This document shows, piece by piece, positions 1 through 60,633 of a stretch of 60,633 nt of DNA. The position numbers were made by a program, and so were the translations under genes. Within the stretch, counting starts at the first letter, position 1. The number at the start of each line of letters is the position of its first letter. The DNA is from Escherichia phage Dru_SM1, in the sequence record PP596835.1. The stretch is one strand, 5' to 3'. The notes beneath the pieces were generated by a model. That model worked only from the letters and a program-made list of their open reading frames with translations. It ran no database searches and was not told the DNA's origin.

Positions 1-11
1 AGGGGGCTTCC

Positions 12-569
12 ATGAACGGGGCAAGTCAAGAGCAATATGATCGTGACTGGACGAATTACATCCAGTATGCAAATAGCTTGTCCGCTGAAGAGATGGCAAT
101 ACGTGACAAAGTTGTTGCTGAGTACATGTTCGACTACAATTGGACTAACGCTTGCATGAGATGCGGGTTCAATGCTATGTTTGCACAGGAGCTTGGCCAA
201 CGCTTTGCCACGGACTGTTATGTTCGATGGAAGCTCAAGGAGATTGAAAGATCCCGTGTTCAACGTACTTCTGAGCAAGCTAACATTGAAGCAGACCTTG
301 AGCGTCAGCATATCATTGAAGCATTAAAACGTGAAGCTCATTATACAGGACCGGGATCTTCTCAAGCTGCTAGAGTCGCCGCATTGGGCAAGCTTGCACA
401 AATTTATGATTTGGATGCTCCCAAGAAGGCTAAGATTGATGTTACTAACAGAGGCGGCGTAATGATAGTCCCTGCTGTAGCAAATATTGACGAATGGGAA
501 AAAACTGCATCCGAGTCTCAACAACGACTAGTTAAAGAGACTGAAGATGGAGCTAAACCGACAACCTGA
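12..569 (+). CDS. putative terminase small subunit
   Basis: 185-aa ORF directly upstream of and overlapping the large terminase gene; AGGGGG RBS before ATG at 12; assigned by position only. Confidence 0.45.
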   Translation: MNGASQEQYDRDWTNYIQYANSLSAEEMAIRDKVVAEYMFDYNWTNACMRCGFNAMFAQELGQRFATDCYVRWKLKEIERSRVQRTSEQANIEADLERQHIIEALKREAHYTGPGSSQAARVAALGKLAQIYDLDAPKKAKIDVTNRGGVMIVPAVANIDEWEKTASESQQRLVKETEDGAKPTT

Positions 570-2106
570 TAACATGCCGCGAGTCGTCTGGAAACCACAT
601 CCAGGTTCACAGACACTCGCTCTATCCTGCCCCGCTGATATTATCTTATACCATGGAACTCGCGGTCCTGGAAAAACGGACTGCCAGCTTATGCGTTTCC
701 GTAAGAATGTTGGTGTAGGGTACGGTAAATTTTGGAAGGGTATTATATTCGACCGTGAATATAAAAACCTTGATGACCTTGTAACTAAATCCCAGCGTTG
801 GTTTCCTGAATTTAAAGACGGGGCTAAATTCCTTAGTTCTAAGTCTGATTATAAATGGGTTTGGCCTACTGGTGAAGAGCTACTGTTCCGCGTTGCTTGT
901 AAAGAAAAGGATTACTGGTCTTATCACGGTCACGAATACCCATTTATCGGATGGAACGAATTGACAAAATATCCGGACGGGCGTTTGTTTGAAGCTATGA
1001 TGTCCTGTAACCGTTCATCTTTCCTACCAGAAGATAACCCAATTATCAATCCAGATGGTACGGTTACATATTTACCGGATATCCCTCTTGAAGTGTTTGC
1101 TACCAGTAACCCGTTCGGTGCGGGGCATAACTGGGTTAAGAAACGCTTCATTGACGCTGCACCGATGGGTAAAATACTCAGGAAGACTACGCGAGTGTTT
1201 AACCCGAGGACGCAGAAAGACGAAGATGTGGTTACGACGCAATGCCATATCTTTGGTTCGTACCGTGAAAACAAAAACCTAAGTCCAAAATATATTGCAG
1301 AACTTATGTCTATCACAGACCCGAACAAGCGTGCTGCATGGTTGGGCGGGAGCTGGGATATTACATCCGGTGGTATGTTCGATGATCTGTGGCGTAGCAC
1401 TGTTCACAAAGTACGTCCATTCCCGATTCCATCAAGCTGGAAGATTACACGTTCTTTCGACTGGGGTTCTTCAAAACCATTCTCCGTTGGCTGGTGGGCT
1501 ATTAGTGATGGTTCGGATGTTGTACGTGAAGATGGTACTACATTCTCTACTGTACGCGGTGACTTGTTCCGTATTAACGAGTGGTACGGCACTAACGGTA
1601 AAACAAACGAAGGTCTACATTTGCTGGACTCAGAGATTGCAAGCGGTATACTGGAGCGGGAATTGGCCTGGGGTATACACGACCGTGTAGTTCCTGGACC
1701 TGCGGATAACTCTATTTGGGATCTGGAGAACAATAACTCTACCGCTGCAACAATGGCGAAGAAAATCCGTCTTAACGGCAAGCTGTATAACGGTATCCAT
1801 TGGAAGAGAAGTGATAAATCTGCTGGGTCGCGTAAACGCGGATGGCAGAAAATGCGTGAGTTTCTTAAAGCTGCATTGCGGGAAGATGCAAACGGTAAAC
1901 CTTTGCCCGGTCCGCGCGAGAATCCAGCAATGTACATTTTTGATAACTGCAACTATTTCTTTGAGCTGGTTCCAAGTCTGCCTCGCGATGAAGTGGATCA
2001 GGACGACGTTGATACGGAATGTGAAGACCATATGGGTGATGAAGTTCGTTATATGGTTCTGGATCAAGCTGTTTATACAGGTGTTGGCAAAACTATCGGT
2101 ATTTAA
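547..2106 (+). CDS. terL: terminase large subunit
   Basis: 519-aa ORF; N-terminal P-loop-like ATPase motif (YHGTRGPGKTD); acidic C-terminal region; sits between putative small subunit and portal. Confidence 0.8.
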   Translation: MELNRQPDNMPRVVWKPHPGSQTLALSCPADIILYHGTRGPGKTDCQLMRFRKNVGVGYGKFWKGIIFDREYKNLDDLVTKSQRWFPEFKDGAKFLSSKSDYKWVWPTGEELLFRVACKEKDYWSYHGHEYPFIGWNELTKYPDGRLFEAMMSCNRSSFLPEDNPIINPDGTVTYLPDIPLEVFATSNPFGAGHNWVKKRFIDAAPMGKILRKTTRVFNPRTQKDEDVVTTQCHIFGSYRENKNLSPKYIAELMSITDPNKRAAWLGGSWDITSGGMFDDLWRSTVHKVRPFPIPSSWKITRSFDWGSSKPFSVGWWAISDGSDVVREDGTTFSTVRGDLFRINEWYGTNGKTNEGLHLLDSEIASGILERELAWGIHDRVVPGPADNSIWDLENNNSTAATMAKKIRLNGKLYNGIHWKRSDKSAGSRKRGWQKMREFLKAALREDANGKPLPGPRENPAMYIFDNCNYFFELVPSLPRDEVDQDDVDTECEDHMGDEVRYMVLDQAVYTGVGKTIGI

Positions 2107-2117
2107 CTGGAGGGTAT

Positions 2118-3614
2118 ATGGGTATTGATGCAACTCACCCGCTATATGACAAGTGGAAGGACGCATGGGTTAAGTGCAACGACTGCTATGAGGGTGAAGA
2201 TAAAATTAAGGAAGAAGGTGTTAAATATCTACCACCTTTAGCTTCCATGATTATTGATGGGATGAATAATCCTAATGATTTGGGCTTTCAACGTTGGCTC
2301 GCTTATCGTCTGCGTGCTAACTTCCCTGACGATTATTCAAGTGCGGTTACAAACAATTTAGGTCTGCTACACCAGAAGCCTCCTACAATCCAGCTCCCAC
2401 CTGAAATGGAATACATGCGGGAGCTGTGTACTGCGGACGGTGAAGACATTATTGCTCTGCTACGTCGCATCAATGAAATGCAGTTAAAAAATGGACGTTT
2501 GGGCCTGCTGCTGGACTTGCCGAAAGGTGAGGATGTAAATAACAGACCTTATATTAGCGTTTATGATGCGTTATCCATTATCAACTGGGATGATGGTAAA
2601 GATGAATTGGGCAATATCAACTTGAACATGGTTGTTCTGGATGAAAGCGGTCCTGTACGTGTCAATCAGTTTGACTGGAAAGAAGAGAAGCGTTATCGCG
2701 TTCTACAATTAGGTCCAATGGACACAGATGAAGTAGCAGGTGGAGCAGTCTACTCCCAACATCTGTTTATTAACAATACCAATTATGATGAAGGGCAAAT
2801 GATTGCTCCTTATTATAAAGGTAATACGCTGGATGAAATTCCTTTCCAGTTTGTCAATACAACAGATATTACCCCAGCACCGGAAGCGCCGCCATTGTTG
2901 GGTCTTGCTAACATTTGTCTAAGCATGTACCGAAGTGACGCGGATTACCGCCAATGCTTGCATATGCAGGGTCAGGATACTTTAGTTGTTGTTGGTGGTT
3001 CCATGGAAAATGGAGATAAAGCCCCTCAGCGTATTGGTCCTGGCGCTGTCATTAACGTTGCTATTGGTGGTGACGCTAAATATGTAGGTGTTAGCGGTGA
3101 CGGTTTGTCCGAGCAACGTCTCGCACTGGCAGCGGATAAGCAGGAAGCCCAAATTAAAGCCGGGCAAATGGTAAACAACACCAAGAGCACGCAGGAATCA
3201 GGCGAAGCTATGAAAACGCGTATTGCTGCGCGTACAGCTAGCCTGATTCGAATTGCGTATACTGGTGCGGCAGGTTTGGAAAACTTGCTGAAGGTTTGCG
3301 CTAAATGGATGGGTGCTGATCCAGAGAAAGTTGTGGTTAAGCCTAATCTTGAATTTACCAAGAGCATGTTTAACGGTCAGGACTTTGTTCAAATTATTAC
3401 TGCACGCAACCTTAAGGCTCCACTCAGCTTGCAGTCTATCCATGGCTGGCTTGTTGATCAGGGCTTAACCACACTAAGCTTTGAAGAAGAAATGGCAATT
3501 CTTGAAGAAGAGCTTAAGAAGTGGCCTCTGCCCGATGATGCTAAGGCTGATTTAAACGCAGAGCAGCAAGTAAACAAAGATCCTAAGGAAGACGACGCTT
3601 CCGATAAAGAATAG
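2118..3614 (+). CDS. portal protein
   Basis: 498-aa ORF immediately after terL with GGAGGG RBS; size, acidic C-terminus and position typical of portal proteins. Confidence 0.65.
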   Translation: MGIDATHPLYDKWKDAWVKCNDCYEGEDKIKEEGVKYLPPLASMIIDGMNNPNDLGFQRWLAYRLRANFPDDYSSAVTNNLGLLHQKPPTIQLPPEMEYMRELCTADGEDIIALLRRINEMQLKNGRLGLLLDLPKGEDVNNRPYISVYDALSIINWDDGKDELGNINLNMVVLDESGPVRVNQFDWKEEKRYRVLQLGPMDTDEVAGGAVYSQHLFINNTNYDEGQMIAPYYKGNTLDEIPFQFVNTTDITPAPEAPPLLGLANICLSMYRSDADYRQCLHMQGQDTLVVVGGSMENGDKAPQRIGPGAVINVAIGGDAKYVGVSGDGLSEQRLALAADKQEAQIKAGQMVNNTKSTQESGEAMKTRIAARTASLIRIAYTGAAGLENLLKVCAKWMGADPEKVVVKPNLEFTKSMFNGQDFVQIITARNLKAPLSLQSIHGWLVDQGLTTLSFEEEMAILEEELKKWPLPDDAKADLNAEQQVNKDPKEDDASDKE

Positions 3615-3710
3615 TTGCAACTTCCAAATTGATTGGTTTATATTAACGAACACGGGGCTGGGACGGCTCAGCTCCAAAAAACGTCACACGGGTGACAACG
3701 GAGATAAGAA

Positions 3711-4583
3711 ATGAAAAAGAGTTCTGTAGCTATTAATGTTGGTATGGCTTTGATTAATCCACGCGCTCGCGGTGAAGGTGATGTGGAACTGGAATACGAA
3801 TATGCATCTGCGGAAGAGATCCCGGCAGAGTTTGCTGCTCTTTACGCAGAGCAGGGTGGTAAATACGTTCTTGCAAAAGTTAAAGGTGTAGCCCCTGCTG
3901 ATAGCGTTCGTCGTCTGGAGAGTGCATTAGCAAAAGAACGTAACGATCATCGTCAGGTGAAGCAACAGATTAGCGCACTTGGGCGTCCGGTTGAAGAAGT
4001 CCTTGCGGACCTTGATCGTATCCCTCAACTGGAAGCTGCTGCTAACGGTAAAGGTACTCCGGAAGACATCGAAAAGATGATTAAAGCCCGTCTTGCTCCG
4101 CTCGAGCGTCAATTGCAAACTGTAGCAGCTGAACGCGATTCCGTTAAACAGGAAATTGAAGGCTACCGCACTCGCGAAACTAAAGCGAAGATTAAAGATG
4201 CAGTTATTGCCGCTGCTTCTGGTGCTAAATTGCGTCCATCTGCTATCGAAGACGCTGTAACTTATGCACAGTTGCAGATGACCGTCGACGAGAACGGCAA
4301 TGTGGTTACGAAAGATGGGGCTGGTGTAACTCCATACCTAACTCCGGCGGATTGGCTTAACGAGATCCTCCCGAAACGTCCTCACTGGGTTGAAGGTTCT
4401 GCTGGTGGCGGTGCATCTGGTCCTGGCGCTGGCGGCCATCACGGTGAAGACCCATACAGTCACGACGGTTGGAACATCTCTAAGCAGATGAACCTCTGGA
4501 AAACTAACCAATCTTTAGCTAAACGCTTAGCTGAAAAGAATGGCGTAGATCCGCTGAAGCCTGTACGTCCTGCTAAGAAATAA
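3711..4583 (+). CDS. putative scaffolding protein
   Basis: 290-aa charged Ala/Glu/Lys-rich protein between portal and major capsid genes; Gly-rich C-terminal segment. Confidence 0.45.
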   Translation: MKKSSVAINVGMALINPRARGEGDVELEYEYASAEEIPAEFAALYAEQGGKYVLAKVKGVAPADSVRRLESALAKERNDHRQVKQQISALGRPVEEVLADLDRIPQLEAAANGKGTPEDIEKMIKARLAPLERQLQTVAAERDSVKQEIEGYRTRETKAKIKDAVIAAASGAKLRPSAIEDAVTYAQLQMTVDENGNVVTKDGAGVTPYLTPADWLNEILPKRPHWVEGSAGGGASGPGAGGHHGEDPYSHDGWNISKQMNLWKTNQSLAKRLAEKNGVDPLKPVRPAKK

Positions 4584-4597
4584 GTTGACATCCCGAC

Positions 4598-4630
4598 GTC
4601 CCTGATGTTAAGTTTCAACACATCAGGGAC
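4598..4630 (+). other. stem-loop between scaffold and capsid genes (10-bp stem GTCCCTGATG / CATCAGGGAC), preceded by TTGACA at 4585-4590; no U-tract
   Basis: inverted repeat read directly from sequence; function not established. Confidence 0.5.
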
Positions 4631-4705
4631 ACGGGTTCCTAAACAGCCTTCCACGGGGAAAGGCTACCAACAGTAAACAAATCAATCCTTTTCCTGGAGA
4701 CAAGT

Positions 4706-5767
4706 ATGTCTAAATCTAAAATTATTCTACCATTTGGTCGTGGTGAAACTGACCTGACTCGTTTGAAGGATGTCATTGTCCCTGAAATCTTCACTGGTTA
4801 TGTGCAGACGCAGACCGCTGAACTTTCTGCTCTGATTCAATCCGGTGCAGTTGTAATGGACGAGCGTTTATCTGCTAACCTTGCTGGTGCAGGTTTGACT
4901 TTTAACGAGCCGTTCTATAACGACCTGAAAGATGAAGACGAAGATATCGCGGTTGATAAAGGTAATCCGTCCAAACCGTCAAATATCACTACCGGATCTG
5001 AAGTTCAGGTTCGTATGAGTCGTTCAAAATCCTGGGGTTCTGCGGATCTGGTATCTGCTTTGATTGGTAACGACCCAATGACCGCTATCGGCAACCGCGT
5101 GTCTGCGTGGTGGGTTCGCCGTCTGCAAGCTGCATACATCGCAACCTGGAAAGGTGTATTTGCTAATGCGAAGGAATCCCATAACGACGATTTGACTTTC
5201 GATATTTCCGGTTCTTCGTTTGTAAACAACCAGACCAACTTTACCGCGTCTAACTTCATCAACGCAACGGCAACGATGGGTGATGCTGCTCGTGGTCTGA
5301 CCATGATTATGGTACACTCTACCGTTCGTAACCGTATGCGTCAGTTGAACCTGATCGACTTCATTCCGGATGCTCGCGGTGAAACTCAGTTTGAGTATTA
5401 TCAGGGTCTGCGTATTATTGAAGATGACTCCATGCCGCACAATCCGACTACTGGTGTGTTTGAAAGCTGGCTGTTCGGTCCGGGCGCAACTGCAATGGGT
5501 GCTGGTTCACCGAAAGTACCGACTGCGGTTGTTCGTGACGAAGCTGCTAACAATGGCGCTGGTGAAGAAGTTCTTCACAACCGTGTTGAATGGATTCTGC
5601 ATCCAGTCGGTCATGCTTGGGCTGCTGCTCAAACTGCTAAAGGTGGTCCGTCTAACGCTGCAACTACTAACAACCTGGCCCATGCAGATTCCTGGCGTCG
5701 TGCGTTCCCTGAGCGCAAGCAGCTTAAAGTTGCTCGCCTGATTACTCGTGAGTATCAGGGTTCCTAA
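4706..5767 (+). CDS. major capsid protein
   Basis: 353-aa ORF after scaffold gene, GGAGA RBS, followed by a strong terminator; order and size typical of HK97-fold capsid proteins. Confidence 0.65.
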   Translation: MSKSKIILPFGRGETDLTRLKDVIVPEIFTGYVQTQTAELSALIQSGAVVMDERLSANLAGAGLTFNEPFYNDLKDEDEDIAVDKGNPSKPSNITTGSEVQVRMSRSKSWGSADLVSALIGNDPMTAIGNRVSAWWVRRLQAAYIATWKGVFANAKESHNDDLTFDISGSSFVNNQTNFTASNFINATATMGDAARGLTMIMVHSTVRNRMRQLNLIDFIPDARGETQFEYYQGLRIIEDDSMPHNPTTGVFESWLFGPGATAMGAGSPKVPTAVVRDEAANNGAGEEVLHNRVEWILHPVGHAWAAAQTAKGGPSNAATTNNLAHADSWRRAFPERKQLKVARLITREYQGS

Positions 5768-5798
5768 GGCTTCACTCAACGCCGCGCTGTAGTATTTT

Positions 5799-5825
5799 GG
5801 GGACATCTTATGTCCCCTTTTTTAT
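5799..5825 (+). terminator. rho-independent terminator after major capsid gene
   Basis: perfect hairpin GGGGACAT-CTT-ATGTCCCC followed by TTTTTTAT. Confidence 0.7.
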
Positions 5826-5836
5826 AGAGGTGAATT

Positions 5837-6187
5837 ATGAGATACGAACGCTATGCACATAAACGTCAATACAAACGTTATGAGCGTCATACTTCTGAAA
5901 TTGTTCCGCCCCCAGCACCACTTCCGGTCTTTACTTCACAGCCTCAATCTGTTAGCGTAAATGAAGGCGAGCAGATTACTTTAACTGCTACTGCTGAGAA
6001 CGCTAAAAGCTATAAATGGGAAAAAGATAGTGTTCCGATGGAAAGTCAGACAACTAACACTTTAACCATTGCTTCAGCTACAACAAGTGATGCTGGAAGT
6101 TATCAGCTTGTAGCAGCTAATTCAGAAGGTAAGACTACTCGCTCTAATAAAGCAACAGTAACGGTGACTCCGACTGGCGTAGTTTAA
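5837..6187 (+). CDS. Ig-like domain protein (possible capsid decoration protein)
   Basis: 116-aa ORF; C-terminal ~85 aa have the beta-strand pattern of bacterial Ig-like domains (SVSVNEGEQITLTATAE ... DAGSYQLVAANSEG ... ATVTVTP); GAGGTG RBS. Confidence 0.5.
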   Translation: MRYERYAHKRQYKRYERHTSEIVPPPAPLPVFTSQPQSVSVNEGEQITLTATAENAKSYKWEKDSVPMESQTTNTLTIASATTSDAGSYQLVAANSEGKTTRSNKATVTVTPTGVV

Positions 6188-6251
6188 GAAACATTGACCT
6201 TACTGTTAAGTTAAACGATAATTTAAGCGGTTGTAACAAAGGAATAAATCA

Positions 6252-6905
6252 ATGAAAACACTAATTGAAGCACTGTTAGAACTCGATCCGGATAACCCGA
6301 ATCATTGGACTAACGATGGTTTACCTAAAGTAGACGCTCTTCGTTTTGCTACTGCTAACCCGTCTTTGACCCGCGACGATATTACGTCCGCTGCTCCACT
6401 GTTTACTCGCGACAACCGCGTGCTGGAAGAACCGGAACCTGTTGAACCAGTTAAATCCGCTGATCCAGTTTTACATGAAGCTGTTAAACAGGAGAAAGCT
6501 CATGAGGAACAAAAGAAAATCGCGGTTGCAACGATGCAAATCGAAGTTAAGATTAGCGAAGCACTGCGTGCTCTTCTGGAGCCGGAAAAAATCGGTGACA
6601 CTTCCAGCCTAAGCGATGAAGAGCTAAAAGTGAAGAGCGAAAAGCTCGGCAATGTGGTTAAAGAGATTGCTGACACCAAGCACGCGCTGGAGCTTGCTAT
6701 TGCAGACGTTCAATCGGATCTGGATAAGATTATCGTTGAGCAGGAGCGTCGTCGTCCTAAGTCCGGTCTTACTGCAACTCAGATGTATCTTGAAGCGCAG
6801 AAAAAACGTAAACCTGAAGACATGCTTTCTGACCATCGCTTCCAGAACCCTATTGACGATCCGGTTGCCCGTATGGTTGCACGTAATATGATGCGTCGAG
6901 GTTAA
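6252..6905 (+). CDS. hypothetical head-module protein
   Basis: 217-aa acidic ORF with RBS in the head gene block. Confidence 0.4.
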   Translation: MKTLIEALLELDPDNPNHWTNDGLPKVDALRFATANPSLTRDDITSAAPLFTRDNRVLEEPEPVEPVKSADPVLHEAVKQEKAHEEQKKIAVATMQIEVKISEALRALLEPEKIGDTSSLSDEELKVKSEKLGNVVKEIADTKHALELAIADVQSDLDKIIVEQERRRPKSGLTATQMYLEAQKKRKPEDMLSDHRFQNPIDDPVARMVARNMMRRG

Positions 6906-7043
6906 CCATGGAAATGAGCCATAGACAATATGTGTTGTGGCTCCTCCGACGTAATAGAAAACGGCGTCAAGAAGACGCCGTTTCTGTTCCTGAAGAAGAG
7001 CTCCCGCCACTTATCCCTACAACCATCGCAATGAGGAAGAAAG

Positions 7044-7550
7044 ATGGAGATTCCACTGATAGTTGAAGATGGTACTGGTGTACCGGACGCCAACAGTTAT
7101 GTGACCATTGAACAAGTCCGCATGTATGCCGCAATGCGAGGTATTGTACTTCCAAGTGAAGATGAAGATCTAAAGACAAAGATCTTCGACGCTATGGATT
7201 TTGTGGAAGGGTACGGTCAACGGTTTAAGGGTTACAAAATGGACCCACAGCAACCGCTAAATTGGCCACGCTACGGGGTGTTTGTGGACGGGTTCGAGCT
7301 ACCCCAAAGCCCTTTGCCAAAGGCGCTTATAAACGCGGTTTGCCAGCTTACAGCGGACTCAGCCACCGGCGGTCCTCTTAATGGAAAAACTACTGCATAT
7401 GCAGTCAAAAGAACTAAAGTAGAAGGGCTTGAGATTGAATATGCAACTGGTAGTACCGCGCAATCCGGACCAGCAAAGACTTACGATAAAGCAATGACGT
7501 TTTTATCACCTTTGCTGGGTTATCAAATGGGTAACAGATTAATACGGTGA
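7044..7550 (+). CDS. putative head-tail connector/adaptor protein
   Basis: 168-aa ORF between head and tail genes; position-based. Confidence 0.35.
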   Translation: MEIPLIVEDGTGVPDANSYVTIEQVRMYAAMRGIVLPSEDEDLKTKIFDAMDFVEGYGQRFKGYKMDPQQPLNWPRYGVFVDGFELPQSPLPKALINAVCQLTADSATGGPLNGKTTAYAVKRTKVEGLEIEYATGSTAQSGPAKTYDKAMTFLSPLLGYQMGNRLIR

Positions 7551-7553
7551 TTT

Positions 7554-7934
7554 ATGAGCTTTCCTTATGAGCAGTTAGTTGAAGCTGCAAAGCAAATGAT
7601 TAACGACGCTGGCGTGAACTGTACCCTTGTGGTCATGGAAGAAGGAGAAGGTCAAGATGAGTGGGACGATCCTAGTGTTGAAAAACGCTACCCATTTATT
7701 GGAGCTTTTCTTTCTCCGAAGGAAAAAATGATCGGTGGGAGCCTTGTTTCTGCTGGCGAATTGAAAGTCTTAACCTATCCAATGACTCCGCCATTGACAC
7801 GCGATAAGGCAATGACTGCACGCATTGAGCGTATGTCACCGGATGGGGAACTGGAAGTGTGGACCATAAATGAGTTTGTTGATACACGACCAGCTAACGT
7901 TTCTGTTCTTTACACTTTTAAGGTGACGCGATAA
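7554..7934 (+). CDS. putative head closure / head-tail joining protein
   Basis: 126-aa ORF, tightly packed in the neck gene block. Confidence 0.3.
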   Translation: MSFPYEQLVEAAKQMINDAGVNCTLVVMEEGEGQDEWDDPSVEKRYPFIGAFLSPKEKMIGGSLVSAGELKVLTYPMTPPLTRDKAMTARIERMSPDGELEVWTINEFVDTRPANVSVLYTFKVTR

Positions 7935-8341
7935 TGGGATTCGGGGCGGATATTCGACGTGCAAGTCAGAAGGTACTTGTTCAGACAAGCGAACAGGCCA
8001 AAAAAGTCGTTGTCAAGTTCACAGAGAACGTGATACAGGATACTCCTGTTAAGACCGGACGCACAAAAGGTGGTTGGCGGTCATCCATTGGTGCGCCGTA
8101 TGCAACGGAAACTATCCGCCTCGATCCTACTGGAGAGATGGCTAAAGCTGAAGCCCGAGTTGTTGCACGTCAACTACCTAATGATAAAGACTGGACTTTT
8201 TATTTTAGCAACATGACTCCATATGCTGGCAAATTGGAGTTCTTAGGTTGGTCACAGCAAGCCCCGAACGGTATGGTTCGTATTAACGTAGCGAAGCTTC
8301 CAATGTTGATACGTCAAGCTATAGCAGAAGGAAAACTATAA
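7934..8341 (+). CDS. putative neck protein (HK97 gp10-like)
   Basis: 135-aa ORF; KTGRTKGGWRS segment resembles the gp10-family neck proteins; overlapping start/stop with neighbours. Confidence 0.4.
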   Translation: MGFGADIRRASQKVLVQTSEQAKKVVVKFTENVIQDTPVKTGRTKGGWRSSIGAPYATETIRLDPTGEMAKAEARVVARQLPNDKDWTFYFSNMTPYAGKLEFLGWSQQAPNGMVRINVAKLPMLIRQAIAEGKL

Positions 8342-8790
8342 TGCTTGGATACGATTTCATTAATGATGCATTTAATAAGATGCTACGCGAAGCAGTTGGA
8401 CCGGATATTGGTATAGCGTGGAAGAATAAGAAGTTCACACCTAAAGCCAACCAGATGTGGTTAAGGGCAATCAATGCTCCCGCTTCCACTTACGCAGCAA
8501 CGCTAGGTGATAACGGTCTGAATGAAATTCCTGGTTTCTACCAAATTACAGTATATAGCCCTTTAAACACTGGAACGTCTAAGCAGAATCAAATCTTGGA
8601 TTCTATTCGGAAAAAGTTTAAACTGGGCTTGCGTATCCCGTGCCCGGATGACCACACGTTACGGATTGTCAGTTTAGACTTTTCGCAAGGTGGACAAACT
8701 TCGCTGAACGATTTTACCAAAGGCGGGGTTGAAGATAACTGGGACGTTAACTTTATCACAATCTATTGGTCGGCTCGTGAGCCGAGGTAA
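8341..8790 (+). CDS. putative tail terminator / tail completion protein
   Basis: 149-aa ORF immediately upstream of major tail protein gene. Confidence 0.35.
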   Translation: MLGYDFINDAFNKMLREAVGPDIGIAWKNKKFTPKANQMWLRAINAPASTYAATLGDNGLNEIPGFYQITVYSPLNTGTSKQNQILDSIRKKFKLGLRIPCPDDHTLRIVSLDFSQGGQTSLNDFTKGGVEDNWDVNFITIYWSAREPR

Positions 8791-8804
8791 GAGAGGATCT
8801 AAAT

Positions 8805-9740
8805 ATGGCTACAGGTTCACGTTATTCGTGTTACTACGTCAAAGAAGATGTAAGCAACACTACGCCAGCGAGTGCGGAGTTTACTCCGTTCCGTGTGACC
8901 AGCTCCGGTCTGGACATTAATATTGCAACGCTGGAATCTGAAGAACTGCGCGATGACGCTGAAACTGCGGACTTCCGCCTCGGTGCTCGCAGTGTTGAAG
9001 GTACAGTAACGGGCGAAATGTCCTTCGGCACCTTCGATGATCTTATTGCTGCTGCACTTCGTGGGGAGTGGCAAGACAACGTCCTTAAAGGCGGTATTGT
9101 CCGTCAGTCATTTACTTTCGTAGACTATAACGCAGATCTGCCGTCAGGTAAATATACAATTTATCGCGGTTGCGAAGTTAATAGCATGACTTTCTCATTG
9201 TCTGCGGAAAACATGACCACAGTGGAATTCGGTATTGTTGGTCGCTCGATGGAGATTGCGGAATCGCTCCCATCTGGTGCAACTATCAAAGACCGTACGA
9301 CTACTTCACCGATGGATGGCTTCTCCGGTCGCTTGCTGGAAAACAACAAAGAAATCAGCGTTATTACGGAAATCGGTCTTACCGTTGAAAACGATATCTC
9401 TCCGCGCTTCGTTGTTGGCTCGAAGTTCTCCATTGAACCGTCTGCTGGTCGCCGTGCTGTAACTGGTACAGCTAACGTTTACTTCCTGGATAACAAACTG
9501 CGTAAGAAGTATCTGGATGAAGTGGAAACTTCAATCAAGTTTGATCTGATTGACCCAAGCAATCCGCAACAAAAATACACTGTGGAAATCCCTCGCGTGA
9601 AATTCACTGAAGCTCCGCGTCCTATTGACGGTGAAGGGGATATCATGCTTAATATGGGCTACCGCGGATTGCTGGACCCAACAACCGCAAGTTCCATCAA
9701 AATTACCCGCGTTCTAGCGGCAAATAAGGATAAGAGATGA
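8805..9740 (+). CDS. major tail (tube) protein
   Basis: 311-aa ORF with AGAGGA RBS, immediately upstream of the chaperone/tape-measure pair. Confidence 0.6.
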   Translation: MATGSRYSCYYVKEDVSNTTPASAEFTPFRVTSSGLDINIATLESEELRDDAETADFRLGARSVEGTVTGEMSFGTFDDLIAAALRGEWQDNVLKGGIVRQSFTFVDYNADLPSGKYTIYRGCEVNSMTFSLSAENMTTVEFGIVGRSMEIAESLPSGATIKDRTTTSPMDGFSGRLLENNKEISVITEIGLTVENDISPRFVVGSKFSIEPSAGRRAVTGTANVYFLDNKLRKKYLDEVETSIKFDLIDPSNPQQKYTVEIPRVKFTEAPRPIDGEGDIMLNMGYRGLLDPTTASSIKITRVLAANKDKR

Positions 9741-10144
9741 CCGACACCAAAAAAGCCAAAGTTGCAGTAGCTAAAAGCTTCCGTGATTTTAAAACTGTGA
9801 GCCGGGCAAACGACCCAGCAAACACTAAGCCGATGAATGTGGTTATTCCTGGTGTAGGCGACACGGGCGAAAAACTCTACATTCGTAGCCGTTACTGCAC
9901 AGAGTACCGTGATGCTGAACTGAAAGCACAGCGTCAACTGTTGGCGCTTATGCAGGGTAAAGACGGTGAAGTAACGGATGCTATGAAGGAAGATATCCTT
10001 ACCCGTTCACTGTGTAATCTTGTAGCAGGTTGGACTTTTGACGAGCCACCGACTGTTGACAACGTGTTTGAGTTCTTAACGGAGAACCCAACTGTCCGAG
10101 AAGACCTTAACGTATTTGCCGCTAAAGATAGTAATTTTTTCTAA
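9737..10144 (+). CDS. tail assembly chaperone (G-like)
   Basis: 135-aa acidic ORF between major tail protein and tape measure genes; ends at a slippery heptamer. Confidence 0.65.
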   Translation: MTDTKKAKVAVAKSFRDFKTVSRANDPANTKPMNVVIPGVGDTGEKLYIRSRYCTEYRDAELKAQRQLLALMQGKDGEVTDAMKEDILTRSLCNLVAGWTFDEPPTVDNVFEFLTENPTVREDLNVFAAKDSNFF

Positions 10145-10542
10145 AAGCGCGCAGACAGTTAATTGATAAAAAGATCCTCCAATGGGAACTAAATAGTAAA
10201 GTCCCCGGCGGGGGATCTTCTTTATTATCGCAACTGCAAAAGGTTGAGGAACAGTCTGGTAAGACGCCACCTAAGCTTAAAGAATATCGGGAAAAGGAAA
10301 TACCGGTTTGCTTTGAATACCTGTCTACTTTATTTGATGATATCTACACTGGAGGGGATTTTAGTTATACAGAATTGCACAGCTATCAAGTGACAATGGG
10401 CTTACGTCTTCAACCGTACGAATGCGAAATACTGCGGCAGCTATGGCTTGAAAAGCGCGTGTCAGAAGCTGAACAAAATGCTAAACTCATGGAAAGTCAA
10501 ATGCAAAATCAAAATAAAGGTAGAAGAAAAAGGAGAAGATAA
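9737..10542 (+). CDS. tail assembly chaperone, -1 frameshift fusion product (GT-like)
   Basis: -1 frame from 10141 is open for 133 codons with no stop until TAA at 10540-10542, which overlaps the tape measure ATG; extension has no ATG or RBS of its own. Confidence 0.5.
10135..10141 (+). other. candidate -1 programmed frameshift slippery site T_TTT_TTC
   Basis: heptamer XXXYYYZ at the last two codons of the chaperone gene; the -1 frame opens exactly here after a TAA at 10132-10134. Confidence 0.5.
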
Positions 10543-13500
10543 TGGCCGAAACCGCTTCGCTAGTAATCAGAGTTGACGCGAGAGGGATTAGTACCGCGGA
10601 CTCCATGTTGCGGAACTTAGCGCGTACAGGTGACACAGCGGAGCGGTCTGCTCAACGTGTTACCTCCAGCTATAAAACATTGTCTAACACATCTAACGAA
10701 CTTGCAACTGTCACAAGTCGTTTAGATGCTGCAATTGTAGGAATGATTAGCGTTGACACCATTAATCGTGTTATTTCGCTGTCTGACTCCTGGACCATCC
10801 TTACCAACAAACTTGAACTAGCTCGTATGGGTAATGAAACCGTTGCGGATTCCCAGCAACGTGTGTTTGATATTGCCCAGCGGTCGCGTACAAGCTTGGA
10901 AGCAACTGCAACTCTATATTCCCGTCTCCAGCGTGCAATGAAGAATACTGGTATGACGGGTATGGAGCTTGGACGTATCACTGAAACGATCAACAAAGCG
11001 ATGATTGTTTCCGGTGCAACGTCACATGAAGCAAGCGCTGCCCTTATTCAGTTTTCGCAAGCGATGGTATCCGGTGTTTTGCGCGGGGATGAATTCCGAT
11101 CTGTTGCGGAACAAGCTCCACGCTTAACTCAAATCATGTCCGATTCGTTAGGCGTTACCATTGGACAATTGCGTGAGCTGGCCTACAGCGGCAAGTTAAC
11201 CTCAGATGTGGTTATCAAATCGTTGTCTGGTGCTGCGGATACAATTGATAAAGAATTTAGCCGCACTATGCCAACGTTCAACCAGCAATGGACAGTTGCA
11301 ACAAACAACCTGACTAAGTTTATGGGCGAATCCCAAAAGACTCAAGGTGCGGTCGCTGCATTGGGGCAGACGTTTGTTGCGTTATCCAAAAACTTAGGAA
11401 CGGTTGTAACGGTTGGTTCAGCTTTAGCCACAGTAATTACCGCCCGTATCATTACGGCAATGCTTGCTAAGACTAAAGCGTCTATAGCTGCTGCAAAAGC
11501 ATCTCAGATGGAAGCTGCACAAACGGCGGCAACTACTGCGGTGATGCAAAGCTCTATTGGCGTTACTGCACAGAAAGCGGCTGCGGATCGTGCTGCTTCG
11601 CTTGCAGCGTTACAGGTTGCTCGCGGGTCATTAGCGGTTGCTAAAGGTACGGCAGCGGAAGCAGGCGCACGTCTTGCTCTTATTAACGCTACCCGTGCGC
11701 ATTCTGCGGCAATTATGGCGGACGTACAAGCGCGGCAAGCGCTCAATGCTGCGCTCAATGCAACTGTACCAGCCGCAAGCCGGGCAGCTACAGCAATGAG
11801 CGTGCTGCGCGGTGCTATGGGGTTAATTGGCGGTCCTGTTGGTGTAGCAATGCTGGCAGCGGGTGCAATTTACTCTTATAAGGCATCGCTGGAAGCTGGT
11901 CGTGCGGAAAACAATCAGTTTGCGGATAGTGTTGGTTCTGTACGCGAGAAACTGATGCAGATGACAGAAGCTCAGTTGGCAGCTAACGCAGTTAAAGCTC
12001 GCGCAATTCTCCCCGAACTTGAAGAGCAAATGAAACGGGAACAAACTGCTCTTAAATCTGCAACGGAAACGCAGAAGTTCTATGAAGCACAATTAAAACG
12101 TCGTGCTGCGTCCGGTCGTGATACAGCTAGTGCCGAGAAGAACTTACAAATTGCAACGGATAACGTCAAGCTTGCTGCCGAGCGTGCTGAAGAAGCTCAA
12201 CGCCGTTACAACAATGTCTTAGAAATGACAAGCCCCGCTATCGAGAAGATAATCCCTCTAGCGCGTCAGCTTGCTGCTGATATGAAGGCCGTTCTTAACA
12301 TCAAATCCGGTCCGCTTATTGACGAAAAAGTATTGGATCGCTTTAAAGGTCAACTCGGGGACGTTAACCGTGAGATCGACGTTAACACGGTTAAAGGTGC
12401 TGGTAACGCTCGCCAGGCTGCAATCCTTAGCGGGCTGTATCAAACTCTAGGCAAGGATGCAGACACATATGGAAGTCTAATCCGCAAAGTAGCTATGGGG
12501 CAGGATGTTAGCTCTGAAGCAACAAGCGAGTCCGCAAAAGAACTTGTTAAATATGCTCAAGAGCTAGCGGAAGCTTACGGCAAGAATTATGATCTCGAGG
12601 AAGCGGAGAGGAACCGAACTAAAGCGACAAAAGACGGTATTAAAGCAGAACAACAGAACGCCAAAGTTATTGACGATTTACGCAACAAGCTTAACGAAGT
12701 AACCACAGGGGTTAAGGAAAACGCTAAAGCTAAAGCGCAAGCTGTGGCACTCAATAAGTTAAATGCGTCCGCAACGGCTGCGGAAAAAGCAGAAGTTGTT
12801 AGTCTTGCTGCTGCAATTTACGATGCAGAAGAAGCTCAAAAGAAACTGGACGAGCGTAAGAAGAATCGTAAGTTTGCTCAGGGTCTGTTAGATGAAGGTA
12901 TGACAGACTATGAAAAAATCGCGTACGAGCAAAATACAAAGATTGCAGAGCTTAACGCAAAACAGCGAGCCGATGATTTAGCTTACTATCAGCTTTACGA
13001 AGATGCTAAAACCCAAGTGCTGAAAAAAGCAAGCATGGAAAGGGAAAACCTGGATAAAGTTCTTATGAACCGAATGATATCCTTTTCTCAGGAATCGTTG
13101 GGTATTATACTGTCAGGGCTGGAAGAAGGTGTTAGTAAGCAGAACTTTATTTATAAGGCAATGTTTGCCGCACAGAAAGCAATGCAAATCCCATCAATCC
13201 TTGCTAACACGGAAACCGCGGCATCTGCGGCGCTTGCGTGGGGTACACAGCAAGGCGGTGCTACAATGGGCGCAGCTATGGCTGGGATTGTTAAAGCTAT
13301 GGGTTATGCGTCAGCTGCTACTGTGGGTGGCTTAGCAATCGCTGGCATGGCACACGATGGTATTGATAATGTTCCACGCGAAGGTACATGGTTATTGGAT
13401 AAAGGTGAACGCGTACTTAATGCTCCGTCTAATGACAAGTTAAACCGCTTCCTGGATAGCCAAGCTTCACAACAAGGTGGCGTGAATATGTCTGGTGGTG

Positions 13501-13658
13501 TTAGCATTGTCCAGTATATCACGGTGCAAGGGAATGGCGATGCTGCACTCACGCAAGCCATGCAGCAAGCGGCTCGTGATGGTGCGGAGCAGGGATATAA
13601 TAAAGTTCTTACAGACTTTGCATCCCGAGGAACAATTCGTAGAACTGCAATGGGGTAA
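10542..13658 (+). CDS. tail tape measure protein
   Basis: 1038-aa Ala/Gln-rich helical protein with Gly-rich C-terminal region; position after chaperone genes. Confidence 0.85.
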   Translation: MAETASLVIRVDARGISTADSMLRNLARTGDTAERSAQRVTSSYKTLSNTSNELATVTSRLDAAIVGMISVDTINRVISLSDSWTILTNKLELARMGNETVADSQQRVFDIAQRSRTSLEATATLYSRLQRAMKNTGMTGMELGRITETINKAMIVSGATSHEASAALIQFSQAMVSGVLRGDEFRSVAEQAPRLTQIMSDSLGVTIGQLRELAYSGKLTSDVVIKSLSGAADTIDKEFSRTMPTFNQQWTVATNNLTKFMGESQKTQGAVAALGQTFVALSKNLGTVVTVGSALATVITARIITAMLAKTKASIAAAKASQMEAAQTAATTAVMQSSIGVTAQKAAADRAASLAALQVARGSLAVAKGTAAEAGARLALINATRAHSAAIMADVQARQALNAALNATVPAASRAATAMSVLRGAMGLIGGPVGVAMLAAGAIYSYKASLEAGRAENNQFADSVGSVREKLMQMTEAQLAANAVKARAILPELEEQMKREQTALKSATETQKFYEAQLKRRAASGRDTASAEKNLQIATDNVKLAAERAEEAQRRYNNVLEMTSPAIEKIIPLARQLAADMKAVLNIKSGPLIDEKVLDRFKGQLGDVNREIDVNTVKGAGNARQAAILSGLYQTLGKDADTYGSLIRKVAMGQDVSSEATSESAKELVKYAQELAEAYGKNYDLEEAERNRTKATKDGIKAEQQNAKVIDDLRNKLNEVTTGVKENAKAKAQAVALNKLNASATAAEKAEVVSLAAAIYDAEEAQKKLDERKKNRKFAQGLLDEGMTDYEKIAYEQNTKIAELNAKQRADDLAYYQLYEDAKTQVLKKASMERENLDKVLMNRMISFSQESLGIILSGLEEGVSKQNFIYKAMFAAQKAMQIPSILANTETAASAALAWGTQQGGATMGAAMAGIVKAMGYASAATVGGLAIAGMAHDGIDNVPREGTWLLDKGERVLNAPSNDKLNRFLDSQASQQGGVNMSGGVSIVQYITVQGNGDAALTQAMQQAARDGAEQGYNKVLTDFASRGTIRRTAMG

Positions 13659-13661
13659 TAT

Positions 13662-14246
13662 ATGCTCACTTGGCCCGAAGAGCTTAGACCATCGGAAATG
13701 GAATGGTATCTAGTTTCAAACGCTGTAGAATTTACAAGCCCCTTCAATGGGGCTTCCCAAACTGTGTCATATCCCGGATCTCGTTGGGAAGCGACACTGA
13801 CATTTAGCAACTTAAATGACTGGCAATCCAGAAAGCTTGAATCAACGTTAGCTAAACTTGATGGCAAAGCTGGTCGCATTATGCTTCAGGATTTTGGTCG
13901 CTGGGGTAGGCCTCCAATGGGATTACCTGTGGTTAATGGTGCAAATAACACTGGGACAACTTTATCAACTAAGGGTTGGACTCCTGACCGTAAGGTATTA
14001 TGGGAAGGGGACTATATCGCAGTAAACAATGAATTAAAATTGATAACAGAAGATGCTTGGAGTGATTCTTCTGGTAACGTAATTTTAAACATTGCCCCAA
14101 TGTTAAGAAGCATCCCTCCAAACGGTGTAAAGATTGAAACTCAGAAACCCCAAGGATCTTTCCGTTTAGCCGAAAACACAAATGGAGTTAAACGTCAACC
14201 TGCATTTAATAACTCCTTTACTTTAAAATTCTCGGAGGCGTTCTAA
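13662..14246 (+). CDS. minor tail protein (M-like)
   Basis: 194-aa ORF immediately after tape measure gene; order as in lambda-type tails. Confidence 0.45.
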   Translation: MLTWPEELRPSEMEWYLVSNAVEFTSPFNGASQTVSYPGSRWEATLTFSNLNDWQSRKLESTLAKLDGKAGRIMLQDFGRWGRPPMGLPVVNGANNTGTTLSTKGWTPDRKVLWEGDYIAVNNELKLITEDAWSDSSGNVILNIAPMLRSIPPNGVKIETQKPQGSFRLAENTNGVKRQPAFNNSFTLKFSEAF

Positions 14247-14830
14247 TGTTATTCAGTCCGTTTAGCGATAGCCTTCTTAGCGCAATGGAGCAACCAAACG
14301 TCGCGCTAGTGTTGGCAGCGGAAATAGACTTCCCTTCCGGTATCACCCGCGTGCATACCGGAACAGGAACTGTTATTATCAATGGTCAGACTTTTCTTGG
14401 TGTAGGTACTCTAGGGGATGTTGGATCGGTTACAGAAGAAAACAGCACAAGCTCAAGCACTATGTCCATGGCACTTAGCGGTCTGGATATGAGTCTTGTA
14501 GGGGAGACGTTAAACGAAGAAGTTATTGGCCGCAATGTTATTTGCTATCTTGCGGTTATGAACGATCAAGGCGTTGTCACTGGTGCAAACGTATTATTTG
14601 AAGGGTTTATTACAGATACAGCTTTACAAGCAGGACAACAAAATGCTTTGAGCTATGTTATTGCCAATGTCTTTGAGCGTTGGTCACAAGGTTTACCGGA
14701 TCGCTATACGGATGAAAGTCAACAACGTTTACATCCAGGCGATCGGTTCTTTAGATATGTCGCACAAATGGCTGAACGTTCGATCTTTTGGGGGAGTAAA
14801 AAAGATGCGCCAGGATTCACGTATGAGTAA
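14246..14830 (+). CDS. minor tail protein (L-like)
   Basis: 194-aa ORF in the tail tip block. Confidence 0.45.
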   Translation: MLFSPFSDSLLSAMEQPNVALVLAAEIDFPSGITRVHTGTGTVIINGQTFLGVGTLGDVGSVTEENSTSSSTMSMALSGLDMSLVGETLNEEVIGRNVICYLAVMNDQGVVTGANVLFEGFITDTALQAGQQNALSYVIANVFERWSQGLPDRYTDESQQRLHPGDRFFRYVAQMAERSIFWGSKKDAPGFTYE

Positions 14831-15239
14831 AATGCCAGGATGGCAGACACGTTTATTAACCACAGTAAAGGAGTTGTCATCGACTCCTTTTTCTTGGGGC
14901 GAAAACGATTGCTGTACGTTTGCCGCTAAATGTGTTGATGCACAATACAACACAAATATTTATAATCAGATAGCAGGTAAATATAGCACAGAGCTTGGAA
15001 GCAAGCGATTTTCAATTGAAAAAGTCGGAACAGCTTATCTTCCAACCTTGCTGGATGCTTACCTGAGTGAGCGTGTTGATAAGAACTTTGCACAAAGAGG
15101 AGATGTGGTTACATTTGAGGGAGCATTGGGCTTAACTGCTGGCATATTATGGACGGGATATGTATGGGCTATGGGTCCGAACGGTGTGGAAACATTCCCG
15201 CTTAATAAGATCAAAATTACGGATATTTGGAGGGTCTAA
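14805..15239 (+). CDS. tail assembly protein with NlpC/P60-like motif (K-like)
   Basis: start moved to ATG 14805 (GGGGAG RBS); contains WGENDCCTFAAKCV, resembling the catalytic Cys region of NlpC/P60 domains in K-type tail proteins. Confidence 0.5.
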   Translation: MRQDSRMSKMPGWQTRLLTTVKELSSTPFSWGENDCCTFAAKCVDAQYNTNIYNQIAGKYSTELGSKRFSIEKVGTAYLPTLLDAYLSERVDKNFAQRGDVVTFEGALGLTAGILWTGYVWAMGPNGVETFPLNKIKITDIWRV

Positions 15240-18190
15240 TGCCACCAGCAATAATTGGAGCAGCAATAGCTTTAGGTGCTTCCGCTGCCGCTGCGGCGGG
15301 GTGGATTGCTACGGGCGTAGCTTTAGCTATTGGTATGGCTGCAACTGCGGCGGGTGCTCTTTTAACTAAGACACCTAATATGAACTTTAATGCTTATAAA
15401 GGTCAACAAGAGCGTAAACAGGTTTTACGAGCAGCCGCAGCGTCTCGAACAGTAGTGTATGGCACAACGGTCGCTTCCGGAGTTATGACGTTTGCCGAGG
15501 AGCAGCCCGGAGATCAGGACAAAGACGAACTCCTGCATATGGCGCTTGTTGTAGCTTCACATCCATTGGAGGGGATTGGTGATATTTGGCTTGGGGATGA
15601 TCTTGTACAGACTTTCGAACAGTATGTTACTTGGGAATTTCATAACGACCGTCAGACTGTAGATCCATTCATGTTAAGCAATTGCCCTTCCTGGAAAGAG
15701 GATATGATTGGGAAAGGGATTGCATGGCTTCGCATTAGCTTTAAATTTAATGCGGAAAAATTCCCGTCTGGCTTGCCAAACATTAAGCTTCTTAAAAGAG
15801 GTCGCCGTGTATATGATCCTCGTTCTGGTTATACCATATTTAGCGATAATGCAGCGTTAGTGATACTTGATTACTTCCGCACGTATTTAAAGCGCAAAGA
15901 TGAAGATATTAACTGGGACCAATTCAAAGAAGCGGCTAACATCTGTGATGAATACGTCAATAACGCCGATGGTTCTACAGAGCGCCGTTATAAAATCAAC
16001 GGTGAATTTGAAGTAGATGAAGCCCCATCCAAAATTCTGGATGCTATGTTGCAAGCTTGTGGCGGCGAGCTAACGTATGTAGCGGGTAAACACGGTCTTC
16101 TGGTTGGCGCATATTACGGTCCAGCAACAATGACGCTGGACGAAAGTTGTATTGCTGGGGATATTAAAATTGTTCCAGAGACTTCTTATAAGGAGCGCAC
16201 CAACACCATCACAGGGACATTTATTGATCCAAAGCAAAACTATGTTGAAGCGGACTTCCCCCCAGTTGTGGTTAAGGAATGGGTGGAAAAAGATGGCGGT
16301 GAAATAACTCAGGACATGGATTTCCGATTTGTAACAAGTGAATATCAAGCCCAACGTTTATCTAATATTATTCTACGTCGTAAACGTGTTGGACGCACAA
16401 TTGAGATTCCTTGTAACATGAAGGGTTATAAATTTCGTCCAGGAATGTATGTAAAAGTTACCATTACGCAGATTGGCATGAAGAATGTTGAAATGCGTGT
16501 TACTAAATGGTCCTTTAACCCTAAAGGTGGTGTTAACCTTACCTTACGTCAAGATTTCCTGGAAATGTGGGACGATGCAATTGGTAAGCCTATGGACAGA
16601 CCAGATCTTGTAGACTTGCCAAGTGGTGGTGTTGCCCAACCTCAAAATCTTCAATACCAGATATTGCAGATTAGTGATGTGGTACAGGGGGTATTATCCT
16701 GGACCAACATGGGGCAAGTTGCATATAACCGCGTAGCTGTGCGACAGGGAGGTGTCACTATTTGGACAGCACAAGTCCCCGGCCAAAGCGTTCGTGTCAC
16801 TGGGTTGCTGCGTGGGTCGTATACTGCGCACGTTCAAGCTGTATCGCACAGTGGCGCAATATCACCGGAAGCTTATCTGGAGTTTAATATTCAAGCCCCA
16901 CCGCCGCCTTCATCTGTCGAAATACAGAACGGTTATTTTTCTTTAACTCTTATACCAAAGATTGCAGAGCTCACTAGTGTTAGCACACAATTTGATTTCT
17001 GGACGTCTGGTGAAACAAAACTGCCGTCTGTTAATACAGATGTTGTTGAGCGCGATGCGACCCGTGAAGGTATGGGAACTATATGGCAGAAAAATAACTT
17101 ACTCAATGACCACACTTATTACTGGTATGTAAGAACTATCAATGCCTTTGGGTCGTCCGCGTTTGTGGAAGTTGAAGCTCGTGTATGGGCAGAAACTGCA
17201 CAGATCATAGAAATTATGGATAAAGAGTTTCAAGAAACTGAAACTTTCAAAAACCTCATGGAGACTGTGCAAAAGGTTGATGACGGTGTAACGGAATTGT
17301 CCAAAGTAGTTGAAGGACAAGCTACAAAAATTGAATCGGTTCAGAGTAGTGTGGGTGATGTTGTTGTTACCGTGCAAGAGCAATCACAAGCACTAGCAGA
17401 TCTTAATGGCAAACTTTCCGCTCAATGGGGCCAAAAGGTTCAAATAGACAATAATGGCAACAAATACGTTGCAGGTATGCAGTTAGGTATTGAAGGTAGC
17501 GGAGGACAATTCCAGTCTTACTTTATGGTGAGCGCTGATAACTTTGCTATTTATAATCCTGTAGCGGGGGCTGCAAGCTTAGCGTTTGTTATTAAGAACG
17601 GTCAAACCTTTATTCGTGAAGGCTTTATTGAAGACGGTTCTATCAATAACGCAAAAATTGGTAATATTATTCAATCCTATAACTGGAACGGTAACGATCA
17701 AGGTTGGGCAATTACTAAAGACGGTTATTTCCACGTTAACAACATAATTGCAAGAGGGACTATTTACGCAACCAACGGTGAGTTTAGAGGGACCGTGTAT
17801 GCAACTAATGGTAAATTCACTGGAACTGTTGAAGCTCAAAGCTTTATTGGCGATATTGCAAACATGCACACTGGAACGAACGTTAGTCGAACGGCCAACG
17901 GTGTACTGGAAAAGGTAATAACATACACAGATTCATCCTCCTCAGGTCATGCAAGACACGTCTGTGTCATAGCAAACGTGAGAGGGAATGGTGCAGGTAC
18001 GATAAACATTAACGGATCCGAGGGTTCTTCCAGCGTACAGGATAGAGAACGACTTATTATGCATTCTGCTGTTGTAACTGGTCCAAACGTTACGGTAAGA
18101 ATTACAGTTTCCGCTCAGAACAATAGAGGGGCGTCTATAGCCTCGCCTACTATTATTGTTTCGCACGGATCCGGTTCATTCACTGGTTAA
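15227..18190 (+). CDS. tail tip / host specificity protein (J-like)
   Basis: 987-aa ORF; hydrophobic Ala-rich N-terminus; largest tail-tip gene in lambda-type position; followed by a terminator. Confidence 0.7.
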   Translation: MEGLMPPAIIGAAIALGASAAAAAGWIATGVALAIGMAATAAGALLTKTPNMNFNAYKGQQERKQVLRAAAASRTVVYGTTVASGVMTFAEEQPGDQDKDELLHMALVVASHPLEGIGDIWLGDDLVQTFEQYVTWEFHNDRQTVDPFMLSNCPSWKEDMIGKGIAWLRISFKFNAEKFPSGLPNIKLLKRGRRVYDPRSGYTIFSDNAALVILDYFRTYLKRKDEDINWDQFKEAANICDEYVNNADGSTERRYKINGEFEVDEAPSKILDAMLQACGGELTYVAGKHGLLVGAYYGPATMTLDESCIAGDIKIVPETSYKERTNTITGTFIDPKQNYVEADFPPVVVKEWVEKDGGEITQDMDFRFVTSEYQAQRLSNIILRRKRVGRTIEIPCNMKGYKFRPGMYVKVTITQIGMKNVEMRVTKWSFNPKGGVNLTLRQDFLEMWDDAIGKPMDRPDLVDLPSGGVAQPQNLQYQILQISDVVQGVLSWTNMGQVAYNRVAVRQGGVTIWTAQVPGQSVRVTGLLRGSYTAHVQAVSHSGAISPEAYLEFNIQAPPPPSSVEIQNGYFSLTLIPKIAELTSVSTQFDFWTSGETKLPSVNTDVVERDATREGMGTIWQKNNLLNDHTYYWYVRTINAFGSSAFVEVEARVWAETAQIIEIMDKEFQETETFKNLMETVQKVDDGVTELSKVVEGQATKIESVQSSVGDVVVTVQEQSQALADLNGKLSAQWGQKVQIDNNGNKYVAGMQLGIEGSGGQFQSYFMVSADNFAIYNPVAGAASLAFVIKNGQTFIREGFIEDGSINNAKIGNIIQSYNWNGNDQGWAITKDGYFHVNNIIARGTIYATNGEFRGTVYATNGKFTGTVEAQSFIGDIANMHTGTNVSRTANGVLEKVITYTDSSSSGHARHVCVIANVRGNGAGTININGSEGSSSVQDRERLIMHSAVVTGPNVTVRITVSAQNNRGASIASPTIIVSHGSGSFTG

Positions 18191-18196
18191 ACAAAA

Positions 18197-18220
18197 CCCC
18201 GCTAATGCGGGGTAATTTTT
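18197..18220. terminator. bidirectional rho-independent terminator
   Basis: hairpin CCCCGC-TAAT-GCGGGG flanked by A-run upstream and TAATTTTT downstream; sits between convergent J-like gene and lipoprotein gene. Confidence 0.6.
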
Positions 18221-18452
18221 AGTAATCTATAACACAGTTGGAAGGACTACCAATTCGTCGGTAGTCGTGATCAATCTCATGACACCATTGCCCAGTCATT
18301 GGAAGTTTTTCGGTATCATAGATTAAAGAACCGTTACCGTCACGGTCTAAAGGTTTTGGAATAACACCGGAATTAGGCTTTCCTGTGTCCAGACCAGTAC
18401 CGCAAGCAGCTAACAGAAATGTTAATGCTAAAATTACAATAGAACTTTTCAT
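18219..18452 (-). CDS. small lipoprotein (candidate receptor-blocking superinfection-exclusion protein)
   Basis: 77 aa from ATG at 18452 with AAAGGAG RBS; signal peptide plus lipobox (LTFLLAAC-G); lone opposite-strand gene between tail fiber genes. Confidence 0.6.
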   Translation of the reverse strand: MKSSIVILALTFLLAACGTGLDTGKPNSGVIPKPLDRDGNGSLIYDTEKLPMTGQWCHEIDHDYRRIGSPSNCVIDY

Positions 18453-18489
18453 CGGGACTCCTTTTAGGTTGTTGTCAAGGTTCAAGTTT

Positions 18490-18517
18490 AATATACTTGT
18501 TAGGTTGAGTAAGTCAA
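18490..18517 (-). promoter_or_regulatory. candidate sigma70-type promoter for the lipoprotein gene (TTGACT-N16-TATATT)
   Basis: -35 TTGACT (rc of 18512-18517) and -10 TATATT (rc of 18490-18495), 16-nt spacer, ~40 nt upstream of the start. Confidence 0.4.
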
Positions 18518-18535
18518 TTAAATGTGGGAGAAATT

Positions 18536-20674
18536 ATGGCTACGCGCTTGCACGGCATCTTGCTGGATGGGTTGAATAATCCAATTATTAACGCTACAGT
18601 TGCTCTTATTGCTAAAGGGAACACAATTACCGTTCTTAATGGTAGTGAGGCTATATTTCGCACTGACGGATCCGGTGCGTATAATGTAACTGTCCAGACT
18701 GGTCATTATAAAGTAATCATCGGACCTCAAGGTATTGAGCCTTATAAAGCTGGGGAGATTGTTATTTATGGTGACAGTCCTGAAGGTTCGCTGAACGGAT
18801 ATTTAATTAACGGGGCTCCAGAAGAATTAACTCCAGATGTTATCAAACAAGTCCAGCAACTTGTGGCTAACTCTGAAGAATATGCTTTGCAAGCTGGGCG
18901 TTCTGCTGCGGCAGCAAACGCAGACGCTACGGACGCACGTAACAGTAAAGCGGCGGCTGCAACCTCAGCAAGTGAAGCATTAACTTACAAGAATGATTCT
19001 AAAACTAACGCGGATGCGGCTAAACAAGCCCAGTCCAGTGCTGCTGGTTCTGCTAACACTGCAACCAAAGCTGTAACCACAATAACAAATCTCAAAAAGG
19101 ATGTTGAAAAGTTAAAGTCGGATACACAGACTATTAAGAATAGTTCAGTAAGCGAGACGCAAGCAATTAAGGACGCCGCTGTGTCCGAAACTACCGCGCT
19201 AAAAGACGCTGCCGCTGCTTCAGCTACGAAAGCAGCTAATAGCGCCACCGAAGCCGGAAAACAAGCAGGTAACGCAGGTACAAGCGCAACAAACGCTAAG
19301 AACGATGCAGACCGCGCAAAGACGGAAGCTGACCGTGCGGAATCTGCTGCCAACAATGCACCAGAAATTCAGCCGTTACCTGATGTGTGGATACCGTTTA
19401 ACGATTCTCTAGATATGATTACGGGCTTTTCGCCTTCATATAAAAAGATTGTTATTGGTGACGATGAAATCACAATGCCTGGCGACAAGATTGTTAAGTT
19501 TAAGCGAGCTTCAACTGCGACATATATTAATAAATCGGGTGAATTTGTCGTTGCGAAAATTGATGAACCACGATTTGAACGTGAGGGCCTACTTATTGAG
19601 GGGCAAAGAACGAACTATATTCTTAACTCGCTTACTGTTTCTAAATGGGGTGCATCTTCGTGGTTGACAATTTCATCAAGCGGAGTTGATAGCTTTGGTT
19701 TTACATATGGTCGATTTGATGTTCAGTCTAGTAATGTTGGAAGCACAACATCCGGTAATATTGCCGTGGCTCCTTCACCAAGAGCATTTGACGTTACTGG
19801 TGGTGAGAAGTATTGCACTATATCTTGCCGATGCAAATGTGAATCAGACATAGATATTCGATGCAGACTCCGATTTGAGAACTACGACGGGACTGCCACA
19901 TCCTTCATTGGCGATGCGTACATGAATATGCAGACTTTAGATATAACAACTACAGGTGGCGCGGCAAATAGAATTACAGCTAAAGCGGTCAAGGATAATG
20001 CTACAGGATGGATATTTTTTGAAGCGACAATAAAAGCACTAGATACCGAAAATATGATTGGTGGCCAAGTTCAGATAGCACCATCTCAAAGAGTTGGTTC
20101 TTTTGCAGATGGTGATCATATTATTGTTGCAACGCCGCAATTCGAAGGTGGGGCGACTGCATCGTCATTCATCATATCTGATACAGTTGCAGCAACACGC
20201 GCAAGCGACACGGTAACTGTTCCTATAAAGAATAATATTTACTCCATTCCTTTCACAATACTGTGTGAAGTACATAAGAACTGGTATAAAACGCCAAATG
20301 CAGCGCCACGTGTTTTTGATACCAGCGGTTATCAAACCGGAGCGGCTATTATTCTTGGCTTCGGTCGTTCAACAGATTACGACGGATTTCCTTATTGCGA
20401 TATTGGAAGAGCTAACATCCGGGTAAACGAAAACGCATCGCTTGAAAAAATGGTTATGGGGATGCGTGTAAAAGCAGATCAATTGACATGTGCAATAAGT
20501 AACGGACGTATATCCAGCGAAACAAAAACAACCTGGACTTATATTCAAAGCTCCGCAACTATTCGTATCGGTGGTCAGACAACGACAGGACAACGTCATT
20601 TATTTGGTCATGTCAGAAATTTTCGAGTATGGCATAAAGCATTGACTGACCGTGAATTGAAGGAGTCTGTATGA
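18536..20674 (+). CDS. tail fiber protein
   Basis: ORF 18524-20674; likely start ATG 18536 (GGGAG RBS); Ala/Ser/Thr-rich repetitive central region (AKQAQSSAAGSANTATKAV...) typical of fibrous proteins. Confidence 0.6.
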   Translation: MATRLHGILLDGLNNPIINATVALIAKGNTITVLNGSEAIFRTDGSGAYNVTVQTGHYKVIIGPQGIEPYKAGEIVIYGDSPEGSLNGYLINGAPEELTPDVIKQVQQLVANSEEYALQAGRSAAAANADATDARNSKAAAATSASEALTYKNDSKTNADAAKQAQSSAAGSANTATKAVTTITNLKKDVEKLKSDTQTIKNSSVSETQAIKDAAVSETTALKDAAAASATKAANSATEAGKQAGNAGTSATNAKNDADRAKTEADRAESAANNAPEIQPLPDVWIPFNDSLDMITGFSPSYKKIVIGDDEITMPGDKIVKFKRASTATYINKSGEFVVAKIDEPRFEREGLLIEGQRTNYILNSLTVSKWGASSWLTISSSGVDSFGFTYGRFDVQSSNVGSTTSGNIAVAPSPRAFDVTGGEKYCTISCRCKCESDIDIRCRLRFENYDGTATSFIGDAYMNMQTLDITTTGGAANRITAKAVKDNATGWIFFEATIKALDTENMIGGQVQIAPSQRVGSFADGDHIIVATPQFEGGATASSFIISDTVAATRASDTVTVPIKNNIYSIPFTILCEVHKNWYKTPNAAPRVFDTSGYQTGAAIILGFGRSTDYDGFPYCDIGRANIRVNENASLEKMVMGMRVKADQLTCAISNGRISSETKTTWTYIQSSATIRIGGQTTTGQRHLFGHVRNFRVWHKALTDRELKESV

Positions 20675-20946
20675 AAGACTTAACGATGAAATTTAAGGAT
20701 AAGAAAGCATTTGAAGACTTCCTTGTGGTTATTGATTGGGAAGGCAATGAAACTTTGCAAAATCAAATAATGCTTGATGTTATAGGTTACACCTATACCG
20801 AAGTTGAAAGTTTATCGGATGAACCAACATATATTCAAAATGAAGGATATTATGTAAACGTAAGGGTTATTGATGACTCATTTGATTTTACACAGTACAG
20901 TAACCACAGTGTTATTTTTGATCAACCTTTAAGAGAATGGGCCTAA
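20671..20946 (+). CDS. hypothetical protein (possible fiber accessory)
   Basis: 91-aa acidic ORF overlapping the tail fiber stop. Confidence 0.4.
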   Translation: MKDLTMKFKDKKAFEDFLVVIDWEGNETLQNQIMLDVIGYTYTEVESLSDEPTYIQNEGYYVNVRVIDDSFDFTQYSNHSVIFDQPLREWA

Positions 20947-21049
20947 TTATGACTAAGCAAGTAACAAATATTCCAGCTGACATCAAAACTCTCTTAAAAA
21001 GAGTGCAAACCTGAGCGACTTAGCAGACCGTGCCGCAGCGTGGTTAAAC

Positions 21050-22270
21050 GTGCGCCCGCTTGGGTCTACTCCACTTGCTGGAGATCCCGTTGGAGACTAT
21101 GACGCCGCAACTAAGCGTTGGGTGGAGAATAGGATTAATACTGGTACAGTAGGGCCCACAATGAATGGCGTTATGAATTACGGGGTCGGGGATTTTCATC
21201 TTCGAGATAGCCGTGCGTATATTCAACCGTATGAGGTGGTTTCTGACGGACAGCTTCTTAATAGGGCTGACTGGCCTGAATTGTGGGCGTACGCGCAAAT
21301 GGTTGGGGCCATAGATGATTCAGTTTGGTTAGCAGATAAATTTCAGCGTGGCAGATATTCATTGGGGGATGGAACAACAACCTTTCGTGTTCCAGATAGA
21401 AATGGGGTACAGCAAGGGTCAATACGCGCTCTTTATGGCCGTGGAGATGGTGGGAATAGTGGTGCAAATGGGCAACTGTTCGAATCCGCTGCGCCTAATA
21501 TCTATGGGCGTATTGCTAGTTATTCTGGTTCGTCATACGCTCAGGTATTCAGCGATATCAATCAAGGTGCATTTAGAACAAGTAATGATCTATTCCCTGA
21601 TGCCAGAGGTGATGCAATCCCGATAACTGGTGCAATTGCAATATCCGGGCGTTATAATACTCTTGAGATTGATGCGTCACGTTCAAGCCCTATCTACGGT
21701 GCGTCCACTGATGAAATCCTTACGCGCAACTTTGTTGGTGTGTGGGTAATCCGTGCATCTGGCGGGTTTGTTGCTGCAAACACATCCTGGAGCGTTAAGA
21801 ACTCGGATAAGAGCACACTTCCGCAGAATACCTCCGTTCGCGGCGGTGAGGTGGTTTCGGAATATTCCAACCCAGCAGGTAAGCAATTCGCGCGCATGTA
21901 CTCAAACTCTGTATGGGGTTCTGCTAACGCGGCTGTTATTGAGGCAGAAGGTTCTACTAGACACTCCTACAAATTTTACGAGAATGGCACAGTTGACTTC
22001 CGACAGTCGGGTAGGGTTAACACCTTCCATATGAACACACCTATGGGTACATGGAATGATGCTACTGAGGCCCTAATGAACAACCTTACTACTAATGGCA
22101 TGAATAGGGTTGCCATTGCTAGTGGTTCCGACACACTAGTTCGTGGCTATTCTATCGGGGGGTATCGCCCTAATGGCTACCCAACCAAGGTCGGTTACCA
22201 TATGGATCATTGTAAAAAGCATGTTAAGGGGTATGCTTTACTTCGTAACCAGTTGGTTACATCCGCTTAA
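21050..22270 (+). CDS. tail fiber protein with tail-collar-like motif
   Basis: 406-aa ORF; segment GDGTTTFRVPDRNGVQQGSIRALYGRGDGGNSG resembles the phage tail collar domain; start is GTG at 21050 per ORF track (first in-frame ATG is at codon 38), so start uncertain. Confidence 0.55.
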   Translation: MRPLGSTPLAGDPVGDYDAATKRWVENRINTGTVGPTMNGVMNYGVGDFHLRDSRAYIQPYEVVSDGQLLNRADWPELWAYAQMVGAIDDSVWLADKFQRGRYSLGDGTTTFRVPDRNGVQQGSIRALYGRGDGGNSGANGQLFESAAPNIYGRIASYSGSSYAQVFSDINQGAFRTSNDLFPDARGDAIPITGAIAISGRYNTLEIDASRSSPIYGASTDEILTRNFVGVWVIRASGGFVAANTSWSVKNSDKSTLPQNTSVRGGEVVSEYSNPAGKQFARMYSNSVWGSANAAVIEAEGSTRHSYKFYENGTVDFRQSGRVNTFHMNTPMGTWNDATEALMNNLTTNGMNRVAIASGSDTLVRGYSIGGYRPNGYPTKVGYHMDHCKKHVKGYALLRNQLVTSA

Positions 22271-22295
22271 CAAATCCATATATGGAGATTTTCCT

Positions 22296-23003
22296 ATGTC
22301 TGACATGACTCTTTTACCTACTAATCTCGGTGGCGACGGTTTCGGTGGTGAAGCTGGTGCGGCTGGTATCGGTGGCGCGATCGGTGGTTTGATTGGTTCC
22401 TGGATCGGTAACGGTTGGGGCAGCAATGGTGGTTGGGGTGGTCGCGGTAACTTCGCTGGTCCGGTGGAAGTGCAAGCTTCTGTTGACACCAACGCAATTC
22501 TGCAAGCTATCAACAACGGTACTCTTCAGACCATTCAGGGGCAGAACGGTACTAACCTGACTGTTGAGCGCTCCGCTGCTTCTACCTATAACGGCATAAC
22601 TCAGCAGAACACTCAGAACATGCTGGCTTCCGTTCAGGGTTTTGCTGGTCTGAACACGCAGATCCAGAGCGGCACAAGCCAAGTGCTCGCGGCTCTGTGT
22701 AACAACGAAGCAGCTAATATTACCCGTTCCTTCCAGGCGCAGCTAGAAGCTCAGAAGTGTTGCTGCGAAACCAACCTGAACATCGAGCGTCAAGCAGAAG
22801 CTACTCGTGCGCTCCTGCGCGATCAGCACGCACAAGCGCAAGCTGTTCTGATCTGTGACCTGAAGTCCCAGTTGCAGGAAGCTCGCTTTGCAAACTCTCA
22901 GTTGGCACAAACGGCTGGTCTTACTTGTAAGATCAATCAGGTTGAGCAGTTAGTTAACTTTAAACTGCCAACTCCTCCAACTCCTCCGACTGGCTGCTGC
23001 TAA
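22296..23003 (+). CDS. glycine-rich, Cys-cluster protein of unknown function
   Basis: 235 aa from ATG 22296 (GGAGA RBS); N-terminal Gly/Trp-rich region (GGDGFGGEAGAAGIGGAIGGLIGSWIGNGWGSNGGWGGRGN), internal KCCCE and C-terminal PTPPTPPTGCC. Confidence 0.5.
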   Translation: MSDMTLLPTNLGGDGFGGEAGAAGIGGAIGGLIGSWIGNGWGSNGGWGGRGNFAGPVEVQASVDTNAILQAINNGTLQTIQGQNGTNLTVERSAASTYNGITQQNTQNMLASVQGFAGLNTQIQSGTSQVLAALCNNEAANITRSFQAQLEAQKCCCETNLNIERQAEATRALLRDQHAQAQAVLICDLKSQLQEARFANSQLAQTAGLTCKINQVEQLVNFKLPTPPTPPTGCC

Positions 23004-23073
23004 TCGTTGAAGTGTGGTTAAACTAAAGCGCCTTTCGCTCCTCCGCTTGGGCGCTTTTAACAGAGGTACTATC

Positions 23074-23442
23074 ATGAGCCACATTAAAATTGCAACGATG
23101 GGAATGCCACGGGTCAAATTGCCTAAGGTTGCTTTACCTCGCATTAGCGTAGGTGAGCACCACCATGAACATGAGAAAGAGGAATATAAACATGCTCAAT
23201 CTTATGCTCGAGATCATGAACATATGGCAGCTATGTCAAATGTTCTTGACCGGATGGAAGAACCTCCGCATACGTGGGCGGCGTACCACGACAAGCCCGG
23301 CGGTATGATGTCCATTGTTGAAATGGAATACCGCGAATTAATGGAGTGTAAGAAAGAAGGCGACCGCGCAGGGATCATGAAAGAGTTAACTGATCTTGCC
23401 GCAGCTTGTACTTGCGCTCTTCAAAAAATGAAAGATATGTAA
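23074..23442 (+). CDS. hypothetical protein (weak MazG-like resemblance)
   Basis: 122 aa from ATG 23074; His/Glu-rich; segment VEMEYRELMECKKEGDRAGIMKELTDLAA loosely resembles MazG-type pyrophosphohydrolase helices. Confidence 0.3.
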   Translation: MSHIKIATMGMPRVKLPKVALPRISVGEHHHEHEKEEYKHAQSYARDHEHMAAMSNVLDRMEEPPHTWAAYHDKPGGMMSIVEMEYRELMECKKEGDRAGIMKELTDLAAACTCALQKMKDM

Positions 23443-23457
23443 GAATAGGAAGCCGAC

Positions 23458-23988
23458 ATGCAAAACGTAAACGCAGGAATGGGCGTAACCCAGTTCAACG
23501 GGATGAAACCGAAAAACTCCATCAACATGGGCGGTGTTGATTGGACGTTACGTCGGGACGCTACCGATTCAACTACCATGTTCCCACACCAGAAGGTGAG
23601 CTGGCTTAATGCTGGATGTGAACCTATGGGTGATGGAAGGGTTCATTACTGTTGGATTATGGGAGTGATACCGCCTACGCCGGGCACTATCGAACGACCC
23701 GTGAATGTGATGTATGTCGGCTTCCACCAGTTCAAGATTACAATTGCTCCAAACTCCATTAGTCAATCAGATCTTGATCGTATGCATGTTTACGTCAGCG
23801 ATGGCACAGACTTCGCAGGGGATTTTATTAGTAAGTTTCTTGGTATGCAACCAGAGCAGCCTGTAGAAGCACGCGAGCATATTAGCCCGTGGCCACCCAT
23901 GATTGATCAGGAAGTGCTGCAACCAAAGACCGCTCAAACGGTCCCTCAGAAACCGGAGCAGAAGGTGAAACCAAATGACGAAGAATGA
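23458..23988 (+). CDS. hypothetical protein
   Basis: 176-aa ORF with AGGAAG RBS. Confidence 0.45.
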   Translation: MQNVNAGMGVTQFNGMKPKNSINMGGVDWTLRRDATDSTTMFPHQKVSWLNAGCEPMGDGRVHYCWIMGVIPPTPGTIERPVNVMYVGFHQFKITIAPNSISQSDLDRMHVYVSDGTDFAGDFISKFLGMQPEQPVEAREHISPWPPMIDQEVLQPKTAQTVPQKPEQKVKPNDEE

Positions 23989-24259
23989 AGGTATTGATAA
24001 AGTCGTTGAAGGGCTTTCTATTCGTGCTCATGTTATAGCAGACGAAGGTCATGATCAACTTACAATTATGAAATCTGCATTCAGCGATTTTAAGTCTCTT
24101 GGAAACTTAAGCGGGTTAATGACTGTGGTGTCGACCGGAAAATTAACCCAGCAGCAAATCAGTCTAGCTCAGCGTATTGCTGTTAAAGTTATTGCGGTAC
24201 TTGGGATGATTGAAGCTGAAAAGCCCAGTTCCAAGCAGGATAACGAAAGCGACCTTTAA
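23975..24259 (+). CDS. hypothetical protein
   Basis: 94-aa ORF overlapping upstream gene. Confidence 0.4.
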   Translation: MTKNEGIDKVVEGLSIRAHVIADEGHDQLTIMKSAFSDFKSLGNLSGLMTVVSTGKLTQQQISLAQRIAVKVIAVLGMIEAEKPSSKQDNESDL

Positions 24260-24270
24260 GGAGGTCTACT

Positions 24271-24474
24271 ATGTGTGGTAATACTAACCGTTGCTGTCTA
24301 GGCAGTCCTGCAACACAAGCAGGTATACTTCAGGGGCAATTGGCTCAAGCAGCGTGTAATTGCAAAACTTTTCAACCAGTAGCGCCAACTCCTGTGTTTG
24401 TGAATGCTTTTGCACCGCCTGTTTTCAATACTTTTGGCGTATACCCATACGGTGCTTTCTTTCGTATATTCTAA
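24271..24474 (+). CDS. small Cys-rich protein
   Basis: 67 aa with AAGGAGG RBS; 5 Cys in the first 31 residues (CGNTNRCC ... CNC); followed by a terminator. Confidence 0.4.
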   Translation: MCGNTNRCCLGSPATQAGILQGQLAQAACNCKTFQPVAPTPVFVNAFAPPVFNTFGVYPYGAFFRIF

Positions 24475-24484
24475 GAAGAGAAAA

Positions 24485-24507
24485 GGGGCAAACGCCCCCT
24501 TTCTTTA
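24485..24507. terminator. bidirectional terminator between convergent rightward and leftward gene blocks
   Basis: hairpin GGGGC-AAAC-GCCCC with A-run upstream and T-rich downstream. Confidence 0.5.
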
Positions 24508-24786
24508 ACGCTTATGAAAAGCTGACAGGATTGCAAGTGTTACAGCACCCAATCCGACGACGGTAGCATAAGTGAGTTGGCGTTGAACTTTAACAAAGCC
24601 ATAATAGGTGCTAGGGATGTCTACAATCCCAAACGCCATGGCAAAGCTGGTCGCAAGTAGTGCTACAGCAAGGGCGCGTAATAACGCCCTGCTCATTGCT
24701 GTAAAGCCCTTCTCATTACTATCTCCGGTCATTATAACAACAATGATTAGAAATAGCGAAACGACAACTAATAGATATTCCATCAT
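24505..24786 (-). CDS. small membrane protein
   Basis: 93-aa ORF with two long hydrophobic segments. Confidence 0.45.
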   Translation of the reverse strand: MMEYLLVVVSLFLIIVVIMTGDSNEKGFTAMSRALLRALAVALLATSFAMAFGIVDIPSTYYGFVKVQRQLTYATVVGLGAVTLAILSAFHKR

Positions 24787-24989
24787 TTGCGTCTCCTGTA
24801 CATGTATTGATCATACGCAGTCGCAATAATAGTGACTGGCCAGCAAGCGAGTATACATAGAAGACTTACAATCTTCTCCCAAAGTTTCTTATGGGCTAGC
24901 GCATAATCATAGTTATTCCAACAAAAGAAATAAGTCATTGTTGCAATAACTGCACCAATTACAAAATACATAACCACATATTCATGCAT
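24783..24989 (-). CDS. small membrane protein
   Basis: 68-aa ORF with two hydrophobic segments and basic C-terminus (YRRRK). Confidence 0.45.
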   Translation of the reverse strand: MHEYVVMYFVIGAVIATMTYFFCWNNYDYALAHKKLWEKIVSLLCILACWPVTIIATAYDQYMYRRRK

Positions 24990-25176
24990 CGGTAAACTCC
25001 CAAATCAGATTATAATTATTTCCCGCTGGTACATAGCGCCCTGGACGTGGATCGAAGCTTTTCACTGAAAACTCCAGCGTTCCAGCGCTATATAGTTGCA
25101 CCTTTTGTCCGTCCCACGGTCCGCCGATCAATTTAAAAGTCTGTCGATAACCTTTTGCAGCTTTAGCCATGCTCAC
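24982..25176 (-). CDS. hypothetical protein
   Basis: 64-aa ORF, start/stop overlap with neighbours. Confidence 0.4.
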   Translation of the reverse strand: MSMAKAAKGYRQTFKLIGGPWDGQKVQLYSAGTLEFSVKSFDPRPGRYVPAGNNYNLIWEFTDA

Positions 25177-25212
25177 TCCTTAAATACCCGCGCGAACGCG
25201 GGTATTATTTTA

Positions 25213-25428
25213 TTACGCTTCCGGTGTTTCCGGTGTTTCCGGTGATGGTTCATCAGGAACAACAATAACGTCGGCTAAAACTTTCAACGCTTCTTGTTGC
25301 TCCGCTGTCATATTATTCCAGTAATAGACGTGAATGTAAACTACTGGTTTGTCACCATGTTGCCACGGTTCGCGACTTACTACATCCACACCTAAATCGC
25401 TTGCTACGCTCTTTTCTTTACCGGCCAT
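25213..25428 (-). CDS. hypothetical protein
   Basis: 71-aa ORF with acidic PETPETPEA tail. Confidence 0.4.
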   Translation of the reverse strand: MAGKEKSVASDLGVDVVSREPWQHGDKPVVYIHVYYWNNMTAEQQEALKVLADVIVVPDEPSPETPETPEA

Positions 25429-25460
25429 GCTAATGTACCCCTTTAAAGTTTTACACGCTG

Positions 25461-25754
25461 CTAGCCCCCAAAAGTACCCCTATGATCAAGGGTTCTAATG
25501 CGCTGCTCCAGCCAACGTGCGTTCTTTTCAAAATGTTTATTGGTACGCGCTGCTTTGCACGCATCAATAATACCTAACTCACATCCAAGCTGCGTTTGTC
25601 CCATCACGTAAGAATTGGTTAACATGCTGGATACAAGCTCTTCACATTGTAACTTAATAGGATGGTCTTGGCATAGTTTCTTTGCTGCATCTTTTAAATC
25701 CACAGCTTGGACACCAGGCGCTATCAGCAAAGTTACGAGTAATAAACGTTTCAT
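25461..25754 (-). CDS. secreted protein with signal peptide
   Basis: 97-aa ORF; N-terminal signal peptide (MKRLLLVTLLIAPGVQA-VD) and 4 Cys. Confidence 0.45.
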   Translation of the reverse strand: MKRLLLVTLLIAPGVQAVDLKDAAKKLCQDHPIKLQCEELVSSMLTNSYVMGQTQLGCELGIIDACKAARTNKHFEKNARWLEQRIRTLDHRGTFGG

Positions 25755-26038
25755 TATGCTTTCCCTTTACGACATAAGGCTTGAAGTTCCAGAAGCGCAT
25801 CAATGTCTTCCTGTGGAGTTACACCAACGTGAATTGGATATTTATCGCGGCATTCGTTGCCGACTTCAACAGTGTGGTTAATGTAGCCGTAAACACATCC
25901 ACCAATAACAGTGAAGATAAGCGCAACAATCATTGTAAGGTACTTACCTTGTTTGCGTTCTTCATTTTGTTTATTAAGCTGACGGTTAAGTTCCACCGCG
26001 TCAATTTTACCTTTATTGTAATCGTCTACTAAGCTCAT
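25754..26038 (-). CDS. membrane protein
   Basis: likely start ATG 26038 (AGAGGAGA RBS); one transmembrane segment (LTMIVALIFTVIGGCVYGYI). Confidence 0.45.
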   Translation of the reverse strand: MSLVDDYNKGKIDAVELNRQLNKQNEERKQGKYLTMIVALIFTVIGGCVYGYINHTVEVGNECRDKYPIHVGVTPQEDIDALLELQALCRKGKA

Positions 26039-26102
26039 TTTGTATCTCCTCTTGTTGTATGCATATATTAAAACAGACCCGCGAAGGGTCTGCAAGTAGA
26101 AT

Positions 26103-28088
26103 TTAGGCGTATCCCATGTCTTCGAGATACTTCTCTGCTTTAGCTATATAAGAATCATAATCTATGTCGTCCGGTATTTTATCCGGTAGCGTCATGATCG
26201 GGACACCTCCCGCGCTACCAGCTACACGGTTGCCCGAGTTAGCATAGATTATTTCAGGTGTTTCTTCATTAGTGCTTAAGTACCAGCGTACAACCTTACC
26301 CAAAAATTCGCCATTCCATACCGCGCCGCCTTTTACCGCACGTAGGATAATGAATTTTCTAATATCGTTGCAATTGCGTATAGTACGAGAAACAGGCGTA
26401 CCGTGGGCCAAACATTCACATACAGCTTCCATAATGATCTCACCAGTACAGTTCTTTTGAAGACCTGTCTTGGCAAACCAGCCTTTACGCTTGATTTCAA
26501 CATTTCCTTCCTCGTCAGGTTCTTTTACTGCAACATAGTTATTGACGTTAGCACTGTACAGCTTGTCATAGTAGTTGGATTCCATTTCAAAACCTGTTAC
26601 GGATTCCCACCACTTAATCATGTTATCAACGAAATCCTGCATATGGTCTGGATACTTAACCACAATACCATCCGTGTTAGCTGAGATTACTTTAACACCA
26701 TTCAACTCAAATGCCTCAATAAGCATCAACAGTGAAAGCTGTCCGGTTAATGTAACTTGTATCAATAATTGCGGAGCGTACAGTACGGACCACATAGACC
26801 CCAGCTTACCAAACGATCCGTTGATAACGATCTTCAGCGTGTTGGCTGTGTTCTTGTCCCCTGAGTGCTTAGCTGCAATACGACGATCTACAATACTCTT
26901 ATAAACACGAAGGAACGCTGGTCCCAACTGTTCTGGATATAAGCCCTGATTAAGAATGATTGAAGGATAATAAGACGTTACGTCAATGTCCCGCTTTTTG
27001 ATACCAGGCTCTTTACCGTGACCAGCACACTCTTCGGAGCTATGCAAACCACCAATACCCATACGGTAGACACCGTCCGCAATCTTGATCTCAAGACCTG
27101 TTAATGCAGGAGGTAAGCTGATACCACCGTTATCGCTAACAATAAAGCGACAGTCCCGAACAATATCCAAAACACTATTCATCAAAGGAGTTTGAAAACG
27201 AATAAAGTCTGGTATGTTGTATGCATACTTTGTTCCAGGATAAACTTGCGGACGCTGTGGGCGCACTCCCGTCAACGCTTGGATTTCGTGCTTAATTACG
27301 TCTTCTGCAATCTGTGCATCTGAGCGTGAACGCAGGTCCACACCGTATTCTTGCGACATAATTTCACGCAAGTGAATAGGCTCTTGCAATGCAATAAAAC
27401 ATTCTTCCGTCTGTACAAGGTCGTTAATACAGTACCAGCGCACAATAAGCATCTGGTCTTGCGTCAACATTGTATTAGGCTTGAACGGTAAATCCTGCAT
27501 ACGACGAGTATGTACACGTCCGCCGTATTGTTTCAAACCGCCGGACCCAGGCAGCACTTCCATGATATCGATGTGGTTAACGTTCTGCATACGCTTGAGA
27601 CGGTAACTCTTTAATACATCCGAAGGACGCCAGTCTTCAACGATTATTTTATCAGTTGCGTCTTTAAGCTGAGCATTAGAGCAGCCGTTAAGCGCAAGCG
27701 TAGCAATGGGCATATCGTACCCGTTACCGTTAAAGCTTACGATAAGGAAGTTTGTCATTACCCAGTTAAGTAATAAGCAATTCAAACTACAACCGTGATA
27801 CATCTCGAAGTAGACAACTTTCTTAGTTCGCACTCCGCGAAATGCAATTAAGAAATAATTTGGATAACATTCTATATCATATACAAGCGGTTCGCGGTTA
27901 ATCCATGCTTGAATAAGTTCGTCCTGTGTGTACAGGTTGTATTGGAAGTTCCGCGCTTCCTCAAGATTAGGCAAATAATCCGGGCGCTCCCAAGTGCGTT
28001 CCGGCGGTAAACGTTTAACCTTTTCTTTCTTTGCTTTTGGCTCAGGCGGTAAGTCCTGCCAAAAGAAACCAATAGCATCTGTCCGCAT
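26103..28088 (-). CDS. DNA polymerase, family B
   Basis: Exo I motif YDIECY, motif A DVTSYYPSII, motif B KIVINGSFGKLG, NTDG near C-terminus; start set to ATG 28088, which overlaps the upstream stop (TAATG). Confidence 0.8.
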   Translation of the reverse strand: MRTDAIGFFWQDLPPEPKAKKEKVKRLPPERTWERPDYLPNLEEARNFQYNLYTQDELIQAWINREPLVYDIECYPNYFLIAFRGVRTKKVVYFEMYHGCSLNCLLLNWVMTNFLIVSFNGNGYDMPIATLALNGCSNAQLKDATDKIIVEDWRPSDVLKSYRLKRMQNVNHIDIMEVLPGSGGLKQYGGRVHTRRMQDLPFKPNTMLTQDQMLIVRWYCINDLVQTEECFIALQEPIHLREIMSQEYGVDLRSRSDAQIAEDVIKHEIQALTGVRPQRPQVYPGTKYAYNIPDFIRFQTPLMNSVLDIVRDCRFIVSDNGGISLPPALTGLEIKIADGVYRMGIGGLHSSEECAGHGKEPGIKKRDIDVTSYYPSIILNQGLYPEQLGPAFLRVYKSIVDRRIAAKHSGDKNTANTLKIVINGSFGKLGSMWSVLYAPQLLIQVTLTGQLSLLMLIEAFELNGVKVISANTDGIVVKYPDHMQDFVDNMIKWWESVTGFEMESNYYDKLYSANVNNYVAVKEPDEEGNVEIKRKGWFAKTGLQKNCTGEIIMEAVCECLAHGTPVSRTIRNCNDIRKFIILRAVKGGAVWNGEFLGKVVRWYLSTNEETPEIIYANSGNRVAGSAGGVPIMTLPDKIPDDIDYDSYIAKAEKYLEDMGYA

Positions 28089-29041
28089 TAAACACGTTCT
28101 CCAATTAAAACACCGCGAAGATTTTCCCCAAAGAATGCGCAAGGTTGCGGATACAAACTAAAGTCCGCAGTCTTAACCACATTTTCAAGCAATAGCAGGA
28201 TATCAATATTGTACACTCCCGTTATTGTGCGGTCTTGTAATACGAAGCTCGCACCTTCTGCATCATCGTAATGAGTACGCGCTAGACCGTTTTCAATATA
28301 TACGCGAGGACGATCTTCTGCAAAAGGTTTAATTTTATGCAAACCCTCAAAAAGACCGGGATCAACAGGATGTGCATTGCATTGAACATTTAAAATACGA
28401 CGTATATCCGGCCACTCCGCATCAATAAGCTGTGTTCGCAACCAGCGACCTTCTGGATAATGAAATGTTACATTGTTCTTGCTAACCTGAATATGTGTCG
28501 GGTTAGCTTTAATGCGCAGTATTTCTTTAATAGCAACAGACGGTATTATGCAGTCAATAGGGAATTGATTACCAAACCAATATTCCGCAATGGTGACGTT
28601 ATTTGTAGCAAACAGGCTACCGTTATTAATCAGAATACCGCAAGCCCACGGGCGGGATGCATCTGAGCCTACAAACGGAGCAACGGACTTCACACCATGA
28701 ACGAGGCGAGCCCCATCTATTTCGTATAAATCACCTTCAGGGAATACGTGAGGCGTTTCCTTGTCAATGCAGCGTATAGCAACACGAAACGGTCCGGACT
28801 TAATATTAAGTTTACCGTTAGCCATCATTGTTAACTGTACGGTTTCGTCACAGTTTGAAATAGCTTTAATCATAGGCCCAGCTTCGGGCTTGCAATCAAT
28901 ATCCAGCTCAATAGGGCTACCCAGTGCAATAACACCGTTAAAGCCCTGTACCTGTCCATCACGGATAAGAAAGCTGGTAAGCCCTTCTACCAGTTCCTTT
29001 TTAGCGACGGACCCTTGAACAAATTTAAGAGCGTCTAACAT
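28088..29041 (-). CDS. hypothetical protein (possible polymerase accessory / sliding clamp; unverified)
   Basis: 317-aa ORF translationally coupled to the DNA polymerase gene; function guessed from position only. Confidence 0.3.
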   Translation of the reverse strand: MLDALKFVQGSVAKKELVEGLTSFLIRDGQVQGFNGVIALGSPIELDIDCKPEAGPMIKAISNCDETVQLTMMANGKLNIKSGPFRVAIRCIDKETPHVFPEGDLYEIDGARLVHGVKSVAPFVGSDASRPWACGILINNGSLFATNNVTIAEYWFGNQFPIDCIIPSVAIKEILRIKANPTHIQVSKNNVTFHYPEGRWLRTQLIDAEWPDIRRILNVQCNAHPVDPGLFEGLHKIKPFAEDRPRVYIENGLARTHYDDAEGASFVLQDRTITGVYNIDILLLLENVVKTADFSLYPQPCAFFGENLRGVLIGERV

Positions 29042-29268
29042 TAGCGATCCTCGATTGCTCTAATTGTGGTTAAATCTAATTCGCAGGTTGGAGGGTATCC
29101 ATAAAGTCCCATTTGTTTTCCTTGTGCATTAAACCATGTACCTGACGGATCCTGCCACTGCTTAGGTGTCTTGTGGAGAAATACTACTCTGTTTTCACCG
29201 TAATAATTAATTCTTACTCCTGTGTGAGTATATTTACGTTTACCTTTTGGTCTTCTTAAGTTGGCCAT
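29041..29268 (-). CDS. hypothetical protein
   Basis: 75-aa basic ORF overlapping neighbours. Confidence 0.4.
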   Translation of the reverse strand: MANLRRPKGKRKYTHTGVRINYYGENRVVFLHKTPKQWQDPSGTWFNAQGKQMGLYGYPPTCELDLTTIRAIEDR

Positions 29269-30188
29269 CAGAACAACTCCATTACACGATCACGGAATGT
29301 GCCGTCATGGGTGGCGTTAATGTTTGCAGCAATTACACCATACGCCCATAAGTTGAAGGCAGCACGTGATTCATAGATTGTTGATAAACGTTCGTAAGTG
29401 AAACCGTTTTGCTCAAGGTATTTAAGGACAGCATCCTGTTCAATTTCAGTTAATGTTGAAACATGCTTACCAAAATGATGGCGGTCCGGTGACTTATCTG
29501 ATACGCGCATTGGTCCCCACGGAGGAGTAACCACACTTCCAAACGCTGCCGCTTGAATCCAGGAGGATGAGTCACAGCTATACCACGGATAACGCTCCAT
29601 AATGGTTGTTGACGTAATACCAAACGCATGAAGTTTAATCTTAGCACGCCCGCTACCGTCGCAAATATATTTGTCCCACATGCGGTCAAGCCAAGTTTTA
29701 AGCGTGTCCGTTGAACGCCCTACCATGCCCCCGATGGTGATGTATTCGTAGTTCTTCATGTAGTATTCAAGATAGCGGAAGTCCTCCCCGAAGTGGAAGC
29801 AGGGTAACGGTTTAGCACCGCGTGCTTCCATTTCAAGCTGGTTACGGTAGGTTTGCAACGGATCACCGATACCATCGAGCACCGACGCCATTACTGCACC
29901 ATCTTCTACGCGAAGGATGTCTTTGTTGCGCTTAATGTATTCGCAGTATTCAACAATATCAATGTGAGCACCCAAAGAGTGCGCGGAGAATGCGCCGGAG
30001 TCGAGAAACACTTTAGCCCCGTCCGCACGCATCTGATCAACATACTTTTGACGTCCAACGTAGTGGTATGATTCCAAAATATGGGGCAGATTGCGCGTGA
30101 TATTTTTCTCATGCTCGGATAGCTTTTCGTAACGCTGCTGTCCAGGCATATAACCGTTCGTGTAAACTGCTGCCATAAAAACGTTCAT
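29268..30188 (-). CDS. dpdA: DpdA-like DNA transglycosylase (tRNA-guanine transglycosylase homologue)
   Basis: 306-aa ORF; TGT-like region (KVFLDSGAFSAHSLG), ~300-aa size, and position next to folE/queD/queC/queE. Confidence 0.6.
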   Translation of the reverse strand: MNVFMAAVYTNGYMPGQQRYEKLSEHEKNITRNLPHILESYHYVGRQKYVDQMRADGAKVFLDSGAFSAHSLGAHIDIVEYCEYIKRNKDILRVEDGAVMASVLDGIGDPLQTYRNQLEMEARGAKPLPCFHFGEDFRYLEYYMKNYEYITIGGMVGRSTDTLKTWLDRMWDKYICDGSGRAKIKLHAFGITSTTIMERYPWYSCDSSSWIQAAAFGSVVTPPWGPMRVSDKSPDRHHFGKHVSTLTEIEQDAVLKYLEQNGFTYERLSTIYESRAAFNLWAYGVIAANINATHDGTFRDRVMELF

Positions 30189-30391
30189 TTTTGGAATGGT
30201 CCTCCAAACTGATCAATTAATTCTAAAGTACGCCACGCTTCATTAAATGCTTCGTCCGCTCGATGTTTAGCGTCAATAATCTGCTGCTTTAAAACATCTG
30301 TAGGCGCATCATTCTGTATTGCAGAGCAAGCATCCGCAGTACCTGCTTTAAGCTGGTAGAATGCTGTCTCTAAGATTAGTTGTCTTGACAT
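30185..30391 (-). CDS. hypothetical protein
   Basis: 68 aa from ATG 30391 with GGAGGAAAT RBS. Confidence 0.4.
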   Translation of the reverse strand: MSRQLILETAFYQLKAGTADACSAIQNDAPTDVLKQQIIDAKHRADEAFNEAWRTLELIDQFGGPFQK

Positions 30392-30462
30392 ATTTCCTCC
30401 AATGACTAAAAAGCCCATACCAGTATTATGACCGATATGGGCTTGATCTGTAAAGCTATCTA

Positions 30463-31110
30463 TTATTTACAAGCTTCGAGGAACTCCCGGCGCCAATATG
30501 CACCCATATCGGTTCCCCCCAGCCCCGCGCGTGCGGTGCATCCGCGGAATGCTTTGGTAATAGTAGAGCTGCCGCATACCTGCTTAACACCGCGCGACTC
30601 CATGCACATATGCTTGGCGTCAATATAAACACATACAGCTTTCGGGTTTAAATGCTCCTGAATAGCGTCAGCAATCTGGTTAGTTAGACGCTCTTGCACT
30701 TGCAAGCGACGGCTAAAAGCATCAACCACGCGAGACAGTTTACTGAGCCCCACGATGCGACCGTTAGGAACATACCCCACGACAGCGCGACCGATAATAG
30801 GGGCCATATGGTGTTCACAATGACTGTAAACAGGAATATCACGAACAATGACCATTTCATTGGTGTTTTCCGCCCCATCCTCAAAGGTTTTAAACAGACC
30901 AGCAATATCTACATCGTAACCGCTAAACCATGTAGCATAAGCTTTAGCGACACGGTCTGGAGTCTCTGCTAATCCTGGACGTAATTCAATGCAATCTTCA
31001 ATCTGAGTTAGTAAAGTATGCACCGCGCGAGCAATACGGAATTGAGTACCTTCATTATCAATAGTAAATTTTGGCATGGTTTGCAGTTTCCTTGTTGTTA
31101 ATGTGGTCAT
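30463..31110 (-). CDS. folE: GTP cyclohydrolase I
   Basis: 215-aa ORF; catalytic region CEHHMAPI and [23 protein letters not shown] closely resemble bacterial FolE; start overlaps queD stop. Confidence 0.85.
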
Positions 31111-31111
31111 A

Positions 31112-31633
31112 TTACAGGCTATAGTTTACGTGACATTTCGAAGTTTCTTCGATGGTGCATTCTACAAGTTGAACACCATGTTCGTCAAGCAGTTGTGGCC
31201 CAATTACTTCAACCATGTACGCAGCTAAGTTTTCAGCGGTCGGGTTGAATGGAAGTGACACCAGCGAACCTAAATAATCCATTTGATCCCGATGCGACAT
31301 ATTGTCCATAGTTGTCGTATCTACAAATTTATTTAAGCTCTTAATGAGAGGATCATGCTCCCAGTGCAGGAACTTATGGTCCCAGTTATCTTCCAGCCAC
31401 TGACACAGCGTAGTTTTGACCACACTAAAATCGATCACGCGTCCCACGTCGTCCAGCCCACCTTTTTCGCGAAGTGTGCCACAGCGAATAACTTTAACGT
31501 CCGTACGACCTTTCGGTGCAACCTTAAAGTAAAACTTATAGTTGTGACCGTGAATGTGGCGACATTTGCTTTCATGACCCACAACACGATGTCCGGCGCA
31601 AATCTCATGTGAACGAATTACTGTATAGCTCAT
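31112..31633 (-). CDS. queD: 6-carboxytetrahydropterin synthase
   Basis: 173-aa ORF with QueD/PTPS zinc motifs (CAGHRVVGH ... CRHIHGHNY). Confidence 0.8.
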
Positions 31634-31887
31634 TTTAATACCTCTTTAGATTGTTCAATTTCTAACGCACGCTGTGCAGACGCAATAATGTCTTTCAAAT
31701 CTTCTACAAGATTCTTATGACCGCGTTCGCCAGGCTGCAACGCCTTTTTAATCAAATGTTGTAAAGCTGGGTTAGTTGTCTTCCAAGCTTCCAAGACATC
31801 ATACACGTCCACGATGCATTTTACAACATTCCCGTTTTGATCTTTACCATAAATAACTTTCTGGTATTTATTCAAATTATCTTTCAT
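31630..31887 (-). CDS. hypothetical protein
   Basis: ORF 31630-31932; likely start ATG 31887 abutting the upstream gene. Confidence 0.35.
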   Translation of the reverse strand: MKDNLNKYQKVIYGKDQNGNVVKCIVDVYDVLEAWKTTNPALQHLIKKALQPGERGHKNLVEDLKDIIASAQRALEIEQSKEVLK

Positions 31888-31889
31888 TT

Positions 31890-32369
31890 TTACGCTCTCG
31901 CTGTACGTGAATGAACTTCGTAAACAACCCAAAGGATAGCGGACGCTGTGAATTTACTTAAGCTCATTGCTACCATAGATCCCGGATTAACAATACCTAT
32001 AATACTTAAGAACACAATGGAGTCAATTGGTACAGCTACCAAAGAGCTGATAAATACTCGTTGATGGAAAGGCTTCTTGGTGACCGTGTATACTACATAA
32101 TCCGCAAACTCACTAAGCGCAAAAGACGCAACGGATGCAACTACAACCGCAGGATCTCCGAACACCCAGCTAAGAATGCAACCAACAATCATTGCAGGGA
32201 TAACACCTTTGCCAGCGTTACGCTGTGCGTAATCACGAAGAACAAAGATAATACCTACAAAGAAAGCCATCATAGGGACTACGCCAAGTGGCGTATTAAG
32301 CATCGGAAGGTAGGAAAAGCCCAGGTTTACGAATGTAATTGCAGCCAGATAAGCAACGATAAATTTCAT
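31890..32369 (-). CDS. multi-pass membrane protein (possible queuosine-precursor transporter)
   Basis: 159-aa ORF with ~5 hydrophobic segments inside the que cluster; transporter role inferred from context only. Confidence 0.35.
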   Translation of the reverse strand: MKFIVAYLAAITFVNLGFSYLPMLNTPLGVVPMMAFFVGIIFVLRDYAQRNAGKGVIPAMIVGCILSWVFGDPAVVVASVASFALSEFADYVVYTVTKKPFHQRVFISSLVAVPIDSIVFLSIIGIVNPGSMVAMSLSKFTASAILWVVYEVHSRTARA

Positions 32370-32489
32370 ACTTTTGTTCTCCAGTTTTAACAGCGCTATT
32401 CGCTGGTTGTTGGGTTTAAAAGCTTTAGTAGTATAGTTGGGTTACCGCACCCTAAACAATGCGCTAGCGGTGCGGTTTTCGCGGTAAGA

Positions 32490-33197
32490 TCAAGCTTTGC
32501 TAATAAATTCGCTGTACCCTTTAGCACGCAGTTTGCACGCTGGACATTCCCCGCAACCGTATCCCCAGTCATGCAGAGTACGACGGACGCCATTATAGCA
32601 CGTATGGGACTGCTCAATTACTGTGGTTAAGAAACCAACCTTATCCGCCAGCTCAAACGTTTCTGCTTTATTTAAACGCATAAGCGGAGTAACAAAATGG
32701 ATATCTGTTTCATATCCAACGTTTAAGGTAGCTTCAAGCAAATCTACAAACTGCTGACGGCAATCCGGATAACCGCTATAGTCCGTTTCACAGACGCCCG
32801 TAACCACATATCGGGCTCCAACCTTCTGCGCGTAGGCGTGCGCGGTAGTCAGGAAAAGGGCGTTACGGTTTGGCACAAAGCTTGCTGGAAGGTTGTTGTG
32901 CTGTTCGTGATGTTCGTTAACATCACCTTCGTTTCCGATTAAAGCACTATTGCCGATCTGTTTCAATGCAGGTAATTCAAAGACAACAAACGGAACATTG
33001 TGCTCTTTACAAATTTGATTAGCACAAGCCAGCTCAATGTTATGACGTTGACCGTATGCAAAACCAATAGCGTAGACTTTATCGTAGTTATTCAGTGCAA
33101 GACCTAGACAAGTCACGCTGTCCTGGCCGCCAGACAGGACGACAACGGCGGAGTTATGATTTTTTACAGGGAATACCAGTTTATCTAATTTATTCAT
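32490..33197 (-). CDS. queC: 7-cyano-7-deazaguanine (preQ0) synthase
   Basis: 235-aa ORF; PP-loop VVLSGGQDS; C-terminal zinc Cys cluster (CYNG...GCGECPAC); stand-alone QueC size, no extra domain. Confidence 0.85.
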   Translation of the reverse strand: MNKLDKLVFPVKNHNSAVVVLSGGQDSVTCLGLALNNYDKVYAIGFAYGQRHNIELACANQICKEHNVPFVVFELPALKQIGNSALIGNEGDVNEHHEQHNNLPASFVPNRNALFLTTAHAYAQKVGARYVVTGVCETDYSGYPDCRQQFVDLLEATLNVGYETDIHFVTPLMRLNKAETFELADKVGFLTTVIEQSHTCYNGVRRTLHDWGYGCGECPACKLRAKGYSEFISKA

Positions 33198-33198
33198 T

Positions 33199-33387
33199 TT
33201 AGAAACCTTTAAGGCTAATATTAAGGTTAACGACTACTTGTTCAACTACAGCTTCAGATGTTACCTGACGCTGGTGTATCTCAAGCTCCGAATGTATTTT
33301 CTTGGATGCAGCGCGACAAATAGCGTCATTCAACTCGTCTTGTAAACGTTGAATTTTCTGCATAAGGATTACAGTTTCTTCATTCAT
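33199..33387 (-). CDS. hypothetical protein
   Basis: 62-aa ORF between queC and queE. Confidence 0.35.
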   Translation of the reverse strand: MNEETVILMQKIQRLQDELNDAICRAASKKIHSELEIHQRQVTSEAVVEQVVVNLNISLKGF

Positions 33388-33592
33388 TTACTTCACCTTT
33401 AATATCGCAAGGGTTAATTGTTACGTTAGACATTACAATTGGATGATTGCGCGCTCCAATTGTACTAACGTGATTAATATCCAATTCTACATGCACGCCC
33501 TGCATAGTAGCGTGAGCAATTGAAGAATTAAGTTTTTCTACCAGCTCAGTGATCATTTCCTGATGCTGTTTCGCTTCTTCCAAAGTGACCAT
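33380..33592 (-). CDS. hypothetical protein
   Basis: 70-aa ORF overlapping neighbours. Confidence 0.35.
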   Translation of the reverse strand: MVTLEEAKQHQEMITELVEKLNSSIAHATMQGVHVELDINHVSTIGARNHPIVMSNVTINPCDIKGEVNE

Positions 33593-34299
33593 TATTCCAC
33601 CCCGATATATTTGTGAACCTGAAGCTGCAACGTGTAACCGTGTTTCATACAGCTTTGGACAACGGCTTGGATATTACTGTGGTTAAGGTCTTCATCCTGC
33701 TCGTCCATTGGCTGTAAATATATCTTACCCTTGAAACCCTTCGGAGGTCTAGCGATAAATGGCGTAGCTTGATGATCTAATGCTTGAAGAGGTAAACCGT
33801 CTTCCACGTTTACACAGCACGCTTTAAGTACATATTTAAATGCATTAGCGCGGTACAGCACAGAAGGATGAATCTTTGAAGTCTTGGGACTACATACAAT
33901 CACAGGTAACTGGGAAAAGTTCTTAGGTAAAGGCATAGACCCATTAGTTTCAATTTGCACCAAATAGCCCCGCGATAACAGTTGTTCAATGAAGGGGTTA
34001 ATTTGCTGACGGAACGGTTCACCCCCAGTGATAACCACAAGTGAGGTGCTATTGCCCGATTCCAGCTTACGGCTTTCGATTAAACGCATAATATCAACGA
34101 TATGATAAAGGCTACGACCAACAGTATAATCTGTATCACAGCCAGGACATTGCAGGTTACACCCAGCAAGACGCACAAATACAGCAGGTTGACCGCAGAA
34201 TGGACCTTCACCCTGAATGGTAGAGAATACCGAATGCACGTCTAAATACATATCGTTTTCTTTAGAACGGGACTCGGGAGCTTGTTGATTAATATTCAT
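33592..34299 (-). CDS. queE: 7-carboxy-7-deazaguanine synthase (radical SAM)
   Basis: 235-aa ORF; QueE-type motifs (TIQGEGPFCGQPAVFVRLAGCNLQCPGCDT); AGAGGA RBS. Confidence 0.8.
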   Translation of the reverse strand: MNINQQAPESRSKENDMYLDVHSVFSTIQGEGPFCGQPAVFVRLAGCNLQCPGCDTDYTVGRSLYHIVDIMRLIESRKLESGNSTSLVVITGGEPFRQQINPFIEQLLSRGYLVQIETNGSMPLPKNFSQLPVIVCSPKTSKIHPSVLYRANAFKYVLKACCVNVEDGLPLQALDHQATPFIARPPKGFKGKIYLQPMDEQDEDLNHSNIQAVVQSCMKHGYTLQLQVHKYIGVE

Positions 34300-34311
34300 C
34301 TTAAATCCTCT

Positions 34312-34343
34312 AGTGAAAAAGAAAGCGCCTCATTGGGCGCTTT
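34312..34343 (-). terminator. rho-independent terminator (leftward)
   Basis: hairpin AAAGCGCC-TCATTG-GGCGCTTT followed on the minus strand by a T-run (rc of GTGAAAAAG); lies between the Ala/Lys-rich gene and queE. Confidence 0.5.
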
Positions 34344-34368
34344 CATTATAACGTGATATGTTTTGATA

Positions 34369-35169
34369 TTACAAGCCGTTCAGGGCTTCCGGTACTGGTA
34401 CAGGTACGCGACCAGTCACACCATTAAATTTCTTCCAGCGTGCATACTGGGTTTTAACGGTATCTTCGTTCAGACCATGTCGACCAGCCAGGTTCAGAAC
34501 ATAAGAGATCGGAGCAGGCTGACCCAGCGTAGCGCTAATGTGGTCCATCAGAGCCCAGGCACGACCGCAGGAAGTTTCCGGTTGCGGACGACGAACACCG
34601 TTCTGTTCCGGCATACGATTAGCTTCTTTTTCTTTCTCGCGGAGCTCTTTAGCGCGCGCTTTTTCCGCTTCTTTTTCTGCCTGTTTTGCAGCACGGATCT
34701 TGTCTTTGAAGCCTTTAATAGTAGCTTCCAGACCATCCACCAGGCCCTGAGCAGAAGTTACAGCACCGGACAGGTCTTCACCTTTAGACTTCTTAACAAC
34801 AGCTTTCAGCTCTTTCAGAGCTTCTTTAATGGTCTTCAGGTTTGCAGATCCCTGAGTTTCTGCTTCCGTGATTTGTTCAACAGTGCTTTCGTCGGTGACG
34901 GTAGCCAAAGAGTTTTTCAGAATTTCAGCAGCGTTAGCAATCGCATTAAATTTGTTTTCCGCTTCAGCGCGGATTTCAGCTTGTTTCTTTTCAGCGGCAG
35001 CTTTTTTCTCTGCTTCTTTTTTCTCTTTTGCTACGCGTGCAGCTTCAGCAGCAGCGGCTTTCTTAGCTTCTGCGTCATTCACAGTAGCTTCTTTCTTTGC
35101 AGGTTTAGCAGATTTTGCAGCGGCAGCGGCGGCTGCAGCAGCAGCTTTTTTGTCTTCAATGTTGCTCAT
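34369..35169 (-). CDS. Ala/Lys-rich protein (histone H1-like low-complexity region; possible DNA-binding protein)
   Basis: 266 aa from ATG 35169; N-terminal ~200 aa are Ala/Lys/Glu repeats (KKAAAAAAAAAAKSAKPAKKEA..., AKEKKEAEKKAAAEKK), C-terminal ~70 aa non-repetitive. Confidence 0.5.
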   Translation of the reverse strand: MSNIEDKKAAAAAAAAAAKSAKPAKKEATVNDAEAKKAAAAEAARVAKEKKEAEKKAAAEKKQAEIRAEAENKFNAIANAAEILKNSLATVTDESTVEQITEAETQGSANLKTIKEALKELKAVVKKSKGEDLSGAVTSAQGLVDGLEATIKGFKDKIRAAKQAEKEAEKARAKELREKEKEANRMPEQNGVRRPQPETSCGRAWALMDHISATLGQPAPISYVLNLAGRHGLNEDTVKTQYARWKKFNGVTGRVPVPVPEALNGL

Positions 35170-35295
35170 TCTCTTCACTCCGAATTGTTATGGGTTCGTT
35201 TGTTACCAACGGGTTAAATGTACCAAAGGATTTTGTGACACGCAACCCCTTATCTGAACATTTTTAAAAATATTTTTGATCAAGCTTAGAACTTA

Positions 35296-35790
35296 CTAGC
35301 TCTTTGCCCCTCTTCCCGGCGTCCATGCAGCTTGCAATGCGGGTTGTTCACAAACGACCCGGGCACCGGAAATAATACCACCCTCCCGTTCAGCATCGTA
35401 TTTGACACGGGCAGGTTTCCAAAGTCCTTCATCCATTGACGGAACGTATTGCCCAATTTGAGGTGAGCAAAAGCCTTGGATATCGTATTCCACACAGAAT
35501 TCGGCTTGTGCGCTGATTTGGGCGTGATCCAGGATTGTTTCTGGAAGTTGCGTAAAGTAATCAAACAAAATGCGCTCAACGATTTCCCGTTCATAAGGTG
35601 CAGCTCCTAAATTTTCTGTCAAGTTAATATAAAGCATTTGAAGATCAACATCTTCAAGATCATGTAAATTGTCTACTGGTGTTACCAGTGTCGACTCAGG
35701 GCAACAAATAATTCCAAGTTGGTGTAGTGTCAGCCAATTGGGATGCTTTGCCAAGAGTTCAAATTTATCTGTATCAATTAGGACGTACAT
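35296..35790 (-). CDS. hypothetical protein
   Basis: likely start ATG 35790 with AGGGGA RBS; acidic. Confidence 0.4.
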   Translation of the reverse strand: MYVLIDTDKFELLAKHPNWLTLHQLGIICCPESTLVTPVDNLHDLEDVDLQMLYINLTENLGAAPYEREIVERILFDYFTQLPETILDHAQISAQAEFCVEYDIQGFCSPQIGQYVPSMDEGLWKPARVKYDAEREGGIISGARVVCEQPALQAAWTPGRGAKS

Positions 35791-35848
35791 TGCAATCCCC
35801 TGTAAATAAGTAATGCCCAATAGTAGGAGCATTAGATGTTGAAGTCAA

Positions 35849-37825
35849 TTAGAACGGAACGTAATCCGGATCATCTACTTGTACAGGATTAACCACATTA
35901 TTCACCGTTATACCTTGCGTATTCTGTGAAACAATATCATCCCAGCTCACATCATCGTTATAGCTTGGACCTTCGGTTGTTCCATCCTGCCCGTATACTT
36001 TAACTTGAATAGCTTCGTCGTCCTGTGGAGCTTCAAACTTACCGAAACACGTACCATCATAATCATAGTTCAATATCTCAGGCCATTTCTTATTGGTATG
36101 AACTTTGATGTATTTCGGTGTTTTAAGCATTGCAGCAACATCAAGAGCTTCTTCAATAGTTTGTGGTAAAGGAAGATGCGTCCTTTTCTTCCACCATGCA
36201 ACCGCTTTACGACCTGCCCAGTCGCCATGCAGCAAAGCTACCCATTCGCTAAATATTTTACTACCGCAATAATAAGTCACCTTCATTGTTGGAGGTTTAG
36301 AGCTGTCATTGCGTTTAGTGTGCTTCGCATAAGTAACATGCGTAACTTTAAAGTCTTCAACTACCGGAATGTCCTGCTTGATCAGGGCTTCCGTACTTGC
36401 AGCTTTCTTGAGTTTGGTCTGGAACTTAAACTCATGACCGCAAAAGCCTTCTTTAACGTAATCCGTCCCGCGTAGCCTAAATCCTTTCAGATATAATTGT
36501 TGAACTTGTTCCTGTGTGACGCTGTCCATTGGGATTGGTGCGAAGCCACCGCAATAGCGAGCAGATGCATGATTATACGACCCGCATACATCACATTCTT
36601 TAACCGGAGCAGTACCAGCACCTTTTTCGCCAGGGCGCTTGGGCTTAACAGGGTCGTTAATAGGGCCTAAACGCCGCGTATTACCGCTGAAATCCAGTAC
36701 AAGGCAGTTCTGCTTAGGGCTTGCCGCAATAGCTTGTAAGCGCCCCTCCTGCGTGGAAAGATCAAAGCCCTCCGCGTACACCGGACGCGTACCGCGACCC
36801 AGCATCTGGACCCATAGCACCGCCGACGCAGTGGGGCGAAGCATGATAATCAGATCAAGCATTGGATGGTCGAAACCTGTGGTTAAGACGTTGTTGTTCG
36901 TTAACGCACGAAATTCACCGCGCTTGAACTTTTCAATAATCTCGTCACGCTCTTTTGCATCAAGCTTTGAGTGAATACATCCGCAACTAATACCCATATC
37001 GTTCAGCATATCGCACGCGTCTTTAGCGTGTTCAATACCAGAACAAAATATAAGCCAGCTTTGACGGTCTTCACCACATTCAATCGCTTCCTCAAGTGCG
37101 CGGAGTGTTGCGTCATCGCGATTTACCGCACTTTGCAACTCACTCTGGATAAACTCACCGCCGCGTTTACCTACCCCGTTGAGGTCCAACTCCATCTTTG
37201 TACGCTTCGGCACAACCGGAAGCAAATAACCTTGCTCCAGGAACCAGTTAAAGGCTTCAGGGGTAGTTGCATCAAACGTTACTTTATCAAATAAAGCATC
37301 ATCGTCTTCGTTTTCCTTAACAATTGAGCCGTAACCCAGTCGATAAGGTGTAGCGGTAAGGCCGATAATTTTTAAATACGGGTTAACTTCACGCAATGCT
37401 GCAAAGAACTTCTTATACATTGTTGCATCACGCGGACTAATAAGGTGCGCTTCATCCACAAAGATTAGATCAACCTTGCCGAACTTTTTAGGATGCTTAG
37501 CAACAGATGCAATCCCCGCAAAGGTAATAAGATTGTAGACTTCTTTACGCTTCAAACCTGCGCTGTAAATACCTGCTGGCGCTTCGGGCCAGACTTTCAT
37601 TAATTTATCATAGTTTTGTGCAATTAACTCTTTGACGTGAGTTAACATCATTACGCGCTGGTTTGGATACCATTTGTAAAGCAGATCGAGGAACCCCGCG
37701 ATAACGAGCGATTTTCCTGTCCCTGTTGGTAACAGGATCAAAGGGTTCCCCGCGTTACCCTTTTCAGCGTCAAAATAGCGAAAAACGCTATAGACTGCTT
37801 CCTGTTGATAATCGCGGAGATTCAT
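35849..37825 (-). CDS. SF2 DEAH-box helicase
   Basis: 658-aa ORF; Walker A (LLPTGTGKS), DEAH (FVDEAHLIS), helicase C region (LTTGFD, QMLGRGTRP); Cys cluster CDVCGSYNHASARYCGG. Confidence 0.75.
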   Translation of the reverse strand: MNLRDYQQEAVYSVFRYFDAEKGNAGNPLILLPTGTGKSLVIAGFLDLLYKWYPNQRVMMLTHVKELIAQNYDKLMKVWPEAPAGIYSAGLKRKEVYNLITFAGIASVAKHPKKFGKVDLIFVDEAHLISPRDATMYKKFFAALREVNPYLKIIGLTATPYRLGYGSIVKENEDDDALFDKVTFDATTPEAFNWFLEQGYLLPVVPKRTKMELDLNGVGKRGGEFIQSELQSAVNRDDATLRALEEAIECGEDRQSWLIFCSGIEHAKDACDMLNDMGISCGCIHSKLDAKERDEIIEKFKRGEFRALTNNNVLTTGFDHPMLDLIIMLRPTASAVLWVQMLGRGTRPVYAEGFDLSTQEGRLQAIAASPKQNCLVLDFSGNTRRLGPINDPVKPKRPGEKGAGTAPVKECDVCGSYNHASARYCGGFAPIPMDSVTQEQVQQLYLKGFRLRGTDYVKEGFCGHEFKFQTKLKKAASTEALIKQDIPVVEDFKVTHVTYAKHTKRNDSSKPPTMKVTYYCGSKIFSEWVALLHGDWAGRKAVAWWKKRTHLPLPQTIEEALDVAAMLKTPKYIKVHTNKKWPEILNYDYDGTCFGKFEAPQDDEAIQVKVYGQDGTTEGPSYNDDVSWDDIVSQNTQGITVNNVVNPVQVDDPDYVPF

Positions 37826-37827
37826 AA

Positions 37828-38736
37828 TTAATCTTTCCCGTAATAATTAGCTACTTGATAGTTTTGGCAACCAACTTTCTGACCTTGAGTATCTACTGTA
37901 CTGGAATGGAAATTGCAATACCATGTTCCATCTTCTTTAGGCTCAAGGAATTGGCATGTGCGACAGTTTACTTCCGGCATAGTTTTACGCCAGCATAGTG
38001 AGGAGTGATCGCACCATTTACATTCGAAGAAAGTGGAATCTTTAAATGCGCGGTCCGGAATATCTGTAGCAATAGCAATCTGCACACCACGATCAATATA
38101 CATGTCCGCGGTAACAGGATCAAACGGAATAATTTCTGCGTAAACTTCATCGTCATTCTTGTTTACAGCAAGATATAACGCTGCGCCAAGACCTAGTTTT
38201 CGCATGTACACGTTCATCTGTACATAGTGCTCAGGTTTGGCTTCTTTAACACCTTTAGCTTTCAGCTTTTTAAAAGACTTATCGTTATGCGTCTTCATTT
38301 CGGTGAGCACAGGCATCCCAGGCTGCACGTCCGGACAACCTATAACCACACCATCGCAGGAACCGCCAAAGTGTCCGCCAGCTTCGCTGATACGGAACTG
38401 GTGTCCATTTTCGTCCTGCTGATAGACCTGCATACCTGCTGCAAGAAGCATAGCAATGAAACGCGCTTCTTCCAGATGTCCGCGGTTAAACAGTCGAAGC
38501 TGGCGCCCGTCAAACTCTTTGCGTGTAGCCCAGCGATATCCATAGAAAAGCTTGCGTGCGCATTGCTGCCCAATAAGGGAAGCGCCTAAGTGACTGCGGT
38601 TACCGCTTTCAGGGCGATAAGCGTCTTCAATTGTGGGAATGACTACGCCAAGATACTTACGGTAAGTCCCACCCTGATCTTTTTGCACACCGTCATTGAT
38701 CGCTTGAAGTGTTTTTTCTGCAATATAAATAGCCAT
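37828..38736 (-). CDS. PD-(D/E)XK nuclease, Cas4/RecB-like with Cys cluster
   Basis: 302-aa ORF; one N-terminal Cys and a C-terminal cluster (ECKWCDHSSLC) flank a D...E.K core (DGVVIG...LTEMK). Confidence 0.5.
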   Translation of the reverse strand: MAIYIAEKTLQAINDGVQKDQGGTYRKYLGVVIPTIEDAYRPESGNRSHLGASLIGQQCARKLFYGYRWATRKEFDGRQLRLFNRGHLEEARFIAMLLAAGMQVYQQDENGHQFRISEAGGHFGGSCDGVVIGCPDVQPGMPVLTEMKTHNDKSFKKLKAKGVKEAKPEHYVQMNVYMRKLGLGAALYLAVNKNDDEVYAEIIPFDPVTADMYIDRGVQIAIATDIPDRAFKDSTFFECKWCDHSSLCWRKTMPEVNCRTCQFLEPKEDGTWYCNFHSSTVDTQGQKVGCQNYQVANYYGKD

Positions 38737-38801
38737 TGGAATACCTTAGAAAAATAAGCCGTCGAAAGACGGCTTATGGACACTACAGAGGGAGGGTTAT
38801 C

Positions 38802-39689
38802 TTACTGCTGCCACGGCGGGACTGCTGCTTGTGCCGGATGCGGTTCAGCTTGCTGCTGCGGCTGAGCTTGCTGCTGAGGTGCTGCTGCCTGGCCAGGCTG
38901 TGCTACCTGCTGCGCCCACGGCTGCTGAGCTGCTTCCGGTGCTACTGGCTGTTGTACTGGAGCTTGCTGCACTGGCTGCTGTGGTGCTGCGTTTTGAGCA
39001 GGATTATCCCACGGCTGCGGTGCGGCATTCTGCCACGGTTGTGCTGCTGCGCCCTGCTGTGGTGCTGGTTGCTGCTGCACAGGCTGCTGAACTGGCTGCT
39101 GTTGCTGCACCGGAGCTTGCTGCTGTACAGGCGCTTGCTGTTGCTGAGCAAACGGGTTAGCTGCTGGTTGCTGCGGTGCTGCGCCCGGGAAAGCTGGCTG
39201 CTGAGCTGGCGCACCTGCACCGAACGGGTTAGCTACTGCTGCTTGAGTACCCATTGCTGGAGCACCTGCTTCTTTTTCTGCATACTTAACCGGATCGTTG
39301 ATGTTAGCATAACCGTTAGGCTCGTTGCTGTCTTCATAACCTTCCTGAGAACGAACTTTCAGACGCAGGTTCAGCGGAATGTTATGCAGTTGAGCAGGAG
39401 TATCCCAGCGAATTACGCCAACCGCATGGGAAAGCGCGCCCAGTTGCTCGTAAGCGATACGCACGGTATCTTCGTTATCGTTGATAACGTTATAACGAGC
39501 GAAGATTTTACGGCCTTTAGCAAAACCATCAATGATGCTAAACGTTACCTGGATTGCCATACCGCCATTTTTGGTCGGTTTGAATTCAGATGCTTCAATT
39601 ACTGCTTTATACCAACCTTTCGGCAATGCGCCGTAAGAAGGTGCTTGATAGCTGCTCGCGTCAAAGTGGAAATTAGTTGGCATAGTCAT
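38802..39689 (-). CDS. putative ssDNA-binding protein with Gln/Pro/Ala-rich C-terminal tail
   Basis: 295-aa ORF; N-terminal ~130-aa globular region then low-complexity Q/P/A repeats; sits next to Sak4-like ATPase. Confidence 0.4.
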   Translation of the reverse strand: MTMPTNFHFDASSYQAPSYGALPKGWYKAVIEASEFKPTKNGGMAIQVTFSIIDGFAKGRKIFARYNVINDNEDTVRIAYEQLGALSHAVGVIRWDTPAQLHNIPLNLRLKVRSQEGYEDSNEPNGYANINDPVKYAEKEAGAPAMGTQAAVANPFGAGAPAQQPAFPGAAPQQPAANPFAQQQQAPVQQQAPVQQQQPVQQPVQQQPAPQQGAAAQPWQNAAPQPWDNPAQNAAPQQPVQQAPVQQPVAPEAAQQPWAQQVAQPGQAAAPQQQAQPQQQAEPHPAQAAVPPWQQ

Positions 39690-40417
39690 TAGTTGATACC
39701 TTTCATTTTGTTGATAACAGAACCTAAGTGTGGGACTTCAACCGCATCTAAACGTCCCGAACGATCCTTAGCGATTGTATTAAAGTCCGGTTGAGTTTGC
39801 AAGTAACGATACGAGTTACCTTGCTGATCCTTATTTACATTCAGACGAAACACTTCGTCGAAGAAATAAGGGAGCATTTGCCCCAATTTGGACCCAGGCA
39901 TAGATGGAGCATACGCGGTAACACCGGAGACTTCATCTTTGTCTTTGCCCATTTTAGCAGACATATAAACATGTTTGCCAGGAATATCGCGAAATTTACG
40001 GATTAGATCTTGCATCTTTTCAAGCAAAGTACCATAAGCTTGACGAGGATCTTTTGTTCCTTTTTTCGCATTGTTTAAACATTGTTCAGCAATTTCGCTC
40101 AAGCTGTCAAGCGCAATAGAATCGAAATACTGCTGGTTAGCTGGAGTTACACACCACTGATAAGCAGCTTCAACGTCCTCCAGACATTTAACTTCGATAA
40201 CAGGAATGTCATAAACGATCGGCAATCCCATGTTACCATAAACGCGATTAAGGTTTTCCGCTGCAATAGACAACAGACCGGACTCTGCGCTGATCAAAAT
40301 TGGTTTAGGTAGTGTGGCTACAAGGCTGGTTTTACCCATACCCGCTTCACCGTAAACCAGAATTTTAACGCCTGTGTCTTGCACTACTTGTGAAGACATT
40401 TTAATTTCAATGGCCAT
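39689..40417 (-). CDS. RecA-like ATPase (Sak4-like recombination protein)
   Basis: 242-aa ORF; Walker A LVYGEAGMGKTS; size and neighbourhood typical of Sak4-type proteins. Confidence 0.55.
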   Translation of the reverse strand: MAIEIKMSSQVVQDTGVKILVYGEAGMGKTSLVATLPKPILISAESGLLSIAAENLNRVYGNMGLPIVYDIPVIEVKCLEDVEAAYQWCVTPANQQYFDSIALDSLSEIAEQCLNNAKKGTKDPRQAYGTLLEKMQDLIRKFRDIPGKHVYMSAKMGKDKDEVSGVTAYAPSMPGSKLGQMLPYFFDEVFRLNVNKDQQGNSYRYLQTQPDFNTIAKDRSGRLDAVEVPHLGSVINKMKGIN

Positions 40418-40482
40418 TTAACGCCTCTCTTTTAAGTTCGTGCTCATTGTAACGTAATATACTTTGAACCCTCAATTACTTT

Positions 40483-41397
40483 TTAATCTAATGCCTGATC
40501 ACTTTCATCGCGGAAATGCATAAAGTTAGCAAAACGCGGTTTATCTTTAACACCATGAGGGAAGTGTTTATATGAAATAGTCCGACCTTTAATCTTGTCA
40601 GGGTTATTCCAATAATAAATCTTATCCTCTTGCGTTAATTTACCAGGACTAACGTTGATTGTATTGCCCGTCTTAACGTCTTTACAAACAAGCGTCCCGA
40701 TCATACCGTTAGGAACTTTATTTTCCTGATGTGAAGATCGTGTAGTCCTTCCCAGCTCGTTAACAGTGGCTTCATTAAGATTAGTTTCACCCTCGATAAT
40801 ATCGAGGACAATAGCGTCTTCCTGAATAAAGCGTTTAATACGAAGATATCCACCTTCGCGAACTGTACCTCGCCCATGCTTATAAGGCTTTTCAGGATCG
40901 CGGATAATAATACCTTCATAACCCATATCAAGCCAGATGTTTTCCCAGTAGAGCAGCTCTTGCAAAGACTTAACCACATACATCGGCACAACTTGCAGAT
41001 CGAGCAATTCCCCTTTAGCGTGCTGTGTGGTTATAAAGTCTTTCATCATGTTGTAGCGTGCTTCATAGCCCAGCTCTGCAACACTTTCCGCGCACAGATC
41101 AAAGATGTGCCATTTCAGGAATGGTTCACCTTCAATTGTGTTTACCGCACTGGTTGTTTTACGGCACAGATCCGGGTCCGTTTCAACTCCTGCCGCAAGT
41201 TCACCGTCATAGCCCATGTACTGAGGACCGCTGAAAATTGCGCTTGTATGGCGGTTTTTAAACAGCTTTAAGCTTCGCCCTACTATCCGCCCGTCCGGAT
41301 TTAAACCGCGCACACCGTCGATTTTAGGCAGTATACAGCACGGAAACTTAATCTTTTCTTCAACCGCGTCAGTCGCTAAATGTGGCTTGAATGCCAT
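40483..41397 (-). CDS. ATP-dependent DNA ligase
   Basis: 304-aa ORF; adenylation motif PKIDGVRG (KxDG) and overall size of small phage ligases. Confidence 0.65.
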   Translation of the reverse strand: MAFKPHLATDAVEEKIKFPCCILPKIDGVRGLNPDGRIVGRSLKLFKNRHTSAIFSGPQYMGYDGELAAGVETDPDLCRKTTSAVNTIEGEPFLKWHIFDLCAESVAELGYEARYNMMKDFITTQHAKGELLDLQVVPMYVVKSLQELLYWENIWLDMGYEGIIIRDPEKPYKHGRGTVREGGYLRIKRFIQEDAIVLDIIEGETNLNEATVNELGRTTRSSHQENKVPNGMIGTLVCKDVKTGNTINVSPGKLTQEDKIYYWNNPDKIKGRTISYKHFPHGVKDKPRFANFMHFRDESDQALD

Positions 41398-41406
41398 ATG
41401 CCCTCC

Positions 41407-42060
41407 TTACATTTCATAGTCAAAGTCTGACCAGTCTGAGCGAGTTGTAATTGAATTTACGCCCATACCTTTACCCATAGAACGCCGCCAAACGGTTGCA
41501 GCTTTTTGAGCTTTCTCTTTCATACGAGTATTGCGACGTAAATGTCCGCTGCCCTTTTTAGGTCTATTTTCCTTTTTCTTTGCTTCGGAAATAAGCTCTT
41601 TACATTCCTGCAAACGGATTTTGCTTCTTTCCAATCGCATAGCAGAACGCGCACGTTCATCGCAGAATCTTTGTGCTTTACTACGTTGGTCTTGCGTGCT
41701 CGTATGACCTTTAACGTGGCGGAACTCAATAGTTAGATTATATTTACGCAATTGATCGTTCAACCATTTGAAAGCTACACCTTCCTGTTCACTTTTCCAG
41801 CTTGCTTCTTTATACACTTTAATAGCTGTTGAACAATCTGTTTGCACAATTAAATGATCGCCCGGATGGATTAATTTAGCCTTCATTCCCTCCCAAATAA
41901 CATTACAGATTGCCATTGTTTCAGCTGCATTATTATCAGGAGCTCCGCGTAACGGTCCACCGTTAGCGTTATTTCCACGGTTACACACTACCCATCCACC
42001 GTATCCCGCGGCTTTTGTATTTGGACAAAAACTTGCATCGGATATAATTGTTACTCGCAT
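41407..42060 (-). CDS. ribonuclease H
   Basis: start set to ATG 42060 (AGGAG RBS); RNase H-like segments (TIISDASF ... AAETMAICNVI ... IVQTDCSTAI ... FRHVKGH); basic C-terminal extension. Confidence 0.6.
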   Translation of the reverse strand: MRVTIISDASFCPNTKAAGYGGWVVCNRGNNANGGPLRGAPDNNAAETMAICNVIWEGMKAKLIHPGDHLIVQTDCSTAIKVYKEASWKSEQEGVAFKWLNDQLRKYNLTIEFRHVKGHTSTQDQRSKAQRFCDERARSAMRLERSKIRLQECKELISEAKKKENRPKKGSGHLRRNTRMKEKAQKAATVWRRSMGKGMGVNSITTRSDWSDFDYEM

Positions 42061-42103
42061 AATAACTCCTGTTAAAAAGGGGTCTACTGACCCCTTTAGT
42101 TTA

Positions 42104-42895
42104 TTACAGTTTGTCTTTGAACTCTTCGATATATTGCTCGATCGGATACTGTTTGCGTTTGAAACGATCAAACAAGATTTTAGCTGCGGTTACGTCTTCT
42201 TTATTCTCCTTATTTGCGCCAGGAGCCATAAAATCACGCCACGTGAAACCGTTCAAAGTATGCATGTTTGCAATGTGTTTATTGTAACGACTTTCCCAGT
42301 CCACACGCGGACCTTCCATCTTGCGCAAACCGCGTCCAAGAACTTGGACATATACATCTTTCTGACGTTGTACAGCTTCACCATTATAAGGTCCGGTTTT
42401 AAACTCAACAACACTACCGTTAAGATCTGCACCATCTGCAAAATTTTGCAACAGAGTGTCAATAACGTCATTGAACGTCTGGACCATCACTTTTCCCTGA
42501 GCAATACCTGCCAAATAACCGACGTTTTCTTCACCGTACAACTCAATCAGTTCTTTCTTGGTCGCTTCTGCTTCTTTGATTGCGGACAAAGCCAACATCT
42601 GTTGTTCGAACATGTACTCCTGTTCCAGGAAGTGCGTATATCGCTCTTCATCCACTTTGCAGACAATCCATTTGTATTCAACATCCTTGCTGAAGTCCGG
42701 ATACTGATCTACTTCTACTACTTCCGTAGTAAAGAACTTGCCGTTATATTGAATAACAACTGTATCGCCCGGCTGCAATTCGTCACTTTCCAGAGCACGA
42801 TAGGTATAAAGACGACCACCTGCTTCAAACTTAACTTTGACAGTTACAACGCCTTTTAACAGAGCATGATAAGCTTTCTGAAATTCTTTACGCAT
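42104..42895 (-). CDS. hypothetical protein
   Basis: 263-aa ORF in the replication block. Confidence 0.45.
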   Translation of the reverse strand: MRKEFQKAYHALLKGVVTVKVKFEAGGRLYTYRALESDELQPGDTVVIQYNGKFFTTEVVEVDQYPDFSKDVEYKWIVCKVDEERYTHFLEQEYMFEQQMLALSAIKEAEATKKELIELYGEENVGYLAGIAQGKVMVQTFNDVIDTLLQNFADGADLNGSVVEFKTGPYNGEAVQRQKDVYVQVLGRGLRKMEGPRVDWESRYNKHIANMHTLNGFTWRDFMAPGANKENKEDVTAAKILFDRFKRKQYPIEQYIEEFKDKL

Positions 42896-42936
42896 TTTAG
42901 TTTCCTCTTGGGCGGATTGACCGCCCGTTAATGTGG

Positions 42937-43407
42937 TTAGGCTTTATTTGGCACAATTTCCAGAGACGCGGAACCAACTTTCGATTCAACGCACTGGTTA
43001 AAGACTGCGGCTTGCTCTGCTGTAAGTTTGCGCCAAGCCGCAACTTTCAATACAGGTTTATTTTCTACAAGCTGATCAACGTTAACACCAACTTTAATCA
43101 AATCGCCCAGGATTCCGTTAAGGCTTGGAAGATCAATCTTACGATCAATCTTGTGGGTCATTTTCATAACCCCGCCAGTAATTTCAACTTTATTAGTCCC
43201 CTCAGACGGCGCTGGGAAATAGGACTTAATAATCTTATCACGGAGTGCTCGCTCACGAGCTTGCAGCTTCTGCAATTCCGCTTTAGTTTTATACCACTCA
43301 ATTACATCTGCTTCTGTTGCTTGTACTGCTTTATCTGCGTCGAACATTTTTCTGTCCTCTGTTGTGTTTCGATGTATGTATAGTAGCACATCCATGTGCT
43401 TAGGCAA
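42937..43407 (-). CDS. hypothetical protein
   Basis: 156-aa ORF. Confidence 0.45.
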   Translation of the reverse strand: MPKHMDVLLYIHRNTTEDRKMFDADKAVQATEADVIEWYKTKAELQKLQARERALRDKIIKSYFPAPSEGTNKVEITGGVMKMTHKIDRKIDLPSLNGILGDLIKVGVNVDQLVENKPVLKVAAWRKLTAEQAAVFNQCVESKVGSASLEIVPNKA

Positions 43408-43410
43408 GAC

Positions 43411-44004
43411 TTATTTTTTATCTAAATGACGTGAAATCATGATCGGATGCGTAGCAGCTTCTTCCTCTGATGTAACCACATTGGCAGAAGTACCAGTAGA
43501 CCCGAAGCCATTAGCACCGCGCTCAGTAGTTTTGAGCTCGTCTACTTCTACCAGTTGCACGCAAGGCACCTTAATAAGCATAGCTTGCGCAATACGGTCG
43601 CCATGACTGACTACAAAACCACCATCATTATCAATAGTAAGCTTAACCTTAACTTCCCCAGTGTAATCGCTGTCAATAACACCTACGCAGTTAGCCAAAC
43701 GAACGTCATTTTTGAACCCATGTCCACTCCGGGAGTAGACCATAAGCGCATATCCTTTAGGGATATCAAATGCTAACCCTGTACGGAATACGTGCTCGTA
43801 AGAGAAAATGATTTGTTCACAACCGTCTTCACTTTTGAGATCCGCGTGCAGGTCAAAGCAAGCTGCCCCCGCACTGGCAAACGATGGCAGGATTGCGGTG
43901 TCTGTTAAGCGTTTTACCCCGAGAAGAGTTGGCGCAAAGGATGTAGCAGATATGCTAGAATTAGTTATAGAAATAGTGTGCATGTTATTCAATACGTCAG
44001 TCAT
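43411..44004 (-). CDS. dut: dUTP diphosphatase
   Basis: dUTPase motifs (AGAACFDL, RSGHGFK, GVIDSDYTGE, RGANGFGSTG); N-terminal extent uncertain. Confidence 0.75.
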   Translation of the reverse strand: MTDVLNNMHTISITNSSISATSFAPTLLGVKRLTDTAILPSFASAGAACFDLHADLKSEDGCEQIIFSYEHVFRTGLAFDIPKGYALMVYSRSGHGFKNDVRLANCVGVIDSDYTGEVKVKLTIDNDGGFVVSHGDRIAQAMLIKVPCVQLVEVDELKTTERGANGFGSTGTSANVVTSEEEAATHPIMISRHLDKK

Positions 44005-44016
44005 AATTTCACCTTA

Positions 44017-44481
44017 TTAAGAGTATGTACCTGTTTGAACAATGTGATTAATAGCATGTGCTCTGAAGATTTCCCTAAAATCTTCAAGTTCTATTGTAGC
44101 ACGAATTGGCTCCTTTTTAATATAATAATTGAACTCATTAATATCAAAGACGGAAGGGTTCATACATATAACAACTTTCCAACCCGCTCTAGGAATCTTA
44201 TACATTAAGACTGGGATCTTATTACATTCCTGTGCAGACTTAACAGTTTGCTTCCACCATGTGTTAACAGCAAGAGTTGCATGGTTTTTGATCTCTACAC
44301 AATATTGGCAAGTATTATCAATATCCGCACCACCTACAGCCGATTGATTTTGTCGCCTTTGTGCAATAGGTTTAGGTGGTAACGGTTTACCAATAAGCTT
44401 ATGCACTTCCGCATAAATATCGTTGAAAAAATCGCAAGCTTCCCTTTCAGCTCTCTGACCTTTTTGCCGTATGTTGACCAT
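44017..44481 (-). CDS. putative PD-(D/E)XK nuclease (possible resolvase)
   Basis: ORF 44017-44586; likely start ATG 44481; core GGADIDNTCQYCVEIK matches the D...(D/E)xK pattern. Confidence 0.4.
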   Translation of the reverse strand: MVNIRQKGQRAEREACDFFNDIYAEVHKLIGKPLPPKPIAQRRQNQSAVGGADIDNTCQYCVEIKNHATLAVNTWWKQTVKSAQECNKIPVLMYKIPRAGWKVVICMNPSVFDINEFNYYIKKEPIRATIELEDFREIFRAHAINHIVQTGTYS

Positions 44482-44959
44482 GATTTGCAAATTCCTTATG
44501 TAATTCCAATCTTTTAGTTCTAACCCAAGCTTTAGCAGCTTGCAAACCTTCAGGTGTAAGTTCAAAATATTTTGATACCAAAACACCTTTTACATGTAAG
44601 TTCGCATAATAGACTTGAATGCCATTATGTTTTGTAATAGTTACGCACTTAACACCAGTCTTTGAATCTTTACGAATAACCATATTATAATTGTTCTGTG
44701 AACGATCAGCTAGTCTAAGATTTTCTATTCTGTTATCATCTCGAACTCCGTTAATATGATCAATTATCTTGTCTTCAGGAATATCACCATTGAAGTATTG
44801 CCATATTAACCTGTGAGCGAAATAAAATCTCTTATCAATTTTACCTTGAATGTAACCGTCCTGACGTTTTGTACCAAATGGTCTTTTATTATAACCGTTT
44901 TTATTTCTTTGAAATAATTTGCCATCTATATAAATAAAGCGATCGTTTACATTGATCAT
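44447..44959 (-). CDS. HNH homing endonuclease
   Basis: HNH motif DHINGVRDDNRIENLRL; start likely ATG 44959 (MINVNDRF); 3' end overlaps the downstream nuclease gene. Confidence 0.7.
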   Translation of the reverse strand: MINVNDRFIYIDGKLFQRNKNGYNKRPFGTKRQDGYIQGKIDKRFYFAHRLIWQYFNGDIPEDKIIDHINGVRDDNRIENLRLADRSQNNYNMVIRKDSKTGVKCVTITKHNGIQVYYANLHVKGVLVSKYFELTPEGLQAAKAWVRTKRLELHKEFANHGQHTAKRSES

Positions 44960-45145
44960 GTTTACCTCCTTTATATGTATTTTAATATGAAGTAAAATCA
45001 ATCTCAATAAAAAAGCGCAACGTTTTCACGCTGCGCTTAGTTTAAATAAGGTACTTGACTATTCAGCTTCCCTTATTTCCGGTAAATTATACAGCCTCGC
45101 CAAAGGCTGGTGACGGTTTGGTACATCTGGCGCCGTCGCGTTAAA

Positions 45146-45172
45146 CATCGTTCACATCGTTCACATCGTTCA
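45146..45172. repeat. tandem repeat (CATCGTTCA)x3, with a fourth copy at ~45267
   Basis: three perfect head-to-tail 9-mers inside a 345-bp non-coding gap (45008-45352). Confidence 0.8.
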
Positions 45173-45352
45173 TTAAGTTGCGGGTTTACCCTGTCCGCTC
45201 CAGGAAGCCCAGCGAAAGTAGTTGCTGTAAGGAGGTACAGCTACCGCTTTCAAGGGCTTGAGTTAAGCATCGTTCACTAAGTTAATGTTGTTAAATTGTT
45301 AAACCTCGTTAACTGTGGTTATCTTAAAGGATGCAGTCTTGAATGGCAAGCT

Positions 45353-45670
45353 TCAATTTTGCGCGGTTCCCTTTTCCGCTTTTGGTGCTAAAGTACCATC
45401 ATTTAACATCAACTCAAAACCTGTTACTTGGTCGGTTGGAACAATAGGGTAATTCATAATAGCCATGTGGATACAATGCCCTCCGTCACATTCATCGATG
45501 TATTCATTACCCCAATAGTATAAATGCCCATCTCTTCGAATATCCATTGCTGTCGGGAAGTCTACAAGAATTCTTTTGATTTCTTTTCGTCCTTCTTTAT
45601 GCAGATTAGTTTCAATACGGATAAGCTCCGCATAAATTGCTTCACAGATAGTATTTACAATTCCCATCAC
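45353..45670 (-). CDS. hypothetical protein
   Basis: 105-aa ORF. Confidence 0.4.
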   Translation of the reverse strand: MMGIVNTICEAIYAELIRIETNLHKEGRKEIKRILVDFPTAMDIRRDGHLYYWGNEYIDECDGGHCIHMAIMNYPIVPTDQVTGFELMLNDGTLAPKAEKGTAQN

Positions 45671-45993
45671 CAGTCCGCCTTTTCTGTTTCGTTAATACAT
45701 TTTACAAGTTGATCAATACTTACATCAACGTAAATCTCACTCTGCTCAAGCTCTTTTATAAACTCATCCTCACAGCGGATTGGATTATGAAGCGATCCAA
45801 TTTCATACACTTGAACATGAGGAATAAGCGGTAAAAGATAAGTCCTTACCAGCTTGATCAGGACATGATGTTGATCTCTTTCCTGCAAATCAATATTATT
45901 GTCTTCACAAAAACCATCAATAATATCTCCGTCCCCGAAACCAAATTTACTTGCTAATCCATAAGCTCGTAATCTTAGAACGTTATCGGTCAT
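45667..45993 (-). CDS. hypothetical protein
   Basis: likely start ATG 45993 with GAGGG RBS. Confidence 0.4.
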   Translation of the reverse strand: MTDNVLRLRAYGLASKFGFGDGDIIDGFCEDNNIDLQERDQHHVLIKLVRTYLLPLIPHVQVYEIGSLHNPIRCEDEFIKELEQSEIYVDVSIDQLVKCINETEKADW

Positions 45994-46013
45994 CTTTATC
46001 ACCCTCACAAAAG

Positions 46014-46283
46014 TTACAACTTAAACTTAACTACTCTCTGGTATCTAAGAAGTTGTGTAACAACCTTATCTAATTCCGTGATACGCCGTTTAATTTTGAG
46101 CCTTTTTCGCAATTGACCAATATTATTAATGTTCAGTTTGTCTAATTCTTTTCTTAAATATGACAAAAGATTTAATTGATACTCTATGACAAACCCAATT
46201 CTAAAATAAGACCCAGTAGTAGACTGAGGCGGTATGCAGGCAGGCCACACAGGAAAATCGTCAATGTTCATTTCACACCTCAC
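46014..46283 (-). CDS. hypothetical protein
   Basis: 89-aa ORF. Confidence 0.4.
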   Translation of the reverse strand: MRCEMNIDDFPVWPACIPPQSTTGSYFRIGFVIEYQLNLLSYLRKELDKLNINNIGQLRKRLKIKRRITELDKVVTQLLRYQRVVKFKL

Positions 46284-46512
46284 AGAATGTACATAAACCA
46301 GAAATAACCAGCTACGAAAATAGCACCCGCAAATAATTTTAAAGGCTCAAACATTGTCCCCTCCGTTAACTTTATGCTGTAAGTATAGCAGGACTTACGA
46401 TGTATGCAACAACTTTAGACTTGAAATACATCTATAAAATAGCACGATTTGCCTTTACCTTTGATCCGTCTAGCTGTACTATTAACTCATAAACAGAGCG
46501 GAGGATTACAAA

Positions 46513-46737
46513 ATGGTCATGCTGAATAAAGTATATAGCACAATGGGCGCGGATTATAAAGTTGTACGTCACCCTCGTACTGGCAAATTTGAAGCATATA
46601 TCCGTCCAATGGGTGAAGGTTGGATGTATTACGGTACTTATGACGACGCTGAGCAAGCTTATAAAGAGGCGGAAAGTGCAGCGGAAGCATCCGAAATTAT
46701 GGCAAGGTACGACGTCGATGATTATTACCTTAGCTAA
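46513..46737 (+). CDS. hypothetical small protein encoded opposite to the surrounding leftward genes
   Basis: 74-aa ORF with GGAGG RBS; followed by a hairpin terminator. Confidence 0.45.
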   Translation: MVMLNKVYSTMGADYKVVRHPRTGKFEAYIRPMGEGWMYYGTYDDAEQAYKEAESAAEASEIMARYDVDDYYLS

Positions 46738-46741
46738 CAAT

Positions 46742-49124
<2,383 letters not shown>

Positions 49125-49125
49125 C

Positions 49126-49650
49126 TTATACACCCAATTTGTTACAACCATGGTTCTTGTGAAAATTGTAATCGGTTAATGCTTTACTTACAGCCATTTG
49201 TGCATCTTCAAAAGTATCGTATACTCCAAGATATTTTGAAGTCCCGTCAACGCCTATACGAGCTTGCCATTTATTAGTAGCTTTGTGAAATGTAACTCCA
49301 TTTACTCCAGAGGTATTATTGCGTTTCTTACTTTGATTTCGTCCATTTTCTTTGTGAGTAACAAGACGCAAGTTTTCAATGCGGTCGTCGTAACGAACAT
49401 GATTAATATGGTCAATCTCATACCCTTCGGGAATGGGTCCATTATGCATTTCCCATACTATACGTGAACGACGATATAGTTTACCGTTAAGGGTAATACG
49501 AACATATCCTTTATCTGTAAGCGTACCCGCAACGCAACCTTCTTTCGCTCTTGCGCCCATATCTTTCTTCCAATACAACACTCCTTCATTATATTGGAAT
49601 ATCACCGCCCATTGTGGGAAAGCTTTAATTTCAGCGGGAAACAGTTCCAT
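49126..49650 (-). CDS. HNH homing endonuclease
   Basis: 174-aa ORF; HNH motif IDHINHVRYDDRIENLRL; first 16 residues resemble the primase N-terminus. Confidence 0.7.
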   Translation of the reverse strand: MELFPAEIKAFPQWAVIFQYNEGVLYWKKDMGARAKEGCVAGTLTDKGYVRITLNGKLYRRSRIVWEMHNGPIPEGYEIDHINHVRYDDRIENLRLVTHKENGRNQSKKRNNTSGVNGVTFHKATNKWQARIGVDGTSKYLGVYDTFEDAQMAVSKALTDYNFHKNHGCNKLGV

Positions 49651-49656
49651 ATTTAA

Positions 49657-49860
49657 TTAAGACCTCCGACGCTTATCGCCTTGCATCTTTTCCAGGACGG
49701 GTTCTGCCAATGAACGTTTATAGATGTACACGCTACCGATTTTAATAGCGCCGGGAATGCATTCGCGCATTCTGGAGAGCTTAAATTTTGAAATACCGAA
49801 CTGGTTTTCAATTTCGGTAGTTGTTATATAGTTGTGATTAAATTCTTCGACGTGGGTCAT
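49657..49860 (-). CDS. small DNA-binding protein (helix-turn-helix, excisionase/AlpA-like)
   Basis: 67-aa basic ORF near the start of the leftward block; HTH-like segment. Confidence 0.45.
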   Translation of the reverse strand: MTHVEEFNHNYITTTEIENQFGISKFKLSRMRECIPGAIKIGSVYIYKRSLAEPVLEKMQGDKRRRS

Positions 49861-49921
49861 AGCTCCTCCTTTGTCCGCACACTATACACAGATAAGAGGA
49901 GCCATTGCAATGCGTTTTGCA

Positions 49922-50665
49922 TTATTGGATTTCAGTTCTTTGGTACTGCATCACGATCTGAAATACCTGATCCGGTGTTCGCCCTTCGCGCAACTGTATC
50001 ATCCATTCATCCAACTGTTCTAAACGTGCTTGAGCTTCGTTAATGTCCTTAAACGGCTGCCATGATACGGGGACACAGCCATTAACACTTAGAGTAATTG
50101 ATGTAGTCCCGTTTTCATACACTCTAAGCGCGCAAGTCGGCCAAACGCCACGCTTATCCCATACAGGCGGGTTTTCTACCGATTTATAAGTGCTATACCA
50201 TTTATTGCGAAGCGATGTTCTTTCCTTATCCGTCAACGGAGCGCCTTTAACCCTTTCATGCTCCTCCAGCCAAGCTTTAAATTTTGGGTCCGGTTTGCGC
50301 CCAACTTTTCCACCTTTCCCTTTCGCATGTTCTTTAAAAGCTTGTTCATATGGATCATTGCCATGCGATTTGTGCCAGTTAAACATACCATCATAACGTG
50401 TTATCTCTTTAGCATCCAACTCGCGTCCCAACTTATTGCTTACCCATGCGCGGAAAGCGGCTCGCTCTGGACCCCATTTACCCGTTTTCTGTCTTGTAGC
50501 TTTTTTAACAGGCTGCTCCACATCTTCGTTGAAGTAATTTTCTACCATTGCAAGCGCCTGGCTTTTAGATGGTGCACCGCGCAACCGTGAGCACTCCTGG
50601 ACGATCCATGCAGCGAAGCACAACTCCTTAACCACAGTTTTAGATGCAATCATTTCTTCACTCAT
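49922..50665 (-). CDS. hypothetical protein (first gene of leftward block)
   Basis: 247-aa Lys-rich ORF next to the control region. Confidence 0.45.
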   Translation of the reverse strand: MSEEMIASKTVVKELCFAAWIVQECSRLRGAPSKSQALAMVENYFNEDVEQPVKKATRQKTGKWGPERAAFRAWVSNKLGRELDAKEITRYDGMFNWHKSHGNDPYEQAFKEHAKGKGGKVGRKPDPKFKAWLEEHERVKGAPLTDKERTSLRNKWYSTYKSVENPPVWDKRGVWPTCALRVYENGTTSITLSVNGCVPVSWQPFKDINEAQARLEQLDEWMIQLREGRTPDQVFQIVMQYQRTEIQ

Positions 50666-50760
50666 AATAACACTCCTCGTTATAAGAATAGATTTAAGCC
50701 GTCCACAAAACTTTTACAGTATCGCAAAACCTTTAAAAGTTACGTTATAAGGGAATTATA

Positions 50761-51000
50761 TTAAAAGATAGTGCTAGTGGCAATTATAGTGGCATTACTG
50801 CGTATAGTGCGCCGTTGCTGGCTTTCAATGTCCTGCCACTATAACTGCACAAACGGCTATCACTACTATTTTGTATAAAGTATAAATTTTTGGGTTTTGC
50901 GTTACGTATAAATACCCCCTTTAAACTAAGAATTATAGTAGTAGTGGATAAACATAGTGAAATGCCACTATCACTACTTACTATAATTAATTTAATAAAA
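50761..51000. promoter_or_regulatory. iteron/operator-like repeat cluster (core TATAGTG / CACTAT, at least 8 copies in both orientations)
   Basis: 10-bp inverted repeat TATAGTGGCA (50785-50794) / TGCCACTATA (50833-50842); three direct ATAGTG copies at 17-19-bp spacing; TATCACTACT twice. Confidence 0.5.
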
Positions 51001-51290
51001 AATTGGGGTATCTGTACCAAAAACCTAAAACTTTCAGTCAACAGACTAAAAACGGATAGAAACTAAAAGTTAATAATTAATACCATAAATATATATAAAA
51101 TAAGGTTTTATTAGTAATTTATATAGTACCTATTGGTATTAGTTGACGTTCGCAAGGTCTGCTACAAAAAATCACAAAACTCACAAAAAGTGAAAGTTTG
51201 CAAGTCATGGCAAAATTGTTAATAGAATATAGTGTATGGATATACAGTATTATTCCAGATTCCGGAATAATTGGAATAATGGAATAAATT
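51001..51290. other. AT-rich non-coding region (candidate DNA unwinding element / divergent promoters)
   Basis: ~290 bp ORF-free and strongly AT-rich, with short direct repeats (TCACAAAA x2, GGAATAAT x3); between the two divergent gene blocks. Confidence 0.4.
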
Positions 51291-51456
51291 ATTGAACTAT
51301 TGTGATCGGAAGGTATATCAAGCTATAATCTGCGTTAAGGCAGAGAGGAGTTATTGCAGAGGTCCGGTAACACGGGCAGCCTCCACAGCAATAACAAGTC
51401 TACAGGAGGCTGTCTTACGTAGCGCGCGCAAAATTAAACTATTGTTTGGAGGGAAT

Positions 51457-51786
51457 ATGAGTCTTGAATGGGATTATAAAAAACACTGGTGGAAGAAAGA
51501 GCCAAAATGGAATAAATATTTTGAGTATAAGGATGGAGATTTATTCTGGAAGAAGGACTTTAAGAAATACGGCATATCCAAAGGTGATGAAGTTAAAGAT
51601 GTTTGTGCTCCGCATCTTCATTGTAAAATTTGCTTGGCACCTATTTGCCAAGGTGAAAACCGTAAAGTCTTAAGGGCTCGTGTCGTTTATGAAATGTTCC
51701 ACGGTCCACAGGGTAAAGGAGCTGTCTTCGGGAAGTATATCAACGACCCGAAGAATGACATGATTGAAAATCTTTATCTAAAATAG
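51457..51786 (+). CDS. degenerate HNH endonuclease-like protein
   Basis: ORF 51292-51786; likely start ATG 51457 (GGAGGG RBS); N-terminus matches the intact HNH genes (FEYKDGDLFWKK) but the HNH region is altered (INDPKNDMIENLYLK instead of IDHI(D/N)H...RIENLRL) and the C-terminal domain is missing. Confidence 0.4.
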   Translation: MSLEWDYKKHWWKKEPKWNKYFEYKDGDLFWKKDFKKYGISKGDEVKDVCAPHLHCKICLAPICQGENRKVLRARVVYEMFHGPQGKGAVFGKYINDPKNDMIENLYLK

Positions 51787-51817
51787 GGCTCCCGCAGAAG
51801 CCCGTTGGTTGATGTGG

Positions 51818-51952
51818 TTATAGAACTCGCCAGTTAGTGATTAAGCCTTGCGAGAGCATAAACTTGCCAGTCTGCTCCGCGTCGTAGCGGTTATTGAAAA
51901 CATCTTCTACTTCCCAATCGCTACCAAAATATTTTATTTCTAAAGTGAACAT
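51818..51952 (-). CDS. small hypothetical protein (44 aa)
   Basis: ATG 51952 with AAGGAG RBS at 7-nt spacing; below the ORF-track size cutoff. Confidence 0.3.
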   Translation of the reverse strand: MFTLEIKYFGSDWEVEDVFNNRYDAEQTGKFMLSQGLITNWRVL

Positions 51953-52005
51953 AATAAACTCCTTTGCTGTTAATGATATAATTATAGGTCAGCTTGAAGG
52001 AAAGA

Positions 52006-52620
52006 TCAAGCATCTAAACCATTATATTTGCGCCAGGCGTAGAACTGAATGGCTACCGTTGTTCCGTTGTAAGAAGGCATTGCTGCTTTCATTTCTTTCA
52101 GCTCCGGCGTGCGGCCCAGTTCCTTCAGAAGCTTGTCACCCATTGCCCACACTTCGGCAGTTTTTCCTTTGAGCGGCTTGCGAGCGCCATTTTTGAAATC
52201 GCAGCGAGCAGTTTTTACATCCTGTTTTGGCGCGGCAGCTTTTGGCTCTTCAATTTTGATTTCAGAAACCTGCGTGGCAGCTTTTGCATGTTTCATATCT
52301 TTCTCTTCCTCCTGCTCCAAAGCTTCGAGGCAGCTTTTGACAATTTCCGGATTTACCATCGGGCGCAGTACCGAGACGCTGGAAGCTGGCGCGGCGGTCG
52401 GTGCCGGGACTTTCTGCTCCGGCTGTTGCGCTTTTTTATGGTCGCGCAGTACCTGAAGCACTTCCTTCTCGACGATGTAAAAACCAATCTCGTCCTGATG
52501 GATTAACTGTTCGTGTGCGTCGCGTGCAACCTGACCCCAGCGAGTCTTAAGGGCACGGCGTGCATTCGTTTTCATGGTGTAGCGCATTTTGTCCTGTTCG
52601 CGGTGAGTTACTTTAGACAT
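52006..52620 (-). CDS. hypothetical protein
   Basis: ORF 52006-52665; likely start ATG 52620 with AAAGGAG RBS; Ala/Pro/Lys-rich central linker. Confidence 0.45.
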   Translation of the reverse strand: MSKVTHREQDKMRYTMKTNARRALKTRWGQVARDAHEQLIHQDEIGFYIVEKEVLQVLRDHKKAQQPEQKVPAPTAAPASSVSVLRPMVNPEIVKSCLEALEQEEEKDMKHAKAATQVSEIKIEEPKAAAPKQDVKTARCDFKNGARKPLKGKTAEVWAMGDKLLKELGRTPELKEMKAAMPSYNGTTVAIQFYAWRKYNGLDA

Positions 52621-52693
52621 GGTATAGCTCCTTTCGTTAATATTAGTTTGCTTATTACTGCCCACCGTAATGATGAGCAGTGTATAAGAAAAC

Positions 52694-52942
52694 TTATTGC
52701 ACGATTGCTACGAAATCGGCGGTTGCGATATCCATGCTTGCGAAAGCATGGATGCCATAGTCGGTGTCGTTTTCGGCGTTAAACGCTTTGAGGAACTGCT
52801 GTACTGCCGCTTTATGGTTAAGCGTTACGTCGATAGCATAGTCCCAGCTATAGACTTTGCGCTTGCCAAAACCTTTAACTGCAATGCGTGCGCCTTTGGT
52901 GTTAGTTGGTGCCAAAAATTTGGTGATGATAGAAGTAGCCAT
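52694..52942 (-). CDS. hypothetical protein
   Basis: 82-aa ORF. Confidence 0.4.
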   Translation of the reverse strand: MATSIITKFLAPTNTKGARIAVKGFGKRKVYSWDYAIDVTLNHKAAVQQFLKAFNAENDTDYGIHAFASMDIATADFVAIVQ

Positions 52943-53013
52943 AATGTAATCCTCTTTTTGTTTAAGTTGACTTATTATTGCCCAGTCAGATCAACTAGGC
53001 AAGATATAAATCA

Positions 53014-53177
53014 ACTATTTTCGCTTACATAATCCAGTGCAGCTTCGAGGAAATAAAATTCTTCCTGCTTATATAAGCTGATTGCCCACTCCAGCTGAGC
53101 GCGGGTAAGGTGGCGATATTTGTTGTCGATGCAGTAGCTGCGACCGAAGTACATAATAGTGAAGTATGAGCTGGACA
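53014..53177 (-). CDS. small hypothetical protein (54 aa)
   Basis: ATG 53177 with GGAGG RBS; more protein-like than the overlapping 72-aa ORF in another frame. Confidence 0.3.
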
Positions 53178-53396
53178 TAACGCGCCTCCAAGTGTGGTTA
53201 AGAAGTAGTACCGTGTTGCTATGGGTACATAATAGCGATGCATTGTGATATTGAATAGGCCAAACGTGCTATTTTGATATTGTTTTGCATCTAGTGAAAA
53301 TTATGCTTGCCCTGCATGTTTAGCACTAATGGCCTAACTAACATCACATCATCTGGAGTATTCGCGCAGGCGTACACATGCTTATAAGGTGGTGCC

Positions 53397-53510
53397 GGAT
53401 CGACCAGGTGGGAGCGGTGCACAGGATCGACCAGGGGCATCCGGCGCCCTGCGTGTGCGGAGCCTACCAGGTGGGAGCAGCTCCTGCGTGTGCCGGAAAT
53501 ACCAGGTGCG
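53397..53510. repeat. GC-rich degenerate direct repeats (ACCAGGTGGGAGC x2, GATCGACCAGG x2, CTGCGTGTGC x2)
   Basis: four ACCAGG(T)G units ~26-37 bp apart in a GC-rich island within a divergent intergenic region. Confidence 0.5.
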
Positions 53511-53562
53511 CGCGAGCCCATGCACTTTACAAAATATTTTTATAAAAAGTGCAAAAAGGTGT

Positions 53563-53590
53563 AGACATATGATCGGTCTAGCACTACTAT
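53563..53590 (+). promoter_or_regulatory. candidate promoter for the rightward small genes (TAGACA-N16-TACTAT)
   Basis: -35/-10-like hexamers ~50 nt upstream of the ATG at 53640; weak. Confidence 0.25.
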
Positions 53591-53639
53591 ATACACATAC
53601 CGCAAGGGTACTACAAATTAACTCAAAGGGGTTTACATC

Positions 53640-53843
53640 ATGTCTATTCGTAACGTTATCTGTGTAATGGTTGCAAACAATAATTTTGGTTTCGTAGAAG
53701 GTGCAGAGTATAAAATGGATCTTAAAACTCGTTGCATTATTAAAGGTGAAGAGGAATGGCGTGCAGTAGTAGAAGATTGCGGAGATATCTACATCTATAG
53801 TTCTGATACAATGAAAACTATCGCTGTCTTCGAATTTAACTAA
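53640..53843 (+). CDS. hypothetical protein
   Basis: 67-aa ORF with RBS. Confidence 0.4.
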   Translation: MSIRNVICVMVANNNFGFVEGAEYKMDLKTRCIIKGEEEWRAVVEDCGDIYIYSSDTMKTIAVFEFN

Positions 53844-53911
53844 GCTAACTTATACAATGGGCATTAATACAGTGCCCATTAATAAGCTAACTAATTATAA
53901 CGAGGTGTATT

Positions 53912-54097
53912 ATGTCTACGGACACTGTGAAGTCTGTAAATAATAGCAACAGAACATTTAAAGTTATGTATTATGGTCAGGACGTTGGTCAGGTCAAGGC
54001 GCCCAGCCGTATCGTGGCGGAAGAGTTCGTCCGTACAGAGATGCAACTTGGAATCGCCGATTTTGGCGCCATCGTTAAACTGGTAGAGGTGTACTAA
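53912..54097 (+). CDS. hypothetical protein
   Basis: 61-aa ORF with GAGGTG RBS. Confidence 0.4.
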   Translation: MSTDTVKSVNNSNRTFKVMYYGQDVGQVKAPSRIVAEEFVRTEMQLGIADFGAIVKLVEVY

Positions 54098-54098
54098 T

Positions 54099-54239
54099 AT
54101 GCCACGCAAATACACGCTTACACGCGCACAGCACGCGCTATTAATTGCAGCAATGCGCGCAGAATATGCAGTTCATGGCTGGCATAGTGCCATGATGCGC
54201 GGTAAAAGCATATATGCGGACATGCGCTCGCAAGGATAA
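54099..54239 (+). CDS. small hypothetical protein (46 aa)
   Basis: ATG 54099 directly after the upstream stop; basic; below the ORF-track cutoff. Confidence 0.3.
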   Translation: MPRKYTLTRAQHALLIAAMRAEYAVHGWHSAMMRGKSIYADMRSQG

Positions 54240-54730
54240 CGCACACAGCAGCACCACAGCGAGCTAAAGCTCAAAGGTAATGGTAATGCATTACCAACAC
54301 ACAACGAGCACGCTGTACCCCACAAAGCGGCGCTAATTTCAACACTCACAGGCCGTACGAGTTAACGTACAGCCTGCTCTGCTATATGCACGCCCCATAC
54401 ACAGCCAGCTCACGATATACATTAATATAATAACGAATGAAATAGATTCGTCTGGAAGAATAACAGATCTTGCAGTCACAGACCGGTCCAATGAGCCGAC
54501 TCATAGACCCCACCTAGGATCATCAGGGTACTAATAATCACCCGAGGGCGCCTTATCCATCCTGATAGTAAGTCCACGCCTAAATCTCACCTGTCACATA
54601 GCCTATCCACCTATATGCGAAGGCAGACCCGACCCACCTTAGAATCTACCCTATCAACATATTCATCATTGAAAAATCTGTGGGTTATTGCTAAAATATA
54701 GATGACAAAAAATTGATCGAAGGTATTGAA

Positions 54731-55204
54731 ATGAACTGGAATGATATATTTGAATACAGAGATGGTGTTTTGTATTGGAAGCTGAGTAGGCGATGTATAA
54801 ACGCAGGCGACAGAGCAGGATGTGTTCAAGAGGATGGATACACGAGAATAGTATTTGAAGGTAAGCAATACCTGCGACACCGCATAGTGTGGTTAATGCA
54901 CGGAAGAACTATTCCGAAAGGTATGGAAATTGATCACATTGACCATGACCGCCAAAATGACCGAATTGAAAATTTACGTTTAGTTAGTGCTGTAGTAAAC
55001 TGTCAAAATAAAGGAAAATATATCAGTAACACAAGCGGCGTCACTGGTGTAAGTTGGGACAGAAAGAATTTAAAATGGTTTGTAACTATAAGAGTGAATA
55101 AAAAGAATGTATTTTTAGGTCGTTTTGACAAATTCGATGAAGCAGTTAAGGTACGAAAGGAAGCGGAATTGCTGTATAATTTCCACGAAAATCACGGTAA
55201 ATGA
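54731..55204 (+). CDS. HNH homing endonuclease
   Basis: HNH motif IDHIDHDRQNDRIENLRL; likely start ATG 54731 (GAAGG RBS). Confidence 0.7.
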   Translation: MNWNDIFEYRDGVLYWKLSRRCINAGDRAGCVQEDGYTRIVFEGKQYLRHRIVWLMHGRTIPKGMEIDHIDHDRQNDRIENLRLVSAVVNCQNKGKYISNTSGVTGVSWDRKNLKWFVTIRVNKKNVFLGRFDKFDEAVKVRKEAELLYNFHENHGK

Positions 55205-55223
55205 TGGTTAAGCAGAGGAAATT

Positions 55224-55421
55224 GTGAGACTTGGACCTTATCTTGGTTATTATGGTCGGGCTTTTTGGAATGATGAAACTAAAAGGTTTGAAGGTTGGCT
55301 AATTACACCTGAACGTTTTACATTTCATAGTGTAAAAGAGAAAAATATCGTTCTTAATTTTCAAAAATGTGTCACTAAATATGTAGAGGAGCAAGAAGAA
55401 TGTCTTATGTGTCAGCATTAG
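55224..55421 (+). CDS. hypothetical protein
   Basis: 65-aa ORF. Confidence 0.35.
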   Translation: MRLGPYLGYYGRAFWNDETKRFEGWLITPERFTFHSVKEKNIVLNFQKCVTKYVEEQEECLMCQH

Positions 55422-55765
55422 AAGCTGCTGGATGCGAAGTATTAGATTTTGTTGAGTTTGGTTGTTATCAGGGTGAATGGCTTGCCCTGATAAGAAAAGA
55501 TGGTGTATTGGGAGTTTGCGAAGGGTCTTATGGATCATGCTCTGGTTGCGATTCATTTCAAGCTGAATTTGGCTGGGGTGATGAGGAAAGTCCCGATTAT
55601 CAGAAACGTCTTGCTGAATTTGGTGAAAGTTACTTACCAGCTAACAGCTTTGAAGAAATGATCGCCAAACTTCAAAAGGATATTGAGAATTATGATTGGG
55701 ATGACGATTATAAATCTATGCTAGAAACTGTTCGTGAATGGCAGAAAAATATAGGACAAGTATAA
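55400..55765 (+). CDS. hypothetical protein
   Basis: 121-aa acidic ORF with several Cys (CEGSYGSCSGC). Confidence 0.4.
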   Translation: MSYVSALEAAGCEVLDFVEFGCYQGEWLALIRKDGVLGVCEGSYGSCSGCDSFQAEFGWGDEESPDYQKRLAEFGESYLPANSFEEMIAKLQKDIENYDWDDDYKSMLETVREWQKNIGQV

Positions 55766-55816
55766 TTATCAATCTATAATGGGCTCTACGGAGCCCTTAA
55801 TTATCTGGAGGTTGTT

Positions 55817-56119
55817 ATGCTGTATTTAGGAATGGATTTAAATCGAGAAAAACCGGATATCCCTGCGGTCGATTCTAAAACTGCAATCAAAGTCCTGTTT
55901 TTCGGTCAGGAAATCCCTGTGGCGCCTTGGGCTACTCACATTGCAGTGGACGCTAACGGTGTTGTCCACTGTTATAATAGTAAGCCTAAAGCATATGAAC
56001 AACTTAAAGAATGGCTGCATGATGGTGATAAGAGTCGCTACTGCGGTGAATTTGACCTTGAAGGCGCGGACTGGCGGGATACATTGAAGGAGATTACTAT
56101 ATATGTCACAGAAAAATAA
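55817..56119 (+). CDS. hypothetical protein
   Basis: 100-aa ORF with GGAGG RBS. Confidence 0.4.
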   Translation: MLYLGMDLNREKPDIPAVDSKTAIKVLFFGQEIPVAPWATHIAVDANGVVHCYNSKPKAYEQLKEWLHDGDKSRYCGEFDLEGADWRDTLKEITIYVTEK

Positions 56120-56576
56120 ATGCTATGATTTAGAACGCGACGCTTGTGAATTAGATCAAGCTGGAGGTTATTACTCCCGCCATGTTATGGCAATGACGTC
56201 CGAAGGTTTGCACAGCAAAGGTGATATTGCTGCGGAACTGGGTTATCGTGACATGCGCATTGACCAGTTAGAAGCAAAATGGCGTGCTCAGGAAGAACGT
56301 GCAGAAAATGCTGAGACGGATCTTGTCAACATGCGTGCTGCTGAGCACGCTCTATCTGATTCTTATATTCGTTTGCGTCAAATTGTTGGTGCAATGAATC
56401 CGCCTGGTGTGAGCAGCGAAGAGGTGTGGGCGCATACCGAGAAGAAGGCTCAAGAGTTGCGTGATCGCTGCGAAGCTCTGGAAGCTGTAGCCAAGGACTT
56501 CCTGCGTCGTAATAAATATGGTCCTTTGTTCTATCGTGATTTGTATAACCGTTTTAAGGAGGTTATTGGTGATTGA
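56103..56576 (+). CDS. hypothetical protein
   Basis: 157-aa ORF. Confidence 0.4.
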   Translation: MSQKNKCYDLERDACELDQAGGYYSRHVMAMTSEGLHSKGDIAAELGYRDMRIDQLEAKWRAQEERAENAETDLVNMRAAEHALSDSYIRLRQIVGAMNPPGVSSEEVWAHTEKKAQELRDRCEALEAVAKDFLRRNKYGPLFYRDLYNRFKEVIGD

Positions 56577-56639
56577 AGAAAATATCAAATATTGGAAAGG
56601 TTTTATTGATGAAATGTTGAAACCATTGGAGAAGAAATA

Positions 56640-57032
56640 ATGCTATTAGTCGTCACCGGAGGTCGAGATTTTAAGCATGCGGAGTATATTTATGCTCAAT
56701 TGGATAAGCTGCATATGCAAAGAAGGATAACCACACTTCGCCACGGTGACGCTGACGGTGTTGACCGCATTTGCGCACAGTGGGCAGAGCGCAACGGTAT
56801 TAAGACAGAAGCGTTCCCTGCCCCGTGGGACAATCTTTCCTTACCAAATACCAAGATACGGTATAACGCCAAGGGTGCTTATAATGCACAAGCTGGCGCA
56901 TACCGTAACCAATTAATGCTGAATACTGATCCTAAACCAGATCACGCTATTGTGTTTCCTGGCGGAGCTGGTACTATGGATATGTACAGACGGATTAAAG
57001 CATCCGGTATTCCTTACACATTAGCGGAGTAA
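56640..57032 (+). CDS. SLOG/LOG-like Rossmann protein (DUF2493-like)
   Basis: 130-aa ORF with motifs VVTGGRDF, HGDADGVDRICAQWA and FPGGAGTMD typical of SLOG/LOG-type nucleotide-binding folds. Confidence 0.45.
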   Translation: MLLVVTGGRDFKHAEYIYAQLDKLHMQRRITTLRHGDADGVDRICAQWAERNGIKTEAFPAPWDNLSLPNTKIRYNAKGAYNAQAGAYRNQLMLNTDPKPDHAIVFPGGAGTMDMYRRIKASGIPYTLAE

Positions 57033-57035
57033 ATA

Positions 57036-57506
57036 ATGGCTGACGTTAAAACTATTGTTGATGCAATGGACGAATCCAAAGACTGTCAACTGAAGAAGTC
57101 GTTTGAAGTAAAACAGGTTACAGAGACTCAGTTGGTCTGTAATTTTGCGCGTTATTGTGGACTGGGGCGCGGGAAAGACTGGAACGGGCTTATTGTTATG
57201 CCCACATCACAGATCCTCGTTTACGTCCGCAATATTCTTGAGGATTTATTATATCTTCAAATTGATATTGGTGACGTAGAAATTAACATGACCGCGAGCT
57301 CTACCATTGTGGTTAAATGGCAGTCGGGCGAGACACTGCGTTTGGAAGCGTGTCATTGTGCTAAGAGCTTGCACCACCTGCGCGGCTGTCATTACCAGTT
57401 TGTTGGGTTTGTACATCCGCAAGGGTTAAGCGAGCGTACGGCGCTGGTAGCGCGTTTGCTGCTGCGTCCTTATAATAACGAGCCGGAAGTCATATACGAG
57501 GCATAA
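57036..57506 (+). CDS. hypothetical protein
   Basis: 156-aa ORF. Confidence 0.4.
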   Translation: MADVKTIVDAMDESKDCQLKKSFEVKQVTETQLVCNFARYCGLGRGKDWNGLIVMPTSQILVYVRNILEDLLYLQIDIGDVEINMTASSTIVVKWQSGETLRLEACHCAKSLHHLRGCHYQFVGFVHPQGLSERTALVARLLLRPYNNEPEVIYEA

Positions 57507-57507
57507 G

Positions 57508-57714
57508 ATGGAAACTCCATTAGCTAAACAAATGATAGAGCGTGCGGATCGGGACGGTTTACCGGAAGACCATGCTATGCGTCGAACTGCCCAAGTATTT
57601 GACGAAATTAGCGTTAAATATGCGATGGGTAAGAGCACGCCTAAAGGTTTATTGGGCGCCTGGGCTCGCGCTCGGCGCTGCTGGTGCAACTACACCGGAG
57701 AACCACTTGTATGA
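57508..57714 (+). CDS. hypothetical protein
   Basis: 68-aa ORF, stop overlaps the next start (ATGA). Confidence 0.35.
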   Translation: METPLAKQMIERADRDGLPEDHAMRRTAQVFDEISVKYAMGKSTPKGLLGAWARARRCWCNYTGEPLV

Positions 57715-58133
57715 TTAAACACGTTAAACAGCCAACGTTGAATACATGCGTTTCTGCGTGTTTGGCAATGATCCTTAATAAACCTGTCGAAAAGGTCATT
57801 AAGGAATTTCACAGTCGTTATTATAACAACTGGGAAATCACTATCAGCGAATATTTGACTAAAAACGGCGTCCAGCATCATTGTTCAGAAGGTGGTGGGC
57901 GTGAAACTTTGCATATGGGAGGTTTGTTCCTGTGCACGGTGCCAAGTCTTAATATTCCTGGCGCATTGCACCAGATTGTGATTGATATGACGGATCACAA
58001 GTTTATTGTGCATGATCCAATTAAAGGATGGGAAGGTAAAAAGTTCTATGTTGGTCCGGATCAAGATCCTGAAGAGCCTGGAGCTTTTATCATTCATACT
58101 TGGGTCAAAGACGTTGAAATCCTGCCTTATTAA
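57711..58133 (+). CDS. putative papain-like cysteine peptidase (C39-like)
   Basis: ORF 57684-58133; start ATG 57711; N-terminal QPTLNTCVSACLAMIL (Gln/Cys region of C39-type peptidases) and downstream HKFIVHDP candidate catalytic His. Confidence 0.45.
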   Translation: MIKHVKQPTLNTCVSACLAMILNKPVEKVIKEFHSRYYNNWEITISEYLTKNGVQHHCSEGGGRETLHMGGLFLCTVPSLNIPGALHQIVIDMTDHKFIVHDPIKGWEGKKFYVGPDQDPEEPGAFIIHTWVKDVEILPY

Positions 58134-58195
58134 TTTTCTTGCTATCACATAACCCTTCATTGTATTGTGTACCCATCGAATAAGAGGGGTACACA

Positions 58196-58381
58196 ATGAC
58201 CAAACTATACGCCGGATTGTTTTTATTTGCGACGTTGATGTTCGCTGGGCTTTATACCTATACAGTAGTCGAACAACCTTCCACGGTTATCCGAATCTTT
58301 GCAAGTACAGGGCTTTGCATCTGTCTTATTCTGTTTGTTTTATGCATTGTTATTATCCAAGACCAAAGGAAAGTTAAATGA
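58196..58381 (+). CDS. small membrane protein
   Basis: 61-aa ORF with two hydrophobic segments. Confidence 0.35.
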   Translation: MTKLYAGLFLFATLMFAGLYTYTVVEQPSTVIRIFASTGLCICLILFVLCIVIIQDQRKVK

Positions 58382-58842
58382 CCACAATTGCGTTCGATGG
58401 AAAAGTATTAGCTGCGGACCGTGGAGTTATGCGCGGGGAAGCTGTGACTGCTTATAAGAAAGTTCATAGCGTGAATGGACATCGTGGACGTTTTTTACTG
58501 GGCTTGTGCGGCCTTACAGCATTTACCGATCAGGTGTTGCGTTATTTTAATAGCGCGGAACCTGTTAAGTTCCCTGATATTAAACTTTACAGCAAAGATG
58601 ATGATTACGGGCAAACTTGCGGTCTTGCTGTCACTCCGGAAGGCACTTGCCATTTTATTTATAACGATGGTACTTTGAGCGAACCCATGCTGGATGGATG
58701 GGGATCTGAGGGTAGCGGTTGTGTGTTTGCTGCTGGCGCGTTAGCTGCTGGTGCAAGTGCGAGCGAAGCTATTGAGTTGGCAATTAAACACACCACATGT
58801 GCATTCCTGGGAGTTGATACAATATCATTTGAGGGTTTTTAA
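58378..58842 (+). CDS. HslV/proteasome beta-subunit-like Ntn hydrolase
   Basis: 154-aa ORF; begins MTTI (Thr nucleophile directly after Met, as in HslV); GKVLAADRGVMRGEAV and GSEGSGCVFAAGALAAGASASEAIELA align by eye with HslV conserved blocks. Confidence 0.5.
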   Translation: MTTIAFDGKVLAADRGVMRGEAVTAYKKVHSVNGHRGRFLLGLCGLTAFTDQVLRYFNSAEPVKFPDIKLYSKDDDYGQTCGLAVTPEGTCHFIYNDGTLSEPMLDGWGSEGSGCVFAAGALAAGASASEAIELAIKHTTCAFLGVDTISFEGF

Positions 58843-59103
58843 ATGACTACATTCAGTCACCTGATCCCACCTGCTTATCATAGTAAGGTAGTTGACCACG
58901 GGACGCATGTTGTAATTGGTGGCGAAATCTTTATCACAGATAACGAGGAAATCGCCATTGCAATTATTGACAGCACTCAGCATGACTTTATGGTTATCCT
59001 GCAACACGAACCAGATAACTTCACTTTTTACTCCAGCTACGGGGTCGATAAAGGTGGAAAAAGTCTTGTTGCTTTCTACATTAACGACTGGTTTGACGGG
59101 TAA
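58843..59103 (+). CDS. hypothetical protein
   Basis: 86-aa ORF directly after the HslV-like gene. Confidence 0.4.
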   Translation: MTTFSHLIPPAYHSKVVDHGTHVVIGGEIFITDNEEIAIAIIDSTQHDFMVILQHEPDNFTFYSSYGVDKGGKSLVAFYINDWFDG

Positions 59104-59188
59104 TCTCCTTAGATCAATTCTCCTTGCGCCGTATCAGCCTTCTCTGCTACCCTTCATATGTTCATGTCAAGCGGAGGAGGCTTTAAGC

Positions 59189-59626
59189 ATGGCACTTCAA
59201 CCTCGTGGTATTCGTAATAACAATCCAGGCAATATTCGCTGGGGTGATAATTGGCAGGGCTTAGTTCCTGCTGATAAGCGAACCGATAAATCTTTTGCGC
59301 AATTCACGCAACCGATTTACGGCATTCGTGCACTAGCGAAAATCCTGACAAACTACACCAAACGTGAAGGCTTGCCCAATGTGGGTAAGAAAAACATCGA
59401 CACTGTACGTGAAATTATCGCTCGCTGGGCACCGCCTAACGAAAACGATACGGAAGCGTATATTCGCTCTGTTGCCAAAGCAATTGGTGTTCAACCTAAC
59501 GATCCAATTAATGTCTTCGACAAGGCAATTATGTCAGGATTGGTGAAAGCAATCATTCGTCATGAAAATGGCATGATGCCCTATACCGATGACGTAATTA
59601 ACCGCGCTATTGCAATGGTACTTTAA
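59189..59626 (+). CDS. putative endolysin (family not determined)
   Basis: ORF 58916-59626; likely start ATG 59189 (GGAGGAGG RBS); sits immediately upstream of holin and Rz/Rz1; no catalytic family assigned. Confidence 0.45.
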   Translation: MALQPRGIRNNNPGNIRWGDNWQGLVPADKRTDKSFAQFTQPIYGIRALAKILTNYTKREGLPNVGKKNIDTVREIIARWAPPNENDTEAYIRSVAKAIGVQPNDPINVFDKAIMSGLVKAIIRHENGMMPYTDDVINRAIAMVL

Positions 59627-59662
59627 CTGACGGGGCGTTAGCCCCTTTTATTTGGAGGGAAC

Positions 59663-60007
59663 ATGTTCAATTCACCCAACGAACATTGGGCAGTTCTAGC
59701 GGGGTTTGCGTTTATCTCCCTCATTGGGGGAGCTCTCGGTTATGTCATGCGTACAATAGACGCTGGTAAGAAAGTACGGGCAAGTATTGCGTTTCTTGAA
59801 GGCTTATCCGCCGCTTTCTTTGGCGTTATAATGTATGCGATCTACAGGGAGTTTAACATCAGCCTTTGGTTCGCTTTTGGCCTTGCTGGCCTATTTGCTT
59901 GGGCAGGTTCACGTGCTACGCTAAAAGCCCTAACGTCGCTTATAGCTTCACGGACAGGGATCAAACTCGATTCAGGGGACTGCAAACATGAAAACGATTC
60001 TAAATAA
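59663..60007 (+). CDS. putative holin
   Basis: 114-aa ORF with ~3 transmembrane segments and charged C-terminus, between endolysin and spanin genes. Confidence 0.5.
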   Translation: MFNSPNEHWAVLAGFAFISLIGGALGYVMRTIDAGKKVRASIAFLEGLSAAFFGVIMYAIYREFNISLWFAFGLAGLFAWAGSRATLKALTSLIASRTGIKLDSGDCKHENDSK

Positions 60008-60461
60008 CTTCTTCGGTTTTATAAAAACTAAACCGCGTCTGTTTATCGAGTATTTGATGATCGGCGCGGTTGTGTTTTTATGCGGGGTGGCTGCATACTT
60101 GTGGTCACAGAACGAGCTCAGCAAAACTAATTTAAATCATGCTGAGCAAAGACTAACCGTTGTAGAACGGGACAATGCAAAGCTGGGCGAAGCTGTTGTA
60201 TTTCTTGCATCCCAACGGGAGAAGGATACTGAATCCTATCGAAAATTGGCTTCAGCAATTGAAAGTGAGCAACATAACCACAGGTTGCTTCAGGACAAAT
60301 TAAAAGCACTGGAGAAAAGCAATGCCGACGTCAAAGCTTATCTTAATGAGCGTGTTCCTGATGATTTGCGCAGGCTGCTCGACGGAGATACAACCTCCAC
60401 CGCCGCAGATAGTGAAGATAAAACTTCCAGCTCATCTGTTGGTAGAATGTCGGGAAGTTGA
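59988..60461 (+). CDS. Rz: i-spanin (Rz-like)
   Basis: 157-aa ORF; N-terminal transmembrane anchor then charged coiled-coil-like region; Rz1-like gene embedded in +1 frame. Confidence 0.55.
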   Translation: MKTILNNFFGFIKTKPRLFIEYLMIGAVVFLCGVAAYLWSQNELSKTNLNHAEQRLTVVERDNAKLGEAVVFLASQREKDTESYRKLASAIESEQHNHRLLQDKLKALEKSNADVKAYLNERVPDDLRRLLDGDTTSTAADSEDKTSSSSVGRMSGS

Positions 60462-60624
60462 TAAATATCCTTTGGTTTATACGAGGGATATTATCCAACG
60501 TTTGCAGGATACAGAAACAGCTCTGACTGAATGTAAACTGAGGGTTAAGGAAATCATACGCTATGAAGCTGAAAATGTTTCGCTTGATTTTGTAGGATCA
60601 AGCAATTATATTCAGCCTAAATAG
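60322..60624 (+). CDS. Rz1: o-spanin (Rz1-like lipoprotein)
   Basis: 100-aa ORF inside the Rz gene in another frame; signal peptide with lipobox-like LMICAGC and proline run (QPPPPQ). Confidence 0.55.
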   Translation: MPTSKLILMSVFLMICAGCSTEIQPPPPQIVKIKLPAHLLVECREVDKYPLVYTRDIIQRLQDTETALTECKLRVKEIIRYEAENVSLDFVGSSNYIQPK

Positions 60625-60633
60625 CAATAAGAA

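Follow-up and report, generated by a model that had tools for sequence, protein, structure and literature searches.

An unannotated 320-bp element among the replication genes of Seuratvirus phages, a candidate gene for a structured non-coding RNA

Introduction

What is the role of a stretch of DNA that codes for no conserved protein, carries short tandem repeats and lies among the replication genes of a phage? The question is raised by Escherichia phage Dru_SM1 (PP596835.1), of which we analysed a stretch of 60,633 nucleotides, hereafter the window. An original prediction had noticed there a non-coding gap with 9-nt repeats within a block of leftward genes, and proposed that the repeats could be binding sites for a regulator or part of an internal promoter/operator for the downstream genes. 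Our analysis adds to these features an upstream promoter-like site, covarying predicted hairpins, a loop with the anti-Shine-Dalgarno sequence, a wider system of repeats and a high conservation over ca. 320 bp.

The phage, whose host is E. coli, belongs to Seuratvirus (Queuovirinae), with SA126VB and VogelGryff as the nearest records. Seuratvirus phages, such as CAjan, Seurat and several from the BASEL collection, are widely used for work on 7-deazaguanine DNA modification and anti-phage defence. The 320-bp element that we describe here either lacks an annotation or has been mistaken for genes of small hypothetical proteins, and our search of the literature on Seuratvirus origins, non-coding RNAs, transcription and transcriptomes found nothing on it.

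Results

The gap lies in the replication module and has no conserved open reading frame

The genes around the gap are all encoded on the minus strand (Table 1). Upstream, a gene for an NrS-1-like primase-helicase is followed by several small genes, the last of which, gp60-like, adjoins the gap; downstream there is an HNH_3 homing endonuclease gene and then the genes for a resolvase and other enzymes. The HNH gene was found in only ca. four relatives, and in most Seuratvirus phages the gap adjoins the resolvase gene. The start of the HNH gene is most likely the ATG at 44959, which is preceded by the Shine-Dalgarno sequence AAGGAGG, rather than a TTG at 45007, so that the non-coding DNA would comprise 393 bp. 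The gap of the original prediction was rightly taken as non-coding, and its size (345 bp, 45008-45352) has to be corrected.

Table 1. Positions in the window of the gap, its neighbouring genes and the signals, hairpins and repeats described in the text.
Feature	Position	Strand	Description
Primase-helicase gene	49151-46788	-	NrS-1-like HBD + DUF3987; 1.4 kb upstream of the element
gp60-like gene	45670-45353	-	105 aa; last of several small genes after the primase-helicase gene
Non-coding gap	44960-45352		393 bp; between the gp60-like and HNH genes
HNH_3 homing endonuclease gene	44959-44447	-	directly downstream of the gap
PDDEXK resolvase, then dUTPase, RNase H and ligase genes		-	downstream of the HNH_3 gene
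Promoter-like site P1	45321-45349	-	-35 TTGCCA (45349-45344), 17-nt spacer, -10 TAAGAT (45326-45321)
Array A	45261-45313	-	A/T-rich 5' segment; six T(T/G)AAC cores
Hairpin P2	45205-45259	-	21 counted pairs over 24-25-nt arms; six doubly changed pairs
Hairpin P3	45180-45198	-	GCGG/CCGC, 11-nt loop
Array B	45140-45173	-	three tandem UGAACGAUG (45172-45146) + UUUAAC (45145-45140)
Exact 9-mer copies	45146-45154, 45155-45163, 45164-45172, 45268-45276	-	TGAACGATG (CATCGTTCA on the plus strand)
Hairpin P4	45112-45137	-	GACGG/CCGUC; invariant 16-nt loop CGCCAGAUGUACCAAA
Hairpin P5	45092-45109	-	CAGCCUU/GAGGCUG
Hairpin P6	45044-45078	-	window-type allele AAAUAAGG/CCUUAUUU
Intrinsic terminator	45006-45038	-	stem 45038-45013, 11 pairs, GAAA loop, then UUUUUUAU
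Promoter-like site P2	44979-45007	-	TTGAGA-17-TAAAAT, then Shine-Dalgarno AAGGAGG and ATG 44959 of the HNH gene

We found no conserved open reading frame in the element on either strand. Two candidates, of 56 aa on the plus strand and of 21-29 aa on the minus strand, the latter starting from the last 9-mer, lack a Shine-Dalgarno sequence and are frameshifted in Salmonella phage STP-SP5 over identical nucleotides. The 56-aa frame is apparently what appears as a 'hypothetical protein' in some relatives' records.

Searches for known families were likewise negative. Rfam 15 gave no match in the gap over 44400-45900 at E <= 10, the sole match in that region being to a snoRNA model (E 2.8) within the HNH gene; there was nothing at the gathering score in the whole window, and the loci of the relatives gave no match at E <= 1. 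No tRNA or tmRNA was detected with ARAGORN, the element had no match among 5,426 E. coli genomes, and complementarity of at least 12 nt to the rest of the phage did not exceed chance. Several other identities were rejected. A pac or cos site is unlikely, because CAjan has its terminase genes at the start of the genome, ca. 45 kb away; CsrA-type GGA sites are not conserved, with GGG in the window and GGA in CAjan; and a ToxI-like antitoxin array is at odds with a unit of 9 nt, versus ca. 34-40 nt, and with neighbours that encode an HNH_3 endonuclease and a PDDEXK resolvase.

The element is more constrained than the sequences around it

The element was found in all 34 Seuratvirus records (34/34) and in 14 loci recovered from metagenomes and assemblies, corresponding to three IMG/VR contigs, eight metagenome contigs and three Logan contigs. 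Across the Seuratvirus records its core (45087-45352) is 93-97% identical, with the exception of STP-SP5 (74%), which has the only divergent copy. Among the E. coli phages the element shows ca. 95-99% identity, with loops, linkers and stems alike near-identical, which is beyond what most sRNAs show.

The gp60 protein is present in the same 34 phage records, with 57% identity in slur01 and 46% in STP-SP5. Two Logan contigs (L222 and L223) encode next to the element a gp60 with 53-63% identity, versus ca. 99% identity of the element itself to its common, CAjan-type form, indicating a much stronger constraint on the non-coding DNA than on the neighbouring gene. Indeed, no other sequence of the neighbourhood is as constrained as the element. 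Despite their co-occurrence, gp60 is unlikely to be a dedicated partner of the element, considering their disparate identities (46-63% versus 74-99%).

In some relatives the primase gene is followed directly by the resolvase gene, without a comparable gap, indicating that the element is a genus-specific addition, and it was also missing from contigs of related uncultivated phages that encode homologues of the primase and the resolvase. Neither nhmmer nor a covariance model of hairpins P2 and P3 retrieved remote homologues from 80 IMG/VR loci with a homologous resolvase gene or from 9g, EC151, Kpn2-P2, PSTCR7 and Vid5 (Nonagvirus and other relatives). The gap at the equivalent position of 9g holds an unannotated 91-aa open reading frame and was discarded as an analogue. 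Of two DNA patterns searched in IMG/VR, one retrieved only the three known contigs and the other, a 15-mer, mainly chance matches.

Predicted signals for the start and end of transcription flank the element

A promoter-like site (P1) begins 4 nt past the stop codon of the gp60-like gene, and is a consensus match only, of the sigma-70 type. From its position we infer that transcription would start at ca. 45314. The original prediction had listed TGTGGTTA at 45314 as a further copy of the repeat; this has to be abandoned, since the minus strand reads there TAACCACA, which is not a 9-mer and directly follows the -10 hexamer, and which is therefore a probable transcription start region. The P1 site is also found in CAjan, and in STP-SP5 it reads TTGACA-17-TAATAT, with both hexamers shifted towards the consensus and the spacing unchanged.

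At the other end, the terminator-like hairpin that had been predicted at ca. 45003-45032 was confirmed as a consensus match to an intrinsic terminator of the minus strand, whose T-run extends to ca. 45006. In the CAjan-type phages this position is occupied by another terminator (AGCCCAGG...CCUGGGCUUUUUU); the signal is thus present at the equivalent place in two alleles of unrelated sequence. A second promoter-like site (P2) lies immediately after the terminator, is retained in both 3' alleles and carries a promoter annotation in SA126VB and SA80RD. The proposal of an internal promoter for the downstream block agrees with this site; that of an operator fits poorly, because neither promoter-like site is overlapped by the 9-mers. 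No terminator separates the gp60-like gene from the element.

The element has predicted hairpins with compensatory changes

Using RNAalifold with 10 distinct sequences we predicted hairpins P2 to P6, from which we curated a set of 48 pairs with 99.2% of cells paired across the ten sequences. Twelve of the 48 pairs are changed on both sides, versus 3.0 +/- 1.4 in shuffles (0/500 reach 12) and one or two in slid controls. Nearly all this covariation comes from three lineages (STP-SP5, the group of contigs L005, L136 and L224, and the alternative 3' allele), and it hence represents few independent events.

Hairpin P2 is long, with 99% of cells paired and changes such as GCCC/GGGC to GUCU/AGAC and GAAAG/CUUUC to GCAAU/AUUGC. 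Its loop displays CCUCCU (45235-45230) within an invariant ACCUCCUUA (45236-45228), which we take to match exactly the 3'-terminal 9 nt of the 16S rRNA of E. coli, that is, the anti-Shine-Dalgarno sequence. For hairpin P3, one compensatory change in STP-SP5 (GUGG/CCAC) and a broken closing pair in OddieOddie make only a weak case for a real structure. All columns of hairpin P4 are invariant, also in STP-SP5, and it offers no covariation; in hairpin P5, two one-sided changes (STP-SP5 and KS_A3) keep G.U pairs on the minus strand. Most relatives have a CAjan-type hairpin P6, GGAUAG/CUAUCC, whose loop words (GAAG...GUCAA(A)GUA) are those of the allele of the window; five pairs are changed on both sides between the two alleles, and OddieOddie and SA80RD show an additional change from A-U to G-C.

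One-sided changes modestly favour the minus strand, in accord with the orientation of the promoter and the terminator: ten of them preserve pairing only on the minus strand, through G.U, and three only on the plus strand (binomial ~0.05). Three one-sided changes break minus-strand pairs (slur01, KS_A3 and OddieOddie). The sequence of the predicted 310-nt transcript folds better than 100 of 100 shuffles (z = -2.9); the folding energy is alike on both strands (z -2.9 versus -2.8) and does not serve to choose between them.

The tandem 9-mers belong to a wider system of oriented repeats

The three perfect tandem 9-mers that gave rise to the original prediction were recovered both by exact search and with Tandem Repeats Finder, as a period-9 repeat of 3.1 copies with 100% match (45145-45172), and the fourth copy, predicted near 45267, is an exact one. 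These four are the only exact copies in the 60,633 bases of the window and all of them are inside the gap. Allowing up to one mismatch, there are 23 matches, versus 13.7 +/- 3.9 in shuffles, and the 19 beyond the exact four are scattered.

The 9-mers are part of a larger set of T(T/G)AAC cores, ten of which occur within 200 bp (45114-45313), all on the minus strand, whereas any other 200-bp segment of the window contains at most four on either strand. In addition, there are three copies of a 16-mer, GTKAACGAKGYTTAAC. The cores concentrate in two arrays. In array A they are spaced by 10, 8, 9, 9 and 10 nt, the isolated 9-mer (45276-45268) contains the fifth of them, and UAACGAGGU, at 45311-45303, is complementary to the anti-Shine-Dalgarno loop in 8 of its 9 positions. 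In array B, which includes the tandem 9-mers, the spacing is 9, 9 and 10 nt.

The number of repeats differs among related isolates, a comparison that had been suggested with the original prediction. There are two tandem 9-mers in every relative examined (21 sequences were read directly; for the remaining relatives, the number was deduced from match lengths of 256-257 versus 266), indicating that the third copy of the window is isolate-specific. STP-SP5 lacks exactly one unit of array A, through an 8-nt deletion, and its two tandem units and its isolated copy retain the AACGAUG core, which indicates that the motif itself is under selection. In contig L134, a segment of ca. 100 nt that folds as its own hairpin, and that had no match in the phage database, is inserted between 9-mer units. 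A linker that gains one unit or a whole hairpin fits better with a structured RNA than with a phased array of DNA sites for a protein. Proteins may bind the repeats, be it as DNA or as RNA.

Discussion

We agree with the original prediction that the gap is not junk but non-coding DNA with a function. Taken together, the promoter-like site P1, the covarying hairpins, the loop with the anti-Shine-Dalgarno sequence and the conservation of ca. 320 bp point to an RNA gene or, alternatively, to an origin of replication, rather than to a simple operator. The element looks like either a new RNA family of a familiar kind, the phage non-coding RNA gene, or the first origin candidate for this group of phages.

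We favour the first of these readings, with a probability of ca. 55%: the gap would contain an unannotated, discrete gene for a structured non-coding RNA of ca. 310 nt, transcribed from the minus strand from ca. 45314 to 45006. This is suggested by the presence of the P1 site and the terminator, whose order and strand are as expected, by the maintenance of the P1 hexamers and their spacing in STP-SP5 at only 74% identity, and by the occurrence of the terminator in two unrelated alleles; also by the compensatory pairs, the lack of a conserved open reading frame and the high conservation. The independent hairpin between the 9-mers of L134 would reflect a variable RNA linker, and the contigs with primase and resolvase homologues that lack the element are in keeping with an accessory gene. 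Counted against an RNA gene are the few lineages behind the covariation, the pair-breaking changes, the equal stability of both strands and the negative searches for a target or partner, together with the origin-like features of the DNA and a near-identity exceeding that of most sRNAs.

As an RNA gene, the element would be transcribed by the host sigma-70 RNA polymerase, starting at the P1 site, just downstream of the gp60-like stop codon. The polymerase would first copy the A/U-rich 5' segment with its six U(U/G)AAC units, and then the long hairpin showing ACCUCCUUA, a small hairpin, the linker with UGAACGAUG units and three more hairpins, to end at the intrinsic terminator; the promoter-like site P2 would restart transcription for the downstream genes. 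In the RNA, the tandem 9-mers would be repeat units that stay single-stranded, and the third of them would have been gained by slippage in a linker that tolerates changes in length. Beyond this, we propose one specific mechanism tentatively and with a low probability: the RNA might act in trans, its anti-Shine-Dalgarno loop pairing with Shine-Dalgarno-type sequences and its U(U/G)AAC/AACGAUG units together serving as a multivalent, single-stranded platform to which a partner, either protein or RNA, would bind.

A bolder version, which we consider doubtful, is that the RNA mimics the 3' end of 16S rRNA by presenting the exact anti-Shine-Dalgarno sequence. It might then trap strong ribosome-binding sites, or else some factor recognising the 16S 3' tail, be it a maturation factor (such as Era, YbeY or RsmA-type factors) or a defence nuclease, and the two U(U/G)AAC arrays might recruit a multimeric partner. 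If true, this would give a virulent phage a new means of reprogramming or protecting translation.

The main alternative is that the element works at the DNA level as an origin of replication, of the iteron or R-loop type, which is compatible with the production of a transcript and which we hold to be rather unlikely. The arrays would then be the iterons recognised by a phage initiator, such as the NrS-1-like primase-helicase; the A/T-rich array A would act as unwinding element, with the promoter providing transcriptional activation or an R-loop primer; and the covarying hairpins would be initiation signals in one of the single strands. The unmatched density of T(T/G)AAC cores on one strand and their spacing of 8-10 bp, about one helical turn, are what such an origin would have, and so are changes in copy number by whole units (one more in the window, one fewer in STP-SP5). 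The site is unique in the genome and is placed in the replication module, between the primase gene and those for the resolvase, dUTPase, RNase H and ligase; its conservation is far above that of the flanking genes. Covariation with tolerance for G.T pairs also suits hairpins of single-stranded DNA, and the element has a large hairpin and an A/T-rich array directly past a promoter. There is no separate DUE beside the arrays, array A being itself A/T-rich. The units of the window also contain GTGA, a recognition word of the NrS-1 primase-polymerase (PMC8718748). We give little weight to the NrS-1 primase words in the window, GTGA and TTTGGTTA, since they are not conserved in CAjan and STP-SP5.

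Several observations fit an origin poorly. The units are of 5-9 bp, versus 17-22 bp in typical iterons, and an insertion of 100 nt is tolerated inside array B (L134). The extremes of the cumulative GC skew, a weak criterion in phages, are at ca. 24 kb and 51 kb and follow the orientation of the genes. Relatives with homologous primase and resolvase genes do without a comparable gap, and an origin leaves unexplained the terminator in two unrelated alleles, the covariation of the adjoining hairpin P6 and the second promoter. The two readings can coexist, and might be combined in an RNA-primed origin.

More improbable is that the element is a long structured 3' untranslated or processing region of the upstream operon, with no promoter of its own, where an RNase III hairpin and the terminator stabilise the mRNA and the 9-mers are neutral products of slippage. 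RNase III cuts long irregular hairpins in the early mRNAs of phage T7, and hairpin P2 is long and irregular like its substrates; besides, read-through transcripts must include the element, because no terminator precedes it, and the number of 9-mers does vary. Against this stand the promoter hexamers, which are conserved and even improved in STP-SP5; the persistence of two 9-mers and the isolated copy at 74% overall identity, hence non-neutral; and the 320 nt with ca. 95-99% identity beside a gene with 53-63%, more constraint than a stabiliser needs.

Least probable is the idea of the original prediction, in which a regulator of the internal downstream promoter binds the 9-mers as its operator or activator sites, or its variant in which DNA looping between arrays A and B, ca. 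100-125 bp apart, controls the P1 site: the short repeats are indeed oriented and near two promoter-like sites, and array A begins at ca. +2 of P1, but the tandem units lie ca. 140-165 bp upstream of the -35 hexamer of promoter-like site P2, with a strong terminator between, and ca. 140-170 nt downstream of the P1 start, whose transcripts would stop at that terminator; no candidate regulator covaries with the element (a small AP2-like gene near the primase gene is also present in phages without it), and the strand-specific covarying hairpins and the invariant loop are left unexplained.

If the element is an RNA, it would represent a new family of phage non-coding RNAs with a perfect anti-Shine-Dalgarno loop and arrays of repeats; if it is an origin, it would define the start of replication in enterobacterial phages with an NrS-1-like primase-helicase. 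With either reading, gene callers should stop calling open reading frames in it.

The comparison with known systems shows likenesses to both classes. With origins built of iterons and an unwinding element (lambda ori, and RSF1010 oriV with its ssi hairpins) or of a promoter and a DUE (T4 oriF and oriG, and the primary origin of T7), the element has in common direct repeats phased by about one helical turn, an A/T-rich block directly downstream of a promoter, a large predicted hairpin and a place within replication genes. Unlike these origins, it has units of only 5-9 bp, has at its border a conserved terminator and a restart promoter, accepts a 100-nt insertion within one array and shows no skew signal. 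With protein-sponge RNAs (CsrB/RsmZ) and the repeat RNAs of type III antitoxins (ToxI) it shares a repeated short motif whose copy number varies between isolates, but GGA motifs are not conserved in it, its units are of 9 nt instead of 34-40 nt and there is no adjacent toxin gene.

The element resembles the sRNA genes of phages and prophages (DicF, IsrK, the anti-sRNA AgvB and the band C and D RNAs of T4) in being a unit from promoter to terminator between protein genes, with no conserved open reading frame, with an A/U-rich stretch before a terminal hairpin with a U-tail, and with conserved single-stranded segments that are potential seeds. It differs from them in its predicted length of ca. 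310 nt and six hairpins, being longer and more structured, in its two arrays of ca. 9-nt units and its loop with the 16S 3' end, and in having no relationship to any of them in sequence or in Rfam. Staphylococcal RsaE and RNAIII, with their UCCC loops, are sRNAs that mask Shine-Dalgarno sequences by means of C-rich loops. Like these, the element would present in a hairpin loop a CCUCC-type sequence complementary to ribosome-binding sites; unlike them, its match to the anti-Shine-Dalgarno sequence is exact over the 9 nt of ACCUCCUUA, and the host is E. coli.

Loop complementarity and homing endonuclease genes

The CGCCA motif in the loop of P4 (hairpin 45112-45137, minus strand) is complementary to UGGCG in that of P5 (hairpin 45092-45109, minus strand), and every position of this complementarity is invariant. 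Because the two motifs are complementary, a loop-loop contact between these neighbouring hairpins is possible.

The HNH_3 homing endonuclease gene located behind the element is carried by only about 4 of 34 relatives, and it is accompanied by a diverged, yet isostructural, allele of the 3' part of the element (P6, terminator and restart promoter; 44960-45087) as well as by a resolvase allele sharing just 62% identity with the usual version. Behind this same 3' allele, SA80RD contains a different HNH gene. This arrangement has the appearance of a homing hot spot involving co-conversion, in which the ultra-conserved element itself may be the homing target.

Features of the Dru_SM1 genome and of the compared loci
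Feature	Sequence	Position	Strand	Context
HNH_3 homing endonuclease gene	Dru_SM1	44447-44959	minus	Directly behind the element
gp60-like gene (105 aa)	Dru_SM1	45353-45670	minus	Upstream of the element
Small opposite-strand ORF (74 aa)	Dru_SM1	46513-46737	plus	Just downstream of primase
Perfect (TTTA) x 8.8 microsatellite	Dru_SM1	46759-46793		Overlaps primase stop codon region
A/T-rich region	Dru_SM1	50950-51330		Several short tandem repeats
Tandem repeats	Dru_SM1	51107-51128, 51164-51189, 51264-51287		Within the A/T-rich region
Insertion	Metagenome contig ERZ1026901 NODE-154 (L134)	1139-1247		Between two 9-mer units
Gap (640 bp)	Providencia phage PSTCR7 (L127)	2357-2994		Upstream of homologous resolvase
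tRNA-Ser gene	Pantoea phage Vid5 (L128)	2694-2781		Upstream of resolvase, position as the element
Unannotated ORF (91 aa)	Phage 9g (L124)	2534-2809		Inside 458-bp 'gap' upstream of resolvase

Neighbouring genes and repeats

The gp60-like gene occurs only in phages carrying the element, and its product has no Pfam match. The gene is highly mosaic (46-99% amino acid identity), whereas the adjoining non-coding DNA is 74-99% identical. The 74-aa ORF next to the primase gene shows a weak match to the AP2 domain (E 0.003) that falls short of the cut-off. CAjan, 9g, Kpn2-P2, PSTCR7 and Vid5 each have a small gene on the opposite strand at this position.

The insertion of around 100 nt in the metagenome contig is predicted to fold independently as an extended hairpin, and retrieved no match from the phage database searched. 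The A/T-rich region, another candidate control or origin region, coincides with the minimum of the cumulative GC skew and with a minus-to-plus switch of gene strand.

The equivalent position in other phages

At this position upstream of the resolvase gene, Vid5 contains the tRNA-Ser gene and 9g the 91-aa ORF (see table). The PSTCR7 gap, for which the only relative is PSTCR4, shares the 13-mer TAACTTAGTGAAC with array A, the A/T-rich repeat block of the element, contains two copies of GT(A/G)AACCAAGTGA, and shows a predicted layout of promoter, hairpins, terminator and promoter.

Follow-up and report, generated by a model that had tools for sequence, protein, structure and literature searches.

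In the MobA/homR element of T4-like phages, an HNH endonuclease gene interrupts the topoisomerase II large-subunit genes 39/60, and the host segment at the insertion/nick site is deleted and represented instead by a diverged, insert-borne homologue (bioRxiv 10.1101/2022.08.31.505936; PMC2988022). Endonuclease genes have also been described at the 3' ends of fungal mitochondrial genes, namely Allomyces atp6, Ophiostoma rps3, and Phlebia atp6/cox2 (PMC4019555), while the free-standing phage homing endonucleases that undergo "intronless homing" include the T4 seg and mob genes and mobE, which splits nrdA in phage Aeh1 (PMC2988022). Here, we analyzed a 60,633-nt stretch of Escherichia phage Dru_SM1 (PP596835.1; hereafter the window), a Seuratvirus (siphophage of E. 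coli), in which an HNH endonuclease gene abuts the start of the primase gene. Comparison with relatives lacking the HNH gene led us to the reading, which we hold at a probability of about 80%, that an HNH cassette homed into the 5' end of a primase gene of the type found in these relatives (A-type) and that primase function was rescued, with no intron or intein, by a diverged duplicate start (B-type) carried in the cassette itself.

As judged by analogy, the T4 MobA/homR element and the fungal mitochondrial 3'-end duplications appear to be the closest analogues of this arrangement. As with MobA, the HNH gene is located within an essential ORF with a role in replication, neither an intron nor an intein is involved, resident primase nt 49-75 are absent and B-type sequence is present in the cassette instead, close relatives lack the insert, and insertion has recurred at one site. 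However, MobA splits the host protein into two reassembling polypeptides and adds terminal extensions, whereas here a complete primase is encoded anew, since all of the primase coding sequence ahead of the insertion point, start codon included, is present a second time in the cassette; the sole leftover is a leader of 14-16 codons that is used as the nuclease start. MobA also protects itself through a 50-nt translational bypass, and the present locus has no bypass element. In the fungal insertions, as here, a diverged copy of the displaced terminal codons keeps the host ORF complete, and in-frame fusion to host codons also occurs, but these events involve GIY-YIG or LAGLIDADG enzymes and the 3' end (C-terminus) of an organellar gene rather than an HNH-AP2 enzyme and the 5' end (start codon) of a phage gene, and the nuclease there need not take over the translation-initiation region of the host gene. 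The cassette resembles the free-standing endonucleases in being promoter-less, located in an existing operon beside an essential gene, variable among close relatives, and associated with flank co-conversion. Conversely, the classical free-standing endonuclease genes are intergenic and their products cut at a distance of tens to thousands of bp, whereas this one is inside an ORF, fused to host codons, and presumably at or next to its cut site, as intron-encoded enzymes are.

Organization of the primase 5' region

All features described below are on the minus strand of the window. The original prediction placed an HNH ORF at 49126-49650 and the primase start at 49124, with the HNH stop 1 nt before the primase ATG, and this layout was confirmed throughout: the TAA stop (49126-49128) is followed by a single G (49125) and the primase ATG (49124-49122). 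The HNH ORF encodes 174 aa starting with MELFPAEIKAFPQWAV, and the primase ORF (46788-49124) encodes 778 aa starting with MKLFPDEIKQYNQWAI. The two N-termini share 10 of 16 residues, as predicted, and 32 of 48 nucleotides. This match exceeds chance, with 9/15 identical non-Met residues vs 6/15 for the best other of 11,628 pairs of ATG-ORF N-termini in the window. In contrast to the claim that the divergence was mainly synonymous, the 10 differing codons in the window comprise 4 synonymous and 6 non-synonymous changes.

We then compared the locus with the primase genes of Skure, SA126VB, and 19 other HNH-less relatives. In all 21 alleles, the primase began with the A-type peptide MELFPAEIKAFPQWAVAD or a variant differing at 1-2 residues; 13 alleles were aligned at the nucleotide level and were 90-100% identical over nt 1-51, and the other 8, including the most divergent Seuratvirus examined, were classified as A-type by peptide. 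The first 48 nt of the HNH ORF (49603..49650) were identical to the primase 5' end of Skure at 47/48 positions and to that of SA126VB at 45/48. Since HNH-less primases match this leader so closely, it represents the old primase start (resident A-type codons 1-16, MELFPAEIKAFPQWAV), now providing the HNH ORF with its N-terminus and start codon through an in-frame fusion of the first 47-48 nt, and the primase restarts from the second copy, as originally proposed. Two observations that could have spoken against this interpretation were not made, because the leader peptide was absent from the other HNH homologues and a primase start at 49151 was not conserved. In an alignment of 37 homologues, the primase-derived N-terminal extension was found only in the two nucleases located at this site, which rules out the leader as a normal feature of the HNH family, and the position of the 49151 ATG reads ACG in SA80RD and ECP2304, so that this start was rejected.

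A Shine-Dalgarno sequence (GGAGG, 49663..49667) could be read 12 nt upstream of the ATG at 49650, and in HNH-less SA126VB and Greed this stretch is found immediately before the primase ATG. It is the original primase element, which now drives translation of the HNH fusion. The leader is followed by the HNH-AP2 body (codons 17-174 and the TAA stop; 49126..49602). Within its 3' end, a Shine-Dalgarno-like GGGTG (49131..49135), conserved in SA80RD and ECP2304, precedes the restart ATG of the primase by 6 nt. The close TAA-G-ATG spacing of the HNH stop and the primase restart suggests translational coupling of the two ORFs. Downstream of the restart, the cassette-borne B-type tract (49050..49124; codons 1-25, MKLFPDEIKQYNQWAIAGEDKRPLI) re-creates the full primase N-terminus, and the remaining primase-polymerase/helicase gene (46788..49049) is resident. 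Compared with the HNH-less alleles, the entire mobile cassette thus comprises the HNH body, the stop, the G, and the B-type tract (49050..49602, ~553 nt), which together produce a net insertion of 526 nt and replace resident primase nt 49-75. No promoter or terminator specific to the cassette was detected in a scan; the sole strong promoter-like site (50755-50783) was upstream of the operon.

From the restart ATG, a full-length primase of 778 aa is encoded again without a coding gap. It matched the Pfam families NrS1-1_pol-like HBD and DUF3987, and its N-terminal 300 aa matched solved NrS-1 primase-polymerase structures from residue 8 on. Since the N-terminus falls within the region aligning to these structures, it plausibly must be restored.

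The nuclease ORF matched HNH_3 (PF13392) with E=5.5e-21 (74.4 bits vs a cut-off of 24.8), and D80, H81, N93, and N102 were invariant in the 37-sequence family alignment. Its AP2 match in Pfam was weak (20.2 bits, below the curated cut-off of 33.3), but the C-terminal part of an AlphaFold2 model superposed on AP2 domains with an rmsd of 1.2-1.7 A over 43-51 columns (probability ~1.0, although Foldseek E was only 0.14-0.36), and several homologues have precomputed PF00847 matches. The best PDB match of the model was I-HmuI (1U3E; Foldseek E=1e-3, probability 1.00, 95 columns), an HNH nicking enzyme of Bacillus phage SPO1 with a catalytic domain of the same HNH_3-type family; I-HmuI, however, is intron-encoded and has another DNA-binding module in place of the AP2-like C-terminal domain, and the two proteins are 26% identical over the aligned part. 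In the model, residues 1-10 had a mean pLDDT of 50 and residues 11-20 one of 90. A helix starts at W14, a leader residue that aligned with a tryptophan conserved near the N-terminus of the 37 homologues. No other conserved HNH start was found, codon 16 being GTG in the window and GTA in SA80RD and ECP2304. All 8 HNH copies were intact at 174 codons, with synonymous changes exceeding non-synonymous ones (23:5 and 16:5), suggesting that the fusion ORF is maintained. Elsewhere in the window, a degenerate HNH remnant is located at 51502-51780.

Origin and spread of the cassette

The B-type tract is set off sharply from the rest of the primase gene. Over nt 1-75, it was identical to the A-type sequence at 48/75 positions (64%), compared with 98% over nt 76-330 (Fisher p=5e-15), a region in which the window primase was 95-98% identical to HNH-less relatives of the same primase lineage. 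In the six HNH1 genomes aligned, the tract varied at only 2 positions (nt 24 and 48) while the HNH bodies differed by 2-6% among cassette copies, indicating that the tract is not evolving fast. Its nt 4-48 were closer to the primase of Nonagvirus JenK1 (36/45) than to A-type (29/45), and its amino-acid changes resembled natural variants in Nonagvirus and distant primase-polymerases, such as KQY.QWA and AG.DK.P. The HNH body had a GC content of 38%, vs 46.8% for the primase. The nuclease GC content and the likeness to JenK1 point to a foreign origin of the cassette. Based on these comparisons, the restart copy most probably represents a diverged allele carried inside the mobile cassette and not one made from resident codons at insertion. 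The original proposal is thus essentially right, with the refinement that the second primase start came with the cassette. A transposon-type target-site duplication was likewise rejected, as the repeats are only 67% identical and the downstream copy is constant across different recipients.

The cassette was present in 8 genomes with three different upstream genes and two primase lineages, always at the same site (primase nt 47/48). Carriers accounted for 2/35 GenBank Seuratvirus records, 1/9 metagenome loci, and 0/3 IMG/VR loci, a sporadic distribution among genomes that are otherwise nearly identical. The B-type restart was found in 8/8 genomes with the HNH gene and in no HNH-less genome, each of the three upstream genes also occurred in HNH-less counterparts, and HNH-carrying and HNH-less genomes were interspersed in the primase tree. 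On metagenome contig L048, the cassette resides in a primase of the CAjan type, which shares 96-99% identity with those of CAjan and SHIN8 but only 52-82% with the window primase in its second half; nt 1-75, by contrast, match the window and ECP2304 at 98.6-100% (98.6% for the window). The HNH body and the B-type tract thus appear to travel together as one ~553-nt unit, and the constancy of this cargo tract in several backgrounds points to recent or ongoing mobility. The three upstream contexts could, in part, reflect independent recombination of upstream modules rather than repeated homing.

A second HNH nuclease (P0002, at locus L033 of another phage) occupies the same site. It is ~53% identical to the first and begins with the same leader, joined to the nuclease after codon 14; its restart ATG is preceded by a GGAGG, and it brings along a recoded primase copy of its own (C-type), in which 9 synonymous and 2 non-synonymous codon changes occur over the 14 duplicated codons and 13 and 3, respectively, over 25. 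At 52.9% identity, the two nuclease bodies resemble each other no more than each resembles many free-standing relatives, and they were not paired in a neighbor-joining tree, arguing against sister lineages; the star-like form of this tree may leave room for common ancestry. The window and L033 copies are recoded differently but share a 14-nt core at the junction (AATCAGTGGGCTAT), which points either to convergent selection acting on the target core or to an exchange of nuclease bodies in a long-lived cassette.

Searches for a source were negative within the sets covered. An IMG/VR scan for close nuclease relatives yielded none above 53% identity, and the peptide pattern DEIKQYNQWA, searched as a degenerate DNA pattern, had no match in IMG/VR. 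In a set of 5.8 billion proteins, a 40-aa B-type query yielded no candidate words, and a 250-aa primase query returned one truncated Seuratvirus primase and distant primase-polymerases but no full-length clusters, and so bears little on a natural B-type lineage. We found no close HNH relative outside the primase site and no free-standing version beside a natural B-type primase.

Proposed insertion mechanism and alternative explanations

We propose that the cassette was founded by an illegitimate, probably one-sided, join at a TGG microhomology, the donor being a phage with the nuclease just upstream of a diverged B-type primase (expected to start ATGAAATTATTTCCTGATGAAATTAAACAATAC). The left junction falls at, or immediately past, primase codons 14-16 (TGG GCG GT) and the right junction at nt 75/76, with nt 1-48 duplicated in diverged form. 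The nuclease has lost its own first few codons and is translated from the ATG and ribosome-binding site of the primase, so that 13 residues derived from the primase precede W14. The cassette copy supplies a new ATG 1 nt past the HNH stop, and therefore full-length primase is still encoded. During co-infection, the nuclease would nick or cut the uninterrupted A-type site around nt 35-50 of an HNH-less primase, and recombinational repair, in which the leader, together with any homology farther upstream, and the primase from nt 76 on serve as homology arms, would copy the cassette in. HNH-carrying genomes may be immune, because the right half of the site is missing from the leader and 7/15 positions around the junction (27/75 overall) are changed relative to A-type in the restart copy. 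Since target polymorphisms alone did not prevent nicking by MobA (bioRxiv 10.1101/2022.08.31.505936), such divergence is no guarantee of B-type immunity. The low identity of the repeats (32/48, 67%), whose longest exact run is 10 nt, would also disfavor deletion of the nuclease by repeat recombination.

The end state, a diverged direct repeat flanking a nuclease, would also be expected if the first ~16-25 primase codons had been copied in tandem in situ when the nuclease inserted and had later diverged by point mutation, and the mostly synonymous changes in the second cassette (13 vs 3 codons over 25) are those expected of recoding under protein constraint. We regard this as very unlikely, because identity to the resident allele is 94-98% for the leader but only 64% for the restart copy, with a sharp edge at nt 75/76, the B-type tract is near-constant across cassette copies and hence not fast-evolving, its residue changes are like natural variants of Nonagvirus and distant primase-polymerases, and resident nt 49-75 were replaced, not duplicated. 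Homing-endonuclease genes are commonly lost, and if the nuclease-bearing state were ancestral, the HNH-less primases would have arisen repeatedly, each time when the leader recombined with the restart copy and the nuclease was precisely lost; the GCT ATA at nt 43-48 of HNH-less STP-SP5, as in B-type, could be a footprint of such an excision. However, the expected A/B chimeras with B-type nt 49-75 were seen in 0/13 nucleotide-aligned HNH-less alleles and the other 8 were A-type at the peptide level, the longest exact match between the repeats is only 10 nt, and the foreign GC content and minority presence of the nuclease (2/35 GenBank records, 1/9 metagenome loci) also argue against an ancestral state, which we therefore consider very improbable.

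Introns and inteins are the usual seat of nucleases in essential phage genes, and the HNH ORF is in frame with the upstream "exon". Yet restoration of the primase by RNA or protein splicing has a probability close to nil: no Rfam match was found in 48500-50200 even at E<=1, the TAA stop and a +1 frame change separate HNH from primase, and the Pfam matches were limited to HNH_3 and the weak AP2, with no splicing-domain family. Moreover, the downstream ORF already encodes a complete N-terminus from its own ATG, so that splicing would duplicate 16 residues. Finally, the structure may be as described while the nuclease is a decaying passenger or has been co-opted, for example for interference with co-infecting phages, the leader fusion being a neutral accident. 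Inactivity or other functions are common among phage HNH genes, and HNH decay does occur in this genome, as the degenerate remnant at 51502-51780 illustrates. On the other hand, 8/8 copies are intact with an excess of synonymous over non-synonymous changes and the invariant family residues kept, the constant cargo tract in several backgrounds points to recent or ongoing mobility, and interference with competitors can coexist with homing. We consider a non-homing nuclease unlikely and favor homing of the cassette with rescue by its duplicate start.

Possible implications for homing in essential genes

The arrangement is that of a selfish nuclease residing in an essential coding sequence without RNA or protein splicing and without splitting of the protein. 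It also explains a class of odd annotations, with a common N-terminus in a nuclease and the gene downstream of it and a 75-nt island of divergence opening a gene that is otherwise 98% identical to its relatives. Judged from the alignments, this island marks the probable recognition site, which could serve phage engineering and the study of marker exclusion between competing phages. Isolates that grow on E. coli K-12 exist both without the HNH gene (BASEL phages such as VogelGryff) and with it (SA80RD and ECP2304). We tentatively raise the possibility, doubtful as yet, that "duplicate-exon rescue" represents a third general strategy, alongside introns and inteins, by which homing endonucleases reside in essential ORFs. 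If this is true, such an element would bring along a recoded version of the short coding segment upstream, equipped with a separate ribosome-binding site and ATG, while using the host's original start for itself, and the recoding would confer both immunity to self-cleavage and protection from deletion by repeat recombination.

Shared N-termini of the HNH nuclease and the primase

Both genes of the region lie on the (-) strand of this Seuratvirus (Queuovirinae) coliphage. The HNH ORF (HNH1; 49126-49650) encodes a 174-aa protein that starts MELFPAEIKAFPQWAV and showed a strong Pfam match to HNH_3 (E=5.5e-21) and a weak one to AP2. A single G separates its TAA stop codon (49126-49128) from the primase ATG at 49124, the 1-nt distance that the original prediction had given. 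The primase, a 778-aa primase-polymerase/helicase (46788-49124), starts MKLFPDEIKQYNQWAI and contains NrS-1-pol-like HBD and DUF3987 domains. The two N-termini shared 10 of 16 residues and 32 of 48 nucleotides; the coordinates and residue count of the original prediction both held. When the first 15 non-Met residues were compared across 11,628 pairs of ATG-initiated ORFs (≥60 aa) in the window, the best null pair had 6 residues in common versus 9 for the HNH1/primase pair; the likeness is therefore beyond chance. The nucleotide divergence had been described as mainly synonymous, which is incorrect for the window because 6 of the ten differing codons are non-synonymous and 4 synonymous.

The region matched 35 GenBank phage records. 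HNH-less primases, including those of Skure and SA126VB, start MELFPAEIKAFPQWAVAD(A/T)DKKPLVWDND (A-type). Alignment with these relatives, which the original prediction had proposed, revealed that the 5' end of the window HNH ORF is identical to the Skure and SA126VB primase starts at 45-47 of 48 nt. Over its first 47-48 nt (the leader; 49603-49650), the HNH ORF is thus the resident primase's own start, to which the nuclease body was joined in frame. All 21 HNH-less alleles examined, 13 of them taken from GenBank and IMG/VR and the other 8 from metagenomes, had the A-type start, and identity over nt 1-51 was 90-100% across the 13 nucleotide-aligned HNH-less alleles, STP-SP5 included.

This segment was unusually conserved, also at synonymous sites, in the HNH-less loci L001, L003, and L040-L047: identity over nt 1-51 was 98-100% in most phages, and in STP-SP5 it was 90% versus 82% over its next 255 nt. 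This suggests an extra DNA or mRNA constraint on nt 1-51, which could be one reason for the site's stability as a nuclease target. HNH-less STP-SP5 (L047) has GCT ATA (Ala-Ile) at primase nt 43-48, exactly like the diverged primase start found beside HNH1 (B-type), and the KS_W4 (L046) primase has Ile16 as well; these may be natural polymorphisms, or traces that an earlier cassette left by co-conversion or 'hit-and-run'.

HNH1 was intact in all copies (174 codons), among which synonymous differences exceeded non-synonymous ones (23:5 and 16:5). No conserved alternative HNH start was found: codon 16 is GTG in the window and GTA in SA80RD and ECP2304, and starting at the next Met, M31, would lose conserved N-terminal strands. 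Judging from these sequences, the leader–HNH fusion ORF is real and maintained. In an alignment of 37 family members, the usual start was M-x(1-3)-W-x-x-[IY]-F-x-Y-x-D-G, and a ~12-residue N-terminal extension occurred only in HNH1 and one other protein. Because leader residue W14 aligns exactly with the family's conserved W, the nuclease must have shed its own first few codons, with the join at or just after the TGG codon, which fits a microhomology-mediated illegitimate join. In the AlphaFold2 model of HNH1 (mean pLDDT 84.6), residues 1-10 averaged 50 and residues 11-20 averaged 90, and a helix starts at W14; most of the leader before W14 is thus probably a loosely ordered tail. Among PDB structures, the model was closest to the HNH homing endonuclease I-HmuI (E=1e-3); the C-terminal part of the model superposed on AP2 domains.

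Including HNH1, at least three members of this nuclease family are intact in the window genome. The other two HNH_3 genes, at 54731-55204 (+) (47% identical to HNH1; N-terminus MNWNDIFEY...) and 44447-44962 (-) (~32% identical; MINVNDRFIY...), have ordinary family N-termini without a borrowed leader. In addition, an ORF at 51292-51786 (+) was similar at 51502-51780 to the N-terminal half of the HNH family (~33% identity; KYFEYKDGDLFWKKD...). It had neither a Pfam match nor an HNH catalytic motif and looks like the remains of a decayed homing endonuclease.

The restart tract and its movement with HNH1

Identity between the window primase and A-type was 64% in nt 1-75 and rose to 98% in nt 76-330 (Fisher p=5e-15). 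Resident primase nt 49-75 are missing and the corresponding stretch of the B-type tract (49050-49124) is in place, giving a net insertion of 526 nt relative to the HNH-less allele. The B-type restart was found in all eight HNH1 genomes (the window, phages SA80RD and ECP2304, ENA/Logan assemblies L037-L039, metagenome contig PPYE01311188 (L048), and cluster members) and in no HNH-less genome. Only nt 24 and 48 of the tract varied in six aligned HNH1 genomes, and the L048 copy was 98.6% identical to that of the window; despite this near constancy, HNH bodies among carriers differ by 2-6%. B-type nt 4-48 matched the primase of Nonagvirus JenK1 at 36 of 45 positions versus 29 of 45 for A-type, and the remainder has the Seuratvirus length. 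The longest exact run between leader and restart copy was 10 nt in the window and 8 nt in L033, the locus of a second nuclease.

The cassette (HNH body, stop, G, and B-type tract; 49050-49602, ~553 nt) was found behind three different upstream genes, each context also being known without a nuclease: the context of the window and SA80RD in SA126VB and Greed, that of ECP2304 in OddieOddie and KS_W4, and that of L037-L039 in Skure and VogelGryff. HNH-carrying and HNH-less genomes were intermixed in the primase tree, and GC content was 38% in the HNH body and 46.8% in the primase. The most telling case for movement is L048. Here the cassette lies inside a primase of the CAjan type, which shares 96-99% identity throughout with CAjan and SHIN8 and only 52-82% with the window primase in its second half, whereas primase nt 1-75 are 98.6-100% identical to the window and ECP2304 and ~65% to CAjan. 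Separately, the primase gene was mosaic at window ~47200-48200 (primase nt ~900-1900; compared with L041, L042, and L045). Since identity of the CAjan/Seurat/SHIN8/slur01 clade to the window falls from 95-98% over the first ~750 nt to 59-79% over nt ~970-1850, a recombination boundary unconnected with the cassette can be placed inside the gene.

In-situ duplication of the primase start with later divergence is hard to reconcile with the knife-edge identity boundary, the constancy of the tract among carriers, and its amino-acid variants, which look natural. If the nuclease were instead ancestral and HNH-less primases had arisen by repeated loss, chimeric A/B alleles with B-type nt 49-75 would be expected; there were none among the 13 nucleotide-aligned HNH-less alleles, and the other 8 were A-type at the peptide level. 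An intron or intein was rejected: no Rfam family matched 48500-50200 even at E≤1, and the HNH ORF ends in a stop codon, with the primase ORF in another frame and complete at its restart N-terminus. The nuclease might no longer home, or might have been co-opted; the structural conclusion is the same either way. Together, these comparisons argue for a horizontally moving cassette with cargo as opposed to a local duplication. The original prediction that a homing endonuclease gene entered the primase 5' end, was fused to the old leader, and left the primase to restart from a copy is thus supported, except that the copy is constant cassette cargo and was not duplicated from resident codons.

A second nuclease at the same site

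A 172-aa nuclease, P0002, was found at L033 on a 60.4-kb contig (Logan ERR13243239). It starts MELFPAEIKAFPQW, followed across the junction by DDHFYYKDG; its leader is nucleotide-identical to that of HNH1, and the junction falls after codon 14. After P0002 come TAA-GGAGGAACT-ATG and a primase starting MELFPAEIKAWNQWAIADADKKPLVWDND (C-type restart), whose protein is nearly A-type with recoded DNA: of the first 25 codons, 13 had synonymous and 3 non-synonymous changes from A-type, and identity to A-type rose from 65% over nt 1-51 to 92.5% over nt 76-330. At 52.9% identity, the HNH1 and P0002 bodies were no more similar to each other than each is to many free-standing relatives, and a neighbour-joining tree did not place them together. 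Although B-type and C-type are largely different, both have AATCAGTGGGCTAT at nt 34-47, where A-type has CCACAATGGGCGGT. These differences from A-type fall right at the junction, and the core of the nuclease target probably lies there. L033 (4001-4600) has a perfect GGAGG Shine-Dalgarno (SD) sequence ahead of the primase restart and the window cassette only GGGTG with the TAA-G-ATG overlap, so the two cassettes may restore primase translation with different efficiency.

Proposed mechanism and relation to known systems

Comparison shows the following order: the original SD and ATG, a 14-16-codon leader, the nuclease body with its stop, then a second SD and ATG that precede the diverged codons 1-25, and finally the resident primase. 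In co-infection, the nuclease would nick or cut the uninterrupted A-type sequence of an HNH-less phage, and repair would copy the cassette by way of two homology arms, the leader (with whatever homology lies upstream) and the primase from nt 76. Genomes with the cassette would be immune, as their leader is without the right half-site and their restart copy has diverged; the low identity between the repeats would also guard against deletion by repeat recombination. Primase restart would depend on the weak SD GGGTG (49131-49135) and stop/start proximity.

A strong sigma-70-like promoter match (TTGCCA-17-TATAAT, 11/12) at 50755-50783 (-), upstream of a 247-aa gene, has a counterpart among the annotated promoters of SA80RD and SA126VB and probably drives the operon with the leader–HNH fusion and the primase. 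No (-) terminator-like site was found between it and the primase, so the cassette is apparently expressed as part of the existing operon. Restoration of the primase N-terminus is probably necessary, since that terminus aligns with solved NrS-1 primase-polymerase structures from residue 8 onward and distant homologues share its motif P-x-E-[IL]-K...QW-x-[IV]-A-x-x-D-K-x-P. The founding event was likely a one-sided illegitimate repair, templated by a donor with the nuclease directly upstream of a diverged primase. The JenK1-like nt 4-48 together with the Seuratvirus length of the remainder points to an unsampled Queuovirinae lineage; a search for it, IMG/VR included, found no such donor.

The nearest phage analogue is MobA of T4-like phages, an HNH gene within the topoisomerase II large-subunit ORF that removes 55-75 nt of the host gene, for which an insert-encoded homologous region with the nick site substitutes; the host protein is split in two, and protection needs translational bypass (bioRxiv 10.1101/2022.08.31.505936; PMC2988022). 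Unlike MobA, the Seuratvirus cassette duplicates the whole upstream segment, re-encoding the protein intact while the nuclease takes over the original start. Allomyces atp6, Ophiostoma rps3, and Phlebia atp6 and cox2 in fungal mitochondria are 3'-end counterparts (PMC4019555), a mirror image of this 5'-end arrangement. In the literature searched, there was no description of the arrangement in Seuratviruses or other phages, and the SA80RD and ECP2304 GenBank records are annotated plainly as 'HNH endonuclease' and 'primase'. We interpret the arrangement as a free-standing homing-endonuclease cassette that sits inside an ORF and carries, as rescuing cargo, a duplicated and diverged copy of the 5' coding segment. 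This neat architecture, seen twice with different nucleases, is directly testable in cultivable E. coli phages.

Follow-up and report, generated by a model that had tools for sequence, protein, structure and literature searches.

A candidate replication origin and control region of two layers in the gene-free gap of the Seuratvirus phage Dru_SM1

Dru_SM1 (PP596835.1) is an E. coli siphophage of the genus Seuratvirus (Queuovirinae); its 60,633 nt, analysed as a whole, are here called the window. Directly upstream of the primase-helicase operon, as assigned with Pfam and PHROG, lies a gene-free gap, which we consider, with a probability of about 55%, to be the replication origin and the control region of the replication operon. 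As judged from sequence comparison, it would be built in two layers: repeats matched to the primase around an unwinding element and, beside them, a swappable cassette of a binding protein and its operator. The repeats are real and enriched, their architecture is conserved, their words switch together between lineages, and the melting minimum of the genome is located here. For Seuratvirus or Queuovirinae, the literature searched describes neither an origin nor a replication start nor such repeats. The region is undescribed for this phage group, but it is a familiar kind of element.

A preliminary description had seen a gap of about 600 bp without open reading frames between a leftward block and rightward genes. 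The gap exists and is even longer, 50666-51456 (791 bp); it is kept in all relatives, and an 85-aa open reading frame inside it is disrupted by a 1-bp indel in SA126VB, a phage 96% identical to Dru_SM1. The gene order was misjudged. Only one gene runs rightward, an inserted HNH-like one (51457-51786); the conserved genes beyond it (51818-53178) run leftward again, and the true divergence point is at 53179-53639. A terminator-like hairpin (51803-51786, minus strand) sets these upstream leftward genes apart. The cumulative GC skew has its minimum at 50731, and the negative skew of most leftward genes to the left of the gap is missing from those to its right, the skew evidence being based on about 1.3 kb of short genes. 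The features discussed below are the following.

46788-49151, minus strand: primase-polymerase fused to a DUF3987 helicase (Pfam and PHROG)
49657-49860, minus strand: gene of a 67-aa protein with a probable excisionase/MerR-type winged helix, adjoining the primase gene on its upstream side in all cases
49881-49910, minus strand: predicted internal promoter before the 67-aa and primase genes, TTGCAA-18-TATAGT
49922-50665, minus strand: gene of an orphan 247-aa protein, best candidate reader of the TAGTG arrays
50755-50783, minus strand: predicted sigma-70 promoter of the 247-aa gene, TTGCCA-17-TATAAT, 11/12 consensus matches
50768-50865: TAGTG cluster 1, plus-strand copies at 50769, 50775, 50787 and 50805 facing minus-strand copies at 50837 and 50861
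50866-50934: AT-rich spacer between the clusters, with a 19-nt direct repeat, TTTTGTATAAAGTATAAAT / TTTTGCGTTACGTATAAAT
50935-50980: TAGTG cluster 2, plus-strand copies at 50942 and 50955 facing minus-strand copies at 50966 and 50972
51017-51042, plus strand: left flank of the core, two type-A repeats (CCAAAAAC and CTAAAAC), then the invariant block AAACTTTCAGTCAAC
51044-51144, no strand: AT-rich centre, candidate DNA unwinding element, holding the least stable 60- and 100-bp windows of the genome
51164-51190, plus strand: right flank of the core, three tandem type-A repeats, ACAAAAAAT, CACAAAACT and CACAAAAAG
51249-51290, no strand: GGAATAA array, one inverted and three direct copies
51300-51329, plus strand: predicted rightward sigma-70-like promoter, TTGTGA-18-TATAAT

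The AT-rich tract of the preliminary description was readily recovered: 51000-51290 has 72.5% AT versus 55.7% in the genome. No 60-bp duplex of the genome is less stable than 51064-51124 (90% AT, z = 4.5), and the stability minima at 100, 150 and 300 bp likewise fall into this tract. Within the genus, the block 51083-51141 hardly varies: it is 88-95% identical to its counterparts in STP-SP5, Seurat, Skure and L043, phages whose 67-aa gene reaches about 75%; the conservation of this non-coding block equals or exceeds that of the best-conserved coding DNA nearby. Conserved AT-rich DNA upstream of promoters can also be a UP element, curved DNA or a site for a nucleoid protein. In IMG/VR the invariant 19-mer was found in three true relatives and in 27 further entries, mostly of one prophage family, which were treated as chance matches because they lack flanking similarity. 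The distant phages Vid5 and PSTCR4 offered no informative equivalent of the region.

Short direct repeats had also been reported from the AT-rich tract. They are present; they belong, however, to two other families, CRCAAAA (five copies versus 0.2 expected) and GGAATAA (four versus 0.11). The latter appears on both sides of the AT-rich centre in Skure, L023 and STP-SP5, is absent from SA126VB, Greed and Seurat, and was imported into Dru_SM1 with a right-hand segment of the Skure/L023 type. Dru_SM1 has two CAAAAC-type copies to the left of the centre and three to its right, all in the same orientation. At the CAAAAC positions of the left flank, phages with a type-B primase carry ATAAAC; at the homologous positions of the right flank these phages have TATAAAC, TATAAAT and CATAAAC, and the type-C contig L043 has ATAAAAT. 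Counted over both flanks, type A comprises 4-5 copies of CAAAA[AC], type B 5-6 of ATAAAC and type C four of ATAAAAT. The flank repeats agree with the C-terminal type of the primase-helicase in 13 of 13 genomes, a covariation whose weight, like that of the arrays with the 247-aa protein (see below), is limited by physical linkage and by the small number of independent switches, perhaps two or three per system. L046 has kept the ATAAAC flanks together with a type-B primase although its central AT-rich DNA differs.

The protein side fits this pattern of variation. Compared with Seurat, the primase-helicase shows 100% identity over its N-terminal 300 residues, 58-82% in the helicase and 42-46% in the tail; the last ~100 residues are hypervariable and make up the most divergent part of an otherwise conserved protein. 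An inverted core repeat at about +60 from the anchor, kept by other type-A phages, is degenerate or lost in Dru_SM1. Judged by these comparisons, the flank repeats, which the preliminary description had missed, are better iteron candidates than the TAGTG array.

The TAGTG array is nonetheless the conspicuous element of the gap. Between 50760 and 50990 the core TAGTG occurs ten times, in two head-to-head clusters, where 0.8 copies are expected, and none of 5000 shuffles reached ten. In 50700-51290 there are eleven copies against a shuffle mean of 1.37 (0/5000 reach eleven), and seven of ATAGTG against 0.43 (0/5000); the 5000 shuffles preserved the dinucleotides of 50700-51290 itself. All four copies of TAGTGGCA in the 60.6-kb genome fall into this interval. 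The longer word TATAGTG(G/C), for which at least eight copies had been claimed, is there only three times and TATAGTG four times; the shorter core TAGTG alone reaches 10-11. Two other details of that claim were confirmed. The perfect 10-bp inverted repeat, TATAGTGGCA / TGCCACTATA at 50785-50794 and 50834-50843, falls within cluster 1 and extends to 15-nt arms with 93% complementarity; the three direct copies of ATAGTG, at 50768, 50786 and 50804, are spaced by exactly 18 bp. A strict 6-bp register of the sites was dismissed, since it fits only the plus-strand copies of cluster 1 (spacings 6, 12 and 18 bp) and not cluster 2. The TAGTG-type copy at 51228 is located in a segment identical to that of L023, a Skure-type phage with no such array, and is therefore regarded as coincidental and unrelated to the array. 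Both clusters are situated on one side of the main AT-rich centre and do not flank it.

In the relatives, the word of the array differs by lineage: TAGTG, TAGGGT, TAGGGGTA or none. The positions and orientations of cluster 1 are the same in Greed, KurtStettler, SeppeHuegi and L033, and those of the arrays are kept in all eight further relatives with arrays that were examined; TAGGG stands in place of TAGTG in Seurat, CAjan, slur01 and L043. The word switches coherently at 8-15 sites (aTAGTGg, ATAGGGt, TAGGGgtA), which is the signature of co-evolution with a specific reader.

Who might this reader be? The orphan 247-aa protein is the most likely one, as far as lineages can tell. In Skure, L023 and STP-SP5 the arrays and the 247-aa gene are missing together, whereas the 67-aa gene is present. 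L043, with TAGGG arrays, has a 247-aa homologue closest to that of Seurat, and in L046 the protein is only 63% identical to Seurat's and the array word differs. The array word thus appears to track the lineage of the 247-aa protein better than that of the 67-aa protein, with the reservation about linkage and few events already made for the primase. The C-terminus of the primase was also considered as the protein part that reads TAGTG and was rejected, since a type-A tail is found in phages with TAGTG arrays as well as in phages with none, and a type-B tail in combination with either TAGTG or TAGGG. Little can be said about the 247-aa protein itself. It has no Pfam match, PHROGs gave an unnamed family only, and in a structure model of moderate confidence (pLDDT 71) no DNA-binding fold, winged-helix or other, was recognised. 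A weak match to the colicin E9 DNase (E = 0.02) was discarded, as it disappeared with a profile query. An exhaustive HMMER search yielded just two clusters, and for this reason neither a fold nor a DNA-binding motif can be assigned.

The promoters of the region, all of them consensus matches only, are of interest because of their relation to the arrays. The -10 element of the 247-aa gene promoter ends 90 bp upstream of the ATG at 50665, and the TAGTG copies at 50769 and 50775 cover its spacer and its -35 hexamer. The element is also found in SA126VB and Greed, and the GenBank record of SA126VB annotates a promoter at the equivalent place; in KurtStettler, SeppeHuegi and L033 an array site itself forms the -10. 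No other leftward promoter is conserved in position. A second candidate, 50961-50932 (10/12, overlapping cluster 2), was abandoned, since it is not conserved beyond SA126VB. The internal promoter at 49881-49910 is identical in Seurat; Skure, STP-SP5 and yong3 have it ahead of their first gene. We do not count the TATAGTG at 49880 as an array site: it is the -10 of a promoter that phages with different array words retain as well. Of all promoter-like sites, only the rightward promoter at 51300-51329 keeps its position in every relative; in Dru_SM1 it faces the HNH-like gene.

Taken together, these data suggest the following mechanism. The candidate origin proper would be a stretch of about 51017-51190, in which an unwinding element of 80-90% AT is enclosed by two and three CAAAAC-type repeats. 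Their reader would be the phage's own primase-helicase, by means of its variable C-terminal part; the enzyme would load itself there and prime synthesis, as Rep and Pri-Rep of staphylococcal pathogenicity islands (SaPIs) do at their origins. DnaA boxes and IHF consensus sites were not found in the region, as fits a self-loading initiator, which is expected to need none. The second layer, 50755-50980, consists of the two head-to-head (A)TAGTG(G) arrays, which several molecules of a protein specific to the lineage would occupy, most probably the orphan encoded by the gene next to them. Since the array sites cover the -35 hexamer and the spacer of its promoter, the 247-aa protein would act as an autorepressor. 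It may in addition have a part in organising or licensing the origin beside it, comparable to that of plasmid Rep proteins at iterons overlapping their promoters, and the conserved rightward promoter may contribute transcriptional activation. The start of replication in the gap, the identity of the binders and the autoregulation are what we infer from these comparisons. The Skure-type phages manage without the arrays and without the 247-aa gene; the array layer is therefore not essential for origin firing.

That Skure-type phages replicate without arrays can also be taken as an argument for the main rival, a purely transcriptional role. According to this alternative, which we consider possible though rather unlikely, the arrays are operators of a regulator that times the replication operon, the AT-rich DNA is a UP element, curved DNA or an insulator that binds nucleoid proteins and separates transcription units, and replication starts elsewhere. 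The overlap of array sites with sigma-70-like promoters, the hairpin that separates the upstream leftward genes and the conserved rightward promoter abutting the AT tract would all suit it. Outside the 247-aa gene promoter, however, leftward promoters are not conserved in position, and a transcriptional role leaves two observations unexplained: the match of flank repeats and primase C-terminus in 13/13 genomes, and the location of the melting and cumulative GC-skew minima here and not at the divergence point at 53.2-53.6 kb.

The 67-aa winged-helix protein, which the preliminary description had proposed as binder of the arrays, is a doubtful reader. The fold itself suits the proposal. The AF2 model (pLDDT 86, beta-alpha-alpha-beta-beta) resembles an excisionase/MerR-type winged helix, with Foldseek matches to RdfS, Tn916 Xis, BldC, RacA, Rpp and MerR (TM 0.55-0.65, E > 0.1). 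Pfam gave nothing for the Dru_SM1 protein; HTH_17 scored 24.4 bits, below the cutoff of 27, in the distant homologue of PSTCR4, which, like Vid5, shares the synteny of the 67-aa and primase genes. Proteins of this fold, such as BldC and Xis, bind repeat arrays cooperatively, and the recognition helix reads SKFK[LM]SR in five aligned TAGTG phages (Dru_SM1, Greed, KurtStettler, SeppeHuegi and L033) and SRYKLCR in Seurat and CAjan. The covariation among relatives nonetheless fails. L043 has the helix SKFKMSR and a wing identical to that of Dru_SM1, and its arrays are nonetheless TAGGG; L046 and Seurat have 100% identical 67-aa proteins and different words, TAGGGgtA versus ATAGGGt; Skure, STP-SP5, Vid5 and PSTCR4 retain the protein without any such array. 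The 67-aa protein, then, probably shares its fold with Xis, RdfS, BldC and RacA, small winged-helix binders of repeat arrays, but, unlike an array-matched reader, its recognition surface does not co-vary with the arrays. What survives of the preliminary description is its general reading, protein-binding repeats and an unwinding element upstream of replication genes, which fits all computed comparisons; its choice of the binder does not.

We regard it as very unlikely that the core codes for a small RNA or a micro-protein whose promoter or regulation includes the repeats. The core block is strongly conserved, to be sure, and a conserved promoter is adjacent; that promoter, however, is directed away from the core, and 80-90% AT leaves little room for structure. 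Rfam yielded no match at E <= 1 on either strand of 49500-53800, the leader downstream of the rightward promoter, that of the HNH-like gene, folds no better than shuffled sequences (z = -0.58, not significant), and the open reading frames of the gap are disrupted by indels in close relatives. Pac sites usually are in or near terS. A pac site or another region recognised by terminase is hardly credible here: repeat arrays can serve terminase small subunits and the ECP2304 record happens to begin at the core, but the gap lies ~47-51 kb from the start of the records examined, the Seurat record was opened at terS, and the array word co-varies with a gene of the replication side. Seurat was reported as a pac-headful phage, as deduced from a comparison of TerL (PMC4342423).

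The closest known counterparts of the proposed origin proper are the origins of SaPIs, in which the C-terminal winged helix of Rep recognises penta- or hexanucleotide iterons placed to the left and right of an AT-rich region (PMC9371898). The likeness comprises short repeats around an AT-rich region near a primase-helicase gene, a specificity that varies between related elements and resides, in Dru_SM1 presumably, in the C-terminal domain of the helicase, and the lack of involvement of host initiator sites (PMC9371898). The primase domain of Dru_SM1 is homologous, its best PDB match being PriRep5 of SaPI5 (7OLA, E = 1.3e-10). The differences are equally clear. The primase domain alone matches PriRep5, whereas the helicase is of DUF3987 type, with no sequence match to SaPI Rep. 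The SaPI origin is directly downstream of rep; the Dru_SM1 region is 1.5-4 kb upstream of the primase-helicase gene, downstream of which a gap of just 46 bp, holding a (TTTA)n run, follows. SaPI repeats are opposed, whereas the flank copies of Dru_SM1 all have one orientation, so that the arrangement is not that of SaPIs. Unlike SaPIs, Dru_SM1 has two repeat systems, the conspicuous TAGTG one of which follows a separate orphan protein, not the helicase C-terminus. Dru_SM1, finally, is a lytic phage, and a SaPI is a satellite.

Iteron plasmids come to mind for other reasons. Clustered non-coding short repeats and an adjacent, easily melted AT-rich element, two marks of the class of origins built from iterons and a DNA unwinding element, are both present in Dru_SM1. 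As in the origins read by P1 RepA, F RepE, pPS10 RepA and RK2 TrfA, the repeats stand beside the unwinding element; they overlap the promoter of the adjacent gene, and its product is proposed as the binder (autorepression). Plasmid iterons are direct repeats of 17-22 bp read by winged-helix Rep proteins. In Dru_SM1, by contrast, the word has 5-8 bp and occurs in both orientations, the candidate binder has no recognisable fold, and DnaA boxes are missing. In phage P4, too, a fused primase-helicase, alpha, uses its C-terminal domain to recognise short repeats of the origin (ori/crr), there octamers. The P4 primase, however, is of a different, non-AEP type, and the P4 origin is located elsewhere relative to the gene.

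A bolder version of the proposal must be called conjectural, and we think it improbable. The 247-aa proteins would be a genus-restricted orphan family, without detectable relatives in sequence or fold, that reads TAGTG, TAGGG or TAGGGG, its single-base switches of specificity having co-evolved with 8-15 sites per genome; with its sites it would form a swappable "licensing" cassette beside a minimal origin that is set separately by the tail of the primase-helicase. Many array sites contain GGC, GA or GGT, the reported targets of DpdA for 7-deazaguanine in the related phage CAjan (PMC10484667). This modification is in the major groove, and binding could therefore distinguish modified parental from unmodified nascent DNA. 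Such a distinction could time origin firing or the switch of the replication mode.

Queuovirinae are common isolates from E. coli and Salmonella, are represented in the BASEL reference collection and are candidates for therapy. What is now offered for them is a precise candidate origin of about 180 bp, together with predictions of which part of which protein reads which repeat. Natural variation in specificity that would suit swap experiments already exists: the primase tails come in three types, matched by three flank words, and the array words number at least three. The orphan 247-aa family is flagged as a probable new sequence-specific DNA binder. The region also illustrates the reshuffling of replication modules in lytic phages and, if confirmed, could be used as a phage-dependent replicon when such phages are to be engineered.

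In every Seuratvirus examined, a gap of 630-830 bp without an ORF is found at the same place; in the window it extends from 50666 to 51456. The stretch 50600-51500 matched 34 phage records. Among the matches listed, all belong to the genus Seuratvirus (subfamily Queuovirinae), and the nearest relative is Escherichia phage vB_EcoS_SA126VB (SA126VB) with 96% identity. The GenBank record of SA126VB has a promoter as the sole annotation in this region, the region matched no Rfam family, and neither an origin nor these repeats in Seuratvirus are described in the literature searched.

Genes around the gap
46788-49151, minus strand, left of the gap: 787-aa fusion of a primase-polymerase and a DUF3987 helicase
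49126-49650, minus strand, left of the gap: inserted HNH-AP2 endonuclease
49657-49860, minus strand, left of the gap: 67-aa protein
49922-50665, minus strand, left of the gap: 247-aa protein, unknown family
51457-51786, plus strand: truncated HNH-like gene, the sole plus-strand gene right of the gap
51818-53178, leftward: conserved genes past the HNH-like gene

The gap had been placed between a leftward block and rightward genes. Since the genes to the right of the HNH-like gene run leftward again, it is not where two gene blocks diverge but the stretch upstream of the replication operon.

The AT-rich tract is confirmed: whichever window size was used, the genome's least stable DNA fell within it. 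Its centre (51083-51141) is nearly invariant, with 88-95% identity to the phages STP-SP5, Seurat and Skure and to the metagenomic contig L043; for comparison, the best-conserved nearby coding DNA shows 83-96% and the 67-aa gene about 75%. The gaps of the relatives are all anchored on an invariant 19-mer, AAATATATATAAAATAAGG (window 51087). Among the IMG/VR contigs L013-L042, the 19-mer also occurs in 27 unrelated viral ones, nearly all of one ~40-kb prophage family; there the similarity ends at the 19-mer, which is therefore regarded as a chance AT-rich match. The repeats flanking the centre exist in three versions at homologous positions, and the version agrees with the type of the last 150 residues of the primase in 13 of 13 genomes.

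Primase C-terminal types and flank repeats
Type A: CAAAA[AC], 4-5 copies, 6 genomes
Type B: ATAAAC, 5-6 copies, 6 genomes
Type C: ATAAAAT, 4 copies, 1 genome

Compared with that of Seurat, the primase is 100% identical in the first 300 residues, 58-82% in the helicase and 42-46% in the last ~100 residues. The metagenomic contig L046 has retained a type-B primase and ATAAAC flanks despite different central AT-rich DNA.

The minimum of the genome's cumulative GC skew lies at 50731. Left of the gap, the primase, HNH and 247-aa genes range from -0.12 to -0.21, the short 67-aa gene being at +0.05; the leftward genes right of the gap range from -0.04 to +0.12, with the exception of a 135-bp ORF at -0.15. 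This contrast, which rests on short genes, is suggestive of an origin. DnaA boxes and IHF consensus sites were not found in the region, which fits a self-loading phage initiator. Overall, a replication origin at this place has somewhat better than even odds. A pac function of the gap is unlikely: Seurat is reported to be a pac-headful phage, and its genome was opened at terS, far from the gap.

The preliminary description had seen an operator or iteron array of TATAGTG(G/C). Its inverted repeat is present and its three direct copies indeed lie 18 bp apart, yet the motif was drawn too long: it occurs 3 times, and the recurring unit is TAGTG, usually aTAGTGg. Ten TAGTG fall within 50760-50990, against a mean of 0.82 in dinucleotide shuffles of that stretch (0 of 5000 reach 10), and all four genomic copies of TAGTGGCA lie inside the array region. 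The sites form two clusters, both head-to-head.

TAGTG clusters
50769-50865: cluster 1, four plus and two minus copies
50942-50976: cluster 2, two plus and two minus copies

Very likely, the arrays are specific protein-binding sites. Two further copies do not belong to them: that at 51228 sits in a segment identical in L023, a Skure-type phage without arrays, and that at 49880 forms the -10 of a promoter identical in Seurat, whose array word differs. The reported targets of the CAjan enzyme DpdA, which installs 7-deazaguanine, include GGC and GA (PMC10484667), so that modification of the array sites in virion DNA is probable. GGC lies within the strongest sites (TAGTGGCA; 50775-50782, 50787-50794, 50834-50841, 50963-50970), GA within others.

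Across relatives, the arrays keep position and orientation, while the word differs.

Array words
aTAGTGg: window, SA126VB, Greed, KurtStettler, SeppeHuegi, L033
ATAGGGt: Seurat, CAjan, slur01, L043
TAGGGgtA: L046
no array: Skure, L023, STP-SP5

Such a switch of the word, coherent over 8-15 sites, looks like the pattern expected of co-evolution with one sequence-specific reader. The 247-aa protein is marginally favoured for this role. It is consistent with all three tests: its gene is missing in exactly those relatives without arrays; the L043 homologue is closest to the Seurat type (55% versus 44-49%); and that of L046 is 63% identical to Seurat's, its array word differing as well. The gene, however, adjoins the arrays, and this linkage confounds its covariation with the word. 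Sequence and structure searches with the protein gave no recognisable fold or family; its own family comprises two clusters among 1.84 billion representative proteins. Because of the linkage and the lack of a recognisable fold or family, it is the best candidate, not an established binder.

The 67-aa protein, proposed earlier as the binder, fares less well. It is indeed predicted to have an excisionase/MerR-type winged-helix fold: its AF2 model reaches a pLDDT of 86, and the top Foldseek matches are RdfS, Tn916 Xis, BldC, RacA, Rpp and MerR domains (TM 0.55-0.65, with non-significant E-values); Pfam HTH_17 gave a below-threshold match, solely in a distant homologue. Among named phages, its recognition helix splits TAGTG from TAGGG. 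L043 and L046 break this link, the former having TAGGG arrays despite a TAGTG-type helix and wing, the latter combining Seurat's exact 67-aa sequence with another word. Moreover, the gene is kept in phages without such arrays, always directly upstream of the primase gene. The primase tail is rejected as reader, type A occurring with TAGTG or no array and type B with TAGTG or TAGGG.

The promoters of the region are all predicted from consensus matches.

Predicted promoters
50783..50755, leftward, facing the 247-aa gene: TTGCCA-17-TATAAT, 11/12, best leftward site
49910..49881, before the 67-aa and primase genes: TTGCAA-18-TATAGT, in all lineages
51300-51329, rightward: TTGTGA-18-TATAAT, sole promoter-like site position-conserved everywhere

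Two array sites cover the spacer and -35 hexamer of the first promoter. The arrangement is the same in Greed; in KurtStettler, SeppeHuegi and L033 the -10 itself is formed by an array site. Such overlap is operator geometry and suggests autorepression.

Behind the rightward promoter, a homing-endonuclease gene is inserted in the window, L046 and STP-SP5. The three sequences directly after the -10 of this promoter (window 51330-51345 and homologous positions, alignment A1), CTGCgttaagGCAG, CGCttaatcGCG and CGCcataaGCG, would each, as read by eye, pair over 3-4 bp around a loop of 5-6 nt and may represent a conserved 5'-end hairpin. The 109-aa HNH-like gene, within the stretch 51291-51786, is a truncated copy of a 154-aa HNH_3 gene at the same place in L046. 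Both share a leader hairpin (51350-51395) with one compensatory pair change (AGAGG/CCTCC versus AGCGG/CCGCC); with z = -0.58, the folding energy of the leader lacks significance. Promoter and leader lie between the two copies of a 13-nt direct repeat (51291, 51433). The insertion point of the HNH-AP2 gene (minus strand, 49122-49650) coincides exactly with the primase gene's 5' end. In Seurat and STP-SP5, whose primases are uninterrupted, the primase N-terminus is the same as the first 16 codons of the HNH-AP2 gene (MELFPAEIKAFPQWAV); the window's primase probably restarts at ATG 49124, using a diverged second copy (MKLFPDEIKQYNQWAIA). Together these features look like the trace left by homing.

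Skure-type phages (L005, i.e., Skure; L023; L007, i.e., STP-SP5) carry GGAATAA arrays to the left and right of the AT-rich centre, more CAAAAC-type repeats, and small proteins including a stand-alone AP2-like domain, 40% identical to the AP2 portion of the HNH gene in the window. Possible readers of GGAATAA are AP2 domains or the 67-aa protein of the Skure type. Sequence comparison shows the window to be recombinant, with an SA126VB-like left half and an L023-like right half (about 51170-51290), and for this reason it has the right-hand GGAATAA set alone (51249-51290). Elsewhere, ACCAGG(T/G)G occurs four times in the genome, each time within 53403-53508; the copies are direct, lie 27-36 bp apart and sit in a GC-rich island of the true divergent intergenic region (53179-53639), making a candidate second binding-site array. 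A perfect (TTTA) x 8.8 run (46759-46793) sits just past the primase stop codon, between convergent genes.

We give a composite, two-layered model a probability of about 0.55. The minimal origin would be 51017-51190, an unwinding element with two short repeats on one side and three on the other. The hypervariable C-terminal part of the primase-helicase would read these repeats, then melt and prime. Beside it, 50755-50980 would be a lineage-specific cassette, in which several copies of the 247-aa protein would occupy both head-to-head arrays and repress the promoter of the 247-aa gene; the bound protein may also shape or license the origin. Skure-type phages carry other DNA in place of this cassette.

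Among known systems, staphylococcal pathogenicity islands (SaPI) have the most similar origin. In SaPI origins an AT-rich region has penta- or hexanucleotide iterons, six to twelve of them, to either side; the C-terminal domain of Rep recognises these iterons through its winged helix, with no host initiator involved (PMC9371898). SaPI5 PriRep5 is a homologue of the primase domain encoded in the window. The region nevertheless falls outside the SaPI type in its strict definition: its position is upstream of the gene instead of downstream, its flank repeats are all in one orientation, its conspicuous arrays track a separate protein, and its helicase is of the DUF3987 kind, shown elsewhere to be a helicase of 5'-3' polarity whose C-terminal domain is small (PMC11724360). 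Autoregulated plasmid initiators are similar in that the arrays overlap a promoter, but the window differs in word length, orientation and a candidate binder without winged helix. The kind of element is familiar; its novelty lies in the two tiers, in a separate candidate reader that is an orphan protein, and in specificity variants that form a natural series. For specialists in phage replication the region is useful and testable, if not startling.

Follow-up and report, generated by a model that had tools for sequence, protein, structure and literature searches.

The gap between two divergent genes of Escherichia phage Dru_SM1 harbours a GC-rich island of four directly repeated units. We interpret it, with a probability of roughly 0.45, as an accessory set of sites at which a sequence-specific protein would bind and act on the early control region. 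The window that we analysed is the complete stretch of 60,633 nt in sequence record PP596835.1. Dru_SM1 is a member of the genus Seuratvirus (Queuovirinae), with CSP1, KS_A8, and CAjan as its nearest relatives. Seuratvirus and Nonagvirus are model coliphages for 7-deazaguanine DNA modification, and dpdA of CAjan has already been edited with Cas9, while their early regulation, replication origin, and terminal-repeat biology are, to our knowledge, essentially uncharacterised. The papers searched on Seuratvirus and on the phages 9g, CAjan, and iggy do not mention this repeat array, and the paper on 9g predicts two promoters in the region and no more (PMC4276943). We therefore regard the array as undescribed, yet of a familiar kind.

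In Dru_SM1, position 12 to ~25 kb is occupied by rightward terminase and structural genes and 26.1 to 53.2 kb by leftward genes for replication and 7-deazaguanine; small genes follow rightward from 53.64 kb. The island is located inside a gap of 461 nt whose flanking genes diverge, as an initial annotation of this DNA had described, with starts at 53178 (leftward) and 53640 (rightward). For the neighbouring small ORFs, Pfam and NCBIfam gave no assignment and the PHROGs matched were all of unknown function, and no tRNA or tmRNA was found in the window. A consensus scan, inverted repeats, and the alignment of relatives suggest the following control elements on either side of the island.

53562–53590, plus strand: P_right, predicted rightward early promoter, TAGACA-N17-TACTAT, sigma-70-like (consensus scan).
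53229–53257, minus strand: P_left, predicted leftward early promoter, −35 TATTCA at 53257–53252, N17, −10 TATTAT at 53234–53229; mirror image of P_right.
53244–53348, unstranded: operator-like 28-nt inverted repeat left of the island, arms at 53244–53271 and 53321–53348 (I2, D6); invariant block of the alignment.

The two predicted promoters thus appear to stand back to back, with the island between them and upstream of both. Their symmetry is also visible in a 31-nt inverted repeat (I1), in which 53205–53235 pairs with 53584–53614, and in an ungapped comparison of the P_right region with the reverse-complemented P_left region (38 of 67 positions identical). In addition, the TAGCAC motif of the 28-nt inverted repeat (reverse GTGCTA) recurs in the P_right spacer at 53579. 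P_left and P_right, like the promoter-like sites of 9g considered below, are consensus predictions rather than mapped starts. The initial annotation had placed the repeats just upstream of a candidate rightward promoter, in agreement with the location of TAGACA-N17-TACTAT at the right of the island. If transcription starts near 53597, the unit cores are centred at about −93.5, −128.5, −164.5, and −191.5 from P_right.

A repeat search of the window resolved four same-strand units between 53391 and 53507, with the consensus YGYGCCGRAAATACCAGGT. They are given below together with the surrounding segments and with their scores in a position weight matrix (PWM) built from 28 distinct unit variants.

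53389–53524, unstranded: whole GC-rich island, equal to the segment missing from empty-site relatives (filled/empty alignments and composition).
53391–53409, plus strand: unit 1, GGTGCCGGATCGACCAGGT, with GATC and CCAGG inside; 35.4 bits; repeat families D1 and D2.
53418–53436, plus strand: unit 2, TGCACAGGATCGACCAGGG, the most divergent; 27.8 bits; missing in phage Greed.
53454–53472, plus strand: unit 3, TGTGCGGAGCCTACCAGGT; 31.9 bits; reference copy of family D1.
53489–53507, plus strand: unit 4, TGTGCCGGAAATACCAGGT, consensus-like; 36.6 bits.
53525–53560, unstranded: AT-rich block between the array and the −35 element of P_right, with the 8-nt inverted repeat TGCACTTT/AAAGTGCA (I5, I10); retained in island-less relatives.

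The ACCAGG cores start at 53403, 53430, 53466, and 53501, which corresponds to core-to-core spacings of 27, 36, and 35 nt. This bears out the earlier description of four ACCAGG units at 26–37 bp. The three repeats named there were also recovered, each in two copies: ACCAGGTGGGAGC (starts 53403 and 53466), GGATCGACCAGG (53397 and 53424), and CCTGCGTGTGC (53448 and 53483). Half of the plus-strand ACCAGG hexamers in the 60,633 nt (four of eight) fall inside the island. Its GC content of 0.69–0.71, against 0.36–0.38 in the flanks, includes the top 100-nt value of the whole window, and the description as a GC-rich island in AT-rich intergenic DNA holds. Exact repeats of at least 13 nt were absent from all 5000 versions of the island shuffled with dinucleotides preserved, and any hexamer occurred four times in only 0.3% of these shuffles. 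The repeats are non-random and not a product of chance. With only three runs of at least three G, the island has no canonical G-quadruplex motif, and its alternating purine-pyrimidine flanks (8–17 bp) are too short or too mixed to argue for Z-DNA.

The PWM is informative across ~19 contiguous positions (YGYGCCGRAAATACCAGGT) and holds little information 3′ of them. In both its size and its asymmetry, this profile fits a protein site and not a hairpin. The core ACCWGGT is a 7-bp palindrome with a Dcm (CCWGG) site inside, and in Nonagvirus the core palindrome is longer (TACCAGGTA). Units 1 and 2 additionally carry GATC, which brings the array to a total of four CCAGG and two GATC sites. On both strands of the whole window, the PWM scored the four units at 28–37 bits and nothing else above 8 bits; the motif is therefore neither a dispersed regulon signal nor a dispersed repeat. 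A search of 5,426 E. coli genomes and 72,556 plasmids returned no match to the island, and we accordingly reject a host or plasmid origin. Scanning of genome contigs gave random singletons save for L289, a short contig under the name Dyella japonica that matches Nonagvirus arrays in sequence. A gapped scan of viral contigs for three ACCAGGT cores was swamped by apparent collagen-like coding repeats and was uninformative.

Several known types of repeat were compared and rejected. Chi, FadR, RutR, NanR, GntR, and CsrA sites as well as E. coli REP elements, compared by eye, each fit some units or one genus only. A dispersed mobile repeat (REP/BIME, MITE) is contradicted by the lack of any other PWM site in the window, of any E. 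coli or plasmid match, and of inverted ends or a duplication. CRISPR arrays share with the island a location within a phage genome, repeats of ~30 nt, and a period of ~27–36 nt. We nevertheless concur with the initial annotation that this is not one: the copies are only 65–77% alike, just 7–17 nt separate the 19-nt units, unique spacers of repeat-like length are missing, and no cas genes were found among the annotated ORFs. Compared by eye, the units also show no likeness to the type I-E and I-F CRISPR repeats of E. coli.

Alignment of the fetched Seuratvirus relatives revealed a copy number of four, three, a single remnant core, or none. Dru_SM1, CSP1, KS_A8, and CAjan carry four units (type A). 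For CSP1C the only source is a BLAST match, which covers the same 211-nt stretch with 97.6% identity. Greed has three units, exactly one fewer, with unit 2 missing; removing the 27 nt between the two GGATCGACCAGG copies of Dru_SM1 gives its fused unit exactly. SLUR25 and GottfriedDienst contain three to four ACCAGG units with other spacers and another 3′ tail (type B), and SLUR63 shows the same BLAST match as SLUR25. Remnants with one core occur in SeppeHuegi, KS_W4, and ECP2304, and SA126VB has none. Empty sites were found in KurtStettler, phiG7, Skure, slur01, yong3, PLYYY01, SA80RD, and one IMG/VR contig, where the junction reads ...CATATAAAGCTGCC/AAAATATTTTT; five more records show the same two-piece BLAST pattern. 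Altogether, the island is missing from about half of the Seuratvirus records and is therefore dispensable. Phages without the array are viable, and the array is accessory.

Absence of the units from relatives was one part of the refuting condition that the initial annotation had set. It applies by half: about half of the Seuratvirus records are without the units, while the core is kept wherever the island is present. Co-occurrence with the first rightward gene was ruled out, as yong3 has the 67-aa gene and no island, nor does the state of the island follow the genes next to it. The empty junction is similar to the 3′ terminus of type-B islands (CTGTAAGCTGGTCC/AAAATA), which suggests that the empty sites arose by secondary deletion and are not unfilled insertion sites. 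Comparison of filled and empty junctions disclosed no inverted ends and no target-site duplication. Recombination or slippage between its units clearly remodels the array, as Greed and the metagenome contig L225 (see below) each lack exactly one unit. A recombination scar, the second origin proposed earlier, is unsupported, since the island occurs in Nonagvirus as well as in Seuratvirus and its empty sites appear to be later losses.

The occurrence in Nonagvirus emerged from a scan of viral contigs with a 15-mer of unit 4. Most hits were chance singletons, and three contigs of ~60 kb with three ACCAGG cores each proved to be Nonagvirus. The array is present in 9g, JenK1, JenP2, SE1, FritzHoffmann, HdSG1, and several metagenome contigs, whereas JenP1 has unrelated sequence at its position. 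The units (GYGYGCCGRAAATACCAGGTARC) occur in two to three copies with core spacings of 27 and 26 nt and share the strand of the Dru_SM1 units. They are flanked by homologues of three leftward genes and of the first rightward gene of Dru_SM1. In the metagenome contig L225 exactly one unit has been lost, and in two other contigs the third unit is degenerate; the metagenome scan returned only Nonagvirus variants and no new lineage. The whole-unit copy changes in Greed and L225 are as would be expected of a modular array of sites.

Between the 462-nt control region of Dru_SM1 and the 605-nt control region of 9g, the sole significant similarity is GTGTGCCGGAAATACCAGGT. There, 53488–53507 (unit 4 and the preceding G) is identical to 9g unit 1 in 20 of 20 positions (blastn-short, E = 2e-7). 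This match between the genera could stem from a recent horizontal exchange instead of constraint. In both genera, the array lies directly upstream of a TAGACA-type rightward promoter-like site, with the 9g cores at −50.5 to −103.5. Alternative promoter predictions for 9g, including those in its GenBank record, would transcribe across the array.

We also considered that the island is expressed. A protein-coding role was rejected: the ORFs at 53389–53667 (plus strand) and 53291–53521 (minus strand) are interrupted by the 29-nt length difference of Greed, by the type-B islands with their different sequence, and by empty sites. Since these ORFs are not conserved in frame, the CDS features annotated over the island in CAjan, KS_A8, and KS_W4 are probably spurious. 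Alternatively, the island could be transcribed and act as RNA, as a small RNA or a leader with AAAUACCAGGU hairpin loops that serves, for example, as a protein sponge or in anti-termination. Weak plus-strand promoter-like sites lie upstream (TTGATA-N16-GAAAAT at 53274–53301; TTTAGA-N18-CATAAT in 9g), and the flanks of several units can pair, such as CGUGUGC...GCGCGCG round unit 4. A perfect stem of 6–8 bp is possible in JenK1 unit 2, and several differences between phages keep the pairing through G-U, on the plus strand only.

This pairing potential, however, follows automatically from the alternating GYGYGY flanks, and the hairpins are inconsistent between units. Moreover, the conserved part is a contiguous 19-mer and not two arms. 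Folding was no better than that of shuffled sequences on either strand (z = −0.44 plus, +1.23 minus), no intrinsic terminator was found after the island, and Rfam returned no family for the island at E ≤ 10 or for the 9g region at E ≤ 1. RNAalifold detected no compensatory pairs on either strand of ten Nonagvirus sequences, which is weak negative evidence because the sequence diversity is low. Taken together, we consider a functional RNA improbable.

A further alternative is that the island is a neutral and unstable minisatellite, a GC-rich alternating purine-pyrimidine tract without function that changes by slippage or unequal recombination and is found in two genera through ancestry and recent exchange between co-infecting phages. 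Its patchy presence and number (0–4 units in Seuratvirus, 2–3 in Nonagvirus) and the whole-unit deletions at short direct repeats speak for such a tract, and island-less phages have both predicted promoters intact. Among the four type-A phages, 6 of 76 columns vary in units and 8 of 68 in spacers (p = 0.58); as substitutions are no rarer in units than in spacers, purifying selection is not demonstrated at this scale.

Across 28 distinct variants, however, the unit retains its ACCAGG core and most of the remaining 19 nt, while the 3′ spacers are free to diverge. Orientation and position relative to homologous genes are equal in the two genera, although their terminal-repeat proteins are just 32–49% identical and their control regions are otherwise unalignable. 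The units are also irregularly spaced rather than simply head to tail, and Tandem Repeats Finder reported nothing at the island. We judge a minisatellite unlikely and still place it first among the alternatives, followed by a secondary origin or priming site, the RNA element, and a DNA-entry or packaging element.

The regulator-binding array of the initial annotation is the best supported reading, now with a directional 19-nt unit, a palindromic core, restriction to one locus, and the same place in a sister genus. Its modular gain and loss of units, its location near predicted promoters in two genera, and the negative results for an RNA also count for it. Against it weigh the irregular core spacings, out of helical phase, the dispensability of the array, the equal variability of units and spacers among the type-A phages, and the chance that the match between genera stems from recent exchange. 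From the features in its favour we infer that a protein binds the units. Four direct sites of ~19 bp with the consensus YGYGCCGRAAATACCAGGT would act in cis between P_left and P_right, and the protein occupying them would modulate one or both early promoters. The binder would probably be an early protein of the phage itself, from a gene of the same terminal repeat (see below), and less likely a host factor. Through recombination or slippage between its own units, the array expands, contracts, and is lost.

Operator and activator arrays such as lambda OR/OL or the ParR-type parC of plasmid R1 likewise consist of repeated sites with a dyad core, variable in number, at one locus, between or upstream of divergent promoters, which for the island are predicted ones. 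Unlike symmetric operators, the island units are directional 19-mers, and they form a GC-rich array in an AT-rich region. Nor do they overlap −35 or −10 elements: both predicted promoters have the units on their upstream side, at −94 to −192 for P_right and further away for P_left.

Seuratvirus and Nonagvirus have three leftward terminal-repeat genes in common, one of which encodes a candidate binder.

52006–52620, minus strand: 204-aa protein of the leftward operon, weak candidate binder, common with Nonagvirus (tblastn against HdSG1), with a C-terminal three-helix domain.

The conserved C-terminal domain has a paralogue at 34369–35178 and was modelled by AlphaFold (AF2) as a beta-hairpin with three helices (residues 141–200, pLDDT ~86). 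Its best Foldseek matches in the PDB were the LexA winged helix-turn-helix and sigma region 4, all non-significant (E > 0.6), and Pfam and NCBIfam searches of the protein yielded nothing. The protein is present in island-less phages too. We treat it as a weak lead and not as evidence. The terminal repeat also encodes a 55-aa (53011–53178) and an 82-aa (52694–52942) product; a tblastn search with the 82-aa protein hit mainly unrelated large myoviruses.

The repeats could instead belong to an accessory or secondary replication origin or priming site, with iterons and an AT-rich unwinding region read by an NrS-1-like primase-polymerase/helicase or another initiator. The phage encodes a 787-aa primase-polymerase with NrS-1 helix-bundle and DUF3987 helicase domains. 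Enzymes of this type use their helix-bundle domains to recognise short motifs of the GTG type (PMC8718748), and GTG-type motifs are frequent in the island. Like the iterons of lambda ori (ITN1–4), P4 ori/crr, F, P1, and R6K, the island consists of three to four same-strand direct repeats, each ~19 bp long and variable in number. It is also non-coding, is followed by an AT-rich block, and occurs in a phage with its own primase-helicase. The cumulative GC skew has its minimum at ~50–53 kb.

The skew does not discriminate, as its turn coincides with the switch in transcription direction, and GTG is too short to carry weight. AT-rich DNA is the intergenic default here, and 53525–53560 is at the same time the upstream part of P_right. 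Unlike iterons, the island units are irregularly spaced and out of helical phase (multiples of ~11 or 22 bp), with 27, 36, and 35 nt here and 27 and 26 nt in Nonagvirus. The island is not beside or inside an initiator gene, the primase-helicase gene (46788–49151) being 4.2 kb away, and it lies between early promoters in the terminal repeat. It is also dispensable, being missing in about half of the close relatives. A tighter tandem array is found much nearer the replication genes, in the non-coding segment 45008–45352, where exact 9-bp repeats (ACATCGTTC, 3.1 copies at 45145–45172) are accompanied by a further copy near 45268. This 45.1-kb array looks more like a conventional iteron origin than the island does, and we rate an origin function of the island as quite unlikely.

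Its position also relates the island to the genome ends. Exact direct terminal repeats are contained in the records of HdSG1 (Nonagvirus, 3,363 bp) and ECP2304 (Seuratvirus, 3,695 bp). Read starts identified position 28,243 of 9g as a physical end (PMC4276943), and the right boundary of the HdSG1 repeat (GCGGGGCGGCTC/TTAGATCTC) falls at the same place. Mapping the ECP2304 repeat on Dru_SM1 predicts a terminal repeat of ~3.6 kb at ~50,968–54,555, and, to judge by these relatives, the island would lie inside it. A cos- or pac-type terminase site is unlikely, because the distance from the array to the right repeat boundary is not conserved (~1.03 kb in Seuratvirus, ~0.22 kb in Nonagvirus) and many viable phages lack the island.

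The array could nonetheless assist DNA entry or packaging from within the terminal repeat, as a T5-like injection pause or as an accessory terminase or concatemer-processing site. The terminal repeat of T5 carries a repeat-rich, non-coding 'injection stop' region. As in T5, the island is non-coding and repeat-bearing and is placed, within the inferred direct terminal repeat, among small early genes and strong promoters. The T5 region, however, exceeds 1 kb, contains inverted repeats and DnaA boxes, and has no sequence similarity to the island, which resembles nothing outside the two genera. We know of no report of two-step DNA transfer in Queuovirinae. The variable distance to the terminus and the many viable relatives without the island argue against this role as well, and we regard it as very unlikely.

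At similarly long odds, the array would be a control element of the linear genome's terminal repeat and not an ordinary operator. It could take the form of a site just past the leftward pre-early promoter that pauses or anchors entering DNA in the manner of T5, or of a Dcm-methylation-sensing or decoy array that titrates a host DNA-binding factor through its four CCAGG and two GATC sites. If the entry pause were true, the small terminal-repeat genes would be expressed before the rest of the genome enters.

Should the island be an origin or a DNA-entry element after all, it would define a basic step in the life cycle of these phages; if it is only a regulatory array, as we favour, or a minisatellite, it represents ordinary biology. 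In either case, the motif marks exchange between Seuratvirus and Nonagvirus, and presence or absence of the island is a natural polymorphism that allows isogenic comparison. For the binding-site array that we propose, the motif may serve as a probe for finding the early regulator.

The two early promoter regions that flank the GC-rich island (53389-53524, with its four same-strand ACCAGG units) mirror each other through a 31-nt inverted repeat (53205-53235 / 53584-53614). A second inverted repeat of 28 nt (53244-53271 / 53321-53348) encloses a 49-nt segment to the left of the island and is kept in every Seuratvirus sequence examined. Its TAGCAC motif (reverse: GTGCTA) recurs in the spacer of the predicted rightward early promoter (53562-53590, +), a recurrence suggestive of an operator common to the two places.

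In the public records of three Seuratvirus relatives, hypothetical-protein CDS features are annotated across the repeat island or promoter region (coordinates local to each sequence):

CAjan, 1719-1928, AJT60556.1
KS_A8, 1758-1928
KS_W4, 1814-2098

No in-frame conservation of these three features was found among relatives, and all three are probably spurious. The control region of the sister genus Nonagvirus, array included, is matched by a 1,036-bp contig filed as Dyella japonica DSM 16301 (NZ_JPLA01000062.1), which probably entered that bacterial assembly as phage contamination.

When the exact 3,695-bp repeat in the Seuratvirus record ECP2304 was mapped onto the window, it predicted a direct terminal repeat of ~3.6 kb with edges at ~50,968 and ~54,555, of which the window record holds a single copy only. 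In the Nonagvirus HdSG1 the repeat is also exact and measures 3,363 bp; its right edge coincides with the physical genome end reported for 9g (PMC4276943). The predicted right edge in the window falls within a 470-nt non-coding stretch (54240-54712) whose GC skew is strongly negative (down to -0.43) and which also contains a DnaA-box-like CTATCCACC at ~54,604. In and around the terminal-repeat region sit one HNH gene and two homing-endonuclease-like ORFs:

49126-49650 (-), HNH endonuclease gene, confirmed
51292-51786 (+), ORF resembling a homing endonuclease, judged by eye
54713-55204 (+), ORF resembling a homing endonuclease, judged by eye

The set of these endonuclease or endonuclease-like genes carried varies between relatives.

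The 204-aa terminal-repeat protein (52006-52620, -) has a paralogue at 34369-35178 (-), with which it has in common a C-terminal domain of ~65 aa of the pattern NG.R.P...W...D....LG......TV..Q...W.K.NG; the N-terminal region of the second paralogue is long and rich in Ala, Lys and Glu. Neither Pfam nor NCBIfam yielded a family for the pair. The common domain is predicted by modeling to be a three-helix bundle, and its fold match is helix-turn-helix-like, at a weak level only.

A perfect (TTTA)8.8 microsatellite (46759-46793), preceded by an 11-nt hairpin (AATAAAGGGCC/GGCCCTTTATT), overlaps the primase-polymerase gene (46788-49151) at its stop end. A further repeat array lies in a low-GC non-coding stretch near the replication genes (45008-45352), where ACATCGTTC forms an exact tandem repeat of 3.1 copies (45145-45172). 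An additional CATCGTTCAC copy near 45268, 113 nt further on, and several GTTAA repeats occur within the same stretch. The tandem array resembles an origin or operator of the classical iteron type.
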